DNA of 61,246 nt from an uncultured Mycoplasmatota bacterium. Its GTDB lineage: Bacteria > Bacillota_I > Bacilli_A > RF39 > UBA660. Below are positions 1-61,246 of this stretch, in pieces. Under the pieces are notes generated by a model. The model saw only the letters and a program-made list of their open reading frames with translations. It was not told the DNA's origin and searched no databases. The position numbers and the translations under genes are program-made. How positions within the stretch are numbered: the first letter of the stretch is position 1; the number at the start of each line of letters is the position of its first letter. Where the stretch lies: positions 1-61,246 of the forward strand of contig CAMMWS010000003.1 of the NCBI GenBank assembly GCA_946500695.1, written 5' to 3'.

Positions 1-2
1 AA

Positions 3-140
3 CACTTAAAAATAATGAAAGATAATAAAGATAGTTTATATACAATAGATAAAGCAATAGAAGATATAAAATATGCTTTTGATGAATTAGAAGTAGTAGA
101 ACATAAATATGATTATAGTAAATTACCAAAGAAAAACTAA
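3..140 (+). CDS. 3' end of a hypothetical protein (truncated by window edge)
   Basis: Open frame from 3 to TAA at 138-140 (HLKIMKDNK...LPKKN*), followed directly by the AGGAG SD of the next gene. Confidence 0.6.
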   Translation, partial: HLKIMKDNKDSLYTIDKAIEDIKYAFDELEVVEHKYDYSKLPKKN

Positions 141-145
141 AGGAG

Positions 146-733
146 ATGAATATAATGGATATAATTAAATTCAATTTAGATGATCTTAAAAATCAAAATA
201 CTGGTTTTTCTTACTACATATTAGGAAGAAGTTATGATTTAGAAGAAAATGGTGCTATTCAAGATTATACTAAAGCATTAGAATATTATTTAAAAGGTTT
301 AAATGTTGATTATCCATTATGTATTTATTCTTTAGGTATTTCTTACGAACTAGGATTAGGAGAAATATTATCAATAGATAAAAATAAATCAAAAGAACTT
401 CTAGATAATGCATATCCTAAGATTATTGAATTAATAAAGAATCCTGACATTTCTGATAAAGAAAGAATTTATGCTAAATTTGTAATAGGTGCTTATTATT
501 ATTTTGGACTTGGTAATATAGAAAAAGATTATAATAAAGCTTTTGAAATTATTAAAGAATGCGCTGATAAAGGTCATATTGGTGCAATTTATGATTTGGG
601 TGCAAATTTTTACTATAATGGAAATGGAACTGATATTAATTATGAATTAGCAAATTATTATTTGAATATTGCTCAAGAAAATGGTTTAAAAAGAGCAATA
701 GATTTATACAAATCGAGAAGTAAAATCAAGTAA
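146..733 (+). CDS. SEL1-like repeat (TPR) protein
   Basis: Repeats LGRSYDLEENGAIQDYTKALEYY, IGAYYYFGLGNIEKDYNKAFE, LGANFYYNGNGTDINYELA; SD AGGAG. Confidence 0.85.
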   Translation: MNIMDIIKFNLDDLKNQNTGFSYYILGRSYDLEENGAIQDYTKALEYYLKGLNVDYPLCIYSLGISYELGLGEILSIDKNKSKELLDNAYPKIIELIKNPDISDKERIYAKFVIGAYYYFGLGNIEKDYNKAFEIIKECADKGHIGAIYDLGANFYYNGNGTDINYELANYYLNIAQENGLKRAIDLYKSRSKIK

Positions 734-749
734 AGATGGAGGTCAAATA

Positions 750-2033
750 ATGACTAAAATAGATTTAAATAATCTTGATATTAGAATTTGTAATAGTAAC
801 GACGTTAAAGATATTTATAATATTCAAGAAATAGTAATTAATAATTTTAAAGATGAAGAAAAAGGTTATTTTTTGCCATTTACAGAAGAATGGTATTTAA
901 GAATTGTGAATAATCCTGATAAAGATGGTGAAATATATGGTGCATTTTATGAAAATAAAATGATTGCATGGATATTTTTATCAGTATCAACACGAATGGA
1001 ACAAATTAAAAGCTTTATTCCAGATATTAACGGGAAATGTGCTGATATTGATGGAGTTATAGTTTTACCTGAATATAGAGGGAATGGATTACAAAAAATA
1101 CTTGTTAATTATTTAGAAAAAAAAGCAAAAGAAAAAGGAATTGATAATGTTGTTGCAGAAGTAACTTTTGAAAATGATTATAGTTTGAAAAATTTAGAAG
1201 ATTTAGGTTATGAAATAAAGACTTGGTATAAAAAAGATGAAAATATAAAAAGACATATTTTGTTAAAAAAACTAAACACAACTTTTATTGATAAGAATAA
1301 TATCTTAAAAGTAGTTGATAATTTGATTTTAATGTACAAAAGAGGAGAATTAGGTGGAGAAGTAATGCCAGAGGATGCTAATCCACATTTTGAAAAATCT
1401 TCTTTGGAAAACTATTTATATTTTACTTTGCCAATGGCATTAAATTATCAAAGAAATTCATATACACTTTGGGAAAGTGCATTAAAAACCTATAATGATG
1501 AAGAAACAAAATTTGTATTTAATCCTAAAGTTTGCTTAGAAAAAACTTTTGAGGAAGTACAATATGCATTAACTAAATACAAAGTTGCTTTACAAAAACA
1601 AAAACAAACTGAGATTTGGTTATCGCTTTGCAATACTTTCGTAGAATTATTTGATGGCGATATAAGAAAATTATTCAATAATTTGGATAATGATGTAGAT
1701 AAAATTAGAAATTATATTCAAAAAGAAAATAAAAAGAAATTTCCATACTTATCTGGAACCAAAATTTGTAATTATTGGATGTATGTAATTTATCAGTATA
1801 CTGATAGAAAATATACAAATATAGAAAATTTAACTGTTGCACCAGATACTCATGTATGTAAGGCAACTCATAAATTAGGATTGATTAATGATGAGGAATT
1901 TAATTCTAGTAATGTTCAGCAAATCGTTATAGATAGATGGCAAGAATTATTTAGAAATACAAAATATAAGCCAATTGATATTCATACACCACTTTGGTTA
2001 TGGAGTAGAAATGGTTTTAAGGAGGTAAAATAG
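750..2033 (+). CDS. GNAT acetyltransferase fused to an HhH-GPD-like (endonuclease III superfamily) domain
   Basis: N-half has acetyl-CoA motif VLPEYRGNGLQ; C-half has YLSGTKICNYW and APDTHVCKATHKLGL. Confidence 0.65.
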   Translation: MTKIDLNNLDIRICNSNDVKDIYNIQEIVINNFKDEEKGYFLPFTEEWYLRIVNNPDKDGEIYGAFYENKMIAWIFLSVSTRMEQIKSFIPDINGKCADIDGVIVLPEYRGNGLQKILVNYLEKKAKEKGIDNVVAEVTFENDYSLKNLEDLGYEIKTWYKKDENIKRHILLKKLNTTFIDKNNILKVVDNLILMYKRGELGGEVMPEDANPHFEKSSLENYLYFTLPMALNYQRNSYTLWESALKTYNDEETKFVFNPKVCLEKTFEEVQYALTKYKVALQKQKQTEIWLSLCNTFVELFDGDIRKLFNNLDNDVDKIRNYIQKENKKKFPYLSGTKICNYWMYVIYQYTDRKYTNIENLTVAPDTHVCKATHKLGLINDEEFNSSNVQQIVIDRWQELFRNTKYKPIDIHTPLWLWSRNGFKEVK

Positions 2034-2590
2034 TGAAAGTATTAATAGGAACAAAAAATCCAGGAAAAATAGAAGGAGCAACAGAGGCATTTAAAAATTA
2101 TTTTGATGATTTTATTATTGATGGTATTCCAGTTTCATCAGATGTTAGTGAAGAACCAGTAAATAATGAAATATATGAGGGTGCTAGAAATCGTGTTAAT
2201 AATTTAATGCAATATGCTTTAGAAAATGGCATAGATGCTGAATATTTTCTAGGTGTAGAATCTGGGATAACTAATTTGTTAGGTAAATGGGTTATTATTA
2301 ATATTGCTGTTATTAAAGATAAAAATGGTTATGAAAGTTGGGGGACAAGCCCTGCTTTTCCTGTACCAGACAAATATGTAGAGGAAATAATTTCGACTGA
2401 TTTAGGTAAAGTTATGGATAAAATATTTGAACAAAATGATCTTAGAAGTGGCAAGGGTGGAATAAATTTTGTAACTAGCGGTGTTATAAGTAGGATAGAT
2501 TTAACAAGGGATGCTTTTATAATGGCTCTGACTCAACATACTAATGAAGTTTGGAATGATAAAGAATTGCAAAACAAGAAAGGATTATAA
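2033..2590 (+). CDS. yjjX: Non-canonical purine NTP phosphatase (inosine/xanthosine triphosphatase, DUF84)
   Basis: GTKNPGKI, SSDVSEEP, GARNR, GVESG and ISRIDLTRDA motifs. Confidence 0.8.
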   Translation: MKVLIGTKNPGKIEGATEAFKNYFDDFIIDGIPVSSDVSEEPVNNEIYEGARNRVNNLMQYALENGIDAEYFLGVESGITNLLGKWVIINIAVIKDKNGYESWGTSPAFPVPDKYVEEIISTDLGKVMDKIFEQNDLRSGKGGINFVTSGVISRIDLTRDAFIMALTQHTNEVWNDKELQNKKGL

Positions 2591-2592
2591 AT

Positions 2593-2919
2593 ATGAAAAT
2601 TATAACTGTTTGTGGTAGTTTAAAATTTTATAAGGAAATGATGGATATTACAGAAAAAATGGAATTACAAGGTAATTGCATGTTAGTACCAATCTATAAT
2701 CCTTCAAAATCAAGTAAAGATGACTTTACCGAAGAAGAAGCATTAATGTTAGATAAAATGCATAAGGAAAGAATAAAATTATCAGATGCTATTTTAGTTG
2801 TAAATGTTAATAATTACATAGGAAGTAGTACTAAAAGTGAAATTGAGTTTGCTAAGTCATTAAATAAAGAAATTATCTATTATACCGATATAGTTGATAA
2901 TAATAAAATGACACGATGA
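2593..2919 (+). CDS. Small Rossmann-like protein (nucleoside 2-deoxyribosyltransferase/DUF4406-like)
   Basis: ITVCGS...MHKERIKLSDAILVVN...YIGSSTKSEIEFA; paralog at 22179. Confidence 0.55.
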   Translation: MKIITVCGSLKFYKEMMDITEKMELQGNCMLVPIYNPSKSSKDDFTEEEALMLDKMHKERIKLSDAILVVNVNNYIGSSTKSEIEFAKSLNKEIIYYTDIVDNNKMTR

Positions 2920-2968
2920 CACCATAAATGAAAGTGGGGTACTCACAATCAATGTGTCATAGTGTCAT
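2908..2968. repeat. 15-bp inverted repeat built from paired ATGACAC heptamers
   Basis: ATGACACGATGACAC (2908-2922) and GTGTCATAGTGTCAT (2954-2968); one mismatch, 31-nt spacer. Confidence 0.75.
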
Positions 2969-2995
2969 AAATAATGTTAAAAAAAGAAGAATCTA

Positions 2996-3004
2996 TGATA
3001 TAAT
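2996..3004 (+). promoter_or_regulatory. Extended -10 promoter element
   Basis: TGATATAAT upstream of the leader hairpin and the AAA gene. Confidence 0.5.
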
Positions 3005-3020
3005 TATAGATGTAAAGAGA

Positions 3021-3066
3021 AGCGCTAGTACAGGCTTATTTATAGGTTTTTGTATTGGCGTTTTTT
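3021..3066 (+). other. G-U-rich leader hairpin with U tract (attenuator or small RNA candidate)
   Basis: AGCGCTAGTACAGGCTTA pairs with TAGGTTTTTGTATTGGCGT using several G-U pairs, followed by TTTTT. Confidence 0.5.
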
Positions 3067-3087
3067 AGTAGTAAGGAAGTGAAAAAA

Positions 3088-5145
3088 ATGAATTTAAATT
3101 TAGAAAATGGATATACAGTTACTTTACCTTTAAAAAGAAAGCATAATATATATTATGGGCCAAATAAAATAGGTAAAACCCAGATATCTCGATCGATGAA
3201 AAAATATTATGAAGAATTAAATGAAAAAGTTCTTTTGTTTAATGAAAATATTTTAAGTGATATGATTATTCAAAGTAGTGAAGATATTAATTCTTTTGAA
3301 GTAATGCCTATGGCACAAGAGTATAATAAATATTATAATAATATGCAAAAAAGTAAAGAAAAATTATCAATGAAAAATAGTTTAAAGGATTTATGCTTAG
3401 TTAATACAAAAAAGGCATTTCAAGGGTTTGAAAAAATAAGTGAGTATATTAATGATGATAATACTTATTCTTATAATGGTGATGATTTATCACCAGTTTA
3501 TAGTCAAGATGATATCAAGGATATGTATAAGCCAAAAAAGGTAAATATGAATATTTTTGAAATAATTGATAATCTGAAAAAAGATAATATCAAAATAATA
3601 CCAGATAATGTTAAGAAAATTGTTGAGTATGATATATATAGCATTCAATTGAAAATAAATCAAGACCCAGATAAATACAAGAATTGTCCTGTTTGTTTTT
3701 CACCTATTTGTCAAGAAAATTTAGATAAGATAAGGGAAAGCATTGAAAATGGTTCAATCGAAAAAGAATTGCAATTATCAATATTATTCTATTTAGATAA
3801 TAAAAGTGATATTTTAAGGAATAAAATGTCTGAGATATTATTGTGTGAATCATATGAATCCTTTGAAAAAGATTTTAAGTTAGATGTTGAAAAATCTATT
3901 ATTTCTTATTTAAGTAATCATTATGATAAAAAGGATGTTATAAATTATAAAGAAAATAAAACAAAAGTTGAAGAAATATTAAATAAAACAAAGGATTTTA
4001 AAATAACTGAAAATGTTGAATTAAGTAATTATATAAAAAATAAATTAAAGAATCATACGGTTTATAAAAATACAGATATAGAAATAAAAATTAGTGATGG
4101 AAAGTTAAAAGTTTTAAATAGTCAAGTTGAATATGATAAAATGTCTAAATCGGAACAAAATTATTTCAAATTTCTTTATTTTGATATTTTAGTTCATCAA
4201 AAGATTTTAGAAGGGAATTTGCATATAATTATTGATGATCCATTTGATAGTTATGATGATATTTATGTACAAGATTCAATAGCAATAATAACAAAATTAA
4301 TAAATGAACATATTGAAGATATTGATACAATTGATATTTTTTCTCATAGTATGTATATTCTTGATTTATATGATTCATTGAAAAAAATATATAATAAGTT
4401 TAATATTTACTGGATGGATCAAATTGGGTTAGCAAAAGAAATAAATATATTTGAAGATGGCTATGATTTATTTAAAAAAATAGATATAAATCCTTACGAT
4501 TATGGAATTATATTGAAGATTAGCGATAAAATGGTTGATAAATATTCATTAATTGCATTTGCTGCACTTTTAAGAAATGAAATAAATGTTGAGCGTTGGT
4601 TATTTAAAAATAACAGCAATAGTGAACTTTCTGATGTAAAAAATAAAGTAGAAGAACTATATAATAAAATATCAGAATCAATCGGTCATGTTAGGGAGGA
4701 AATATCAATAATTGAATTGAATAATATTATTAATGAAATATTTTATTTTGGTTTAAACGATAATGAAATACAGAATGTGTCATCTTTATTTGATGATATT
4801 TCAAATGATTATGTTGATATAGATATAAAAGCAAAAACTGGTTCTGGAAATATTGTATCAGTTCCTAAAAATGATATTTGTTATATATTAATTTATAAAA
4901 TATTATTTGGTTTGAAAATTAGAAGATTATTAGAAAAGAAGGTTTATGATATTGTACAAGAAGACTATACTGAAGTAGGGGATTTAATTGAAAAAATACC
5001 AAATACTCCATTGTATGATTATTATAATTTATATAAATACATAATTAATTCGTTTAATCATTCTTCATCAAGAGTTGTTCCACCAATTTTTGTGTATAGT
5101 TTCAAATCATTACGAGAAATGTATGAAGAATTACAAGCATTGTAG
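3088..5145 (+). CDS. ABC/AAA_13-type ATPase with zinc hook and probable C-terminal HEPN-like domain (RloC/PrrC-like)
   Basis: Walker A GPNKIGKT, CPVC hook, signature-like MSKSEQ, Walker B/D-loop IIIDDPFDSYD, H-loop FSHS, C-terminal NSFNHSS; ATG 3088 follows SD AAGGAAGTG. Confidence 0.6.
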   Translation: MNLNLENGYTVTLPLKRKHNIYYGPNKIGKTQISRSMKKYYEELNEKVLLFNENILSDMIIQSSEDINSFEVMPMAQEYNKYYNNMQKSKEKLSMKNSLKDLCLVNTKKAFQGFEKISEYINDDNTYSYNGDDLSPVYSQDDIKDMYKPKKVNMNIFEIIDNLKKDNIKIIPDNVKKIVEYDIYSIQLKINQDPDKYKNCPVCFSPICQENLDKIRESIENGSIEKELQLSILFYLDNKSDILRNKMSEILLCESYESFEKDFKLDVEKSIISYLSNHYDKKDVINYKENKTKVEEILNKTKDFKITENVELSNYIKNKLKNHTVYKNTDIEIKISDGKLKVLNSQVEYDKMSKSEQNYFKFLYFDILVHQKILEGNLHIIIDDPFDSYDDIYVQDSIAIITKLINEHIEDIDTIDIFSHSMYILDLYDSLKKIYNKFNIYWMDQIGLAKEINIFEDGYDLFKKIDINPYDYGIILKISDKMVDKYSLIAFAALLRNEINVERWLFKNNSNSELSDVKNKVEELYNKISESIGHVREEISIIELNNIINEIFYFGLNDNEIQNVSSLFDDISNDYVDIDIKAKTGSGNIVSVPKNDICYILIYKILFGLKIRRLLEKKVYDIVQEDYTEVGDLIEKIPNTPLYDYYNLYKYIINSFNHSSSRVVPPIFVYSFKSLREMYEELQAL

Positions 5146-5296
5146 AATTCTAGATACCAAAACTAGATACTAAACATCAAAAATAAAGTTATTTATATAA
5201 ACTTTGATAAATTATGATAAAAGAAAAAGCCTTATTTTGTAAGACTTTAATCAATTAATAAATTGTTACGAACTGATAATAATATTTCCCCCTGAA

Positions 5297-5324
5297 GGAG
5301 CCTTATGGCTCCGCTTTTATTTTT
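5297..5324 (+). terminator. Intrinsic terminator-like hairpin
   Basis: GGAGCC-TTAT-GGCTCC followed by a T-rich tract. Confidence 0.5.
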
Positions 5325-5659
5325 TATAAGAGTTTTAGAACTTAAAAAAACTTTAGGTAATAATTAGGTAATATTTTTCAAAAAAATGGTAAGCGGATTA
5401 AACTTACCATTATTTTATATTAACATTAATAGGCAGTTTTGTAGTTTGATTTATATTATAAGTAGAAAAATAAATTACAATTTAATGATAAGATTGTATG
5501 ACTTTAATTAATAATTTTGTGAAAGATAGTTAATAAAACTGTTTTTTTGAAAAGATAAGTATGATAGAAACATTTTTTTTCAATGATATCAATAGTTTTA
5601 ACAAAAACAAAGTTGTCGTTTAAAATTCAAAAATAAAGTTGTGATAAAATTTCCTTGAG

Positions 5660-6667
5660 GTGATAAAATGCATAAATATGTTTTTTTGGAAAGTGAGGTT
5701 ACAAACTTTTTTTGATTTAAATGATGAAAGTCAGTTTATTTATTTGTGTTGTGTAAAAACAGACGATCATTTTCATGTTTTAGATACATTTGAAGAATAT
5801 ATAAAACCTGAAAAAACTTTATCAAAGTACATAGAGGAAATTACTAAAATTACGAATCCTATGTTAGCAAAATGTAGACATGAGAAAGAAGTGCTAATAG
5901 ATTTTTTGATTTTTTTAGGTGATGCAACAATTATTTCATACAATGCACCATTTGAAATGAAGTTTTTAGCAAAAGGTTTTTATAAAAGAAATATAAAGGA
6001 TTATAAAATTTCATATTTTGATATTTTTCAAGAAATTAAAAGGAAAAAAATTATGAAAACAGAGATACCAACATTAGAAAATGTTGCTGAAAAATTAAAT
6101 ATAACACATGAAAGTGACGTTGATAAGCAAATTATAATTATGAAAAAATTATTAGCAAATGATAATTGTAATTCAATATTGGAATTTATAGACAAAGATA
6201 TTGACAGAATAGAATTATTTAAAGGATTGTCAACTAGAAAAGCACGTATGTTTGTTGATTATAATAAAAATAATAGAAGACTAACAACTTTTATAGATTT
6301 ATCAAAAAATAGGGAAGTTTGCTATTACGTAAATATAAAAAGAATTGATAGGGAACCTATATCTTTAGATGAACTGCTTGCATATAAAAATAAAGGTGCT
6401 ATTGTGGTAGAACATTTTATGACAATAACAAAAGAAACAATAAAGTATATTGATTTTGGAATAATATATTCTAATACTAAGGATATACCTTTTATAAAGA
6501 AAAGAAACTATATGTCTGCTCTTGACTATCTGATTAAACATAATAAAAAAATAATTTTAATTGGAAGTATAGAAGAATTTAAAAAAAATTATCGTGATTT
6601 TGAAGAAAAATTTATTAATAAAATAATCTTAAATTGCATAAAAGAGGAATCTTATCATGGGTTATAA
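5660..6667 (+). CDS. DnaQ/DEDDh-like 3'-5' exonuclease domain protein, degenerate; true start probably 5668 with a frameshift in a T7 tract
   Basis: FEEYIKPEKTLSKYIEEITKITNPML and IISYNAPFE match the PolC/DnaQ exonuclease pattern; SD GAGGTG is best spaced to out-of-frame ATG 5668. Confidence 0.65.
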   Translation: MIKCINMFFWKVRLQTFFDLNDESQFIYLCCVKTDDHFHVLDTFEEYIKPEKTLSKYIEEITKITNPMLAKCRHEKEVLIDFLIFLGDATIISYNAPFEMKFLAKGFYKRNIKDYKISYFDIFQEIKRKKIMKTEIPTLENVAEKLNITHESDVDKQIIIMKKLLANDNCNSILEFIDKDIDRIELFKGLSTRKARMFVDYNKNNRRLTTFIDLSKNREVCYYVNIKRIDREPISLDELLAYKNKGAIVVEHFMTITKETIKYIDFGIIYSNTKDIPFIKKRNYMSALDYLIKHNKKIILIGSIEEFKKNYRDFEEKFINKIILNCIKEESYHGL

Positions 6668-7094
6668 CATACAAAAATATATTGTTTTTTACATCGATAC
6701 TACAGGTTTAGATATTTATCACGATTATATGAATGAAATTTTTGCTATAAAATATGAAGATGGAAAGATTATTAATGTTTTTCATCATCGCTTTAGTTAT
6801 GGTTTTAGAGAAAGAGTATTAAAAGAATTTATAACTTGGTCTAATAATTATGATTTAGTTACTCATAATTATTATGGATTTTCAAAGTATTTTATAGAAC
6901 AGGTAGACTTTCTTCCTAATAAAATTATTGATACTTTATTACTTTCCAAAGGAAAATATAAAGGAATGAAATCTTATGATATGGATTATATTCTTAAAAA
7001 GTATGATATTAATACTGTGAAAGGTGACTCTATAAAAAATATCGTCAACAAGATTCAACAACTATTTTTAATATTAACAAGTAAATCAAATTGA
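6657..7094 (+). CDS. Second DEDD exonuclease-like protein, degenerate active site
   Basis: IVFYIDTTGLD (cf. DxETTG), LVTHN, IIDTLLLSK; overlaps the upstream stop. Confidence 0.6.
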   Translation: MGYNIQKYIVFYIDTTGLDIYHDYMNEIFAIKYEDGKIINVFHHRFSYGFRERVLKEFITWSNNYDLVTHNYYGFSKYFIEQVDFLPNKIIDTLLLSKGKYKGMKSYDMDYILKKYDINTVKGDSIKNIVNKIQQLFLILTSKSN

Positions 7095-7159
7095 TGGAAG
7101 ATAATATATCTGTTATAATAAAAATAGAAATTGACAATCGTTATTTAGGGAGTATAAAT

Positions 7160-8389
7160 ATGAAAATAAGAATTATAAAAGGTACAAATCAAATCGGTGG
7201 TACGATTACAGAAATAACATCATCAAAAGGAACAAAGATACTTATTGATTTTGGAAAGGACTTAGATACTGATGTTACTGATATTCCAAAGATAGATTGG
7301 AAAGAATATCATGCCGTTTTTATTACACATAATCATGAAGATCATATTGGTTTAATAAATAATATTCCAGATGATGTATTAGTATATGTTGAAGAAACTT
7401 CCCTAGAAGTTTATCAAGTGTTTTTAGATTTTACTTCAAAGTTACCATTATCAAGAAAAATTAATACATTTAAAATAAACGAAGAAATAAAAATAAATGA
7501 TGATATAATAGTAAAAAGTTACATTACAGATCATTCGGCTTTTAATGCTTTAATGTTTTTAATTGAATGTGATGACAAAAAAGTTCTTCATACTGGAGAT
7601 TTTAGGACAAATGGTTATAAAGGAAAGCTAGTAGAACAAGTTATTAAAGAAATAAAGAGTGTTGATGTGGTAGTTATGGAAGGGACTACCTTATCAAGAA
7701 ACAACTTAAAGAATCGACTAGAAAAAAATTTAGTAAAAGATATATATGATAAAACAAAAAAATATGATAAAGTGTTGATATTACAAAGTTCAACCAATAT
7801 CGATAGAGTTGTGTCGATGTATAAAGCTATGAAGAAATCTAAAAAAATATTTATAGAAGATATATTTACTGCTAATATAACTACTTTATTATCTAAAAAA
7901 GGTTATACAATTCCTAATCCCAAGACTTTTTATGATGTATATTCTTTTGTACCTATGAATAGAAGTGAATATAGAAAAGACCATAAAACAGATTTTTATT
8001 ATCAATATATAGAACCGTTCAAGAAAGATGCACATTTAGTTATGACAAAAGAAAAATTTGGAATTTTAGTAAAGCAAAGCATGCTGAAAGATATAAAACT
8101 ATATTATAATAAAGGATATTTAAAAAATACTTGTTTAATTTATTCTATGTGGGAAGGATATAAAGAAAAAGAAGATACTAATAGATTTTTAAAAGAAATT
8201 GAAAATTTAGGAATTGATATTATTACTTGTCATACATCAGGACATTCTGATGAAGCAGCAAGAAAAATGGTTTTAAAAGAATTAACGTATCGCTATTTAA
8301 TACCAATTCATACAGAACAAAAAGAAAAATTTGAAAAATATAAACATCATTATATTTTAAATGATGGAGAGGAGTTGGAAATAAGATGA
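7160..8389 (+). CDS. Metallo-beta-lactamase/beta-CASP nuclease (RNase J-like family)
   Basis: THNHEDHIG (HxHxDH), DHSA, HTGDFR, MEGT, HTSGH, PIHTE; SD AGGGAG before ATG 7160. Confidence 0.85.
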   Translation: MKIRIIKGTNQIGGTITEITSSKGTKILIDFGKDLDTDVTDIPKIDWKEYHAVFITHNHEDHIGLINNIPDDVLVYVEETSLEVYQVFLDFTSKLPLSRKINTFKINEEIKINDDIIVKSYITDHSAFNALMFLIECDDKKVLHTGDFRTNGYKGKLVEQVIKEIKSVDVVVMEGTTLSRNNLKNRLEKNLVKDIYDKTKKYDKVLILQSSTNIDRVVSMYKAMKKSKKIFIEDIFTANITTLLSKKGYTIPNPKTFYDVYSFVPMNRSEYRKDHKTDFYYQYIEPFKKDAHLVMTKEKFGILVKQSMLKDIKLYYNKGYLKNTCLIYSMWEGYKEKEDTNRFLKEIENLGIDIITCHTSGHSDEAARKMVLKELTYRYLIPIHTEQKEKFEKYKHHYILNDGEELEIR

Positions 8390-9441
8390 AAAATAACAGT
8401 AGATGTCTTAATATAGATATTTTAAGAAAATATAAAAAAACTATAGATTTAATTATAGATTATGCAAAAAAGAAAAAATGTTTTGTTGCGTTTAGAATTG
8501 AACCAGAAAGAATTACATTTTACTATAAAGGGAGAGTTGCTGTTGCTTTGTTTTTAACGACTAAAAATCTTTATATAAAGCCTAGAAATTTTTCAACTAG
8601 TAAAAAAGAGTATATAAAAGGAATAACTTTAAGTTATAAACAAAAACTAGAACGAAAGGGAATGCTTAAAGATGGAAAGATATATAGAATTCCTGTTACT
8701 CCACAGCTTGATTATCAATATATAATAGATGTTACGTGTGAGTATTTAGATCAATATTACAAACACAAAGAAGAAGAGAAAATAATCCAAAATGATATTG
8801 CTTATAAATATCAAGACTATAGTGATAAGTGGGTTTGTGTTGATCAAGAATATAATCAGTGCTTTGATAGTCAAACAGAGAAAGATAATAGTGGTATCCG
8901 TGGACGTTATGATTTTATCATGCTACGAAACACTGGAGAAAAATATAAAATAGTATTTTTAGAGTTAAAATCTACGATAGCAGCTTGTAAAGATTCTTCT
9001 TCTGGTATAATAAATCATTATAGTGATATGAAAAAGTTCATTGATATATATAAAAGTAATAAAAATAATACTAAAAATATTATTAGAGAAGAAATAGAGT
9101 TTATACTTCATATTAAATTTCCTTCTAAAGAGATAAAAGTTGATTATGATTATCCTGAATATGGCTTTTTATTTAAAATGATAAAAAAAGAAAAGACTCC
9201 CAAAACATTTTCTGATATTGAAACAATTATTAAGGGTGAAATTGATAAAGCAGTCCATATTAAAGAATCATATCATAAGGGACAAAATAAAAAAGCTTAT
9301 GCATCTATGATTAATAATAAAATTGTTATTGGTAATTCTGGGATGAAGAAATTTGATATTCAAGAAAAAGAATTGAAGATTTTATTAGAAGAATTAAGAA
9401 ATATAAAAATGTATACAGAAGAGTTTGAAGAAATAAAATGA
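8386..9441 (+). CDS. Putative PD-(D/E)XK restriction-endonuclease-like protein
   Basis: DQEY...GRYDFIML...FLELKS...GIINHYSD motif order; ATGA overlaps with both neighbours. Confidence 0.55.
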   Translation: MKNNSRCLNIDILRKYKKTIDLIIDYAKKKKCFVAFRIEPERITFYYKGRVAVALFLTTKNLYIKPRNFSTSKKEYIKGITLSYKQKLERKGMLKDGKIYRIPVTPQLDYQYIIDVTCEYLDQYYKHKEEEKIIQNDIAYKYQDYSDKWVCVDQEYNQCFDSQTEKDNSGIRGRYDFIMLRNTGEKYKIVFLELKSTIAACKDSSSGIINHYSDMKKFIDIYKSNKNNTKNIIREEIEFILHIKFPSKEIKVDYDYPEYGFLFKMIKKEKTPKTFSDIETIIKGEIDKAVHIKESYHKGQNKKAYASMINNKIVIGNSGMKKFDIQEKELKILLEELRNIKMYTEEFEEIK

Positions 9442-18625: not shown

Positions 18626-19285
18626 ATGGATAAATATTTAGAAATAAAAAAGTTATTTGAACAGAATGAAGATAAAGAAAATGCTATATCAATGGCAAAA
18701 TATATGCGAAACTTATTTGAGTTTTATGGAATTCCTACTCCTAAAAGAAAAGCATTATATAAAGATTTTCTTAAAGATGAAAAGAAAGGTAAAAAAGTTG
18801 ATTGGGATTTTCTTGATAAATGCTATCTGGATTCCCATAGAGAATTCCAATATTTAGTATCTGATTATTTAATTGCAATGAATAACTTTTTAACTTATGA
18901 TGATATCCCTAAAATAGAAAAGTATATAAAAACAAAACAGTGGTGGGATACAATTGATTTTTTAGATAGAGTTATTGGTGAGATAGGACTAAGAGATAGT
19001 AGAGTTGATGATTTAATGCTAGAATGGTCTTGTGATAATGACTTTTGGGTAAGAAGAATAGCGATAGATCATCAATTATGTAGAAAAGATAAAACTAATA
19101 CCATACTATTAGAAAAAATATTAGTTAATAATTTTGGTAGTGATGAATTCTTTATTAATAAAGCGATAGGTTGGGCTTTAAGAGATTATTCTAAAACTAA
19201 TCCTGAATGGGTAAGAGAGTTTATAAATAAATATAAAGATAAAATGAGTAGTTTAAGTGTGAGGGAAGCAAGTAAATATATTTAA
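18626..19285 (+). CDS. alkD: DNA alkylation repair protein (AlkD family glycosylase)
   Basis: MAKYMRNLFEFYGIPTPKR, WWDTID, WVRRIAI, EFFINKAIGWALRDYSKT. Confidence 0.88.
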   Translation: MDKYLEIKKLFEQNEDKENAISMAKYMRNLFEFYGIPTPKRKALYKDFLKDEKKGKKVDWDFLDKCYLDSHREFQYLVSDYLIAMNNFLTYDDIPKIEKYIKTKQWWDTIDFLDRVIGEIGLRDSRVDDLMLEWSCDNDFWVRRIAIDHQLCRKDKTNTILLEKILVNNFGSDEFFINKAIGWALRDYSKTNPEWVREFINKYKDKMSSLSVREASKYI

Positions 19286-19378
19286 TAAATAGTAAATTTT
19301 TAAGGAGAAGAAAAATATATTTATAAATGTATATAAACTAAATAATTATTAAATAGTAGTTTGAGAGGTGGCTAAAAT

Positions 19379-19933
19379 ATGGATAGAAAACTATTAAAGA
19401 TAAGAAAAGTAAAACCAGAAGATGCTAAGAATTGGTTTATTTTAGTAAACAAAGTATGGAGAGATGCATATAATCATATATTTCCAAAAGAAGTATTCAT
19501 AGAAAAAGATAACCGAGTAGATGAGAAAGTAAAAACATTTACCGATAATATAAAAAATGATAACAAAAATATAGCATATGTTGCTGAATATAATAATGAA
19601 ATAATAGGAATAATGCGTGGAAGTATTAATTCATCATATGAACATTTTAATTCTGATTATGCTGATTTAATTGCACTCTATGTTGATCCAAAATTTCAAG
19701 GTTGTGGAATTGGGAGCTCATTTAAAAATATATTTGAACAATGGGCAATGGAAAATGGTGCCTCAAAATATGTAATTGGAGTTTTAAAAGATAATATAAA
19801 AGCTAGAAAAGTATATGAATCATGGGGTGGTAAATTATCAAAATATGAAAAAGATTTCGTTAAATTTGGTGTAGGATATCCAGAAGTATTCTATACATAT
19901 AATTTAGAGAATATACTAAATAAACATAGATAA
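19379..19933 (+). CDS. GNAT N-acetyltransferase
   Basis: LYVDPKFQGCGIG, VLKDNIKARKVYESWGG. Confidence 0.88.
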   Translation: MDRKLLKIRKVKPEDAKNWFILVNKVWRDAYNHIFPKEVFIEKDNRVDEKVKTFTDNIKNDNKNIAYVAEYNNEIIGIMRGSINSSYEHFNSDYADLIALYVDPKFQGCGIGSSFKNIFEQWAMENGASKYVIGVLKDNIKARKVYESWGGKLSKYEKDFVKFGVGYPEVFYTYNLENILNKHR

Positions 19934-19966
19934 TTTTTTAAAATTAAGAGAATTATAAATTACAAG

Positions 19967-20383
19967 GTGATTATTATGAGTAAATATATTCAAGCAATAG
20001 GAATATGGTTTTTAATTATTCCATTAGCAATTATGAATGGTGGATTAAGAGAAAATATATTGGTTAAATTAGGAGATATTGCACTACCATTAAGTGGAAT
20101 TATTCTTAGTATATGTATATTTGTAGTAGCATACTTATTAATACCAAAAATCAAAAATTGTAAACAAACAGATTATTTTATCTTTGGAATAATTTGGTTT
20201 ATTTTAACGAATCTATTTGATTTGTTTATGTATATTAGTGAAGGTGGAGGAATCAAAGATTTATTAGGTTCATATAACTTTTTAACAGGTAATCTATGGA
20301 TTTTAGTTGTCATTACCACATTTATATCTCCAATAATAGTATCAAAAATAAAAAAGAGGAAAGGTGAAATAAAAAATGTATAA
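19967..20383 (+). CDS. Hypothetical membrane protein (about 4 TM)
   Basis: LAIMNGGLRE motif and hydrophobic helices. Confidence 0.7.
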   Translation: MIIMSKYIQAIGIWFLIIPLAIMNGGLRENILVKLGDIALPLSGIILSICIFVVAYLLIPKIKNCKQTDYFIFGIIWFILTNLFDLFMYISEGGGIKDLLGSYNFLTGNLWILVVITTFISPIIVSKIKKRKGEIKNV

Positions 20384-20534
20384 AACAGTTGTTATAGAAT
20401 ATTCTCCAAAAGCTAATGAAATGGCACAAAAAGTAGAGGAAAAAGCTAATGAAATGTTACAAGCTGGTTTTGAACTAGTTACTATGTCAATTACAGGAAC
20501 TGCAAAAGCAATTTTAGTATTTAAAAAGGATTAA
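20376..20534 (+). CDS. Small 52-aa protein missed by the ORF track
   Basis: SD AAAGGTG; MYKTVVIEYSPKANEMAQKVEEKANEMLQAGFELVTMSITGTAKAILVFKKD*. Confidence 0.75.
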   Translation: MYKTVVIEYSPKANEMAQKVEEKANEMLQAGFELVTMSITGTAKAILVFKKD

Positions 20535-20608
20535 AAAAGCTTTATATAAATTAAAATTTATCGAATAGAAAATGTATTATTAAATTAATAAATAATTATT
20601 AGTAGTAA

Positions 20609-20935
20609 TTGGAAAATAAGAGGTTAATTATGGAATATATATTTATGATAATTTTTGGTATATGTATTATAATTTTAGGAATTTTAAATTATAAAGGTAA
20701 TATTTCTTCTATTCATTGGTATAATAGAACAAGAATTACAAAAGAAAATTCTAAGAAATATGGAGAAGCAATGGGGCTTGGAACAATAATAATTGGAGTT
20801 AGTTTAACTATAACAGCTATTTTACAAATGATTTTTGAAATTGAAAGTCTATGGTTTATTACTTTAGTAGGTGTTATCATTGGTTTAGTTTTTCTACTTT
20901 ATGGGCAATTTAAGTATAATAGAGGAATTTTCTAA
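20609..20935 (+). CDS. Small membrane protein (3 TM)
   Basis: GNISSIHWYNR motif between hydrophobic helices. Confidence 0.7.
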   Translation: MENKRLIMEYIFMIIFGICIIILGILNYKGNISSIHWYNRTRITKENSKKYGEAMGLGTIIIGVSLTITAILQMIFEIESLWFITLVGVIIGLVFLLYGQFKYNRGIF

Positions 20936-20990
20936 TTTTGATATAGATTCCTTTATTTTTTTAGTATATATGCTTGGTGTGTTAAGAAAA

Positions 20991-21019
20991 CTAGCAAAAA
21001 TGTAAAATATAGTTGATAG
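20991..21019. promoter_or_regulatory. Putative XRE operator overlapping a -35 box
   Basis: CTAGCAA-N15-TTGATAG preceded by GTTAAGAAAA; same layout at 21540-21568. Confidence 0.5.
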
Positions 21020-21064
21020 AAAAAGAAAGTTTAAAGTAGTACACTTAATTTGGAGGTTGATAAA

Positions 21065-21514
21065 ATGAGCTTAGGAAATAATTTATTTGAAGCAAGAAAG
21101 AAGGCATGCTTATCACAAGAAAGAGTTGCAGAAAAGTTAGGGGTTAGTAGGCAGACAATTTCAAAATGGGAAACAAATGAAACTATTCCAGATATTTATC
21201 AGTCAAAAAAACTTTCAAAATTATATAATTTATCTTTAGATGAGTTAATAGAGTTTGATGTAGATTTAAAAGAGATAGAAGAAATTATTAAAAATACTGA
21301 TGAGGCGAAAGAAGCAAAAATTAATTGGACAAATGCTTGGGGTAAGAAATATAAAGTATTAGTAACATATCAAAAAGAAGTTGATATATCTAAATATGCT
21401 AAAGGAATTAGAATGATGCTTGATAGTTTATCTAGTGAGTATGGTTATAATAAACAAGATAGTATGTTAGTTTTAAAAGATATTCTTTATCACGAATGGA
21501 AAGATAAAAAATAG
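21065..21514 (+). CDS. XRE-family HTH transcriptional regulator
   Basis: LSQERVAEKLGVSRQTISKWETNETIPD. Confidence 0.88.
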   Translation: MSLGNNLFEARKKACLSQERVAEKLGVSRQTISKWETNETIPDIYQSKKLSKLYNLSLDELIEFDVDLKEIEEIIKNTDEAKEAKINWTNAWGKKYKVLVTYQKEVDISKYAKGIRMMLDSLSSEYGYNKQDSMLVLKDILYHEWKDKK

Positions 21515-21539
21515 ATTAATTATTTTAATGTTAAGAAAA

Positions 21540-21568
21540 TTAGCATAATTTCCATTAGATATTGCTAG
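21540..21568. promoter_or_regulatory. Putative XRE operator overlapping a -35 box
   Basis: TTAGCAT-N15-TTGCTAG preceded by GTTAAGAAAA. Confidence 0.5.
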
Positions 21569-21612
21569 ACCAAAAAGCTTTAAGATTATATACTTTTAAC
21601 TGAGGTGAAAAA

Positions 21613-22176
21613 ATGGAAATAGGAAATAAAATATTAGAATTAAGAAAGAAAAATAATCTTTCTCAAGAAGCATTAGCAGAAAAGATAGGAGTTAGTAGGC
21701 AAACAATATCTAAATGGGAGTTAGGTGAGACAGCTCCTGATATTAAACAAGCGAAAGAATTATCTAAAGTATTTAATGTTAGTTTAGATGAGTTAACTGA
21801 TAATGATATTAAAAATGTTTTAGAAGCTAAAGTTAGTAATACAGAAAAGTTAGCAGGTATTATAATTAAAATTTTAAAAGTAATAGGAATATTATCAATA
21901 ATATATGTAATACTTTTTGTCATTGCATTAATTTTATTTACTGCTTTTCCTAATGAGCAAAAGACAACGACAGAGATAATATCTGCTGATTTAAATTGTT
22001 CTATTGGCGATAATAATTATTTAATTACAATTGGAGAAGATAATTATTTTGAATGTATGGAGTGTAATAAAGATATGGAAATCTATTTAAAAGATATTAC
22101 AGATTATGCTAATATAGAGCATAGTATAGAAAATATAGAAAAATATTTTGAAGATAATGGAGGTAGTTGTAAATAA
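21613..22176 (+). CDS. XRE-family HTH protein with TM segment and C-terminal extracellular domain
   Basis: LSQEALAEKIGVSRQTISKWELGETAPD, then a hydrophobic helix. Confidence 0.85.
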   Translation: MEIGNKILELRKKNNLSQEALAEKIGVSRQTISKWELGETAPDIKQAKELSKVFNVSLDELTDNDIKNVLEAKVSNTEKLAGIIIKILKVIGILSIIYVILFVIALILFTAFPNEQKTTTEIISADLNCSIGDNNYLITIGEDNYFECMECNKDMEIYLKDITDYANIEHSIENIEKYFEDNGGSCK

Positions 22177-22178
22177 GT

Positions 22179-22484
22179 ATGAAAGTAATAACAGTATGTG
22201 GTAGTTATAAATTCAAAAAAGAGATGATTGATATTGCAGAAAAATTAACTTTAGAAGGTAATTGTGTCTTGATGCCTAATGAATTATCAAGATCTAATAA
22301 AGATGATTATAGCCAAGAAGAAGCTTTAATGATTGATAAAATGCACAAAGAAAAAATTAAATTATCAGATGCTATACTTGTTGTTAATGTGGATGGTTAT
22401 ATTGGTAATAGTACTAAAAGTGAAATAGAATATGCTAAATCTTTAAATAAAGAGATTATTTATTATACAGATTTGATGAAATAA
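22179..22484 (+). CDS. Paralog of 2593..2919 (small Rossmann-like protein)
   Basis: ITVCGS...MHKEKIKLSDAILVVN...YIGNSTKSEIEYAKSLNKEIIYYTD. Confidence 0.6.
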   Translation: MKVITVCGSYKFKKEMIDIAEKLTLEGNCVLMPNELSRSNKDDYSQEEALMIDKMHKEKIKLSDAILVVNVDGYIGNSTKSEIEYAKSLNKEIIYYTDLMK

Positions 22485-22529
22485 TGTAATAGTTTTTATA
22501 TAGAGAAAAGTGAAGAAAGTGGTGCTGTA

Positions 22530-23162
22530 ATGAAAAATATTTTAGTGCATGGATTAGGACAAAATGAAACAAGTTGGAATAAAGTAGAAGAAGAGTTAAA
22601 GAGCAATAGTATAAAGGTAGAAATTCCTAGTTTATATTCAATGTTAAAAGATGTTACATCAGATTATGCTACTTTATATGAAAAGTTTTCTAATTACTGT
22701 AATAATTTTGATGAAAAATTAAATCTATGCGGCCTTTCTCTTGGAGGAATACTTGCAATTGATTATGTAAAAGAGCATCCTGATAAAGTAAATTCTCTTA
22801 TATTAATTGGAACACCTTATAAGATTCCCAAATTTCTTTTTAAAGTCCAAGGACTAATATTTAAGGTTATGCCTAAATCTACTTTTGAGAAAATAGGGTG
22901 TGAAAAGAAAGATTTTATTTCTCTTGTTAATTCTATGAGTAATTTAGATATAGAAATTAACTTAGATAAAATAACTTGTAAAACTTTGATTTTATGCGGT
23001 GTTAAGGATAATCAGAATATGGAAAGTGCAAAAATATTAAATAAATCTATTAACAATAGCTCTTTTAAAACTATAGATAATTCTTCTCATGAAGTTAATG
23101 TAGATAATCCTAAAGAACTTGCTAGTATCATTTATAACTTTTGGAAAGATAGAGGTAATTAA
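22530..23162 (+). CDS. Alpha/beta hydrolase
   Basis: VHGLGQ, nucleophile elbow GLSLGG, SSHEVN. Confidence 0.85.
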   Translation: MKNILVHGLGQNETSWNKVEEELKSNSIKVEIPSLYSMLKDVTSDYATLYEKFSNYCNNFDEKLNLCGLSLGGILAIDYVKEHPDKVNSLILIGTPYKIPKFLFKVQGLIFKVMPKSTFEKIGCEKKDFISLVNSMSNLDIEINLDKITCKTLILCGVKDNQNMESAKILNKSINNSSFKTIDNSSHEVNVDNPKELASIIYNFWKDRGN

Positions 23163-23163
23163 T

Positions 23164-23823
23164 ATGAATTATTATGGTAGTGAAGAATATAATCAGTTGA
23201 TTAAAGAGCTAGATAAATTAGTTTATTCTAAATGTGATTTATTAAGGCCAACAAATGAAATAGAGTTAGATGATAATTATTCTATAAAATATTATTACTA
23301 TAAAGATATAGATAGTAGTAAAGATGGGAAAATATGTAGATTATATAAAGATGAAAAAATGATTTATGAATGGAAAAATATTTATAATATATCTAGATAT
23401 GCTACTATTATAAAACATTCTGATGGTAATAAATATTTGTTATTTTCTATAGATTTATATGGTTATAGTGTTTTAAACTTAAAGACATTAGAGTGTATTA
23501 ATTATATACCAAGTGAATCTTATTTAGATAATAAAGAAACTTTTATTTGGTGTGATGTTAATTATAATATTAATAGTAACTTGTTGGTAGTTAGTGGTTG
23601 TTACTGGGGAACTCCATATTCATTAATTGTTTTAGATTTTACTAAACCTATGGAAATAGTAGAGTCTAGGAATTGGCTTAATTTACCTTCAAAATATTAT
23701 GAACTAGGTTGTGATATTGATTTTAAATGTTGGGATGATAATAAATTGGTCTGTATGTTAGACGGAAATAAAGATTCTGTTTTAACTATAGATATTAATG
23801 AACTAAAGGAGGAAGAAAAATGA
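23164..23823 (+). CDS. Hypothetical protein
   Basis: Long ORF; SD GAGGT before ATG 23164; motif VSGCYWGTPY. Confidence 0.65.
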   Translation: MNYYGSEEYNQLIKELDKLVYSKCDLLRPTNEIELDDNYSIKYYYYKDIDSSKDGKICRLYKDEKMIYEWKNIYNISRYATIIKHSDGNKYLLFSIDLYGYSVLNLKTLECINYIPSESYLDNKETFIWCDVNYNINSNLLVVSGCYWGTPYSLIVLDFTKPMEIVESRNWLNLPSKYYELGCDIDFKCWDDNKLVCMLDGNKDSVLTIDINELKEEEK

Positions 23824-24122
23824 GTTTAACAATAAATATATATTATACAGGTAAAAATGGTAGTGCAAGAGCTTTTGCTAAAGAAATGGTAGAAAGTGGT
23901 CTTGTAGAAAGGATAAGAAATGAAGAAGGTAATTTAAAGTATGAATATTTCTTTCCTATGGATGATGAAGAGACAGTTCTATTAATAGATAGATGGGAAA
24001 ATGAAGAAGCCTTAGATAAACATCATAAAACAGAAATGATGAGTGAAATTGCTAAGCTTAGAGATAAATATAATCTTCATATGAGAGTAGAACAGTTTGT
24101 AGAAAAAAATAAACATAAATAG
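23820..24122 (+). CDS. Antibiotic biosynthesis monooxygenase (putative quinol monooxygenase) family
   Basis: IRNEEGNLKYEYF...LLIDRWENEEALDKHH. Confidence 0.85.
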   Translation: MSLTINIYYTGKNGSARAFAKEMVESGLVERIRNEEGNLKYEYFFPMDDEETVLLIDRWENEEALDKHHKTEMMSEIAKLRDKYNLHMRVEQFVEKNKHK

Positions 24123-24237
24123 TTTATTGATTTTCTATTTTTTAATTTTAACAAGAGATGTATTAAGAGTAAATGATAGATATTCTGATATAGCTTTTGA
24201 AATAGAAGATAAATCTATTCTTAGTAAGGTGAGAACT

Positions 24238-24732
24238 ATGAAAAATAAAATATTGTTAGGTGTATTAATAGTTATTATAATATTAGTAGTAATTTTAATA
24301 GTAATTAATTTAAAAGATGGTAACAATGATACTAATCAAGATAGGGGAATAAATACTAGTGAAGAAATAAATGGAGATGATTTAAGTATGAAGATAAATT
24401 TAACAATAAATGGAAATAGTTTTACAGCGACATTAGAAGACAATGAAACAACTAGAGAGCTTTTAAATAGACTTCCAATAGAAGTTAGTATGAGTGAATT
24501 AAATGGTAATGAAAAGTATTATTATTTTGATGAAAGTCTTCCTACTAATAGTTATAGACCTGGTAATATAAGTACTGGAGATATTATGTTATATGGAAGT
24601 GACTGTCTAGTTATTTTTTATGAAAATTTTGATACTCCTTATAGTTATACAAGAATTGGTAAGATAGATAATGTAGATAACTTAAAAGATGCTTTAGGTA
24701 ATGGAAATGTTAATGTTATGATAAGTAAATAG
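24238..24732 (+). CDS. Cyclophilin-like fold protein with N-terminal anchor
   Basis: ATLEDNETTRELLNRLP, MSELNGNEKY, GDIMLYGSDCLVIFY, YTRIG. Confidence 0.8.
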   Translation: MKNKILLGVLIVIIILVVILIVINLKDGNNDTNQDRGINTSEEINGDDLSMKINLTINGNSFTATLEDNETTRELLNRLPIEVSMSELNGNEKYYYFDESLPTNSYRPGNISTGDIMLYGSDCLVIFYENFDTPYSYTRIGKIDNVDNLKDALGNGNVNVMISK

Positions 24733-24840
24733 TTAGTGTGGAAATGCTAACTTTTTTTAATTTTCTAAATATTTTAACTTTTTTAACTTATTTATATGTT
24801 AGAATATATATTAAGAAATTATTTGGGAGGTTTATTTTAT

Positions 24841-25677
24841 ATGAGAGTTGTAAGGAGTAATAATTGGAATAGAGTTAGAACAAAGGAAGAACTATTAGAA
24901 TTATTAAAGGAATATAGGGGAATATTATCTAATCCTATGCAAGACTATTTAAACTCTTTAATAGAATTAGAATTTTCTGTTATAAGAGATTATATTAAAG
25001 ATGAAGATAGAGAGGTTTTATCTGAATTAGAGGTATATAAGAAAGTAGCAATATATAATATATATAATAGAGCTTTAAACCTATTTAAAAAGCAAGATAT
25101 GCAATTTGATATTTCTGGTAATGAAAATGGTTTTGAAAGTTTAGATGTTTCTACACAGTTAAACGATAAAAATGTAAGATTATTTCATTTTAATTATAGT
25201 GAAAATCGAAGTTTTAATGATAAAATACCTGATGAATATAAAACGATGAGAATTGGAACTGTTAATTTATATCAAACATTAGAAAGTAAAGAATTAAGAG
25301 AAAAAGAATTAAATAGAGTAATGAACAAGTTAGAAATGTTATATGATGCACATAACCCTTATCCAGCTCCTCGTAAGAAAATAGGTGGTCCATATCAACA
25401 ATGGAGTCGTGAACATTCACTTGAAATAGCTGAATATGAGAAATTATTTACAGAATTAGATAGTAAAAAAGAATTAACGGATGAAGATAAAAGAGAAATT
25501 GAGCTAACAAATGAAATTTATAATTTACTATTAGAAGATTATGGGTTAACTAACGAAAGTTTTGAAGAAGTAAAAAGTAGAGCCAAGTTTGGATTTGAAG
25601 CTTATAGTAATCTTCAAAAAACACTTGTTAAAAGGCAACCTAATTTAACTATTACAACTGGCATTAAATATATATAA
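24841..25677 (+). CDS. Hypothetical protein
   Basis: Long ORF; SD GGAGG before ATG 24841. Confidence 0.65.
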   Translation: MRVVRSNNWNRVRTKEELLELLKEYRGILSNPMQDYLNSLIELEFSVIRDYIKDEDREVLSELEVYKKVAIYNIYNRALNLFKKQDMQFDISGNENGFESLDVSTQLNDKNVRLFHFNYSENRSFNDKIPDEYKTMRIGTVNLYQTLESKELREKELNRVMNKLEMLYDAHNPYPAPRKKIGGPYQQWSREHSLEIAEYEKLFTELDSKKELTDEDKREIELTNEIYNLLLEDYGLTNESFEEVKSRAKFGFEAYSNLQKTLVKRQPNLTITTGIKYI

Positions 25678-25704
25678 ATTTAAACTAATTAAGAAGGTGA
25701 GTCT

Positions 25705-27327
25705 ATGAAAGGACAAAATATGTATCTAGCATTTGGTAGTGAAGTCATCTATGATGATGCTTCCTTTTTAATTGAAGATAATGATAAAGTAGGAGTTGTT
25801 GGTGTAAATGGAGCAGGGAAGACTACTTTATTTAAGATTATTTTAAAAGAGGAGTCTTTAGATGCTGGGAAGGTAACTGTTAATAATAAAAAGATAGGAC
25901 ATCTTCCTCAAGAGATTAATTTTACTGATAAAGAGAAGAATGTTTTAGATTATTTATACAGCGGAAGACCAATTGAAGCGTTAGAACAAGAGTTAAATGT
26001 AGTTTATGAGAAGTTAAGTAATGCAAGTGAGTTAGAACAAAATAAACTTTTAAGACAAGCAGAGAAGATTCAAAGTGAACTTGATAGTCTAAATCAATAT
26101 ACTGCAGAAGATGAGTTATTATCTTTAATTGAGAATATGCAAATAGATAGTGAACTCTTAGAAATGAAAGTAGGAGATTTATCAGGAGGTCAAAAATCTA
26201 AAATCGCTTTTGCAAGGCTTCTTTTTTCAAACTCTGATATATTACTTTTAGATGAACCAACTAACCATTTAGACGCTAAGACTAAGGACTTTGTAACAGA
26301 CTATTTAAGAAATTATCACGGTATGGTTTTAGTAATTAGTCACGATATTGATTTCTTAAATGAGGTAGTAACAAAGATAATGTTTATTAATAAAGTTACT
26401 CATAAAATAAAAGTATATAAAGGTAATTATAAAGAATTTAAAAGACTTTATGCTGATGAAATGATGCAGAAAGAATTAAGGATAAAAGAACAAGAAAGAG
26501 AAATAAAGAAATTAGAAGAAGTTGTTAAAAGAGCAGAGTCTGCCTCTCGTACTAATCATAATTTAAAGAGATTAGGTGAATCAAGAAAGAAAATGTTAGA
26601 GAAAAAATTAGATGAGTTAGAGGTAAGAGAAGAAAAATATAAGACTGTTACTATGAAAGTAGAGCCTAAAGAGGTTAGCGGTAGAATACCTTTAGAAGTA
26701 AAACATTTAACTTTTCATTATCCTTCTAAGAGTGATTTATATCGTAATTTATCTTTTGAGATGGCAAGAGGTGAGAAGTTTTTAATAGTTGGAGAAAATG
26801 GGGTAGGGAAATCAACTTTATTAAAGTTAATTATGAATAAATTAAAACCTATTAAAGGAGAAATAGTCTACGGTTATAAAGCTTCTATCGCTTACTATGC
26901 TCAAGAGTTAGAAATATTAGATGAAGATAAGACTATCCTAGAAAATGTAGATAATCCTAATTATAGTGATAATGAGTTAAGAACTTTTTTAGGAAATTTT
27001 CTATTTTCTAATAATGATGTTTTTAAGAAAGTAAAAGTATTATCTCCTGGAGAGAAAGCTAGAGTAGCTTTGTGTAAAATACTTATTCAAAGAACTAACA
27101 TAATTATACTAGATGAACCTACTAATCACTTTGATCCAGAAACACAAAAAATTATTGGTGAGAACTTTAAGAATTATACAGGTACTTTAATAATGGTAAG
27201 TCATAATCCTTCTTTTGTAGAACAGATTGGTGTTACTAGAATGTTAGTCTTACCAGAAGGTAAAATTGTAGAATATAAAAGAGAATTACTTCATTACTAT
27301 TATTACTTAAATACAGAGTTAGTGTAA
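25705..27327 (+). CDS. ABC-F family ATPase
   Basis: GVNGAGKT/LSGGQ/DEPTNH and GENGVGKS/LSPGE/DEPTNH; no TM segments. Confidence 0.9.
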   Translation: MKGQNMYLAFGSEVIYDDASFLIEDNDKVGVVGVNGAGKTTLFKIILKEESLDAGKVTVNNKKIGHLPQEINFTDKEKNVLDYLYSGRPIEALEQELNVVYEKLSNASELEQNKLLRQAEKIQSELDSLNQYTAEDELLSLIENMQIDSELLEMKVGDLSGGQKSKIAFARLLFSNSDILLLDEPTNHLDAKTKDFVTDYLRNYHGMVLVISHDIDFLNEVVTKIMFINKVTHKIKVYKGNYKEFKRLYADEMMQKELRIKEQEREIKKLEEVVKRAESASRTNHNLKRLGESRKKMLEKKLDELEVREEKYKTVTMKVEPKEVSGRIPLEVKHLTFHYPSKSDLYRNLSFEMARGEKFLIVGENGVGKSTLLKLIMNKLKPIKGEIVYGYKASIAYYAQELEILDEDKTILENVDNPNYSDNELRTFLGNFLFSNNDVFKKVKVLSPGEKARVALCKILIQRTNIIILDEPTNHFDPETQKIIGENFKNYTGTLIMVSHNPSFVEQIGVTRMLVLPEGKIVEYKRELLHYYYYLNTELV

Positions 27328-27369
27328 TATTGAAATTAAAAGTAGTTAGTTTTATAATAATACTAGGAG

Positions 27370-27951
27370 ATGATAAAAATGGCTAAAAAAGATTTAGGTG
27401 TAAAACCTTATTTATTTCCAATGCCTGTTTTAATGATTGCAACATACTGTGAAGATGGTAGTGTTGATGTTATGAATATGGCTTGGGGAGGTATTTGTGG
27501 TAATAATAAAGTTGCATTAAACATTACAGAGAGTCATAAGACTTCTAAAAATATTAAAGAAAGAGGAGCTTTTACTATTAGTGTTGCAGATGTTCCTCAT
27601 TTAGAAGAGTCAGATTATTTTGGTACTGCTAGTGCTAATAGAGTTAAAGATAAGTTTGAGAAAAGTGGAATGCATGCAGTTAAAAGTGAAAGAGTAGATG
27701 CTCCAATTATTGAAGAGTATCCCATTACCTTAGAATGTAAAGTATCTAAGATATATAATGATGATGAAGGGTTTAGAGTAGTTGGTGAAATAGTTAATGT
27801 CTTAGTAGATGAAGAAGTACTTGATTCTAATGGTAAAGTTGATCCTACTAAGTTAAATGCTTTTGTCTTTGATCAATTTCAAAATGGATATTATGCAATT
27901 GGTGAAAAAGTAGGGGAAGCTTGGAAGAGTGGCAATAAATATATAAAATAG
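27370..27951 (+). CDS. Flavin reductase-like FMN-binding protein
   Basis: PMPVLMIATY, MNMAWGG, APIIEEYPITLEC, VVGEIVNV. Confidence 0.85.
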   Translation: MIKMAKKDLGVKPYLFPMPVLMIATYCEDGSVDVMNMAWGGICGNNKVALNITESHKTSKNIKERGAFTISVADVPHLEESDYFGTASANRVKDKFEKSGMHAVKSERVDAPIIEEYPITLECKVSKIYNDDEGFRVVGEIVNVLVDEEVLDSNGKVDPTKLNAFVFDQFQNGYYAIGEKVGEAWKSGNKYIK

Positions 27952-27990
27952 AGTATTCAGTTTATTTTTATTAAAGGAGTATGATTTGTA

Positions 27991-28473
27991 ATGGAAAGTT
28001 TTAGCTTTTTTATACATAAACCTAAATCTGTTTGTTTAAAAGCGGATTTAATGTTAGATAGTGATACACTAGATGTATCATACTATATTATTGATTGTTT
28101 AACTTATAAAAAGCATATGAAAGATTTTGTAACTTCAATAGATAAAATTAAAAGTTGTAAAAAAAGAATTAAAATTTTTCTAAATATTGCGGATATTATA
28201 TTTTATATAGTAATTGCATTTTTATTTGTATTAGGAGTTTTGTGGCAAAATAATACAGGATTACATATTATTACGCCTATGTTTTGTATTGGCTATTCTA
28301 TTATTATTTTAATTTTTTCTTTTTTACATTTGACTCCTATATTAGAAATATGTCTAGTTGATGGTAATGTTTATTATATTCCAACAAGCAGTTTTATTAT
28401 TTCTACATCAAAACAAAAAAGACAATTAGACACATTGTATCAATTGCTGAATAGAACTAATAGAATTAAGTAA
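27991..28473 (+). CDS. Hypothetical membrane protein
   Basis: SD AAGGAG; two hydrophobic helices. Confidence 0.6.
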   Translation: MESFSFFIHKPKSVCLKADLMLDSDTLDVSYYIIDCLTYKKHMKDFVTSIDKIKSCKKRIKIFLNIADIIFYIVIAFLFVLGVLWQNNTGLHIITPMFCIGYSIIILIFSFLHLTPILEICLVDGNVYYIPTSSFIISTSKQKRQLDTLYQLLNRTNRIK

Positions 28474-28501
28474 ATTATCAAATTCGAATGCTTTGTGATA
28501 C

Positions 28502-28530
28502 TTGAAAATAATATATTTTTATGATACTAT
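28502..28530 (+). promoter_or_regulatory. Promoter of putative antisense RNA 1
   Basis: TTGAAA-17-TACTAT with TG extension; conserved in copy 2. Confidence 0.7.
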
Positions 28531-28536
28531 GAATAT

Positions 28537-28655
28537 GTAAAAGAAATTTACATATAATTAAAAAAGAGGAATACCTAGTTTTGCGTTCTGGGTGTTATCT
28601 CTAAAATGGTTAGAAGTAAACACCCTAATTACAAAGCTGTAATAGGGCGTTTTAC
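28537..28655 (+). ncRNA. Putative antisense antitoxin RNA 1 (type I TA)
   Basis: Promoter, 5' hairpin GTAAA/TTTAC and terminal hairpin AAACACCCTAATTACA/TGTAATAGGGCGTTTT; converges on the peptide ORF stop. Confidence 0.6.
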
Positions 28656-28723
28656 TATCTATAAATAATTAAAAGAATTATAATAAGTAATAGTATTAAT
28701 ATTAAAGAATCTTTCTTACTCAT
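28655..28723 (-). CDS. 22-aa hydrophobic peptide MSKKDSLILILLLIIILLIIYR, putative type I toxin
   Basis: Strong SD AGAAAGGGG 8 nt upstream; single TM helix; ORF length conserved in copy 2. Confidence 0.75.
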   Translation of the reverse strand: MSKKDSLILILLLIIILLIIYR

Positions 28724-28804
28724 AAACATTTCCCCTTTCTACCCCCCTGAAGTCAAGAGATATAGAAAGAGGCAAACACCCATTACTAAGTATTCCTAAC
28801 AGAT

Positions 28805-28833
28805 ATACTACTACATATGATATATATAATCAA
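28805..28833 (-). promoter_or_regulatory. Promoter of putative toxin mRNA 1
   Basis: Minus strand TTGATT-17-TAGTAT; same position as TTGTTT-17-TACTAT in copy 2. Confidence 0.55.
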
Positions 28834-28916
28834 TCGAACAAGATACATTTTTTAATAGAAAATTTGTTTTATATGTTTAAATATGATTAGGAGAATAAAA
28901 AGTTCTTCTTTTTTGG

Positions 28917-28945
28917 TTGTCTAGGTATTTCTCCTATGCTATAAT
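28917..28945 (+). promoter_or_regulatory. Promoter for the downstream gene, carried within the duplicated module
   Basis: TTGTCT-17-TATAAT with TG extension; also present in copy 2. Confidence 0.7.
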
Positions 28946-28965
28946 TTTGCTTGGAAGGTGATAGT

Positions 28966-29445
28966 ATGCATTTTTATAGTTTGGATCATGAAGCTTCTTT
29001 TGAGGATTTAAGAAAATTTAATTATCCTAATCAAAAGATCGGTGTAATTGCCCATATCGAAAACAAAGATGGAGAAATTTTACTACAACAAAGAGGAGTA
29101 AAATCGCGTGATGAAAATGGCCTTTATGAAGATATAGGTGGTAAAGAAGAATCAGGAGATGTGAACTTTTTATCAGCGATTAAGCGTGAAATTAAAGAAG
29201 AAACAGGTGATGAAATTAATTTAGCCTTTAGTGATTCTATAGGAATTTATCATTGCTATAAAAATGACATTAACTGGATTTTTATAATCTATTTTGTTAA
29301 ATATATTGAGGGGAATTTTAAAATAATGGAAAAGGATAAGTGTACTGATTTTCACTTTTTTAAATATGATGAGGCAATTAATTCAGAATTAGTTACGGAA
29401 AGTTGTAAATATTTAATTAAAAGCATAAAATGTAATTATAGATAG
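28966..29445 (+). CDS. NUDIX hydrolase
   Basis: GGKEESGDVNFLSAIKREIKEETG. Confidence 0.85.
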   Translation: MHFYSLDHEASFEDLRKFNYPNQKIGVIAHIENKDGEILLQQRGVKSRDENGLYEDIGGKEESGDVNFLSAIKREIKEETGDEINLAFSDSIGIYHCYKNDINWIFIIYFVKYIEGNFKIMEKDKCTDFHFFKYDEAINSELVTESCKYLIKSIKCNYR

Positions 29446-29489
29446 CAATTTAATTAATGATTGTGAAAAATGTTTTATTAACATAGCAC

Positions 29490-29518
29490 TTGAAAATAAT
29501 ATATATTTATGATACTAT
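29490..29518 (+). promoter_or_regulatory. Promoter of putative antisense RNA 2
   Basis: TTGAAA-17-TACTAT with TG extension. Confidence 0.7.
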
Positions 29519-29524
29519 GAATAT

Positions 29525-29643
29525 GTAAAAGAAATTTACATAAACTAAAAAAGAGGAAATACCTAGTTTTGTAGATGGGTATTTACCTCAAAAAAATCTT
29601 GTGTAAACACCCTAGTTACAATGATGTAATAGGGTGTCTTTTT
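29525..29643 (+). ncRNA. Putative antisense antitoxin RNA 2 (type I TA)
   Basis: Terminal hairpin ACACCCTAGTTACA/TGTAATAGGGTGT plus T tract; converges on the peptide ORF. Confidence 0.6.
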
Positions 29644-29710
29644 ATCTATAAATAATTAAAAGAATTATAATAAGTAATAATATTACTATTAAAGTATCTT
29701 TCTTACTCAT
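29642..29710 (-). CDS. 22-aa hydrophobic peptide MSKKDTLIVILLLIIILLIIYR, putative type I toxin
   Basis: SD AGAAAGGGG; differs from copy 1 only by S>T, L>V, one silent change and TAG>TAA. Confidence 0.75.
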   Translation of the reverse strand: MSKKDTLIVILLLIIILLIIYR

Positions 29711-29788
29711 AAACATTTCCCCTTTCTAACCCCCTAAAATTAAGAGATAGAAAGAGGCAAACACCCATACTAGGTAATTCCTAAGTTA

Positions 29789-29817
29789 ATAGTATCATAC
29801 TTTTATTTATAAAACAA
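29789..29817 (-). promoter_or_regulatory. Promoter of putative toxin mRNA 2
   Basis: Minus strand TTGTTT-17-TACTAT with TG extension. Confidence 0.6.
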
Positions 29818-29950
29818 TCGAACAAGATACATTTTTTAATAGAAAATTTGTTTTATATATTTAAATATGATTAGGAGAATAAAAAGTTCTTCTTTTTTTG
29901 TTGTCTAGGTATTTCTCCTATGCTATAATTTTGCTTGGAAGAGGTGGATT

Positions 29951-30706
29951 ATGTTAGAAGTTAAAGACTTAAAGAAGAAGTTTGTTAAGTATAATGCTAA
30001 ACGTAAAAAAGAAGAGTTTTATGCTGATAATGGTATTAGTTTTAAAGCTAAAGATGGAGAAATCATCGGAATATTAGGACCAAATGGGGCAGGAAAGACA
30101 ACATTACTTAGAATGATTGCAGGAATTCTTGAACCTACTAGTGGAACTATTTCTTTTGGAAAATTAGACTATCTTCATAACGAGATAGAAATAAAGAAAA
30201 ATATTGCCTATTTATCAGGTAATACTAAACTATATAATACTTTATCTTGTTATGAGTTATTAAAAATGTGTGGAAATATTTATGGAGTAGAGGAAAGTAA
30301 ATTAGAGGAGAGAATAAAAGAAATATCTAAGAAGTTAAATATGGATAGTTTCATGTATAATAGAATTGAAAACTTATCAACAGGACAAACTCAAAGAGTT
30401 AATATTGCAAGATGTTTAGTTCATGATCCTAAATACTATATTTTAGATGAAGCGACTAGTGGGCTTGATATTATTTCTAGTCAAATTATTTTAGACTTTA
30501 TTAAAGAAGAAAAGAAACGTGGTAAGATAATTTTATATTCTACCCATTATATGGAAGAAGCTGAAAATATTTGTGATAATGTTATTATGATTAATAAAGG
30601 TATTGTAATTAAAGAAGGTACTCCTAGTGAAATAAAAAAATCTACTAAAACTACTAATTTAAGAGATGCTTTCTTTACTTTAATAGGAGGTGTTTCTAAT
30701 GAGTAA
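29951..30706 (+). CDS. ABC transporter ATP-binding protein (NatA-like)
   Basis: GPNGAGKT, LSTGQ, LDEATSGLD, STHYMEE. Confidence 0.88.
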   Translation: MLEVKDLKKKFVKYNAKRKKEEFYADNGISFKAKDGEIIGILGPNGAGKTTLLRMIAGILEPTSGTISFGKLDYLHNEIEIKKNIAYLSGNTKLYNTLSCYELLKMCGNIYGVEESKLEERIKEISKKLNMDSFMYNRIENLSTGQTQRVNIARCLVHDPKYYILDEATSGLDIISSQIILDFIKEEKKRGKIILYSTHYMEEAENICDNVIMINKGIVIKEGTPSEIKKSTKTTNLRDAFFTLIGGVSNE

Positions 30707-31838
30707 TTTAGGTAATATTTTAAAGAAAGAATTAAGAGAGATGTTTCGTGATAAGAAATCTCTTATGATGATGTTAATTATTCCTATTTTAATACCTGCA
30801 TTAATAATAGGTATGTCTGCTTTATTTGAAGCACAAACTAATAAGCCTATAACTGATTATAATAAAATAGGTTTTGATTATGAATTAAGTGAGATGGAAA
30901 AAGATATTGCAGATAACTTAGATATAGAAGTTATTAGTGGAAGTAATGAAGAGTTAGAAAATAAGTATAGTAATGGAGAAATAGATTTATATATCACAAA
31001 AGATGGTAGTACTTATACTATAAATGGTGAAGATAATGAGACTACTAGTTATGCTACAAGTTTAATGGATACTTACTTTGCTACTTATAAAGAAGCATTA
31101 CAAACAAATTATTTAGCTAGTAATAATATAAATCCTAGTGATGTTACTTCTATTATTACTGTTAATAAAGATATAAAAGAAACAGAGAACTTTTATGGTA
31201 ATTATATTGTAAATTATGGTTTTCTCTTTATAATTATGGCTATTACTATATCTGCTACTTATCCTGCTACTGATACAACAGCAGGGGAAAAAGAAAGAGG
31301 AACACTTGAAACATTACTTACTTTTCCAATTAAAAGTAGAGATATAATTATTGGTAAGTTCTTAAGTGTCTCTTTATCATCAATTATTACAGGTATTGTT
31401 AGTTTAATATTAATGTTAATCTCACTAGCGTATGCTAATGGTGCATTTGAAATATATAAAGATACTAATTTAATGCTATCTACTAGTAGTTTAATCTTTT
31501 CAATATTAGTAATTATCGCTTATTCGCTACTAGTTAGTGGATTATGTATTGCTATTGCAAGTAAATCTAAAACCTTTAAAGAAGCTCAAAGTGCTTTAAC
31601 ACCATTAACATTTATATGTTTCTTTCCAGGTATGATAGCTTTCATGGCTGGGGTTAGTTCATCACCGCTACTTTCATTAGTACCTTTCTTAAACTTTACA
31701 CTGTTATTTCAAGATATAGTTGTAGGAAATATAGATATTGTTAATATCTTATTAATGAGTATATCAACAATTGTCATTATTACATTAGTTTTAGTAGTAA
31801 TAATTAAACAATATAAGAGTGAAAAAGTATTATTTTAG
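30699..31838 (+). CDS. ABC-2 type permease (NatB-like)
   Basis: KELREMFRDKKS, AGEKERGTLETLLTFP, SKTFKEAQS; multiple TM helices. Confidence 0.85.
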   Translation: MSNLGNILKKELREMFRDKKSLMMMLIIPILIPALIIGMSALFEAQTNKPITDYNKIGFDYELSEMEKDIADNLDIEVISGSNEELENKYSNGEIDLYITKDGSTYTINGEDNETTSYATSLMDTYFATYKEALQTNYLASNNINPSDVTSIITVNKDIKETENFYGNYIVNYGFLFIIMAITISATYPATDTTAGEKERGTLETLLTFPIKSRDIIIGKFLSVSLSSIITGIVSLILMLISLAYANGAFEIYKDTNLMLSTSSLIFSILVIIAYSLLVSGLCIAIASKSKTFKEAQSALTPLTFICFFPGMIAFMAGVSSSPLLSLVPFLNFTLLFQDIVVGNIDIVNILLMSISTIVIITLVLVVIIKQYKSEKVLF

Positions 31839-31842
31839 ACCG

Positions 31843-31889
31843 GTTATCGACCAATTTTGAGTAGCAATATATCAAAAATGGTCGATAAC
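31843..31889. repeat. 18-bp inverted repeat abutting a promoter
   Basis: GTTATCGACCAATTTTGA-N11-TCAAAAATGGTCGATAAC, one mismatch. Confidence 0.8.
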
Positions 31890-31918
31890 TTGACTATTTA
31901 TGCCATGTAGTATATAAT
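31890..31918 (+). promoter_or_regulatory. Sigma-70 promoter of the AAA/DUF4143 gene
   Basis: TTGACT-17-TATAAT. Confidence 0.75.
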
Positions 31919-31936
31919 TAATATAGGCGAAGAACA

Positions 31937-33169
31937 ATGGAAAAGTTATATAAAAGAGAAGATTATTTAAATAAGATTAGAGGCTTTTATGATGATACAA
32001 TGATAAAAGTAATTACAGGTATTAGAAGATGTGGTAAATCTTATTTGTTAAAAACAGTTATAGAGGAATTAAAAGATAAAGGAGTAAAAGATAAAGATAT
32101 TATTTATATTGAATTAGATAGAAAAGAATATAAAGATGTTAAAACTTCTAAAGAACTTGAAAAGTTCATTGATGATTTAATAAAAGATAATGATTTTAAA
32201 TATCTCTTTATCGATGAAGTAGAAAATGTTAGTGATTTTGAATCTGTTGTTAATGCTTACAGAGAAGAAGGTAATTTTTCAATATTTTTAACAGGATCAA
32301 ACTCATATTTACTTAGTGGAGAGCTTGTGACTAAATTAACTGGAAGATATATTGAGATAGAAATGTTACCACTTAACTTTTATGAATATGTTGATATGAA
32401 AAAGTTTCTTAATAAAAGCATTAATTCTAATATTTATTTAGAATTTGAAGAATTTATAAGAAATGGCGGTTTTCCAGGTTCATTATATTATGAAAAATAT
32501 GAAGATAAATTATTATATACTAGAAATGTTATAGGGCAAATTTTCGATAAAGATATTAAAAGTCATAAAAAAATAAAAGATAAAGATTTATTTGAAGTAA
32601 TACAAAACTTTGTTGTAAATAATTTTGGTTCTGTTATTAGTGTAGGTAGTATATATGATTATTTAGTAGGACAAAAAATAAATGTTGATAGGAGAACTAT
32701 TAAAACATATATAGAAATTTTAGAAAATGCTAAGATTATATATTCATGCGATTTATTTGATATGAAATCAAAAAAAGTATTAGAAGTAGAAAAGAAGTAT
32801 TATTTAGCAGATTTAAGTATATATTATGCCTTAAATACTGATAATAGAATTAATTATGGACCTGTTTTAGAAAATGTACTATTTTCATATCTGAAAACTA
32901 AAGGTTATAGTTTAAGTGTAGGTAGAATAGGAAATTTAGAATGTGATTTTATTGCAAGACGTGGTGTAGATGAGTATTTTTATATTCAAGTTACTAAAAA
33001 TATAGATGATGAGAAAACTGTTGAAAGAGAATATAAACCATTTTATAAAATAAAGGAAATGTACCCTAGATATCTATTTGTATCAGACTTAGTATTACAA
33101 AGAAATGTAGAAGGTATTAAAAATGTTAATATAGTAGATTTTATTTATAATAAAGAAGATTTAAAATAG
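31937..33169 (+). CDS. AAA_14 ATPase with DUF4143 domain
   Basis: GIRRCGKS, FIDEVE, TGSNS, GGFP, KYYLADL, LENVLF, ECDFIA, YIQVT. Confidence 0.88.
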   Translation: MEKLYKREDYLNKIRGFYDDTMIKVITGIRRCGKSYLLKTVIEELKDKGVKDKDIIYIELDRKEYKDVKTSKELEKFIDDLIKDNDFKYLFIDEVENVSDFESVVNAYREEGNFSIFLTGSNSYLLSGELVTKLTGRYIEIEMLPLNFYEYVDMKKFLNKSINSNIYLEFEEFIRNGGFPGSLYYEKYEDKLLYTRNVIGQIFDKDIKSHKKIKDKDLFEVIQNFVVNNFGSVISVGSIYDYLVGQKINVDRRTIKTYIEILENAKIIYSCDLFDMKSKKVLEVEKKYYLADLSIYYALNTDNRINYGPVLENVLFSYLKTKGYSLSVGRIGNLECDFIARRGVDEYFYIQVTKNIDDEKTVEREYKPFYKIKEMYPRYLFVSDLVLQRNVEGIKNVNIVDFIYNKEDLK

Positions 33170-33217
33170 GGCTTTTAAGAGTTCTATTTTTCTTGTTATA
33201 ATTCTAATTGAAAGAAA

Positions 33218-33715
33218 GTGATTATATTGAAGATATATATTATAGGACCACCTGCTTCAGGTAAAACAACTTTATCAAAAATATTAAGTAAAAAATATAA
33301 TATAGAAAGTTATGAACTTGATAAATTAGTTTTTGATGATCTTAATAATCATATTAGAAGAGATGATGAAACTATTATGAAAATGTTTAATGATATTTTA
33401 TCTAAAGATTCTTTTATAATAGAAGATGTAGGTAGAAGTAAATTTATTGAAGGATTAGAAAAATGTGATAAGATATATTATATAAGTTTAAATAAAAGTG
33501 AAGTTTATAAAAGAGTTATAAGACGGTGGTTTAATCAAAGAAAAGGTAAGGAAGAGTATAATTATCCACCAACATTGGCACAGTTAATAGATATGTTTAG
33601 AGTTGTTAATAGTTATTATAAGAAAGAAAAGAAGAAGTTAGATTATATAAATAAATTTAAAGAAAAAGTTGTTTATTTAGATAAGGATAAATTAAATGAG
33701 TTAGAAAATAGATAA
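33218..33715 (+). CDS. P-loop kinase (adenylate kinase/FlaR-like)
   Basis: IYIIGPPASGKTTLSKIL, ELD. Confidence 0.75.
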   Translation: MIILKIYIIGPPASGKTTLSKILSKKYNIESYELDKLVFDDLNNHIRRDDETIMKMFNDILSKDSFIIEDVGRSKFIEGLEKCDKIYYISLNKSEVYKRVIRRWFNQRKGKEEYNYPPTLAQLIDMFRVVNSYYKKEKKKLDYINKFKEKVVYLDKDKLNELENR

Positions 33716-33718
33716 GGA

Positions 33719-34204
33719 GTGAAAGTTATGTCATTAAAAAATGCAAAAGAACATTTAGGAAAATATGGATTAGATAATAAAATAAAAGAATTTGATACAT
33801 CATCTGCAACGGTGAAGGAAGCAGCACTTGCTTTAAACTGTAAAGAAGCTGAAATTGCTAAGACTTTATCATTTTTAGTAAATAATAAACCTATATTAAT
33901 AGTAGCAGCAGGTAATAGAAAGATAGATAATGCTAAATATAAAAGTAAATTTAATGAGAAAGCAAAAATGCTTAAAACTGATGAGGTAGAACCTTTTATT
34001 GGGCATAAAGTAGGAGGAGTTTGTCCTTTTGGTATAAATGATGGTGTTGATGTTTATTTAGATATCTCATTAAAAGATTTTGATATAGTCTATCCTGCTT
34101 GTGGTAGTAGCAATAGTACTGTAAAGCTTACTATTAAAGAGTTAGAAGAAGCATCTGATTATAAAGAATGGATAGATGTATGTAAAATAATAGAAGAAGG
34201 TTAA
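33719..34204 (+). CDS. YbaK/EbsC family aminoacyl-tRNA deacylase
   Basis: IAKTL, GHKVGGVCPFG, VYLDISL, PACGS. Confidence 0.88.
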   Translation: MKVMSLKNAKEHLGKYGLDNKIKEFDTSSATVKEAALALNCKEAEIAKTLSFLVNNKPILIVAAGNRKIDNAKYKSKFNEKAKMLKTDEVEPFIGHKVGGVCPFGINDGVDVYLDISLKDFDIVYPACGSSNSTVKLTIKELEEASDYKEWIDVCKIIEEG

Positions 34205-34209
34205 AGTAT

Positions 34210-34971
34210 ATGAAAAATATTTTATTATTATCATTTTTACTTTTATTAGTAGTTATTTCTTGTAATGTTATAGTAGTAAATGCTAAAGAAATATCTTATG
34301 ATAATTCTATAACTATTTTAAGAGCAGGGGGAGGAAGTAGTGGATCTCATTCAAGCTCTGGTGGTTCTAGTAGTAGTAGACATTATGGAAGAAGAGGTTA
34401 TAGTAGTCCTCTTTCTAATATTATTTCTGCTATAATATTTATCATTATAATATTTGCATCCACTATAATCTTATATTTTAAAGTACTAAGAGCATCTTTT
34501 AATAGTAAGAGATATTTAAAGCTTTTAGACAATAAGGATATTACCTTTAAATATAAAACTATTGAAAAAAGAGTAATAGAAACATTCTATGTTGTAGAGG
34601 AAGCTTGGACTAATAATGATATCAGTAAAGCGAAAGACTATATGGATAAAGATTTATATGAGAGTTTTAAGTCTAAACTTGAGTGGATGGATATTAATAA
34701 TAGAAGAAATATCTTAAAGAAAATAAGATTAGTTAATCTAAAACCAGTATCTGTTTATGATGATAACGATGATAAAAAAGACTTAATATGGTTTTATATA
34801 AAAGGAAAAACGATAGATTATATTGTTGATACTAAGACAAAGAATATAGTCAGTGGAGATACTAAAAATAGATCTTTTGTAGAGTTTTGGAAATTTGTAA
34901 AAAATGAAAATAATAACTGGGTATTAAGTGAAATATTACAAGAGGATGAGAGTAAAAAGATAGGGTTATAA
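34210..34971 (+). CDS. Tim44-like domain membrane protein
   Basis: Signal peptide, RAGGG G/S-rich linker, TM helix, C-terminal FVEFWKFVK...WVLSEI. Confidence 0.75.
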   Translation: MKNILLLSFLLLLVVISCNVIVVNAKEISYDNSITILRAGGGSSGSHSSSGGSSSSRHYGRRGYSSPLSNIISAIIFIIIIFASTIILYFKVLRASFNSKRYLKLLDNKDITFKYKTIEKRVIETFYVVEEAWTNNDISKAKDYMDKDLYESFKSKLEWMDINNRRNILKKIRLVNLKPVSVYDDNDDKKDLIWFYIKGKTIDYIVDTKTKNIVSGDTKNRSFVEFWKFVKNENNNWVLSEILQEDESKKIGL

Positions 34972-34974
34972 AAT

Positions 34975-35005
34975 AAAAGATAGTAGTTTTTTAACTACTA
35001 CTTTT
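34975..35005. terminator. Bidirectional intrinsic terminator
   Basis: TAGTAGTT/AACTACTA stem flanked by A and T runs, between convergent genes. Confidence 0.65.
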
Positions 35006-35267
35006 AGTCTCCAAACATTTCAAAGATTTCACTCATAAATGACTCTCTTTTTTGCTTTCTAGGTTTCTCTTCATAATGTTTTGTTTCTTTGTGAGAACTT
35101 TCTTTAACTTCTTTATTTATATAAGCATCTTCTTTTTCCATAATTTTTTCAAGTTCTCCACGGTCTAACCAGATACCACGGCACTCTGGACAATAATCTA
35201 TTTCTACACCTTTCTTTTCACTCATTAGTAGAGTAACATCTTTACAAACTGGACATTTCATAAACAT
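35004..35267 (-). CDS. zf-TFIIB zinc-finger domain protein
   Basis: CPVC...GVEIDYCPECRGIWLDRGELEKI. Confidence 0.88.
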   Translation of the reverse strand: MFMKCPVCKDVTLLMSEKKGVEIDYCPECRGIWLDRGELEKIMEKEDAYINKEVKESSHKETKHYEEKPRKQKRESFMSEIFEMFGD

Positions 35268-35354
35268 CTTCCTTTCTTTTTGTTTTATTATAACATTATG
35301 TTAAAATGCTAGTAAATAGTAAAGTTATACTATATAATTAATTTAGGTGATAAC

Positions 35355-35642
35355 ATGTTTAAAGTTGAAGAGAATAGAACAATATATTTAGATGATAAAG
35401 GTAATATTTTAGGAGAAGTAGATTATCCATATATATCTTCTAATGTCGTAGATGTTAATCATACTTATGTTGATATAAGTTTAAGAGGAAAAGGTATTGC
35501 AAGTCTTCTTTTAACTCATGCTTTTAATTATTTTAAAGAAAATAACATCAAAGTAAAATGTAGTTGTTCTTATGCTATTAAGTGGATTAATAATCATGAA
35601 GAGTACTCTGATCTAGTTATTGATTTAGTTAATGTTTCATAA
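35355..35642 (+). CDS. GNAT acetyltransferase (YjdJ-like)
   Basis: HTYVDISLRGKGIA...CSCSYA. Confidence 0.85.
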   Translation: MFKVEENRTIYLDDKGNILGEVDYPYISSNVVDVNHTYVDISLRGKGIASLLLTHAFNYFKENNIKVKCSCSYAIKWINNHEEYSDLVIDLVNVS

Positions 35643-35684
35643 TTAGCCCATAGTTTTCCCATAATCTTCTTTTATACTTAAATT

Positions 35685-35942
35685 ATGAAAGGAGGAGATT
35701 ATATCGTAAATATTAAAGTTATAGGTGCTAATTGTAGTAATGGTATGAAAATATTAAAAAACTTATCTAAAGTAGAACGTGAACTTGATATGGAATTTAA
35801 TATTGAAAAGATAGATTCTACTTATAAGAAGAAGTATAACATAAATGTCATTCCGGCTCTTATGATAGAAGATAAAGTAGTCTCTACTGGTAATGTTTTA
35901 ACTGATAGAGAAATAAAAAATTATGTAAAAGAGCTTGTATAA
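35685..35942 (+). CDS. Thioredoxin-like small protein (start codon uncertain)
   Basis: IKVIGANC...PALMIEDKVVSTG; only one Cys of the CxxC motif. Confidence 0.7.
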   Translation: MKGGDYIVNIKVIGANCSNGMKILKNLSKVERELDMEFNIEKIDSTYKKKYNINVIPALMIEDKVVSTGNVLTDREIKNYVKELV

Positions 35943-35985
35943 ATGAAAAGGACTCTAATTATTTAGAGTTCTTTTGCTTATAAAA

Positions 35986-36402
35986 TTATCTATTAGCTGA
36001 ACGTTTAGTATAACTAGTATTGTTTTCTATCACTTCAGGTGTAGTAGCTTTAGTAAGTTCTTGTTCATATAAAGTTCCCATATTTTCGCTAGTAATATTA
36101 TGTTCTTTGATATAATCAGAATCAGATATCTTTTTCATAAAATTAATTATTCCATTTTTTTTCTTACTAAGATTTTCATCTTCTGTTGTTGTAAGACAAA
36201 TAGGATTATTAGTATATAAACTCCAAGCAAAACTAGAAGCATCTTTGATTCTTAAAACTCCACTATCTAAAGCTTCCTTAAAGTATTGTTGATATTCATC
36301 CCAATCTCTAAAAAATTGTTGATACATAATTAAACTTCTATTGATAACAAAAAGATTTTGTTTTATTAACATATCATTATTATTATTTTCTTTATTACTC
36401 AT
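35986..36402 (-). CDS. Hypothetical protein, paralog of 38941..39324
   Basis: SD AAGGAGGA; shared motifs QQYF and KK.GI..F.KKISD.DYIK. Confidence 0.7.
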   Translation of the reverse strand: MSNKENNNNDMLIKQNLFVINRSLIMYQQFFRDWDEYQQYFKEALDSGVLRIKDASSFAWSLYTNNPICLTTTEDENLSKKKNGIINFMKKISDSDYIKEHNITSENMGTLYEQELTKATTPEVIENNTSYTKRSANR

Positions 36403-36504
36403 AAAATTTAATTCCTCCTTCATAAATCGTACATATTATATCACACTTTTTTATTTTTGTCTAGCTTTTGTTACATATAAAAAGAACTCTGATTAGAGTT
36501 CTCA

Positions 36505-38883
36505 TTACTTATTAAGTATAGCATCAATAGGTTTAATTTTTGTAATTTTACTTAGGGATATAATGGTAATAATTATAGATATGATAATTGTATAAACAAA
36601 CATTATAACTGGTACCCATGGATTTGTTACGATACCATTTAAAATGTAAGTTTTATCTCCAAATAAAGAATTATTTAATAAATTAATAGAGATAAACCAA
36701 AGAATAATAGAAATTATATAAGACATAATACCTACAATTATACTTTCGTATAAGAATATTTTAATAATATCATTTTTATTTGTACCTAAAGCCCTTAATA
36801 TACCTATTTGTTTTTTAGAGTAGGTAATAGATATATAAATAAAGTTAGAGAAGAGTAATATTGTAAATAATACGAATACCAAGGTTATAATGTTAATATA
36901 TTTAGCAAGAAAGTTATAGATGGCATTTATTTGTTCTAAATCATCATAATGAGGTAATGTCAAATAGTAATAAACACCACTTCTATTATAATTAGTTTCG
37001 TAAGTGTTTATAATATTTTTTAGTTCATTATAATTATCTTCGTAAACTCTATAACTAAAATTATATTTATTAGAGTTGGTACTTTCTATTTCTGTTATAT
37101 AATCATTACTAACATAATTATTATTATCTAGACTTATTCCTACAACTTTTAAATCATTTTTTATACTATTACTATTCAGATTACCATTAAAAGTAATGTA
37201 TAAGTTATTAAAACTATTATTAGTATTTATATAGGAATTTGTAAAAGTATTAATTAAACTACTATAATTGTCTTCGCTATTATTTAATAAGTATTCATTT
37301 AATTCATCATTGAAATTATTATCTAATTCTCTAAATAAATCTAAGGAAATAATTATTTCATCTTTATTAAGCTTAGTAATTGTATTTGTTATAAGTTGAA
37401 CATTATTATTATAGATTGCAATATTTTTAGCAGGTATTTCTTTTTTAGATAAATAAGAATCTGTAAGAAAAGTATTTATATCATTATTTAAAATGGCATT
37501 GTCGACAAAACCATTTACATAAATAAAGTAATCATCATTAAGATCATTATCTACTATTCCTGTTATAATAACTTTATTATCTCCTAACATTATTTCTTTA
37601 TTACTATTTATTAATTCATCAATAGAATTAGGTTTATAAATATTATTAGTACTATCTAAAATACCATATTTACAAATATATCTTGCGACATTTTTATGTA
37701 CCATTATTTCATTACTATTGACAGGTATTTTACCTTTAATATTACCAAGTATTCGATCATCTTTAAGTTCAATATAATTAAACCACATAGGTACATGGTC
37801 AAAGTCTTCATCAGGTTCTACATAGTCACCATAAGTAAAAGTTAGTAATCTATTGTTATTATATAATCTATAAGTTGGATTTAATTCTTCATTTATATTT
37901 TCTTTTAAAATATTTAAATCATCATTAGTTAAGTCAAACGGAAAAGAGGCACCGGCTGGCTCTACTTCTATTTTACTAATATCAAAAATATATTCATTAT
38001 TATCTCTCATAACTCCAGCCATGAATGTTCCTTTATCATAAAGGAAAGAGTTAACTGATATTCCCATAAAGACTAAAGATATCATAGTTAAGATAATAGT
38101 AAAGAATAGTTTTACTTTATTACTTTTTAGGGAAGTAAATGCAAAGTGTAAACATTCTTTGAAAGGCAGTTTGGCACTTACGGATGTGAAAGTACTGTTA
38201 TCTTGCTCTTTTATAGTTAAATCATTTCTAATAGCTTTACCATCTTGTAATTCTAATATTTTATCAGCATAAGTGTTAGCATTTTCTAAGTCATGAGAAA
38301 CAACAACTACTAATTTTTCTTTACTGATTTCTTTTAATAATTTAAAAGTCTCTTTACTTGATATACTATCTAAATTACCTGTAGGTTCATCTGCTAGTAT
38401 TATTTTAGGATTTTTAATTAAGGCTCTAGCGATACCAACTCGTTGTTTTTGGCCTCCAGATAATTCATTAATATTACGATATTCTAAACCTTTAAGACCA
38501 AGTCTATCTAAAAGATTTAATATCTCTTCTTTATCTACTTTTTTCTTTTGCAACTTTGCTGATAACATAACATTATCAAAAACATTATATTCTTCTAATA
38601 AGTTAAAATCTTGAAAGATAAAACCTATGTAAGTATTTCTATAAGAGTCAAAATCTTTTTCTTTAAAACTATCTATATCCTTATTATCAATATAAATTTT
38701 TCCACTTGTTTTACTATCAAGACCTCCTAAAATGTTTAATAAAGTGCTTTTGCCACTACCACTCTTACCAATAATAAATATTAATCCTTTGTTATTTAAA
38801 TTAATATTAATGTCAGTTAAAGCTTTAGTAGATCCACCTTTTTTACTCCGATATTCTTTAGATACATTTTCAAACCTTATCAT
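36505..38883 (-). CDS. Fused ABC ATP-binding/FtsX-type permease (MacB-like)
   Basis: GKSGSGKS, LSGGQKQRV, DEPTGNLD; C-terminal IGILRALG...IKPIDAI. Confidence 0.88.
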   Translation of the reverse strand: MIRFENVSKEYRSKKGGSTKALTDININLNNKGLIFIIGKSGSGKSTLLNILGGLDSKTSGKIYIDNKDIDSFKEKDFDSYRNTYIGFIFQDFNLLEEYNVFDNVMLSAKLQKKKVDKEEILNLLDRLGLKGLEYRNINELSGGQKQRVGIARALIKNPKIILADEPTGNLDSISSKETFKLLKEISKEKLVVVVSHDLENANTYADKILELQDGKAIRNDLTIKEQDNSTFTSVSAKLPFKECLHFAFTSLKSNKVKLFFTIILTMISLVFMGISVNSFLYDKGTFMAGVMRDNNEYIFDISKIEVEPAGASFPFDLTNDDLNILKENINEELNPTYRLYNNNRLLTFTYGDYVEPDEDFDHVPMWFNYIELKDDRILGNIKGKIPVNSNEIMVHKNVARYICKYGILDSTNNIYKPNSIDELINSNKEIMLGDNKVIITGIVDNDLNDDYFIYVNGFVDNAILNNDINTFLTDSYLSKKEIPAKNIAIYNNNVQLITNTITKLNKDEIIISLDLFRELDNNFNDELNEYLLNNSEDNYSSLINTFTNSYINTNNSFNNLYITFNGNLNSNSIKNDLKVVGISLDNNNYVSNDYITEIESTNSNKYNFSYRVYEDNYNELKNIINTYETNYNRSGVYYYLTLPHYDDLEQINAIYNFLAKYINIITLVFVLFTILLFSNFIYISITYSKKQIGILRALGTNKNDIIKIFLYESIIVGIMSYIISIILWFISINLLNNSLFGDKTYILNGIVTNPWVPVIMFVYTIIISIIITIISLSKITKIKPIDAILNK

Positions 38884-38940
38884 ATACACTCACCTTAGTA
38901 TAAGTTTAGCATAAAAGGCTTTAAATGTATTAGGAAATGA

Positions 38941-39324
38941 TTATTTTGTTCTATAGTTTACATTTTCATCAAAATAATTTTCTGACTCTTTTTTTGAAAT
39001 TTCTTTTTTATATAAATCACCAGCGTTTGTATTACCAGCGATATAATCTTTAATATAGTCAGGATCAGATATTTTTTTGGTAAATCTTTTAATACCTTCC
39101 TTTTTATTAGTTAGTTCATCTTTATCATTTTTAGTGCTACAATTGACTTTACTATAAATAAGGCCACAAGAAAAATTATAAATTTCTTTAATTGTTAAAA
39201 TACCAAGGTATAAAATGCTTCCAAAATATTGTTGATCTTGGTTCCATTCTTCAAAGCTTAGATTTTTTATTAAGAGTTTTTTATATGTTTCATTAATTTC
39301 TTCTTTTATTGTGTTATTGTTCAT
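38941..39324 (-). CDS. Hypothetical protein, paralog of 35986..36402
   Basis: SD AAAGGAG before ATG 39324; shared motifs with the paralog. Confidence 0.7.
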   Translation of the reverse strand: MNNNTIKEEINETYKKLLIKNLSFEEWNQDQQYFGSILYLGILTIKEIYNFSCGLIYSKVNCSTKNDKDELTNKKEGIKRFTKKISDPDYIKDYIAGNTNAGDLYKKEISKKESENYFDENVNYRTK

Positions 39325-39600
39325 ATATATTATTTCTCCTTTTGTCTGATAATTTTTTATAAGTGTATCTATCTCTTTTAATCTTACCATATTTTAAATT
39401 CAAAGAGCAAAAAAATAATATATGATAACTTAATTTTCTATAATATTATTATTTATATATGTAAAGAAAAAGTTATATATGTGTAAGCGATTTGAATTAA
39501 GAAAATTTATAATGATTTTTCCTTTTAATTGTTTATATAGTTGATATTTACTTTATAAATGTTTTTATGTTAAACTTTTATTAAAGTAGGAGTGGGAGTA

Positions 39601-41343
39601 ATGATTAAAGAGTATTATCATTTTATAAGAGATTATTTTAAATTAGCACAGATGAATAAAAAGTACTTTGTTATGATGTTAGTAACAGCTTTCTTTTATA
39701 AAGGGGCAAATCTACTTATACCGTTTTCTGCTTCTTTAATTATTAAATATATTACTTTAAAAGATTATCCTATGACTTATTTGAGTCTGGGATTTTTGGC
39801 ATTGTCTTATTTTTTATATAGGTTATTTTACTTTATAAATCATAAATATTATGGTAAAAATAATCATTATTGTTATGTTCATTTGCAACAGAAAATATTT
39901 GATAAAGTAAGTATGATGGATGATAGTTTTACAAAATATGTTAATAAAGGTAAACTTTTAAATAGTGTAAATGGCGATGTTATGAATATTGGGGACATGT
40001 GTGATAAGGTTGCAGAGTTAATTATGAGTTCTTTAGAACTTTTGGTTTTAATTATTATAATAATTAATTGTAATTTCTTAATAGCATTATTATTTATTAT
40101 CTTTACTATACTTTATATTTTTATTAGAAATTATACAGATAGAAAAGTTGATATGTATTATAGAAAACAAAGAAGTAATGTTGATAAGTATAGAGTTTTA
40201 TTTTCGCAAGTTACAAAGGGATCTAGTGAAGTTAAAAGCTTTGGTATTATAGAGCCATTAGAAGATAAGTTAAAGAAAATAAATAAAGAGTGGAGTAGGG
40301 CTTATAATATTAAAAGAAAATATGCTGTTATAAGAGATAATGATGTTAATTTTTTAACTTATGGCTTTAAAATACTTGTTTATTTTTTATCTCTTATTTT
40401 GTTAGTAAAAGGAAATATTACAGTAGATATAGTTGTGTTGATAATAGGTTATTTTGATTCTTTATTTGTAATACTTAGGACATTCATTTCTACTACTTCT
40501 GCTATTAGAGAAGTTAATGTAGGGGTAAAGAGAATAGAATCTATTCTTAATTATGAACCACATTCTATTCCAAGTGGGGACTATTTTAATGATGTTATAG
40601 AAGGAATAGTTAAGTTTGATCATATTTATTTTTCTTATAATAATAAAACTACTTTAAAAGATATTACTTTTACAGCATTACCTCATAAAATAACGACTAT
40701 TGTTGGACATACTGGTAGTGGTAAAACAACTATCTTTAATTTATTACTTAGATTTTATAAACCAGATAGTGGTAGTATTACTATAGATGATAAAGATATT
40801 TATAGTTATGCTAAAGAAGTTTATAAAAGTAATGTTTCTATTGTTAATCAAAGACCTTTTGTTTTTAATCTTTCAATAAAACAGAACTTTGATTTAGTAG
40901 ATAAAGATAGATCTAGACAAATTGAAATGTGTAAAAGAGTAGGAATACATGATTTTATTATGAGTCTTCCTAAAGGATATGATACAGTTTTAAGAGAAGA
41001 TGCTAAAAACATAAGTGGCGGACAAAAACAGTTAATCTCTATTGCGAGAACTCTTTTAACAAATTCTGAAGTATTGCTTTTTGATGAAGTAACATCTTCC
41101 CTTGACCCTGATACAGCTTTAAAGGTAGAAAATGTTTTACAAGACTTAAAGAAAGACCATACTATTTTAATTATTACTCATAAAAAAGAGTTAATGAAAA
41201 AGTCTGATTATTTAATAGTTTTAAATGAAGGTAAGATTGTAGGTATGGGTACTCATAAAGATTTAGTCAAAACTAATAAATATTATCAAGATTTAATCGC
41301 TAGAAAGTCCCCTAGTAAGGGAGGTGTATTTGATAATGAGTAG
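39601..41343 (+). CDS. ABC exporter, permease plus ATPase (heterodimer subunit 1)
   Basis: TM domain; GHTGSGKT, ISGGQKQ, FDEVTSSLD. Confidence 0.9.
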   Translation: MIKEYYHFIRDYFKLAQMNKKYFVMMLVTAFFYKGANLLIPFSASLIIKYITLKDYPMTYLSLGFLALSYFLYRLFYFINHKYYGKNNHYCYVHLQQKIFDKVSMMDDSFTKYVNKGKLLNSVNGDVMNIGDMCDKVAELIMSSLELLVLIIIIINCNFLIALLFIIFTILYIFIRNYTDRKVDMYYRKQRSNVDKYRVLFSQVTKGSSEVKSFGIIEPLEDKLKKINKEWSRAYNIKRKYAVIRDNDVNFLTYGFKILVYFLSLILLVKGNITVDIVVLIIGYFDSLFVILRTFISTTSAIREVNVGVKRIESILNYEPHSIPSGDYFNDVIEGIVKFDHIYFSYNNKTTLKDITFTALPHKITTIVGHTGSGKTTIFNLLLRFYKPDSGSITIDDKDIYSYAKEVYKSNVSIVNQRPFVFNLSIKQNFDLVDKDRSRQIEMCKRVGIHDFIMSLPKGYDTVLREDAKNISGGQKQLISIARTLLTNSEVLLFDEVTSSLDPDTALKVENVLQDLKKDHTILIITHKKELMKKSDYLIVLNEGKIVGMGTHKDLVKTNKYYQDLIARKSPSKGGVFDNE

Positions 41344-43048
41344 ATATTTTAAAATATGTAAAAATTATTTTAGTTTAGGAGCAGATAACAAGAAATATTT
41401 AATACTTTTATTTATAACAGCATTTCTTAGAAGTATTACTTTTGCAATAACTCCTATTTTTGCAGCGAGAATAATTGACTATGCTACTTTAGGAGAGTAT
41501 CAAGAGACTTTTATGAATATTGTTTATTTAGGTATTAATTATTTAGTTTATCTTATTTGTCACCATTTAAACTTTGTTGTTTATGCTAAAAATACTAATT
41601 ATGTTTATAATAAACTTCACCTAATAATAGCATCAAAAGTCGCTCACTATGATGAGGATTTTACCAAAAGACTTCCTAAATCCTATTTAGATAATACTGT
41701 TACTAGTGATGTTATGGATGTTTGTATGTTTACAGATAGAATGATAGATGCTCTTGCTCATTTCTTTACAGATATTATGGCTTTAGTAATACTTATTTTT
41801 TATAATTTAGAGATTGGTTTAATAGTTTTATTATTTAATATAGTTTATCAAGTAATGCTTGCCAAAGGGCAGAAGAAAAAGGATTATTATTTTATGGGAC
41901 AAAGAAGAAATCAAGATAGAATTACATCTTTATATGAACAGATGCTAGATGCTTCAAGTGAAATTAAAGCATTTGATATGAAAGATAAATTAAATAATTA
42001 TCTTGATATTTATAAGAGGAGTTGGACTAAACAATATTTCTTAAAAAGAAAATATTGGGACAGATCTAAAGTAATCTATCCAGTTATTATTACTATATCA
42101 AAATTTATTGCCTATATAATAGTTATTAAATATATTATGGATGGGGTAATGAGTGTTGGTGATTTAGTATTAATTGTTACTTATATTGATCAAATAGAAA
42201 GAGAAAACTTTGATTTTTTTGAGAAAGTTAATAAAGTTTGTAATAGTTCTGTTAGAATAGATAGACTTTCTAGGGTAATAAATTATCATAATAAGAATAT
42301 GTTGGAGTTTGGAGATTACTTAGAAGATAATATATTTGGAGATATTATTTTTGATAAAGTTACATTTAAGTATGAAAATAATATAAGCCTTAATAAGGTG
42401 AGTTTTGAAATAGAACCTAATAAACTTACAGCGATAGTAGGAGAGAGTGGTAGTGGTAAAAGTACAATCTTTAGAATTCTTTTAAGACTTTATAAAATAG
42501 AATCTGGCCATGTTTATATAGATGGTGTTGATATATATGATTATGGTAGTGAAGTTTATCCATCAAATGTCTCTATCGCTACTCAAAAACCTTTTATATT
42601 TAATATGAGTATTAAAGAGAATTTGTCTTTAGTAGATAAAAATATTTCTAATCAAATAAAAGCTTGTAAGAGAGTAGGAATACATGACTTTATTATGAGT
42701 CTCCCTAAAGGTTATGATACAGTGTTAAGTGAAGATGCTACTAATGTTAGTGGGGGGCAAAAACAGTTAATTTCGATGGCTAGAACATTGTTATCTAAAG
42801 CGGAAATTTTACTATTTGATGAAGTTACTAGTGCCCTTGATCCTAATACTACTAAACATATTATTAAAGTTTTGAAAGATTTAAAGAAAGATCATACAGT
42901 TGTTATTATTACTCATAAGAAAGATTTAATGAAAATAGCAGATGAGTTAATTGTTATTGATAAAGGTAAGGTTGTAGGAATTGGTAAGCATAGAAAGTTA
43001 TTAGAAGAAAATAGATACTATAGAAGATTATTTAAACAAAGAAGTTGA
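41336..43048 (+). CDS. ABC exporter, permease plus ATPase (heterodimer subunit 2)
   Basis: TM domain; GESGSGKS, VSGGQKQ, FDEVTSALD. Confidence 0.9.
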   Translation: MSRYFKICKNYFSLGADNKKYLILLFITAFLRSITFAITPIFAARIIDYATLGEYQETFMNIVYLGINYLVYLICHHLNFVVYAKNTNYVYNKLHLIIASKVAHYDEDFTKRLPKSYLDNTVTSDVMDVCMFTDRMIDALAHFFTDIMALVILIFYNLEIGLIVLLFNIVYQVMLAKGQKKKDYYFMGQRRNQDRITSLYEQMLDASSEIKAFDMKDKLNNYLDIYKRSWTKQYFLKRKYWDRSKVIYPVIITISKFIAYIIVIKYIMDGVMSVGDLVLIVTYIDQIERENFDFFEKVNKVCNSSVRIDRLSRVINYHNKNMLEFGDYLEDNIFGDIIFDKVTFKYENNISLNKVSFEIEPNKLTAIVGESGSGKSTIFRILLRLYKIESGHVYIDGVDIYDYGSEVYPSNVSIATQKPFIFNMSIKENLSLVDKNISNQIKACKRVGIHDFIMSLPKGYDTVLSEDATNVSGGQKQLISMARTLLSKAEILLFDEVTSALDPNTTKHIIKVLKDLKKDHTVVIITHKKDLMKIADELIVIDKGKVVGIGKHRKLLEENRYYRRLFKQRS

Positions 43049-43088
43049 TAAAACGATATAATTATTTTATTATTAATAGGGTGATGTT

Positions 43089-44054
43089 ATGTTAGACGTT
43101 TCTTTAGGAAAAATATATTATATAAAAGATGGAAAAACTTTAATAGAGGATGCAACTGTATCAAGTGAAAATTTAGATAGACAAAAAGTTCCTGGATTTA
43201 GTCGTAGAGTAACTTTATATAGTGATAGGGAATTATTAACTAATAATAAAAACTTGACTGATATTTATAAACAATACTTAGATGGTAATTATACTATAAT
43301 TAGGGCTTTACATCCAGGAATAAGTGATATGGGAAAAATAAATATTTTACCTGAATATGATGTCAACATTTATATTCCTTATAGACCTAGTTTAGGAGAT
43401 ATTGATAAACTGAAAGAAGTTTTAGATAAATACAAAGAAGAAAAAGAATTTGCTTTTAAAATTTATAACGACTGTAAGAGTAATTATGATTTATATGATT
43501 ATGGTTATAATTACTCAGATAATCAAAGAAGTGTTAGTGGTATTTGTGAATATTTTTATAAAGAAAAACTCTTAATGCTAAATCCTTATGAACAAGAAAT
43601 GTTCAATAAGTATCGAAATTTTGATTTAAATAGTTTAATGCTGGAAGACTATTATAAGTATGTATTAAATAACAGAAATACAGCTGTTGTCATAATAACA
43701 CCAGATGAAGTAATTAAAAAGGCGGTTACAAAAAGTTTTCATAAGCGTGAAATAGAAAACACTTTAGGTTATAAAATGAATCCTAATTTAAGTTATAATG
43801 AGTTAACTAGTGATTGTAACTTAGTTATTGGCTTCATCACTAAGGGTGTTATAATTGTTTATTTAGATATTAATATTAATGAATTTCAACAGGAGGCATT
43901 AAAATCATTTGTTAATGATGTGAATGATGTTAAGCAGATTAAAGAAAGTTTAATAGCTAATGTAAATGTTGTTAGAGATGGTGTGACAATTTATGAAGGA
44001 GAGTTAGCAGATGTTATTCCTTATTTAGAGGAAAATAAAAAAAGGCAGTTGTAA
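43089..44054 (+). CDS. Hypothetical protein (possible internal domain repeat, remote similarity to 44331 ORF)
   Basis: Long ORF with SD AGGGTG; VVIITPDE...H...IVYL...Q pattern. Confidence 0.65.
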   Translation: MLDVSLGKIYYIKDGKTLIEDATVSSENLDRQKVPGFSRRVTLYSDRELLTNNKNLTDIYKQYLDGNYTIIRALHPGISDMGKINILPEYDVNIYIPYRPSLGDIDKLKEVLDKYKEEKEFAFKIYNDCKSNYDLYDYGYNYSDNQRSVSGICEYFYKEKLLMLNPYEQEMFNKYRNFDLNSLMLEDYYKYVLNNRNTAVVIITPDEVIKKAVTKSFHKREIENTLGYKMNPNLSYNELTSDCNLVIGFITKGVIIVYLDININEFQQEALKSFVNDVNDVKQIKESLIANVNVVRDGVTIYEGELADVIPYLEENKKRQL

Positions 44055-44085
44055 AATCTCTAATAATAGCTTATAATACACTTAA

Positions 44086-44331
44086 ATGCGATTGATATTC
44101 AAGGAGTACATGTAAAGTATTTATAGAGAGTTAATGGCTGGTGGAAATTAACAATATGATATATGGAAGGTAGTGAATAGAGCAGGGTTTCTGAAATAGT
44201 AGTAAGTTACCACGGGATGTCCGTTATAAGTAATGAGTTAGTTTAATAACTATAAATTAAGGTGGTACAGCGTAGACTCCTTGTTTGACGCCCTTAAGTT
44301 ATAGTTATTTTTTATTTTAAGGAGGAGTCTA
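44086..44331 (+). promoter_or_regulatory. T-box riboswitch, Val specifier (GUA)
   Basis: AGAGAG (44125), GGCTGGTGGAA (44136), GAAG-GTA-G specifier (44170-44172), AGTA box, CCGTTA, T-box AAGG-TGGTACA-GCGT...ACGC-CCTT; upstream of valS. Confidence 0.9.
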
Positions 44332-44771
44332 TGAAAAGAGGAAAAGTCGTCATTATTCCGGATGAAGAACAAATATTAGAAGATAAGTTTGAACAGGATA
44401 TTTTAGATGATGAATATCATGTTAAAGGTTATCAGAAATTTTCTGACGATAATAATTTAGGTCTGAATTTTAGAGATGATGAATCACATAGAGCAGGTCT
44501 TAGTATTGCAGAGTTAGGACATTTTAATTATAAGACTGAAGATGATATAGGTGTCATAGCTTTTTATCTTCCAAGTAAAGTTACAGATAGACAGTTAGAA
44601 TATTTTGAAAATCATAAAGATGATTATGCTAGTTATGGGACAGTAGGCGCATATATTTTTAGAAGAGTAGATGATACTATTTATACTGATGAAATATATG
44701 GACTTGATGTGATAGAAAATCAAATGATTAAAAGAAATAGGAAAAGTGAGGAGATAGGTCATGTTAGATAA
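44331..44771 (+). CDS. Hypothetical acidic protein between the T-box and valS
   Basis: Strong SD AAGGAGG; its 3' end overlaps the valS start. Confidence 0.75.
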
Positions 44772-47298
44772 AAAATATAATCATAAAGAAGTAGAGAAAG
44801 ATAAGTATAATAATTGGGTAAATAAAGGATACTTTAAAGGTGATAAAGATAAGAGTAAAGAGCCTTTTTGTATAGTAATACCACCACCTAATGTTACAGG
44901 TAAACTACATTTAGGTCATGCTTGGGATACAACACTACAAGATATTTTAATTAGATATAAGAGAATGAATGGCTATGATGCTTTATGGGTTCCTGGAATG
45001 GATCATGCTGGTATTGCCACCCAAGCGAAAGTTGATAAGAGACTAAGAGAAATGGGGATTAATCCTAGAGGGATAACTCGTGATGAATGGTTAGAACATG
45101 CTTGGAGCTGGAAAGATGAGTATGCTACTACTATTCATGAACAATGGGCAAAACTTGGTCTTAGTCTTGATTATACTAAAGAAAGATTTACTTTAGATGA
45201 AGGACTTAGTAAAGCGGTTAGATATGTTTTTGTTAAACTTTATGAGAAAGGCTTGATTTATCGAGGAGAGAGAATTATTAACTGGGATCCAGTACAAATG
45301 ACTGCTTTATCTAATGAAGAGGTTATCTATAAAGAAGATAAGGGAGCATTTTATCATATTAAGTATTATATAACTGACACAGATGAATATTTAGATGTTG
45401 CAACAACTCGTCCTGAGACTTTATTTGGTGATACTGCAGTTGCTGTTAATCCCTCTGATGATAGATATAAACACTTAATTGGTAAGACAGTAATTCTTCC
45501 TATTGTTAATAAAGAAATACCAATCGTTGGTGATATTCATGCTGACCCAGAGTTTGGAACGGGTGTTGTTAAGATAACTCCTGCCCATGATCCTAATGAC
45601 TATGAAGTAGGTATGAGACATAACCTACCTCGTGTTGTTGTTATGAATTTGGATGCTACTATGAATGAGAATGCTCCTGGTTATGAAGGAATGACTCGTG
45701 AAGAGTGTCGTGAAAAACTAGTAGAAGATTTAAAGAAACAAGACGTATTAATTGGTATTGAAGAGATGACTCATAATGTCGGACACAGTGAGAGAAGTGA
45801 TGCGGTAGTTGAGCCTACTTTATCTAAACAATGGTTTGTTAAGATGAGACCTCTTGCAGATAGAGTACTTGATAATCAAAAGAATAAAGATACTAAAGTA
45901 AATTTTGTGCCAGTTCGTTATGAAAAAACAATGAATCACTGGATGGAAATAACCTATGACTGGTGTATTTCTAGACAATTATGGTGGGGACATAGAATAC
46001 CTGCTTGGTATAAAGGTGATGAAGTATATGTTGGAATGGATGCACCAGAGGGTGATGGATGGGTTCAAGATGAAGATGTACTAGATACTTGGTTTTCATC
46101 TGCATTATGGCCTTTTTCAACACTAGGATGGCCAGAAGAGACTGATTTATTTAAAAGATATTATCCTAATAATGTCTTAGTAACTGGTTATGATATTATT
46201 CCATTCTGGGTTAATCGTATGACTTTCCAAGGTTTAGAGTTTACTGGTAAAAGACCATTTAAAGACTGTCTTATCCATGGACTAATTCGTGATAAAAAGG
46301 GGCGTAAGATGAGTAAGTCTTTAGGTAATGGAGTAGATCCTATGGATGTTATAGATGAGTATGGTGCAGATAGTTTAAGATTTTTCTTAACTACTAATAG
46401 TGCTCCTGGAACAGATTTAAGATATGATGAAGAAAAGATAAAATCTACTTGGAACTTTATTAATAAATTATGGAATGCATCTCGTTATGTTTTAATGAAT
46501 CTTGAAGATCTGAAGACATCAGGATATGATTATCAAAATTTAAGTAAAGCTGATAAATGGATATTAACTTTAAAAAATAACTTAATAAAAGATGTTACTA
46601 AAAATATGGATAGTTATGACTTTCATAATGTTGGTAATATGTTATATAAGTTTATTTGGGAAGACTTTTGTGATAACTATATTGAGTTAAGTAAAGCTGC
46701 TATGAATGATACTACTAAGAGTGTTTTACTTGATGTTTTAACAACAATACTTAAATTACTTCATCCATTTATGCCTTATGTAACAGAAGAAATTTATTCT
46801 ATGTTACCATTTAAAGATAGTGAATCTATTGTAATTAGTACTTATCCTAAATATGATAGTGAAACTGTATTTAATGATGAAGCAGAAGAAATATCTAAAG
46901 TTATAGTTGATTTAAGAGAGATAAGAAATTTAAAAGCTACTAATAATATTAAGAAGAGTGATTTAGTAATGTTTAATACTAAAAGTGATTTAGAATATAT
47001 TTATAAGTCACAATTAAAGATTACTGATGAATTAATAGTTAAAGAGCCTTTAGAAGATTATCAATCTATTAATTATAAATCTAGTTTGATTGATATTACT
47101 TATTTCTTTAAAAATGAAGTTAATAAAGAAGAATTACAAGAGAATATTAAGAAGTTAAAAGACTCTATTGATAGACGTAAGAAATTACTTAGTAATGAAA
47201 ACTATGTTAATAAGGCTCCTAAAAATATAGTTGACCTTGATAGAGAGAAATTAAAAGAAGAAGAAGCTAAGCTTAAGTTATTAGAAGAACAATTGTAA
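44761..47298 (+). CDS. valS: Valine--tRNA ligase
   Basis: [13 protein letters not shown] (HIGH), [24 protein letters not shown]-terminal coiled coil. Confidence 0.98.
47248..47298 (+). repeat. valS 3'-end repeat, copy A
   Basis: AAATTAAAAGAAGAAGAAGCTAAGCTTAAGTTATTAGAAGAACAATTGTAA. Confidence 0.85.
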
Positions 47299-47299
47299 A

Positions 47300-48484
47300 A
47301 TGAAACAATTAATTAGAATAAGCTTTGATACACTTGTAAATAGTGTATTCTTCATTTTATTTTGTATAGTTTTAACTGTTTTAGTTGATGATAATATTTT
47401 GTCTATTTTTACATTGACATATCCAATTCAGTTGTTGCCTAGTATTTTAAAAACTGTATTTGCTACTGGTCCTAATATTTTGAAAGAAAAACATGGTAGG
47501 GATGATGATGTTTTCTCAGCTTTAACTGTTGGAATAATTATAACAGTATTGATTTTCTTTATATTACTGTTAAATATAGATAACTATATTAATTTTATGA
47601 ATGGTAATTATATTGATAAAAAGGAGCTTGTTTCTTTCTTCATTATTGAAATATTTTTTCAAACAATATTAGGTTATATATTAACTATATTTTATTATAA
47701 ATCAGATAATGAACTAGCTAATAAAGTTTCTCTTAGTTTTAATCTTATAAATCTTATTGTTATTATTTTAGCTGCCCTTATTTTTGATAATAATATATTA
47801 ATTATTTTGACTACTACTATATTAATGAGTGTATATTTAATAATTTTATTATTTAAAGTCTATAAAAAATTTATTTTCAAATTTAATATTCTTGAATGGA
47901 TAAAATATGATTTAGTTTCTTTGGTTGATGATTCTTTGCTGTTAGTTGGTTATTTATTTAGTTTGAGTAGCGCTATGATATATGGTGAACAATATAGTGC
48001 TGCATTAGCATTTTCTTCATTAATTACAGATATACAATGGGATATAAGTTATTCTATTTCTACTGTTGCAAAAATAAATATAAGTAAGAAAAAGTTTAAT
48101 TATAAAGAACACTTAAAAAACTCTTATAAATTAATTGCAATTTTAATATTAAGTATTTTTGTAATGTTCATTATTGCTTATCCTATATATAAACCTGATT
48201 TATTAATAACTTTTAGTTATCTAATATTTCATATTATAGATTTTATTATTTATCCAGTTTATAGGACTAAAACTTGTTATTTACAATTGGAATATTCTAT
48301 TATTAAAACAAACATAAATAATTTAATTAATAAAGTTATTAGAGTTTTATTATCTTTATTAGTTACACCTTATGCTACAGTGATAGCTCAATTATGCTCT
48401 TCTTTGTATCAATACTTTTCAATGAATATTTTATTTTTAAAACATTATAAAATAAATAATAAGGGTAATGTTATTAACAGATAA
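47300..48484 (+). CDS. Multi-pass membrane protein (MATE/flippase-like)
   Basis: Many TM helices; TYPIQ...FATGPNI pattern. Confidence 0.55.
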   Translation: MKQLIRISFDTLVNSVFFILFCIVLTVLVDDNILSIFTLTYPIQLLPSILKTVFATGPNILKEKHGRDDDVFSALTVGIIITVLIFFILLLNIDNYINFMNGNYIDKKELVSFFIIEIFFQTILGYILTIFYYKSDNELANKVSLSFNLINLIVIILAALIFDNNILIILTTTILMSVYLIILLFKVYKKFIFKFNILEWIKYDLVSLVDDSLLLVGYLFSLSSAMIYGEQYSAALAFSSLITDIQWDISYSISTVAKINISKKKFNYKEHLKNSYKLIAILILSIFVMFIIAYPIYKPDLLITFSYLIFHIIDFIIYPVYRTKTCYLQLEYSIIKTNINNLINKVIRVLLSLLVTPYATVIAQLCSSLYQYFSMNILFLKHYKINNKGNVINR

Positions 48485-48511
48485 CAAAAATAATTAATTA
48501 TAAATATTAAG

Positions 48512-48604
48512 AAATTAAAAGAAGAAGCTAAGCTTAAATTATTAGAAGAACAATTATAGGTTCTTCTTTTTCTCTATGTAAAATTTATAGTGACATTTAT
48601 AGTG
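48512..48604 (+). repeat. valS 3'-end repeat, copy B, with terminator hairpin
   Basis: Near-identical to 47248-47298, then AGAAGAAC/GTTCTTCT hairpin and T tract; 3' part matches 49970-50039. Confidence 0.85.
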
Positions 48605-48619
48605 ACATTTATAGTGACA
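48584..48619 (+). repeat. Three tandem 12-mers ATTTATAGTGAC (operator-like)
   Basis: Exact triple repeat directly before TATAAT at 48626. Confidence 0.85.
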
Positions 48620-48652
48620 TCTAGTATAATTGTAATTGGAGGTGTTACTTAA

Positions 48653-49993
48653 ATGATAGGATTGACAGAAGATAAAAGAACAGAATTTAAAATAAAACTT
48701 ACAGACAATATTGAAAAAGAAGTAATTGCTTTTTTAAATACAGATGGTGGAAATATATTTATAGGTGTAGATGATAAAGGAAATATAAAAGGTTTAACAG
48801 GAAATTTAGATTTATTACAAAGAACGATAAAAGATAGAATAAAAGACAATATTATGCCATCAGCTTTAGGATTATTTGATGTTATATTAAACGAAAAAAA
48901 TGGTAAAAAATATATTCAAATCATCGTTGCTAAAGGAAATGAAAGACCTTATTATTTAAGAGGGATGGGTATGACACCAGATAGTTGTTTTATTAGAATT
49001 GGTTCTTCAGTAGAGAGTATGAATCAAGAAGATATATTAAATTTATTTTCTAAACGTACAAGAAATTCTTTAAAAAATATTAAATCACCTAAACAAAATT
49101 TAGAATTTAAAACCTTAAAAATTTATTATCAAGAAAAAGGGTTTGAAGTAAATGATAATTTTTTAAAGAAACTTGACTTTTATAATGATAATAATGAATT
49201 TAATTATCTAGCTTACTTATTAGCAGATAATAATAATATTTCTGTTCAATTTGCTAAATATAAAGGCAATAACGTTTCTAATTTAATAGAAAATGAAGAT
49301 TTTGGATTTTGTTCTTTAGTAAAAATAACTGATAACATTTTAAATAAAATAATATTAGAGAATAGAACTTACACTAAAATTGAATATAAAACTAGAAAAG
49401 AAATTAAGTTGTATGATTATAATGCAGTTAAAGAGTTGGTAACAAATGCTCTTGTTCATAATGACTGGTGTAACGGATATTCACCGAAGTTTGAGTTATT
49501 TGATGATAAGTTAGTTATTTCATCAAATGGTGGTATTCAAGAAGGAGTCTCACAAGATGAATTTTTAGAAGGCTTTTCTAATCCTAGGAATCCTGAATTA
49601 ATGAGAGTTTTTAGAGATTTAGGATTTGTTGAACAATTAGGAACTGGTATACAAAGAGTATTAAAAAGCTATGCTAAATCTATATTTAATTTTTTTCCAA
49701 ATCACATAAGAGTTAGTATTCCTTTTAATGAAAATCAATTTAAAAAAGAAACAAGTAAATTAAAATATGAATCATATATATTTCTTAATCAACTTCAAAA
49801 ATCAATTGTAAAATTAATTATGGATAGACCTAATATAACACAAGATGAATTAGCTAGATTGCTTGATGTAAATAAAAGAACAATTATAAGAAATTTTAAA
49901 GTACTTATTGATAACAAATATATTGAAAGAATTGGTGCTAATAAAAATGGTTATTGGAAAATAACAGATAAGTTATTAGAAGAACAATTATAA
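48653..49993 (+). CDS. Schlafen/AlbA_2 domain protein with HATPase-like (RecG-C) region and C-terminal HTH
   Basis: EDKRTEFK, IAFLNTDGG.I.IGVDD, ELVTNALVHND, RNPELMRVFRDL..VEQLGTGI, ITQDELARLLDVNKRTIIR. Confidence 0.85.
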   Translation: MIGLTEDKRTEFKIKLTDNIEKEVIAFLNTDGGNIFIGVDDKGNIKGLTGNLDLLQRTIKDRIKDNIMPSALGLFDVILNEKNGKKYIQIIVAKGNERPYYLRGMGMTPDSCFIRIGSSVESMNQEDILNLFSKRTRNSLKNIKSPKQNLEFKTLKIYYQEKGFEVNDNFLKKLDFYNDNNEFNYLAYLLADNNNISVQFAKYKGNNVSNLIENEDFGFCSLVKITDNILNKIILENRTYTKIEYKTRKEIKLYDYNAVKELVTNALVHNDWCNGYSPKFELFDDKLVISSNGGIQEGVSQDEFLEGFSNPRNPELMRVFRDLGFVEQLGTGIQRVLKSYAKSIFNFFPNHIRVSIPFNENQFKKETSKLKYESYIFLNQLQKSIVKLIMDRPNITQDELARLLDVNKRTIIRNFKVLIDNKYIERIGANKNGYWKITDKLLEEQL

Positions 49994-50039
49994 GTTCTTC
50001 TTTTATTCTATATGTAAAATTTATAGTGACATTTATAGT
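49970..50039 (+). repeat. valS 3'-end repeat, copy C, forming the AlbA gene 3' end
   Basis: AAGTTATTAGAAGAACAATTATAAGTTCTTC...ATTTATAGTGACATTTATAGT; encodes KLLEEQL* as in ValS. Confidence 0.85.
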
Positions 50040-50073
50040 TCTATTTAGTACAATTTTGTCGTTGGAGGTTTTA

Positions 50074-50496
50074 ATGAAAAAATATAAAATTGGTTATACA
50101 ACTGGTACATTTGATATGTTTCATATTGGTCATTTAAATACATTAAAAAAATCTAAAGAATTGTGTGATTATTTGATTGTTGGTGTTAGTACAGATGAAC
50201 TTGTTAAACAATATAAAAATAAGTTACCAATCATTCCTTTAAAAGATAGAATGGCAATAGTAGAAGCAATTAAATATGTAGATAAAGTTGTTATTCAAGA
50301 TAATCTTGATAAGTATGGTGCCTATTTAAAATATCATTATGATGTTTTATTTCATGGTGATGATTGGAAAGATTCTGATTTATATAAAGGTATAGAAAAT
50401 AAACTAAGAGAGGTTGGTGTGGATGTCATTTATTTTCCTTGTATTCCTTTAGTATCGACAAGTTATATTTTGAATAAAATTAGACAAGAGAAATAG
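50074..50496 (+). CDS. Cytidylyltransferase (glycerol-3-phosphate cytidylyltransferase/TagD-like)
   Basis: GTFDMFHIGH, VGVSTDE, HGDDW, VSTS. Confidence 0.85.
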   Translation: MKKYKIGYTTGTFDMFHIGHLNTLKKSKELCDYLIVGVSTDELVKQYKNKLPIIPLKDRMAIVEAIKYVDKVVIQDNLDKYGAYLKYHYDVLFHGDDWKDSDLYKGIENKLREVGVDVIYFPCIPLVSTSYILNKIRQEK

Positions 50497-50561
50497 TATT
50501 TTTATATCTTTACTTAAATAAAATGTAATGATAAAATTTAAGTATAGAAAGGATAGATGAT

Positions 50562-51158
50562 ATGAAAAAATATGGAAAGATAATTATTATTGTAGTAGGT
50601 ATTCTTGTTGTAATTGCTTTACTTGTTTTAATTTATTTTAAGACGACATTTATTAGTGAAAATGAAGTTAAGGATATTATTGCTGCTAATATGAATGTTA
50701 ATAGAAGTGATTTATATTTTGAAGATATTGACTTCGATTTTGATAAAGGTATTTATGAAGTAGAAGTATATTATAATAATAACGTTTATGAATATAAAAT
50801 TGATGCTAGAGCCGATGCTGAAGGTGGAAATGTTATTTATACTGATTTTAAATATTTTACTAATAGTATTAATGATAATAATAGTTCTAATTCTAGTACT
50901 AGTGGTTCTACTAATAATAATGCAAATGATTCTAATAATACTGCTAGTATAACTGTTGATGAAGCTAGAAATATTGCACTTTCTAATGCTAATTTAAGTG
51001 CAGATTTAGTACAGTTTTTAAGAACAGAAACAGAATATGATGATGGCATTTTAGTTTATGAAGTTGATTTTACTTATAATAATTATGAATATGATTATAA
51101 AATTAATGCTAATACTGGAGAAATAATTAGTTACGATAGAGATAGTATATATGATTAA
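50562..51158 (+). CDS. PepSY domain-containing membrane-anchored protein
   Basis: Two PepSY repeats (YEVEV...YKIDA; YEVDF...YKINANTGEII). Confidence 0.85.
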   Translation: MKKYGKIIIIVVGILVVIALLVLIYFKTTFISENEVKDIIAANMNVNRSDLYFEDIDFDFDKGIYEVEVYYNNNVYEYKIDARADAEGGNVIYTDFKYFTNSINDNNSSNSSTSGSTNNNANDSNNTASITVDEARNIALSNANLSADLVQFLRTETEYDDGILVYEVDFTYNNYEYDYKINANTGEIISYDRDSIYD

Positions 51159-51189
51159 AAAATAGCCATAATAGAAATAGGAGGTTAAT

Positions 51190-52638
51190 ATGAAAAATAT
51201 TTCTATATGGCAAGATACTGTTCAATGTGATAATTATAATGCGTTAGAAGAGAATTTAGATGTTGATATTTTAATAATTGGTGGAGGTATTACAGGTTGT
51301 AGTACCTTTTATCAATTTAAGGATGACAAAAGAAGGGTTGCTCTTGTTGAGAAAAATAAAATAGGTAGTGGAGCATCTAGTAGGAGTAGTGCTAAGATAA
51401 CTTTTTTACAAGAGAATATTTATACTAAGCTTACTAATATTTTTGATAGAGATAAAGCTTATCTTTATTATAGAGGAGAGAAGGAAGCTTTAAAGATAGT
51501 TAGTAATTTGATAGAAGAAGAGAATATTGATTGTGATTTAAAGAAAAGTAAGTCTTATTTATATACATTAGATTCTTCTAATATTAAGAGAATAGAAAAA
51601 GAAAAGGAATTACTTTCATCTTTTGGAGAGAAAACTACTGATATTAAGAAATTACCTAATGGAATGAGAGTAGAGTCTGGGTTTTATGTAAATAATACTT
51701 ATATTTTTCATCCTTTAAAATTTATAAGAGAAATTGTAAAAAAATCTATTAGTGATAATCATAGAGTTTATGAAAATACAAAAATAATAAAGATAGAGAA
51801 AGTAAATGATTATTATAAGTGTTACACTACTAGTAATATTATAAGTGCTAAGACGATAGTTCTTGCCTTACATTATCCATACTTTTTATTTTCTTATTTG
51901 ATGCCTTTAAAGTGTTATTTAGAAAAATCTTTCTTAGTGTGTTCTAAAGTTAAAAAAGAATATGATTTTAATGCTATTAATATTGAGACACCACTTAAAT
52001 CGATGAGATATTATGATAATCATTTATTAATGGTTTCTTCATCTTGTAATTTAGCATTTGCTTCTAATAGTAGAAAAATGGTTAAAGATTTAGAAGATAA
52101 TACTGATATTACTAATTATGATTATGTTTGGAGTAATTATGATTTAATGACTTTTGATCATTTGCCTTTAATAGGCTTTATTGATGATAATTTAATACTT
52201 TCTACTGGTTATAATACTTGGGGTAATTCTAATGGATTGTTAGCTGGTGTGATAATAAAAGATTTAATTAATAATAAGTATAATATTTATAAAGAATTGT
52301 TTGATCCTAAAAGAGGTTTTAATAAACAAAAATTAATTAATTATCCTTTAAATATTTTTAGTAGTGCTTATAGTTTTATTGATAGTAAAATAAATAAAAA
52401 TAAAGCTTTTTATAATGGTAATCCTTATTTTACAAAGAGAGATGGCAAAAGTATAGCTGTTTATAAAGACGATGATGGAGTAGAGCACATTATTTATAAT
52501 AGATGTCCACATTTAAAATGCAGTTTGGTTTTTAATGAGGTAGAGAAGACTTGGGATTGTCCTTGTCATGGTTCTAGATTTGATTTAGATGGTAAGTGTA
52601 TTATGGGACCTAGTAATTATAATATTAGTTATAAATAG
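51190..52638 (+). CDS. FAD-dependent oxidoreductase with Rieske domain (YhfW-like)
   Basis: IIGGGITG; CPHLKC...WDCPCHGSRF. Confidence 0.88.
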   Translation: MKNISIWQDTVQCDNYNALEENLDVDILIIGGGITGCSTFYQFKDDKRRVALVEKNKIGSGASSRSSAKITFLQENIYTKLTNIFDRDKAYLYYRGEKEALKIVSNLIEEENIDCDLKKSKSYLYTLDSSNIKRIEKEKELLSSFGEKTTDIKKLPNGMRVESGFYVNNTYIFHPLKFIREIVKKSISDNHRVYENTKIIKIEKVNDYYKCYTTSNIISAKTIVLALHYPYFLFSYLMPLKCYLEKSFLVCSKVKKEYDFNAINIETPLKSMRYYDNHLLMVSSSCNLAFASNSRKMVKDLEDNTDITNYDYVWSNYDLMTFDHLPLIGFIDDNLILSTGYNTWGNSNGLLAGVIIKDLINNKYNIYKELFDPKRGFNKQKLINYPLNIFSSAYSFIDSKINKNKAFYNGNPYFTKRDGKSIAVYKDDDGVEHIIYNRCPHLKCSLVFNEVEKTWDCPCHGSRFDLDGKCIMGPSNYNISYK

Positions 52639-52683
52639 TTGTTTTCCTAAAATTTATTTTATGCTATACTTAGAATGTGAGGA

Positions 52684-53625
52684 ATGGTAGTTATGAATGA
52701 TGAATTAATTAGAAAAAGTAAAGTTAGTATTTTAAAAAGTTATGGGGAAAATTTTAGTGAGAAAGAATATATTACTAATCCTGCTATTGGTAGGGAAGAA
52801 GAAATTAAACAATTAGTTTTGATTTTATTAACTCCTGAAAAATCTGCTATTTTAACTGGTAAACCTGGTGTTGGTAAAACGGCTATTGTTGAAGGACTTG
52901 CTTATCGTATTCAGTTAGGAAATGTTCCTGATGTTTTGAAAGGATATCAGATTATTAAGATTAATACATCTGCTTTGCTTGGTGAGGATCCAGATACTGG
53001 AGAAAGTAAAATACAAATACTTTTGGATGAGTTGAAAAGTTATTCTAATTTGATTTTATTTATAGATGAAATTCATACACTGATGGGAAGTAAAGGAGAA
53101 TCGCTTGATTTTGCTAATATGTTTAAACCTGCCCTTGATAGAGGTGATATTAAAGTAATCGGAGCGACTACTTCTGAAGAGTATGAAAGATATATTTTAA
53201 GGGATAAAGCTTTTGTTAGACGTTTTCAAAAGGTTGAGGTGTTAGAACCTACAAGAGAACAGACTATTGCTATTTGTATGGGTACTTTACCTAAGATTGA
53301 GAAGAAGACAGGGGCTAAATTAATGTATGATCCTTATGTAAAAGAAAAGATTATGGCATTTTTAACTGATCTTACTAGTGAGTATAGGAGAATTTATGAA
53401 ATAGGTTCAAGGTATCCTGATGTTACTTTGACTATATTACAACAGGCCTTTTCTTATGCTATTTATAATAATAGAAAAGAAGTTAATATTTTTGATATAG
53501 AAAAGGCAATTGAAAATACTAAAAATGTTTATCCTGATGTTATAAAAAAAGAGCTTCCTAGATTTAAGGAAGAGTTTAAGAATGAAATTGCTGATGGACT
53601 AGATAGAGGACTTGCTAATGTATAA
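52684..53625 (+). CDS. Stand-alone ClpA/ClpB NBD1-like AAA+ ATPase
   Basis: AIGREEEI, GKPGVGKTAIVEGLA, LFIDEIH, IGATT..EY, RRFQ; no second NBD. Confidence 0.8.
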   Translation: MVVMNDELIRKSKVSILKSYGENFSEKEYITNPAIGREEEIKQLVLILLTPEKSAILTGKPGVGKTAIVEGLAYRIQLGNVPDVLKGYQIIKINTSALLGEDPDTGESKIQILLDELKSYSNLILFIDEIHTLMGSKGESLDFANMFKPALDRGDIKVIGATTSEEYERYILRDKAFVRRFQKVEVLEPTREQTIAICMGTLPKIEKKTGAKLMYDPYVKEKIMAFLTDLTSEYRRIYEIGSRYPDVTLTILQQAFSYAIYNNRKEVNIFDIEKAIENTKNVYPDVIKKELPRFKEEFKNEIADGLDRGLANV

Positions 53626-54016
53626 AAAAATAGCTTATTATCTTAGGATAATTTCTGTAGTGTTATTTATAGTATTTGTATGCTTACTTTTAGAAGTTAT
53701 ATTTAATTGTGGAGTATTTGGTGTATCTTTTCTTGTTATGTGTGGTTTGTTTGTTTTGATTAATATATTTACAGTATTAAGTAGAAAAGATATTTATAAG
53801 CAATTAGTTAGTTATAATTTAATTTCTTTGGCTCTTACAATTTACTTAGGAATAATTGTTACTAAGTTATATACGGATTATAATGCGCATAGTTTGATGT
53901 ATACTTTGAATTATGATTATTTTAAAACTAATTTCATTATTGTTGATTTAGTTATTTTAGGAATTATTCTTAATACATTGTTTATTTATTTTTGGGACAT
54001 AAAAAAAGACCAATGA
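53612..54016 (+). CDS. Hypothetical membrane protein (4 TM)
   Basis: Hydrophobic helices; overlaps the upstream stop. Confidence 0.65.
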   Translation: MLMYKKIAYYLRIISVVLFIVFVCLLLEVIFNCGVFGVSFLVMCGLFVLINIFTVLSRKDIYKQLVSYNLISLALTIYLGIIVTKLYTDYNAHSLMYTLNYDYFKTNFIIVDLVILGIILNTLFIYFWDIKKDQ

Positions 54017-54027
54017 CTGGCCTTCTT

Positions 54028-54414
54028 TTATTTTATATCAATAAGTTTTTTATTTTCATTTTCATCAATTTTTGGAACAGAAATAGTTAATGTACCATTA
54101 TCAAATTTAGCTTCGATTTCATCTTCTTTAATATCACCTAAATAGAAGCTTCTTTGGTATTTACCATAAGTTCTTTCACGGCGTAGATATTTTTTATTTT
54201 CATCTTTATCTTCATCATTAGATGATTTCTCAGCAGTTATAACTAAGTTTCCTTTGTTACATTCTACTTTAATTTCATCTTTCTTAAATCCTGGTAAATC
54301 CATCTCTACATGATATGTGTTATCTTTTTCATAAATATCACATTTCATCTTACTTCCTTCATTCTCAAAAAATTGATCAAATGCATTATCAAAATAAAAT
54401 CTTGTTGGTAACAT
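54028..54414 (-). CDS. Hsp20/alpha-crystallin small heat shock protein
   Basis: MKCDIYE...MDLPGFKK...RER..G...RSF...AKFDNGTLTI.VPK. Confidence 0.93.
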   Translation of the reverse strand: MLPTRFYFDNAFDQFFENEGSKMKCDIYEKDNTYHVEMDLPGFKKDEIKVECNKGNLVITAEKSSNDEDKDENKKYLRRERTYGKYQRSFYLGDIKEDEIEAKFDNGTLTISVPKIDENENKKLIDIK

Positions 54415-54459
54415 ATTTTATCACTTTCCTTTCCTTACAATTATGTTATAACACTGATT

Positions 54460-54486
54460 TTAGCACTTGTCAAGTGTAAGTGCTAA
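54460..54486. promoter_or_regulatory. CIRCE element (HrcA operator) upstream of hsp20
   Basis: TTAGCACTT-N9-AAGTGCTAA perfect inverted repeat; consensus TTAGCACTC-N9-GAGTGCTAA. Confidence 0.88.
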
Positions 54487-54586
54487 TTATTTTTATTATT
54501 TACAATTTTTTAATTTTTATACATTAATGTAAAAAACACTTGCTTATTTAGTAGTTTTATGTTTATAATATTTATGTATTTCAAAT

Positions 54587-54663
54587 GGCGGCGTTGGTGA
54601 AGTGGTTAACACGCTGGTTTGTGGCACCAGTATGCATGAGTTCGATCCTCATACGCCGCCCCA
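54587..54663 (+). tRNA. trnH: tRNA-His (GUG) with encoded G-1 and CCA
   Basis: Acceptor GCGGCGT/ACGCCGC, anticodon arm CTGGT-TTGTGGC-ACCAG, T-loop GTTCGATC, C73 plus CCA. Confidence 0.96.
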
Positions 54664-54695
54664 GAATGGAAAAAAGTCGAAAGACTTCAAGATAG

Positions 54696-54723
54696 AAATC
54701 GATTCTTATGAGTCGATTTTTTT
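54696..54723 (+). terminator. Intrinsic terminator after tRNA-His
   Basis: AAATCGATTC-TTAT-GAGTCGATTT followed by a T run. Confidence 0.75.
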
Positions 54724-54846
54724 GTTTGTTAGAAAGGAATTGGTAATATTTGGTAATTAAGTTATTTCTTTATGACAATTAATTTAAGTTATTTTACTAT
54801 GATATTAAATTTGTATGCTATAATTGTATTAGATGAAGGTGATGTT

Positions 54847-55683
54847 GTGAGTGAAAGAGATTTTGATTCTAGTATAAATCAATACAATGAGATAGATAAT
54901 CCTAAAGGCTATGTTAAACAATTAGAGTGGGATATGGCAATAGGTTTACAAAAAGTAGATAATTTAAAACCATCTAAATATCTAGAACAGATTAAAGAAA
55001 AGAATGTTTTAGGTGAATTAACAATAGATGAAGTAGAGCAAAGTTTAAGAGAATATTATATTGAAAAGGGTAAACAAAATAGTATCAATCATAATGAACT
55101 TGAATGTGATTTTGTATCTATGAGAATTGTTGAGTTATTGGAAAAAGATGATTTTGAGTTATCAGTAGCTTATTTAAAGTATATTCATAAATATTTATTT
55201 CAAGATGTTTATGAATTTGCAGGTGAGTTTAGAAATATTAATTTTTCTAAGCATGAAATAATTTTAAATAATGATTCCGTTGCTTATGGAGATTATAAGA
55301 CTTTAAAAGAATCATTAGAATATGATATTAGTCTAGAAAAAGATAAAAACTATAAAACTATGTCTATTGTAGATGTAATTAAAAGCATTACTGATTTTTC
55401 TTCTAGTATATGGCAAGTTCATCCTTTTAGAGAAGGTAATACTAGAACGACAGCTTTATTTATAGAAAAGTATTTAACTAGTTTAGGTTATAATGTAGAT
55501 AACTCATTATTTAAAGATAAATCAGTATATTTTAGAAATGCATTAGTAAGAAGTAATTACTTTAATAATAATTTAAATATAAAAGAAGATAAAAGTTATT
55601 TAATTAAATTTTATGAAAACTTATTATTAGGTAAAAATAATAATTTGCATTCTGAAGATTTGATAGTGAAAGAGTTGTTTTAA
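54847..55683 (+). CDS. Fic-domain protein with N-terminal VbhA-like segment
   Basis: HPFREGNTRT motif; N-terminal WDMAIGLQKVDNL; GTG start after SD GAAGGTG. Confidence 0.85.
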   Translation: MSERDFDSSINQYNEIDNPKGYVKQLEWDMAIGLQKVDNLKPSKYLEQIKEKNVLGELTIDEVEQSLREYYIEKGKQNSINHNELECDFVSMRIVELLEKDDFELSVAYLKYIHKYLFQDVYEFAGEFRNINFSKHEIILNNDSVAYGDYKTLKESLEYDISLEKDKNYKTMSIVDVIKSITDFSSSIWQVHPFREGNTRTTALFIEKYLTSLGYNVDNSLFKDKSVYFRNALVRSNYFNNNLNIKEDKSYLIKFYENLLLGKNNNLHSEDLIVKELF

Positions 55684-55716
55684 AATAAAACATATAACAA
55701 ACATTGGAGGAAGTTC

Positions 55717-61246: not shown

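Follow-up and report, generated by a model that had tools for sequence, protein, structure and literature searches.

Two copies of a type I toxin-antitoxin-like module with a 22-residue, putatively toxic membrane peptide in an uncultured Mycoplasmatota bacterium

The window analyzed here, a stretch of 61,246 nucleotides from an uncultured Mycoplasmatota bacterium, contains two direct repeats of ~455 nt each, located at 28500-28957 (copy A) and 29488-29941 (copy B), with an identity of 90%. Each repeat holds a core of 348 nt (copy A) or 344 nt (copy B). A profile of this core matched the window at 28500-28847 (E 4e-101) and at 29488-29831 (E 2e-94), with no third match, and a 32-nt probe comprising the Shine-Dalgarno sequence (SD) and the start of the open reading frame (ORF) discussed below matched exactly twice in 61 kb, where shuffled sequences gave an expectation of 0. 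The alignment, the probe and the core profile agree on the presence of two copies, at the place singled out in the initial annotation (28500-29820). The repeats extend beyond the core into a block on the right. In copy A this block (28848-28957, plus strand) carries a hairpin followed by six U residues (28889-28914) and a promoter (TTGTCT-17-TGCTATAAT, 28917-28945) that leads into a NUDIX gene. In copy B (29832-29941, plus strand) it carries a terminator-like hairpin and a promoter (29901-29929) that leads into an ABC transporter gene. The right block is missing from the modules found in other genomic contexts. The NUDIX cassette is flanked by the two module copies. The right edge of the core is formed by a conserved 17-mer on the minus strand (TGTATCTTGTTCGATTG at 28831-28847 in copy A; 29815-29831 in copy B), at and upstream of the -35 element of the putative toxin promoter. 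Judged by eye, the 17-mer fits neither the LexA nor the cre consensus.

The minus strand of each core encodes a small hydrophobic peptide, the putative toxin: MSKKDSLILILLLIIILLIIYR followed by TAG in copy A (28655-28723, with the stop codon at 28655-28657) and MSKKDTLIVILLLIIILLIIYR followed by TAA in copy B (29642-29710), with the consensus MSKKD[S/T]LI[L/V]ILLLIIILLIIYR. The length of 22 codons is counted from the second ATG, which we take as the real start because the first ATG lies 2 nt from the SD and is missing in relatives (including L015b, L023, L031, L039 and L040). The peptide consists of a charged head (MSKKD), a core of 15 Leu/Ile/Val residues and a tail of one aromatic and one basic residue (YR). 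Substitutions at 4 nt separate the two ORFs; they account for S6T, L9V, a silent change in a Leu codon and the TAG versus TAA stop, and the earlier description of these differences as conservative or silent was accurate. Two small ORFs on the plus strand (28606-28668 and 29575-29655) were rejected as coding, as their start and sequence are unlike between the copies.

The presence of the ORF in other copies, the lack of which would have spoken against the proposal, was established for 17 genome loci in at least 15 species-level metagenome-assembled genomes (MAGs). Judged from the alignment of these relatives, the 22-residue ORF is under purifying selection at the protein level. More specifically, the pN/pS ratio is 0.18 in the ORF frame and 0.32 in the wobble-aligned antisense frame, versus 0.79-1.73 in the four other frames; synonymous sites are saturated (pS 0.60), and variable sites fall on codon positions 1, 2 and 3 in the numbers 12, 6 and 18. 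In addition, the SD and the start codon are invariant, and the sole length variant is an 18-nt deletion that stays in frame and yields a 16-aa allele. The module therefore contains a truly coding ORF for a hydrophobic, membrane-type peptide of less than 60 aa, as expected for the type I class. The same data bear on the view that the cassette is non-coding, either a bidirectional terminator with a promoter or a MITE-like repeat, in which the ORF is fortuitous. Such a cassette would fit the location between convergent or co-directional genes, the hairpins able to terminate both strands and the fusion, at this locus, with a block whose promoter serves the gene downstream. However, it would leave the selection in the ORF frame and the invariant SD and start codon unexplained, in the other subfamilies, with their different sequences, the corresponding position is again occupied by a small hydrophobic ORF preceded by an SD, and neither terminal inverted repeats nor target-site duplications were seen around the cassette. 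We thus regard a non-coding cassette as hardly credible.

On the plus strand, convergent to the ORF, the promoter scan identified a TTGAAA box, a 17-nt spacer and a TG-extended -10 element (TGATACTAT) in both copies (28502-28530 in copy A and 29490-29518 in copy B). This promoter is near-invariant in all family members, the other subfamilies included, and no other promoter of the module is as well conserved. It would drive the synthesis of an antisense RNA of ~118 nt, the putative antitoxin, with inferred ends at 28536-28653 in copy A (fold z = -4.0; covariance-model match of 135 bits) and at 29524-29641 in copy B (fold z = -5.6; 124.9 bits). For copy A, the predicted structure comprises a 5' hairpin (28535-28553), a central hairpin (28565-28602) and a terminator hairpin (28621-28649) followed by UUUU (28650-28653), so that the predicted U-run ends at 28653, 2 nt before the peptide stop; copy B is alike. 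The extended promoter and the RNA of ~120 nt ending at the peptide stop that had been noted earlier are thus recovered in close agreement. A terminator scan that allowed loops of up to 8 nt found nothing in the module because the loops of the module exceed that limit. Among 46 distinct sequences, double changes occur in 21 of the 32 base pairs, a level reached in 0 of 500 shuffles, where it should be considered that the alignment was fitted to the model and is biased towards structure. Helix cells are paired in 91-93% of the cases, versus 26-48% in slid controls.

The differences between the antisense RNAs of copies A and B concentrate in unpaired positions (23 of 58, versus 10 of 64 paired positions), in line with the divergence of the RNA loops that had been claimed. 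Perfect stretches of 10-13 nt are still common to both toxin/antisense pairs. It is plausible, although unproven, that the two pairs owe separate specificities to these diverged loops. The plus-strand RNA appears, from the sequence, as a cis-encoded antisense RNA with its own promoter and the potential to pair with the toxin mRNA, over an overlap that amounts to ~40-95 nt by geometry.

The toxin promoters on the minus strand scored below the threshold of the promoter scan and were taken from the sequence and from family conservation. In copy A the promoter (28805-28833) consists of TTGATT (28828-28833), a 17-nt spacer and TAGTAT (28805-28810), in which the TG extension of the relatives has been lost; in copy B (29789-29817) it consists of TTGTTT (29812-29817), 17 nt and TGATACTAT (29789-29797). 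The inferred mRNA of copy A has a long form of ~238 nt (28560-28797, fold z = -7.7) with six U residues at 28560-28565 and an uncertain 3' end, and the inferred mRNA of copy B (29547-29781, fold z = -9.2) has an SD hairpin, a 5'-3' pairing and a U6 tail at 29547-29552. The ambiguity of the 3' end relates to the hairpin before the U6 run, which forms only weakly when read on the minus strand (copy A, -4 kcal/mol; copy B, -11.4 kcal/mol), and to the hairpin shared by both strands just after the stop codon, which is strong (-20 kcal/mol) and poor in its U-tract. The leader is predicted to carry an anti-SD that pairs with the SD (AGAAAGGGG) in both copies; in copy A the hairpin spans 28732-28772, with the anti-SD CCUCUUUCUA at 28763-28772 and the SD UAGAAAGGGG at 28732-28741. 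For most family members, folding predicts that both the SD and the AUG lie in paired regions. All the elements originally proposed for this strand, being the promoter, the structured leader, the SD and the 22-aa peptide, could therefore be located in both copies.

A conserved long-distance pairing between the two ends of the toxin mRNA was absent from the initial annotation. In copy A the 5' end (AGGAAUACUUAG..GGGUGUUU, 28775-28797) pairs with the 3' end (AACACCC..CUAGGUAUUCCU, 28567-28595) in a duplex of -30.8 kcal/mol (z = -6.6), and for copy B the identical sequence in the relative L006 gives a duplex of -40.1 kcal/mol. The duplex is found in 20 of 21 variants, with energies of -28 to -41 kcal/mol and z-scores of -5.7 to -9.8, and both the SD hairpin and the 5'-3' helix persist in the fold of the alignment. 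For the divergent subfamilies, energies of -22 to -46 kcal/mol were obtained with cognate duplexes, versus medians of -14 to -27 kcal/mol with non-cognate ones. The complementarity displays subfamily-specific covariation and, although the sequences differ, has been preserved in at least three further subfamilies. Translation of the toxin mRNA is therefore predicted to be blocked by the mRNA itself, through the anti-SD and the 5'-3' interaction, in both copies and in the subfamilies, as is characteristic of the type I class.

The covariation of the toxin 5' end with the central hairpin of the plus-strand RNA ties the two transcripts together. It also bears on the idea that the RNA is mainly a trans-acting sRNA or the 3' UTR of the upstream gene, the overlap with the peptide mRNA being incidental. 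In support of that idea, the upstream genes end ~10-25 nt before the module without a terminator of their own, so that read-through would stop at the hairpin of the antisense RNA, and the RNA contains conserved single-stranded stretches. Nevertheless, an incidental overlap would not lead one to expect this covariation, nor that the RNA has its own, best conserved promoter and is always accompanied by a convergent small ORF. We consider this explanation very improbable.

Uncultured low-GC Bacilli carry the cassette in at least 15 species-level MAGs, and it is also present in gut metagenomes. In other copies the position of the ORF, with the antisense promoter unchanged, is taken by peptides of different sequence, which make up at least three further subfamilies (26-33 aa). 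The distribution resembles that of a selfish module, with tandem pairs, one hotspot that shows four configurations among close relatives and unrelated contexts elsewhere. Decay takes the form of a lost start codon, an abutting IS605/TnpB element or the 16-aa allele; the copies with the lost start codon or the abutting IS element retain the antisense half. This retention is no more than an indirect hint that the peptide may be toxic and may be neutralised by the RNA. Five metagenome matches to the promoter pattern (L030, L032, L037, L048 and L054) proved to be chance promoters of unrelated genes and were dropped.

This distribution has to be weighed against the possibility that the peptide is a small membrane protein without toxic activity, for instance a subunit or modulator of a membrane complex, the dose of which is tuned by the cis-antisense RNA. 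Purifying selection on the peptide would be expected in that case as well, the module copies often adjoin an ABC transporter operon, and the toxicity of the peptide is a prediction. However, a regulated membrane protein would not readily occur in unrelated contexts and tandem pairs, with presence and absence varying among close relatives, nor would unrelated-looking peptide subfamilies be expected to swap at the same position or the antisense half to be retained in copies with a lost start codon or an abutting IS element. Moreover, the predicted heavy, multilayered repression of translation is typical of toxic products. Those predictions of a type I reading that could be examined on the sequence were all borne out. 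We therefore judge a regulated non-toxic protein to be unlikely, and read each copy as a chromosomal type I toxin-antitoxin-like module with a putative toxin, to which we assign a probability of roughly three in four. A point against a toxic peptide is its size, as 22 residues is near the short end among type I toxins that are known and the hydrophobic core has just ~15 residues.

The peptide family had been described as unrecognised and perhaps new, and the database searches bear this out. Rfam searches of the region with gathering and permissive thresholds gave noise only (the best match was sok, with E 0.44 and 17 bits versus a cut-off of 59 bits). The peptides had no hit in Pfam or NCBIfam with E up to 10 and no meaningful match in PHROGs, PADLOC or the PDB sequences, and an exact look-up of 10 peptides in a collection of 15 billion proteins found none of them. 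Nothing was found with the module in phage and viral contig collections, and among plasmids a distant DNA search yielded a single AT-rich match of 68 nt, which lies between unrelated genes of a C. difficile record and is attributed to chance. By its layout the module resembles txpA/RatA and bsrG/SR4, and it appears to combine this with a locking of the mRNA as in hok and AapA1; it looks like a new family, the toxicity of which is putative. Type I systems easily escape detection, as gene callers miss genes of such small size.

In its layout and regulation the module agrees with the features listed for known families (PMC8594479, PMC6562991, PMC2887945). The comparison of the convergent 3'-overlap with txpA/RatA and bsrG/SR4, made at the outset, is apt for the layout. 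Together with bsrE/SR5 and yonT/SR6, these Bacillus subtilis systems share with the module the convergent gene order, an antisense RNA that is independently promoted and terminated, the pairing with ~100 nt of the 3' region of the toxin mRNA, the small hydrophobic toxin, the partly sequestered SD and the expected RNase III-dependent decay (PMC6562991, PMC8594479). However, the peptide and the RNA of the module have no sequence similarity to these systems (Pfam, NCBIfam, Rfam), the peptide is shorter (22 aa), the mRNA has a 5'-3' closing helix and the modules lie outside prophage regions, as far as matches to phage and viral collections indicate. In addition, the B. subtilis antisense RNAs also cover the end of the ORF (PMC8594479), whereas that of the module is predicted to end before the stop codon.

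According to T1TAdb, an antisense RNA that stops short of the ORF is found only in Fst/RNAII and SprA1/SprA1as (PMC8594479). With Fst/RNAII (par of pAD1) and SprA1/SprA1as the module shares the antisense RNA on the 3' side with the ORF uncovered, the post-stop hairpin that can terminate both strands, the 5' stem-loop that starts both RNAs and the occurrence in Gram-positive, tandem-prone families (PMC8594479, PMC2887945). In these systems the functional pairing involves the toxin 5' region and the translation start, which lie outside the overlap (PMC8594479), whereas the antisense RNA of the module is similar to the toxin 5' end in same-sense orientation and is not complementary to it. A search for Fst-like duplexes with the translation start, which covered 18 members other than the three most divergent ones, yielded weak duplexes (z +0.1 to -4.0) without a common site, and such pairing was rejected as unsupported. 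A recurrent AAACACCC:GGGUGUUU contact may exist, inseparable from alternative intramolecular pairings. The peptide shows no Fst/Ldr-type signature in Pfam or NCBIfam and has no relative in the PDB.

The pairing of the 5' and 3' ends and the sequestration of the SD, which lock the full-length toxin mRNA, are key determinants in hok/Sok and aapA1/IsoA1 (PMC8594479), and this locking principle is all that the module has in common with them. Those systems are Gram-negative, with unrelated peptides and an antisense RNA that lies within the mRNA and pairs at its 5' side, whereas the module has a convergent 3' overlap and no Pfam hit. Activation by 3' processing is documented for these systems and is a guess for the module. 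With the Ibs/Sib systems the module shares a very short toxin, extremely rich in Leu/Ile/Val and with an aromatic residue near the C-terminus, and the occurrence in multiple, tandem copies. The Ibs toxins measure 18-19 aa. This resemblance is compositional only, there being no match to Ibs in Pfam with E up to 10, and the Ibs/Sib systems are proteobacterial, with a Sib RNA that spans the whole ibs ORF (PMC8594479), whereas the antisense RNA of the module stays outside the ORF.

Based on the sequence features described above, the module may operate as follows. A weak minus-strand promoter would give a short mRNA for the 22-residue peptide, with the SD and the AUG buried in local hairpins and the first ~30 nt complementary to a segment ~200 nt downstream, which is followed by a U-run. 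The full-length mRNA (~238 nt) would close by this 5'-3' pairing and be translationally inert. A stronger, highly conserved plus-strand promoter would give the convergent three-hairpin RNA, perfectly complementary to ~95 nt of the toxin 3' UTR, or to at least 35-40 nt should the toxin mRNA end already at the shared hairpin. Because the antisense RNA carries a same-sense copy of the toxin 5' end, it would compete for the toxin 3' end. The long duplex of antisense RNA and toxin mRNA would be a substrate for RNase III, leading to decay of the mRNA as with RatA and SR5, and a decrease in antisense RNA or processing of the mRNA would allow the peptide to be made, to insert into the membrane and to cause growth arrest or death. 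Candidate roles of such a module are the stabilisation of a genomic region, defence against phages and a response to stress. The predicted folds keep the SD closed with or without the antisense RNA, and binding changes the access to the SD little, except in copy B; this closure counts against the proposed switch in toxin expression.

A broader proposal, which we put forward tentatively, is that the modules belong to a large, unrecorded type I superfamily in uncultured gut Bacilli with reduced genomes. A single conserved antitoxin promoter, together with a 'mirror' RNA design whereby the toxin 5' end reproduces the antitoxin hairpin in the same sense, might serve at least four interchangeable peptide subfamilies; antitoxin and toxin 5' end might compete for the toxin 3' end, and the diverged loops might prevent cross-talk of co-resident copies.

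The kind of system is unsurprising, as its layout and principles are well documented for Bacillus, Enterococcus, Staphylococcus, E. coli and Helicobacter. Should the peptide be toxic, it would be among the shortest toxins, and a new family comprising several subfamilies would be added to a lineage for which metagenomes are the only source. Competition for the 3' end, if true, would constitute a new regulatory variant among type I systems. The antisense RNAs, of which at least 46 are distinct and which are combined with exchanged toxins, form a clean natural data set for the study of toxin mRNA locking, which can also be used for the cross-talk of co-resident copies and for local rearrangements driven by the module, such as the NUDIX cassette between copies A and B.

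The two modules of the window lie in direct repeats at 28500-28957 (copy A) and 29488-29941 (copy B), which are 90% identical and are separated by a NUDIX gene (28966-29445). The presence of two copies at this place, as put forward in the initial annotation, was confirmed by the repeat alignment, by a 32-nt probe covering the SD and the ORF start (exactly two matches in the window versus none expected), and by a core profile and later a covariance model, which matched only copies A and B in the 61 kb (GC content ~25%). The identity between the copies is not uniform along the repeat: 97% for the antisense promoter, 74% for the antisense RNA, 94% for the ORF, 85% for the toxin leader, 58% for the toxin promoter and 98% for a downstream block. 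This block of 110 nt (28848-28957 in copy A, 29832-29941 in copy B) contains a hairpin with U6 and a promoter (TTGTCT-17-TGCTATAAT) that lies directly upstream of the NUDIX gene in copy A and of an ABC transporter gene in copy B, and feeds both. It is specific to the locus in the window and does not belong to the module elsewhere. Considering its presence at both copies, the NUDIX gene looks like a cassette bracketed by the repeats.

The ORF of copy A is found on the minus strand at 28723-28655. The start is the second ATG, positioned 8 nt from the SD; several relatives lack the first one. A search with a degenerate DNA pattern recovered the module at 17 loci, which belong to MAGs with the label uncultured Bacilli or Tenericutes and to Candidatus Onthousia. 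The initial annotation had made its reading dependent on conservation of the ORF in further copies, and the ORF is indeed kept in 17/17 loci. Among the 14 distinct 22-codon sequences, the variable sites are distributed 12/6/18 over the codon positions and 13 of the 22 residues are invariant, mostly despite synonymous changes. The in-frame pN/pS (Nei-Gojobori counts) is 0.18, as compared to 0.79-1.73 in four other frames and 0.32 in the wobble-aligned antisense frame. The sole length variant is an 18-nt in-frame deletion, which results in a 16-aa allele (L009:5733-6060 and L019:2315-2642). The codon-position pattern, the pN/pS and the restriction of length change to the reading frame thus indicate that the 22-residue peptide is translated and under constraint.

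On the plus strand, the antisense promoter of copy A (28502-28530, TTGAAA-17-TGATACTAT) precedes a predicted RNA of three hairpins (~28536 to 28653): a stem at the 5' terminus (28535-28553), a hairpin in the centre (28565-28602) and a terminator hairpin (28621-28649) followed by UUUU. Its fold has a z of -4.0 in copy A and -5.6 in copy B. Applied to 19 distinct antisense sequences, the model of three hairpins was 91% paired, versus 31-48% with slid partners. A covariance model made from these sequences gave 56 matches, 46 of them distinct, across the window and the loci from genomes and metagenomes; in the resulting alignment, which was fitted to the model itself so that the figures are to be read with that caveat, 93% of the cells are paired and double changes occur at 21 of the 32 pairs, including 11/11 terminator pairs. 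None of 500 shuffles matched the observed pairing and double-change values.

The toxin mRNA of copy A is predicted to start near 28797, from a minus-strand promoter at 28833-28805 (TTGATT-17-TAGTAT). Within its leader, CCUCUUUCUA and the SD UAGAAAGGGG form the SD hairpin (28772-28732). Directly 3' of the stop codon follows a strong hairpin, the complement of the plus-strand terminator, and then a second, weaker one, the complement of the central hairpin, ending in U6 (28565-28560). The minus-strand 17-mer TGTATCTTGTTCGATTG (28831-28847 and 29815-29831) overlaps the toxin -35 and extends upstream of it. This 17-mer is found with modules only and constitutes their most conserved element, being retained even where the ORF and the hairpins are rewritten. 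It may represent an operator or activator site.

A scan of metagenomes with the antisense promoter alone revealed more modules of the same plan with other small hydrophobic ORFs, encoding MRKIEKFLC...IKIVPTP (30-33 aa), MKTKTFIIKVLKLIPLILLSLSFLVLTFKIK and relatives (30-31 aa) or MNKKDFLVFSLVMIIFLLLFLLFIVLI and relatives (26-30 aa). Each of these subfamilies has an SD complementary to a neighbouring anti-SD, and the modules appear to form a family with putative, swappable toxins.

The chief feature missed in the initial annotation is a predicted lock between the two ends of the toxin mRNA. For the inferred full-length transcripts, the predicted fold is far more stable than for shuffles (z = -7.7 and -9.2). 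Two helices persist in the alignment fold: the SD hairpin, and a 13-bp helix that joins the very 5' end of the mRNA to its 3' end. In 20 of 21 variants the extended 5'-3' duplex reaches -28 to -41 kcal/mol (z -5.7 to -9.8). The inner helix of subfamily 2 is wholly rewritten, from GGGUGUUUGCCUC/GAGGUAACACCC to UAGGUACUAUCCC/GGGAUAGUACCUA, with the pairing kept. Moreover, in a comparison of 38 modules the 5' ends of the divergent subfamilies pair much better with the 3' end of the same mRNA than with that of another; the cognate duplexes range from -22 to -46 kcal/mol versus non-cognate medians of -14 to -27. In copy A the toxin -10 is no longer TG-extended (TGG to TAG, 28805-28813), and the 3' arm partner has GAGA for GAGG (28598-28601), a change that weakens the 5'-3' helix (-30.8 vs ~-37 kcal/mol); this copy may be slightly attenuated.

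A comparison of L007, L008, L012, L013, L015, L018 and L019 (loci from related genomes or metagenomes) with window positions 27370-31838 showed at least four states of the flavin reductase-ABC transporter interval among relatives with >90% protein identity: one module; a module and NUDIX; a module, NUDIX and then a subfamily-1 module (the window); or a module, NUDIX and then a subfamily-2 module. This interval is a rearrangement hotspot. Other modules form tandem pairs or have unrelated genomic surroundings. Decayed copies retain the antisense half. The start codon is lost in L028:637-974 (ATGAGA to TCTCGA), and in L044:1-1290 and L022:6923-7117 an IS605-type TnpB element replaces the toxin half, the TnpB gene (Pfam OrfB_IS605, Cas12f1-like TNB) abutting the antisense terminator; the junction falls in the final codons of the toxin ORF. 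L009 and L019, with the 16-aa allele, are likewise among the damaged copies, as is one copy in L014 (L014:296-636), which has a broken 5'-3' helix of -16.8 kcal/mol. Neither a housekeeping small protein nor a plain intergenic repeat fits the multi-state hotspot, the unrelated contexts and the decayed copies; the pattern agrees with a self-contained accessory module that is potentially harmful. A 160-aa membrane-like ORF without a Pfam match (27991-28473, plus strand) separates the flavin reductase gene from copy A in the window, and in the related genomes examined the reductase gene directly precedes the module. L016 (CAZJKS010000031.1) shows the same low-GC Bacilli synteny with the module; this contig is assigned to an uncultured Muribaculaceae MAG and is probably mis-binned.

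The comparison of sequences establishes the geometry, the coding constraint and the predicted structures with their covariation. On this basis, the antisense RNA would pair with a stretch of ~95 nt in the 3' UTR of the toxin mRNA or, if the toxin mRNA ended alternatively at the shared hairpin, with at least that hairpin (~40 nt). Pairing would displace the toxin 5' end and create a substrate for RNase III, as is known for RatA, SR5 and SR6 (PMC6562991). According to partition-function folding, the SD and AUG are paired in most members whether the 3' region is blocked or free, which makes mRNA degradation the likelier main effect. In copy B, blocking the 3' region lowers the predicted SD accessibility from 0.54 to 0.23, an SR4-like effect. 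Toxin expression could possibly follow from mRNA processing or from loss of the antisense RNA.

In the Gram-positive families of T1TAdb the antisense RNA is situated on the 3' side, and only in Fst/RNAII and SprA1/SprA1as, which act through 5' complementarity, does it leave the ORF uncovered (PMC8594479). The module shares the uncovered ORF with these two systems; 5' complementarity of their type was not found in a duplex search of 18 members. The predicted 5'-3' lock is reminiscent of hok and aapA1, and the peptide resembles Ibs in size and composition. In line with the initial annotation, in which the peptide family was not recognized, sequence-based searches of Rfam, Pfam, NCBIfam, PHROGs, PADLOC and PDB assigned the module to no known family, the ten peptides tested are missing from a collection of 15 billion proteins, and the literature searched contained no link between this lineage and toxin-antitoxin systems. 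By sequence, the module is classed as a new candidate family of an already known kind of system; the sequence-level case is solid, has more to it than the initial annotation had noticed, and is in principle unsurprising. The Rfam matches in the window consisted only of a T-box leader (44082-44298, 103.7 bits) upstream of the ORF at 44331-44771 and a tRNA gene (54588-54660).
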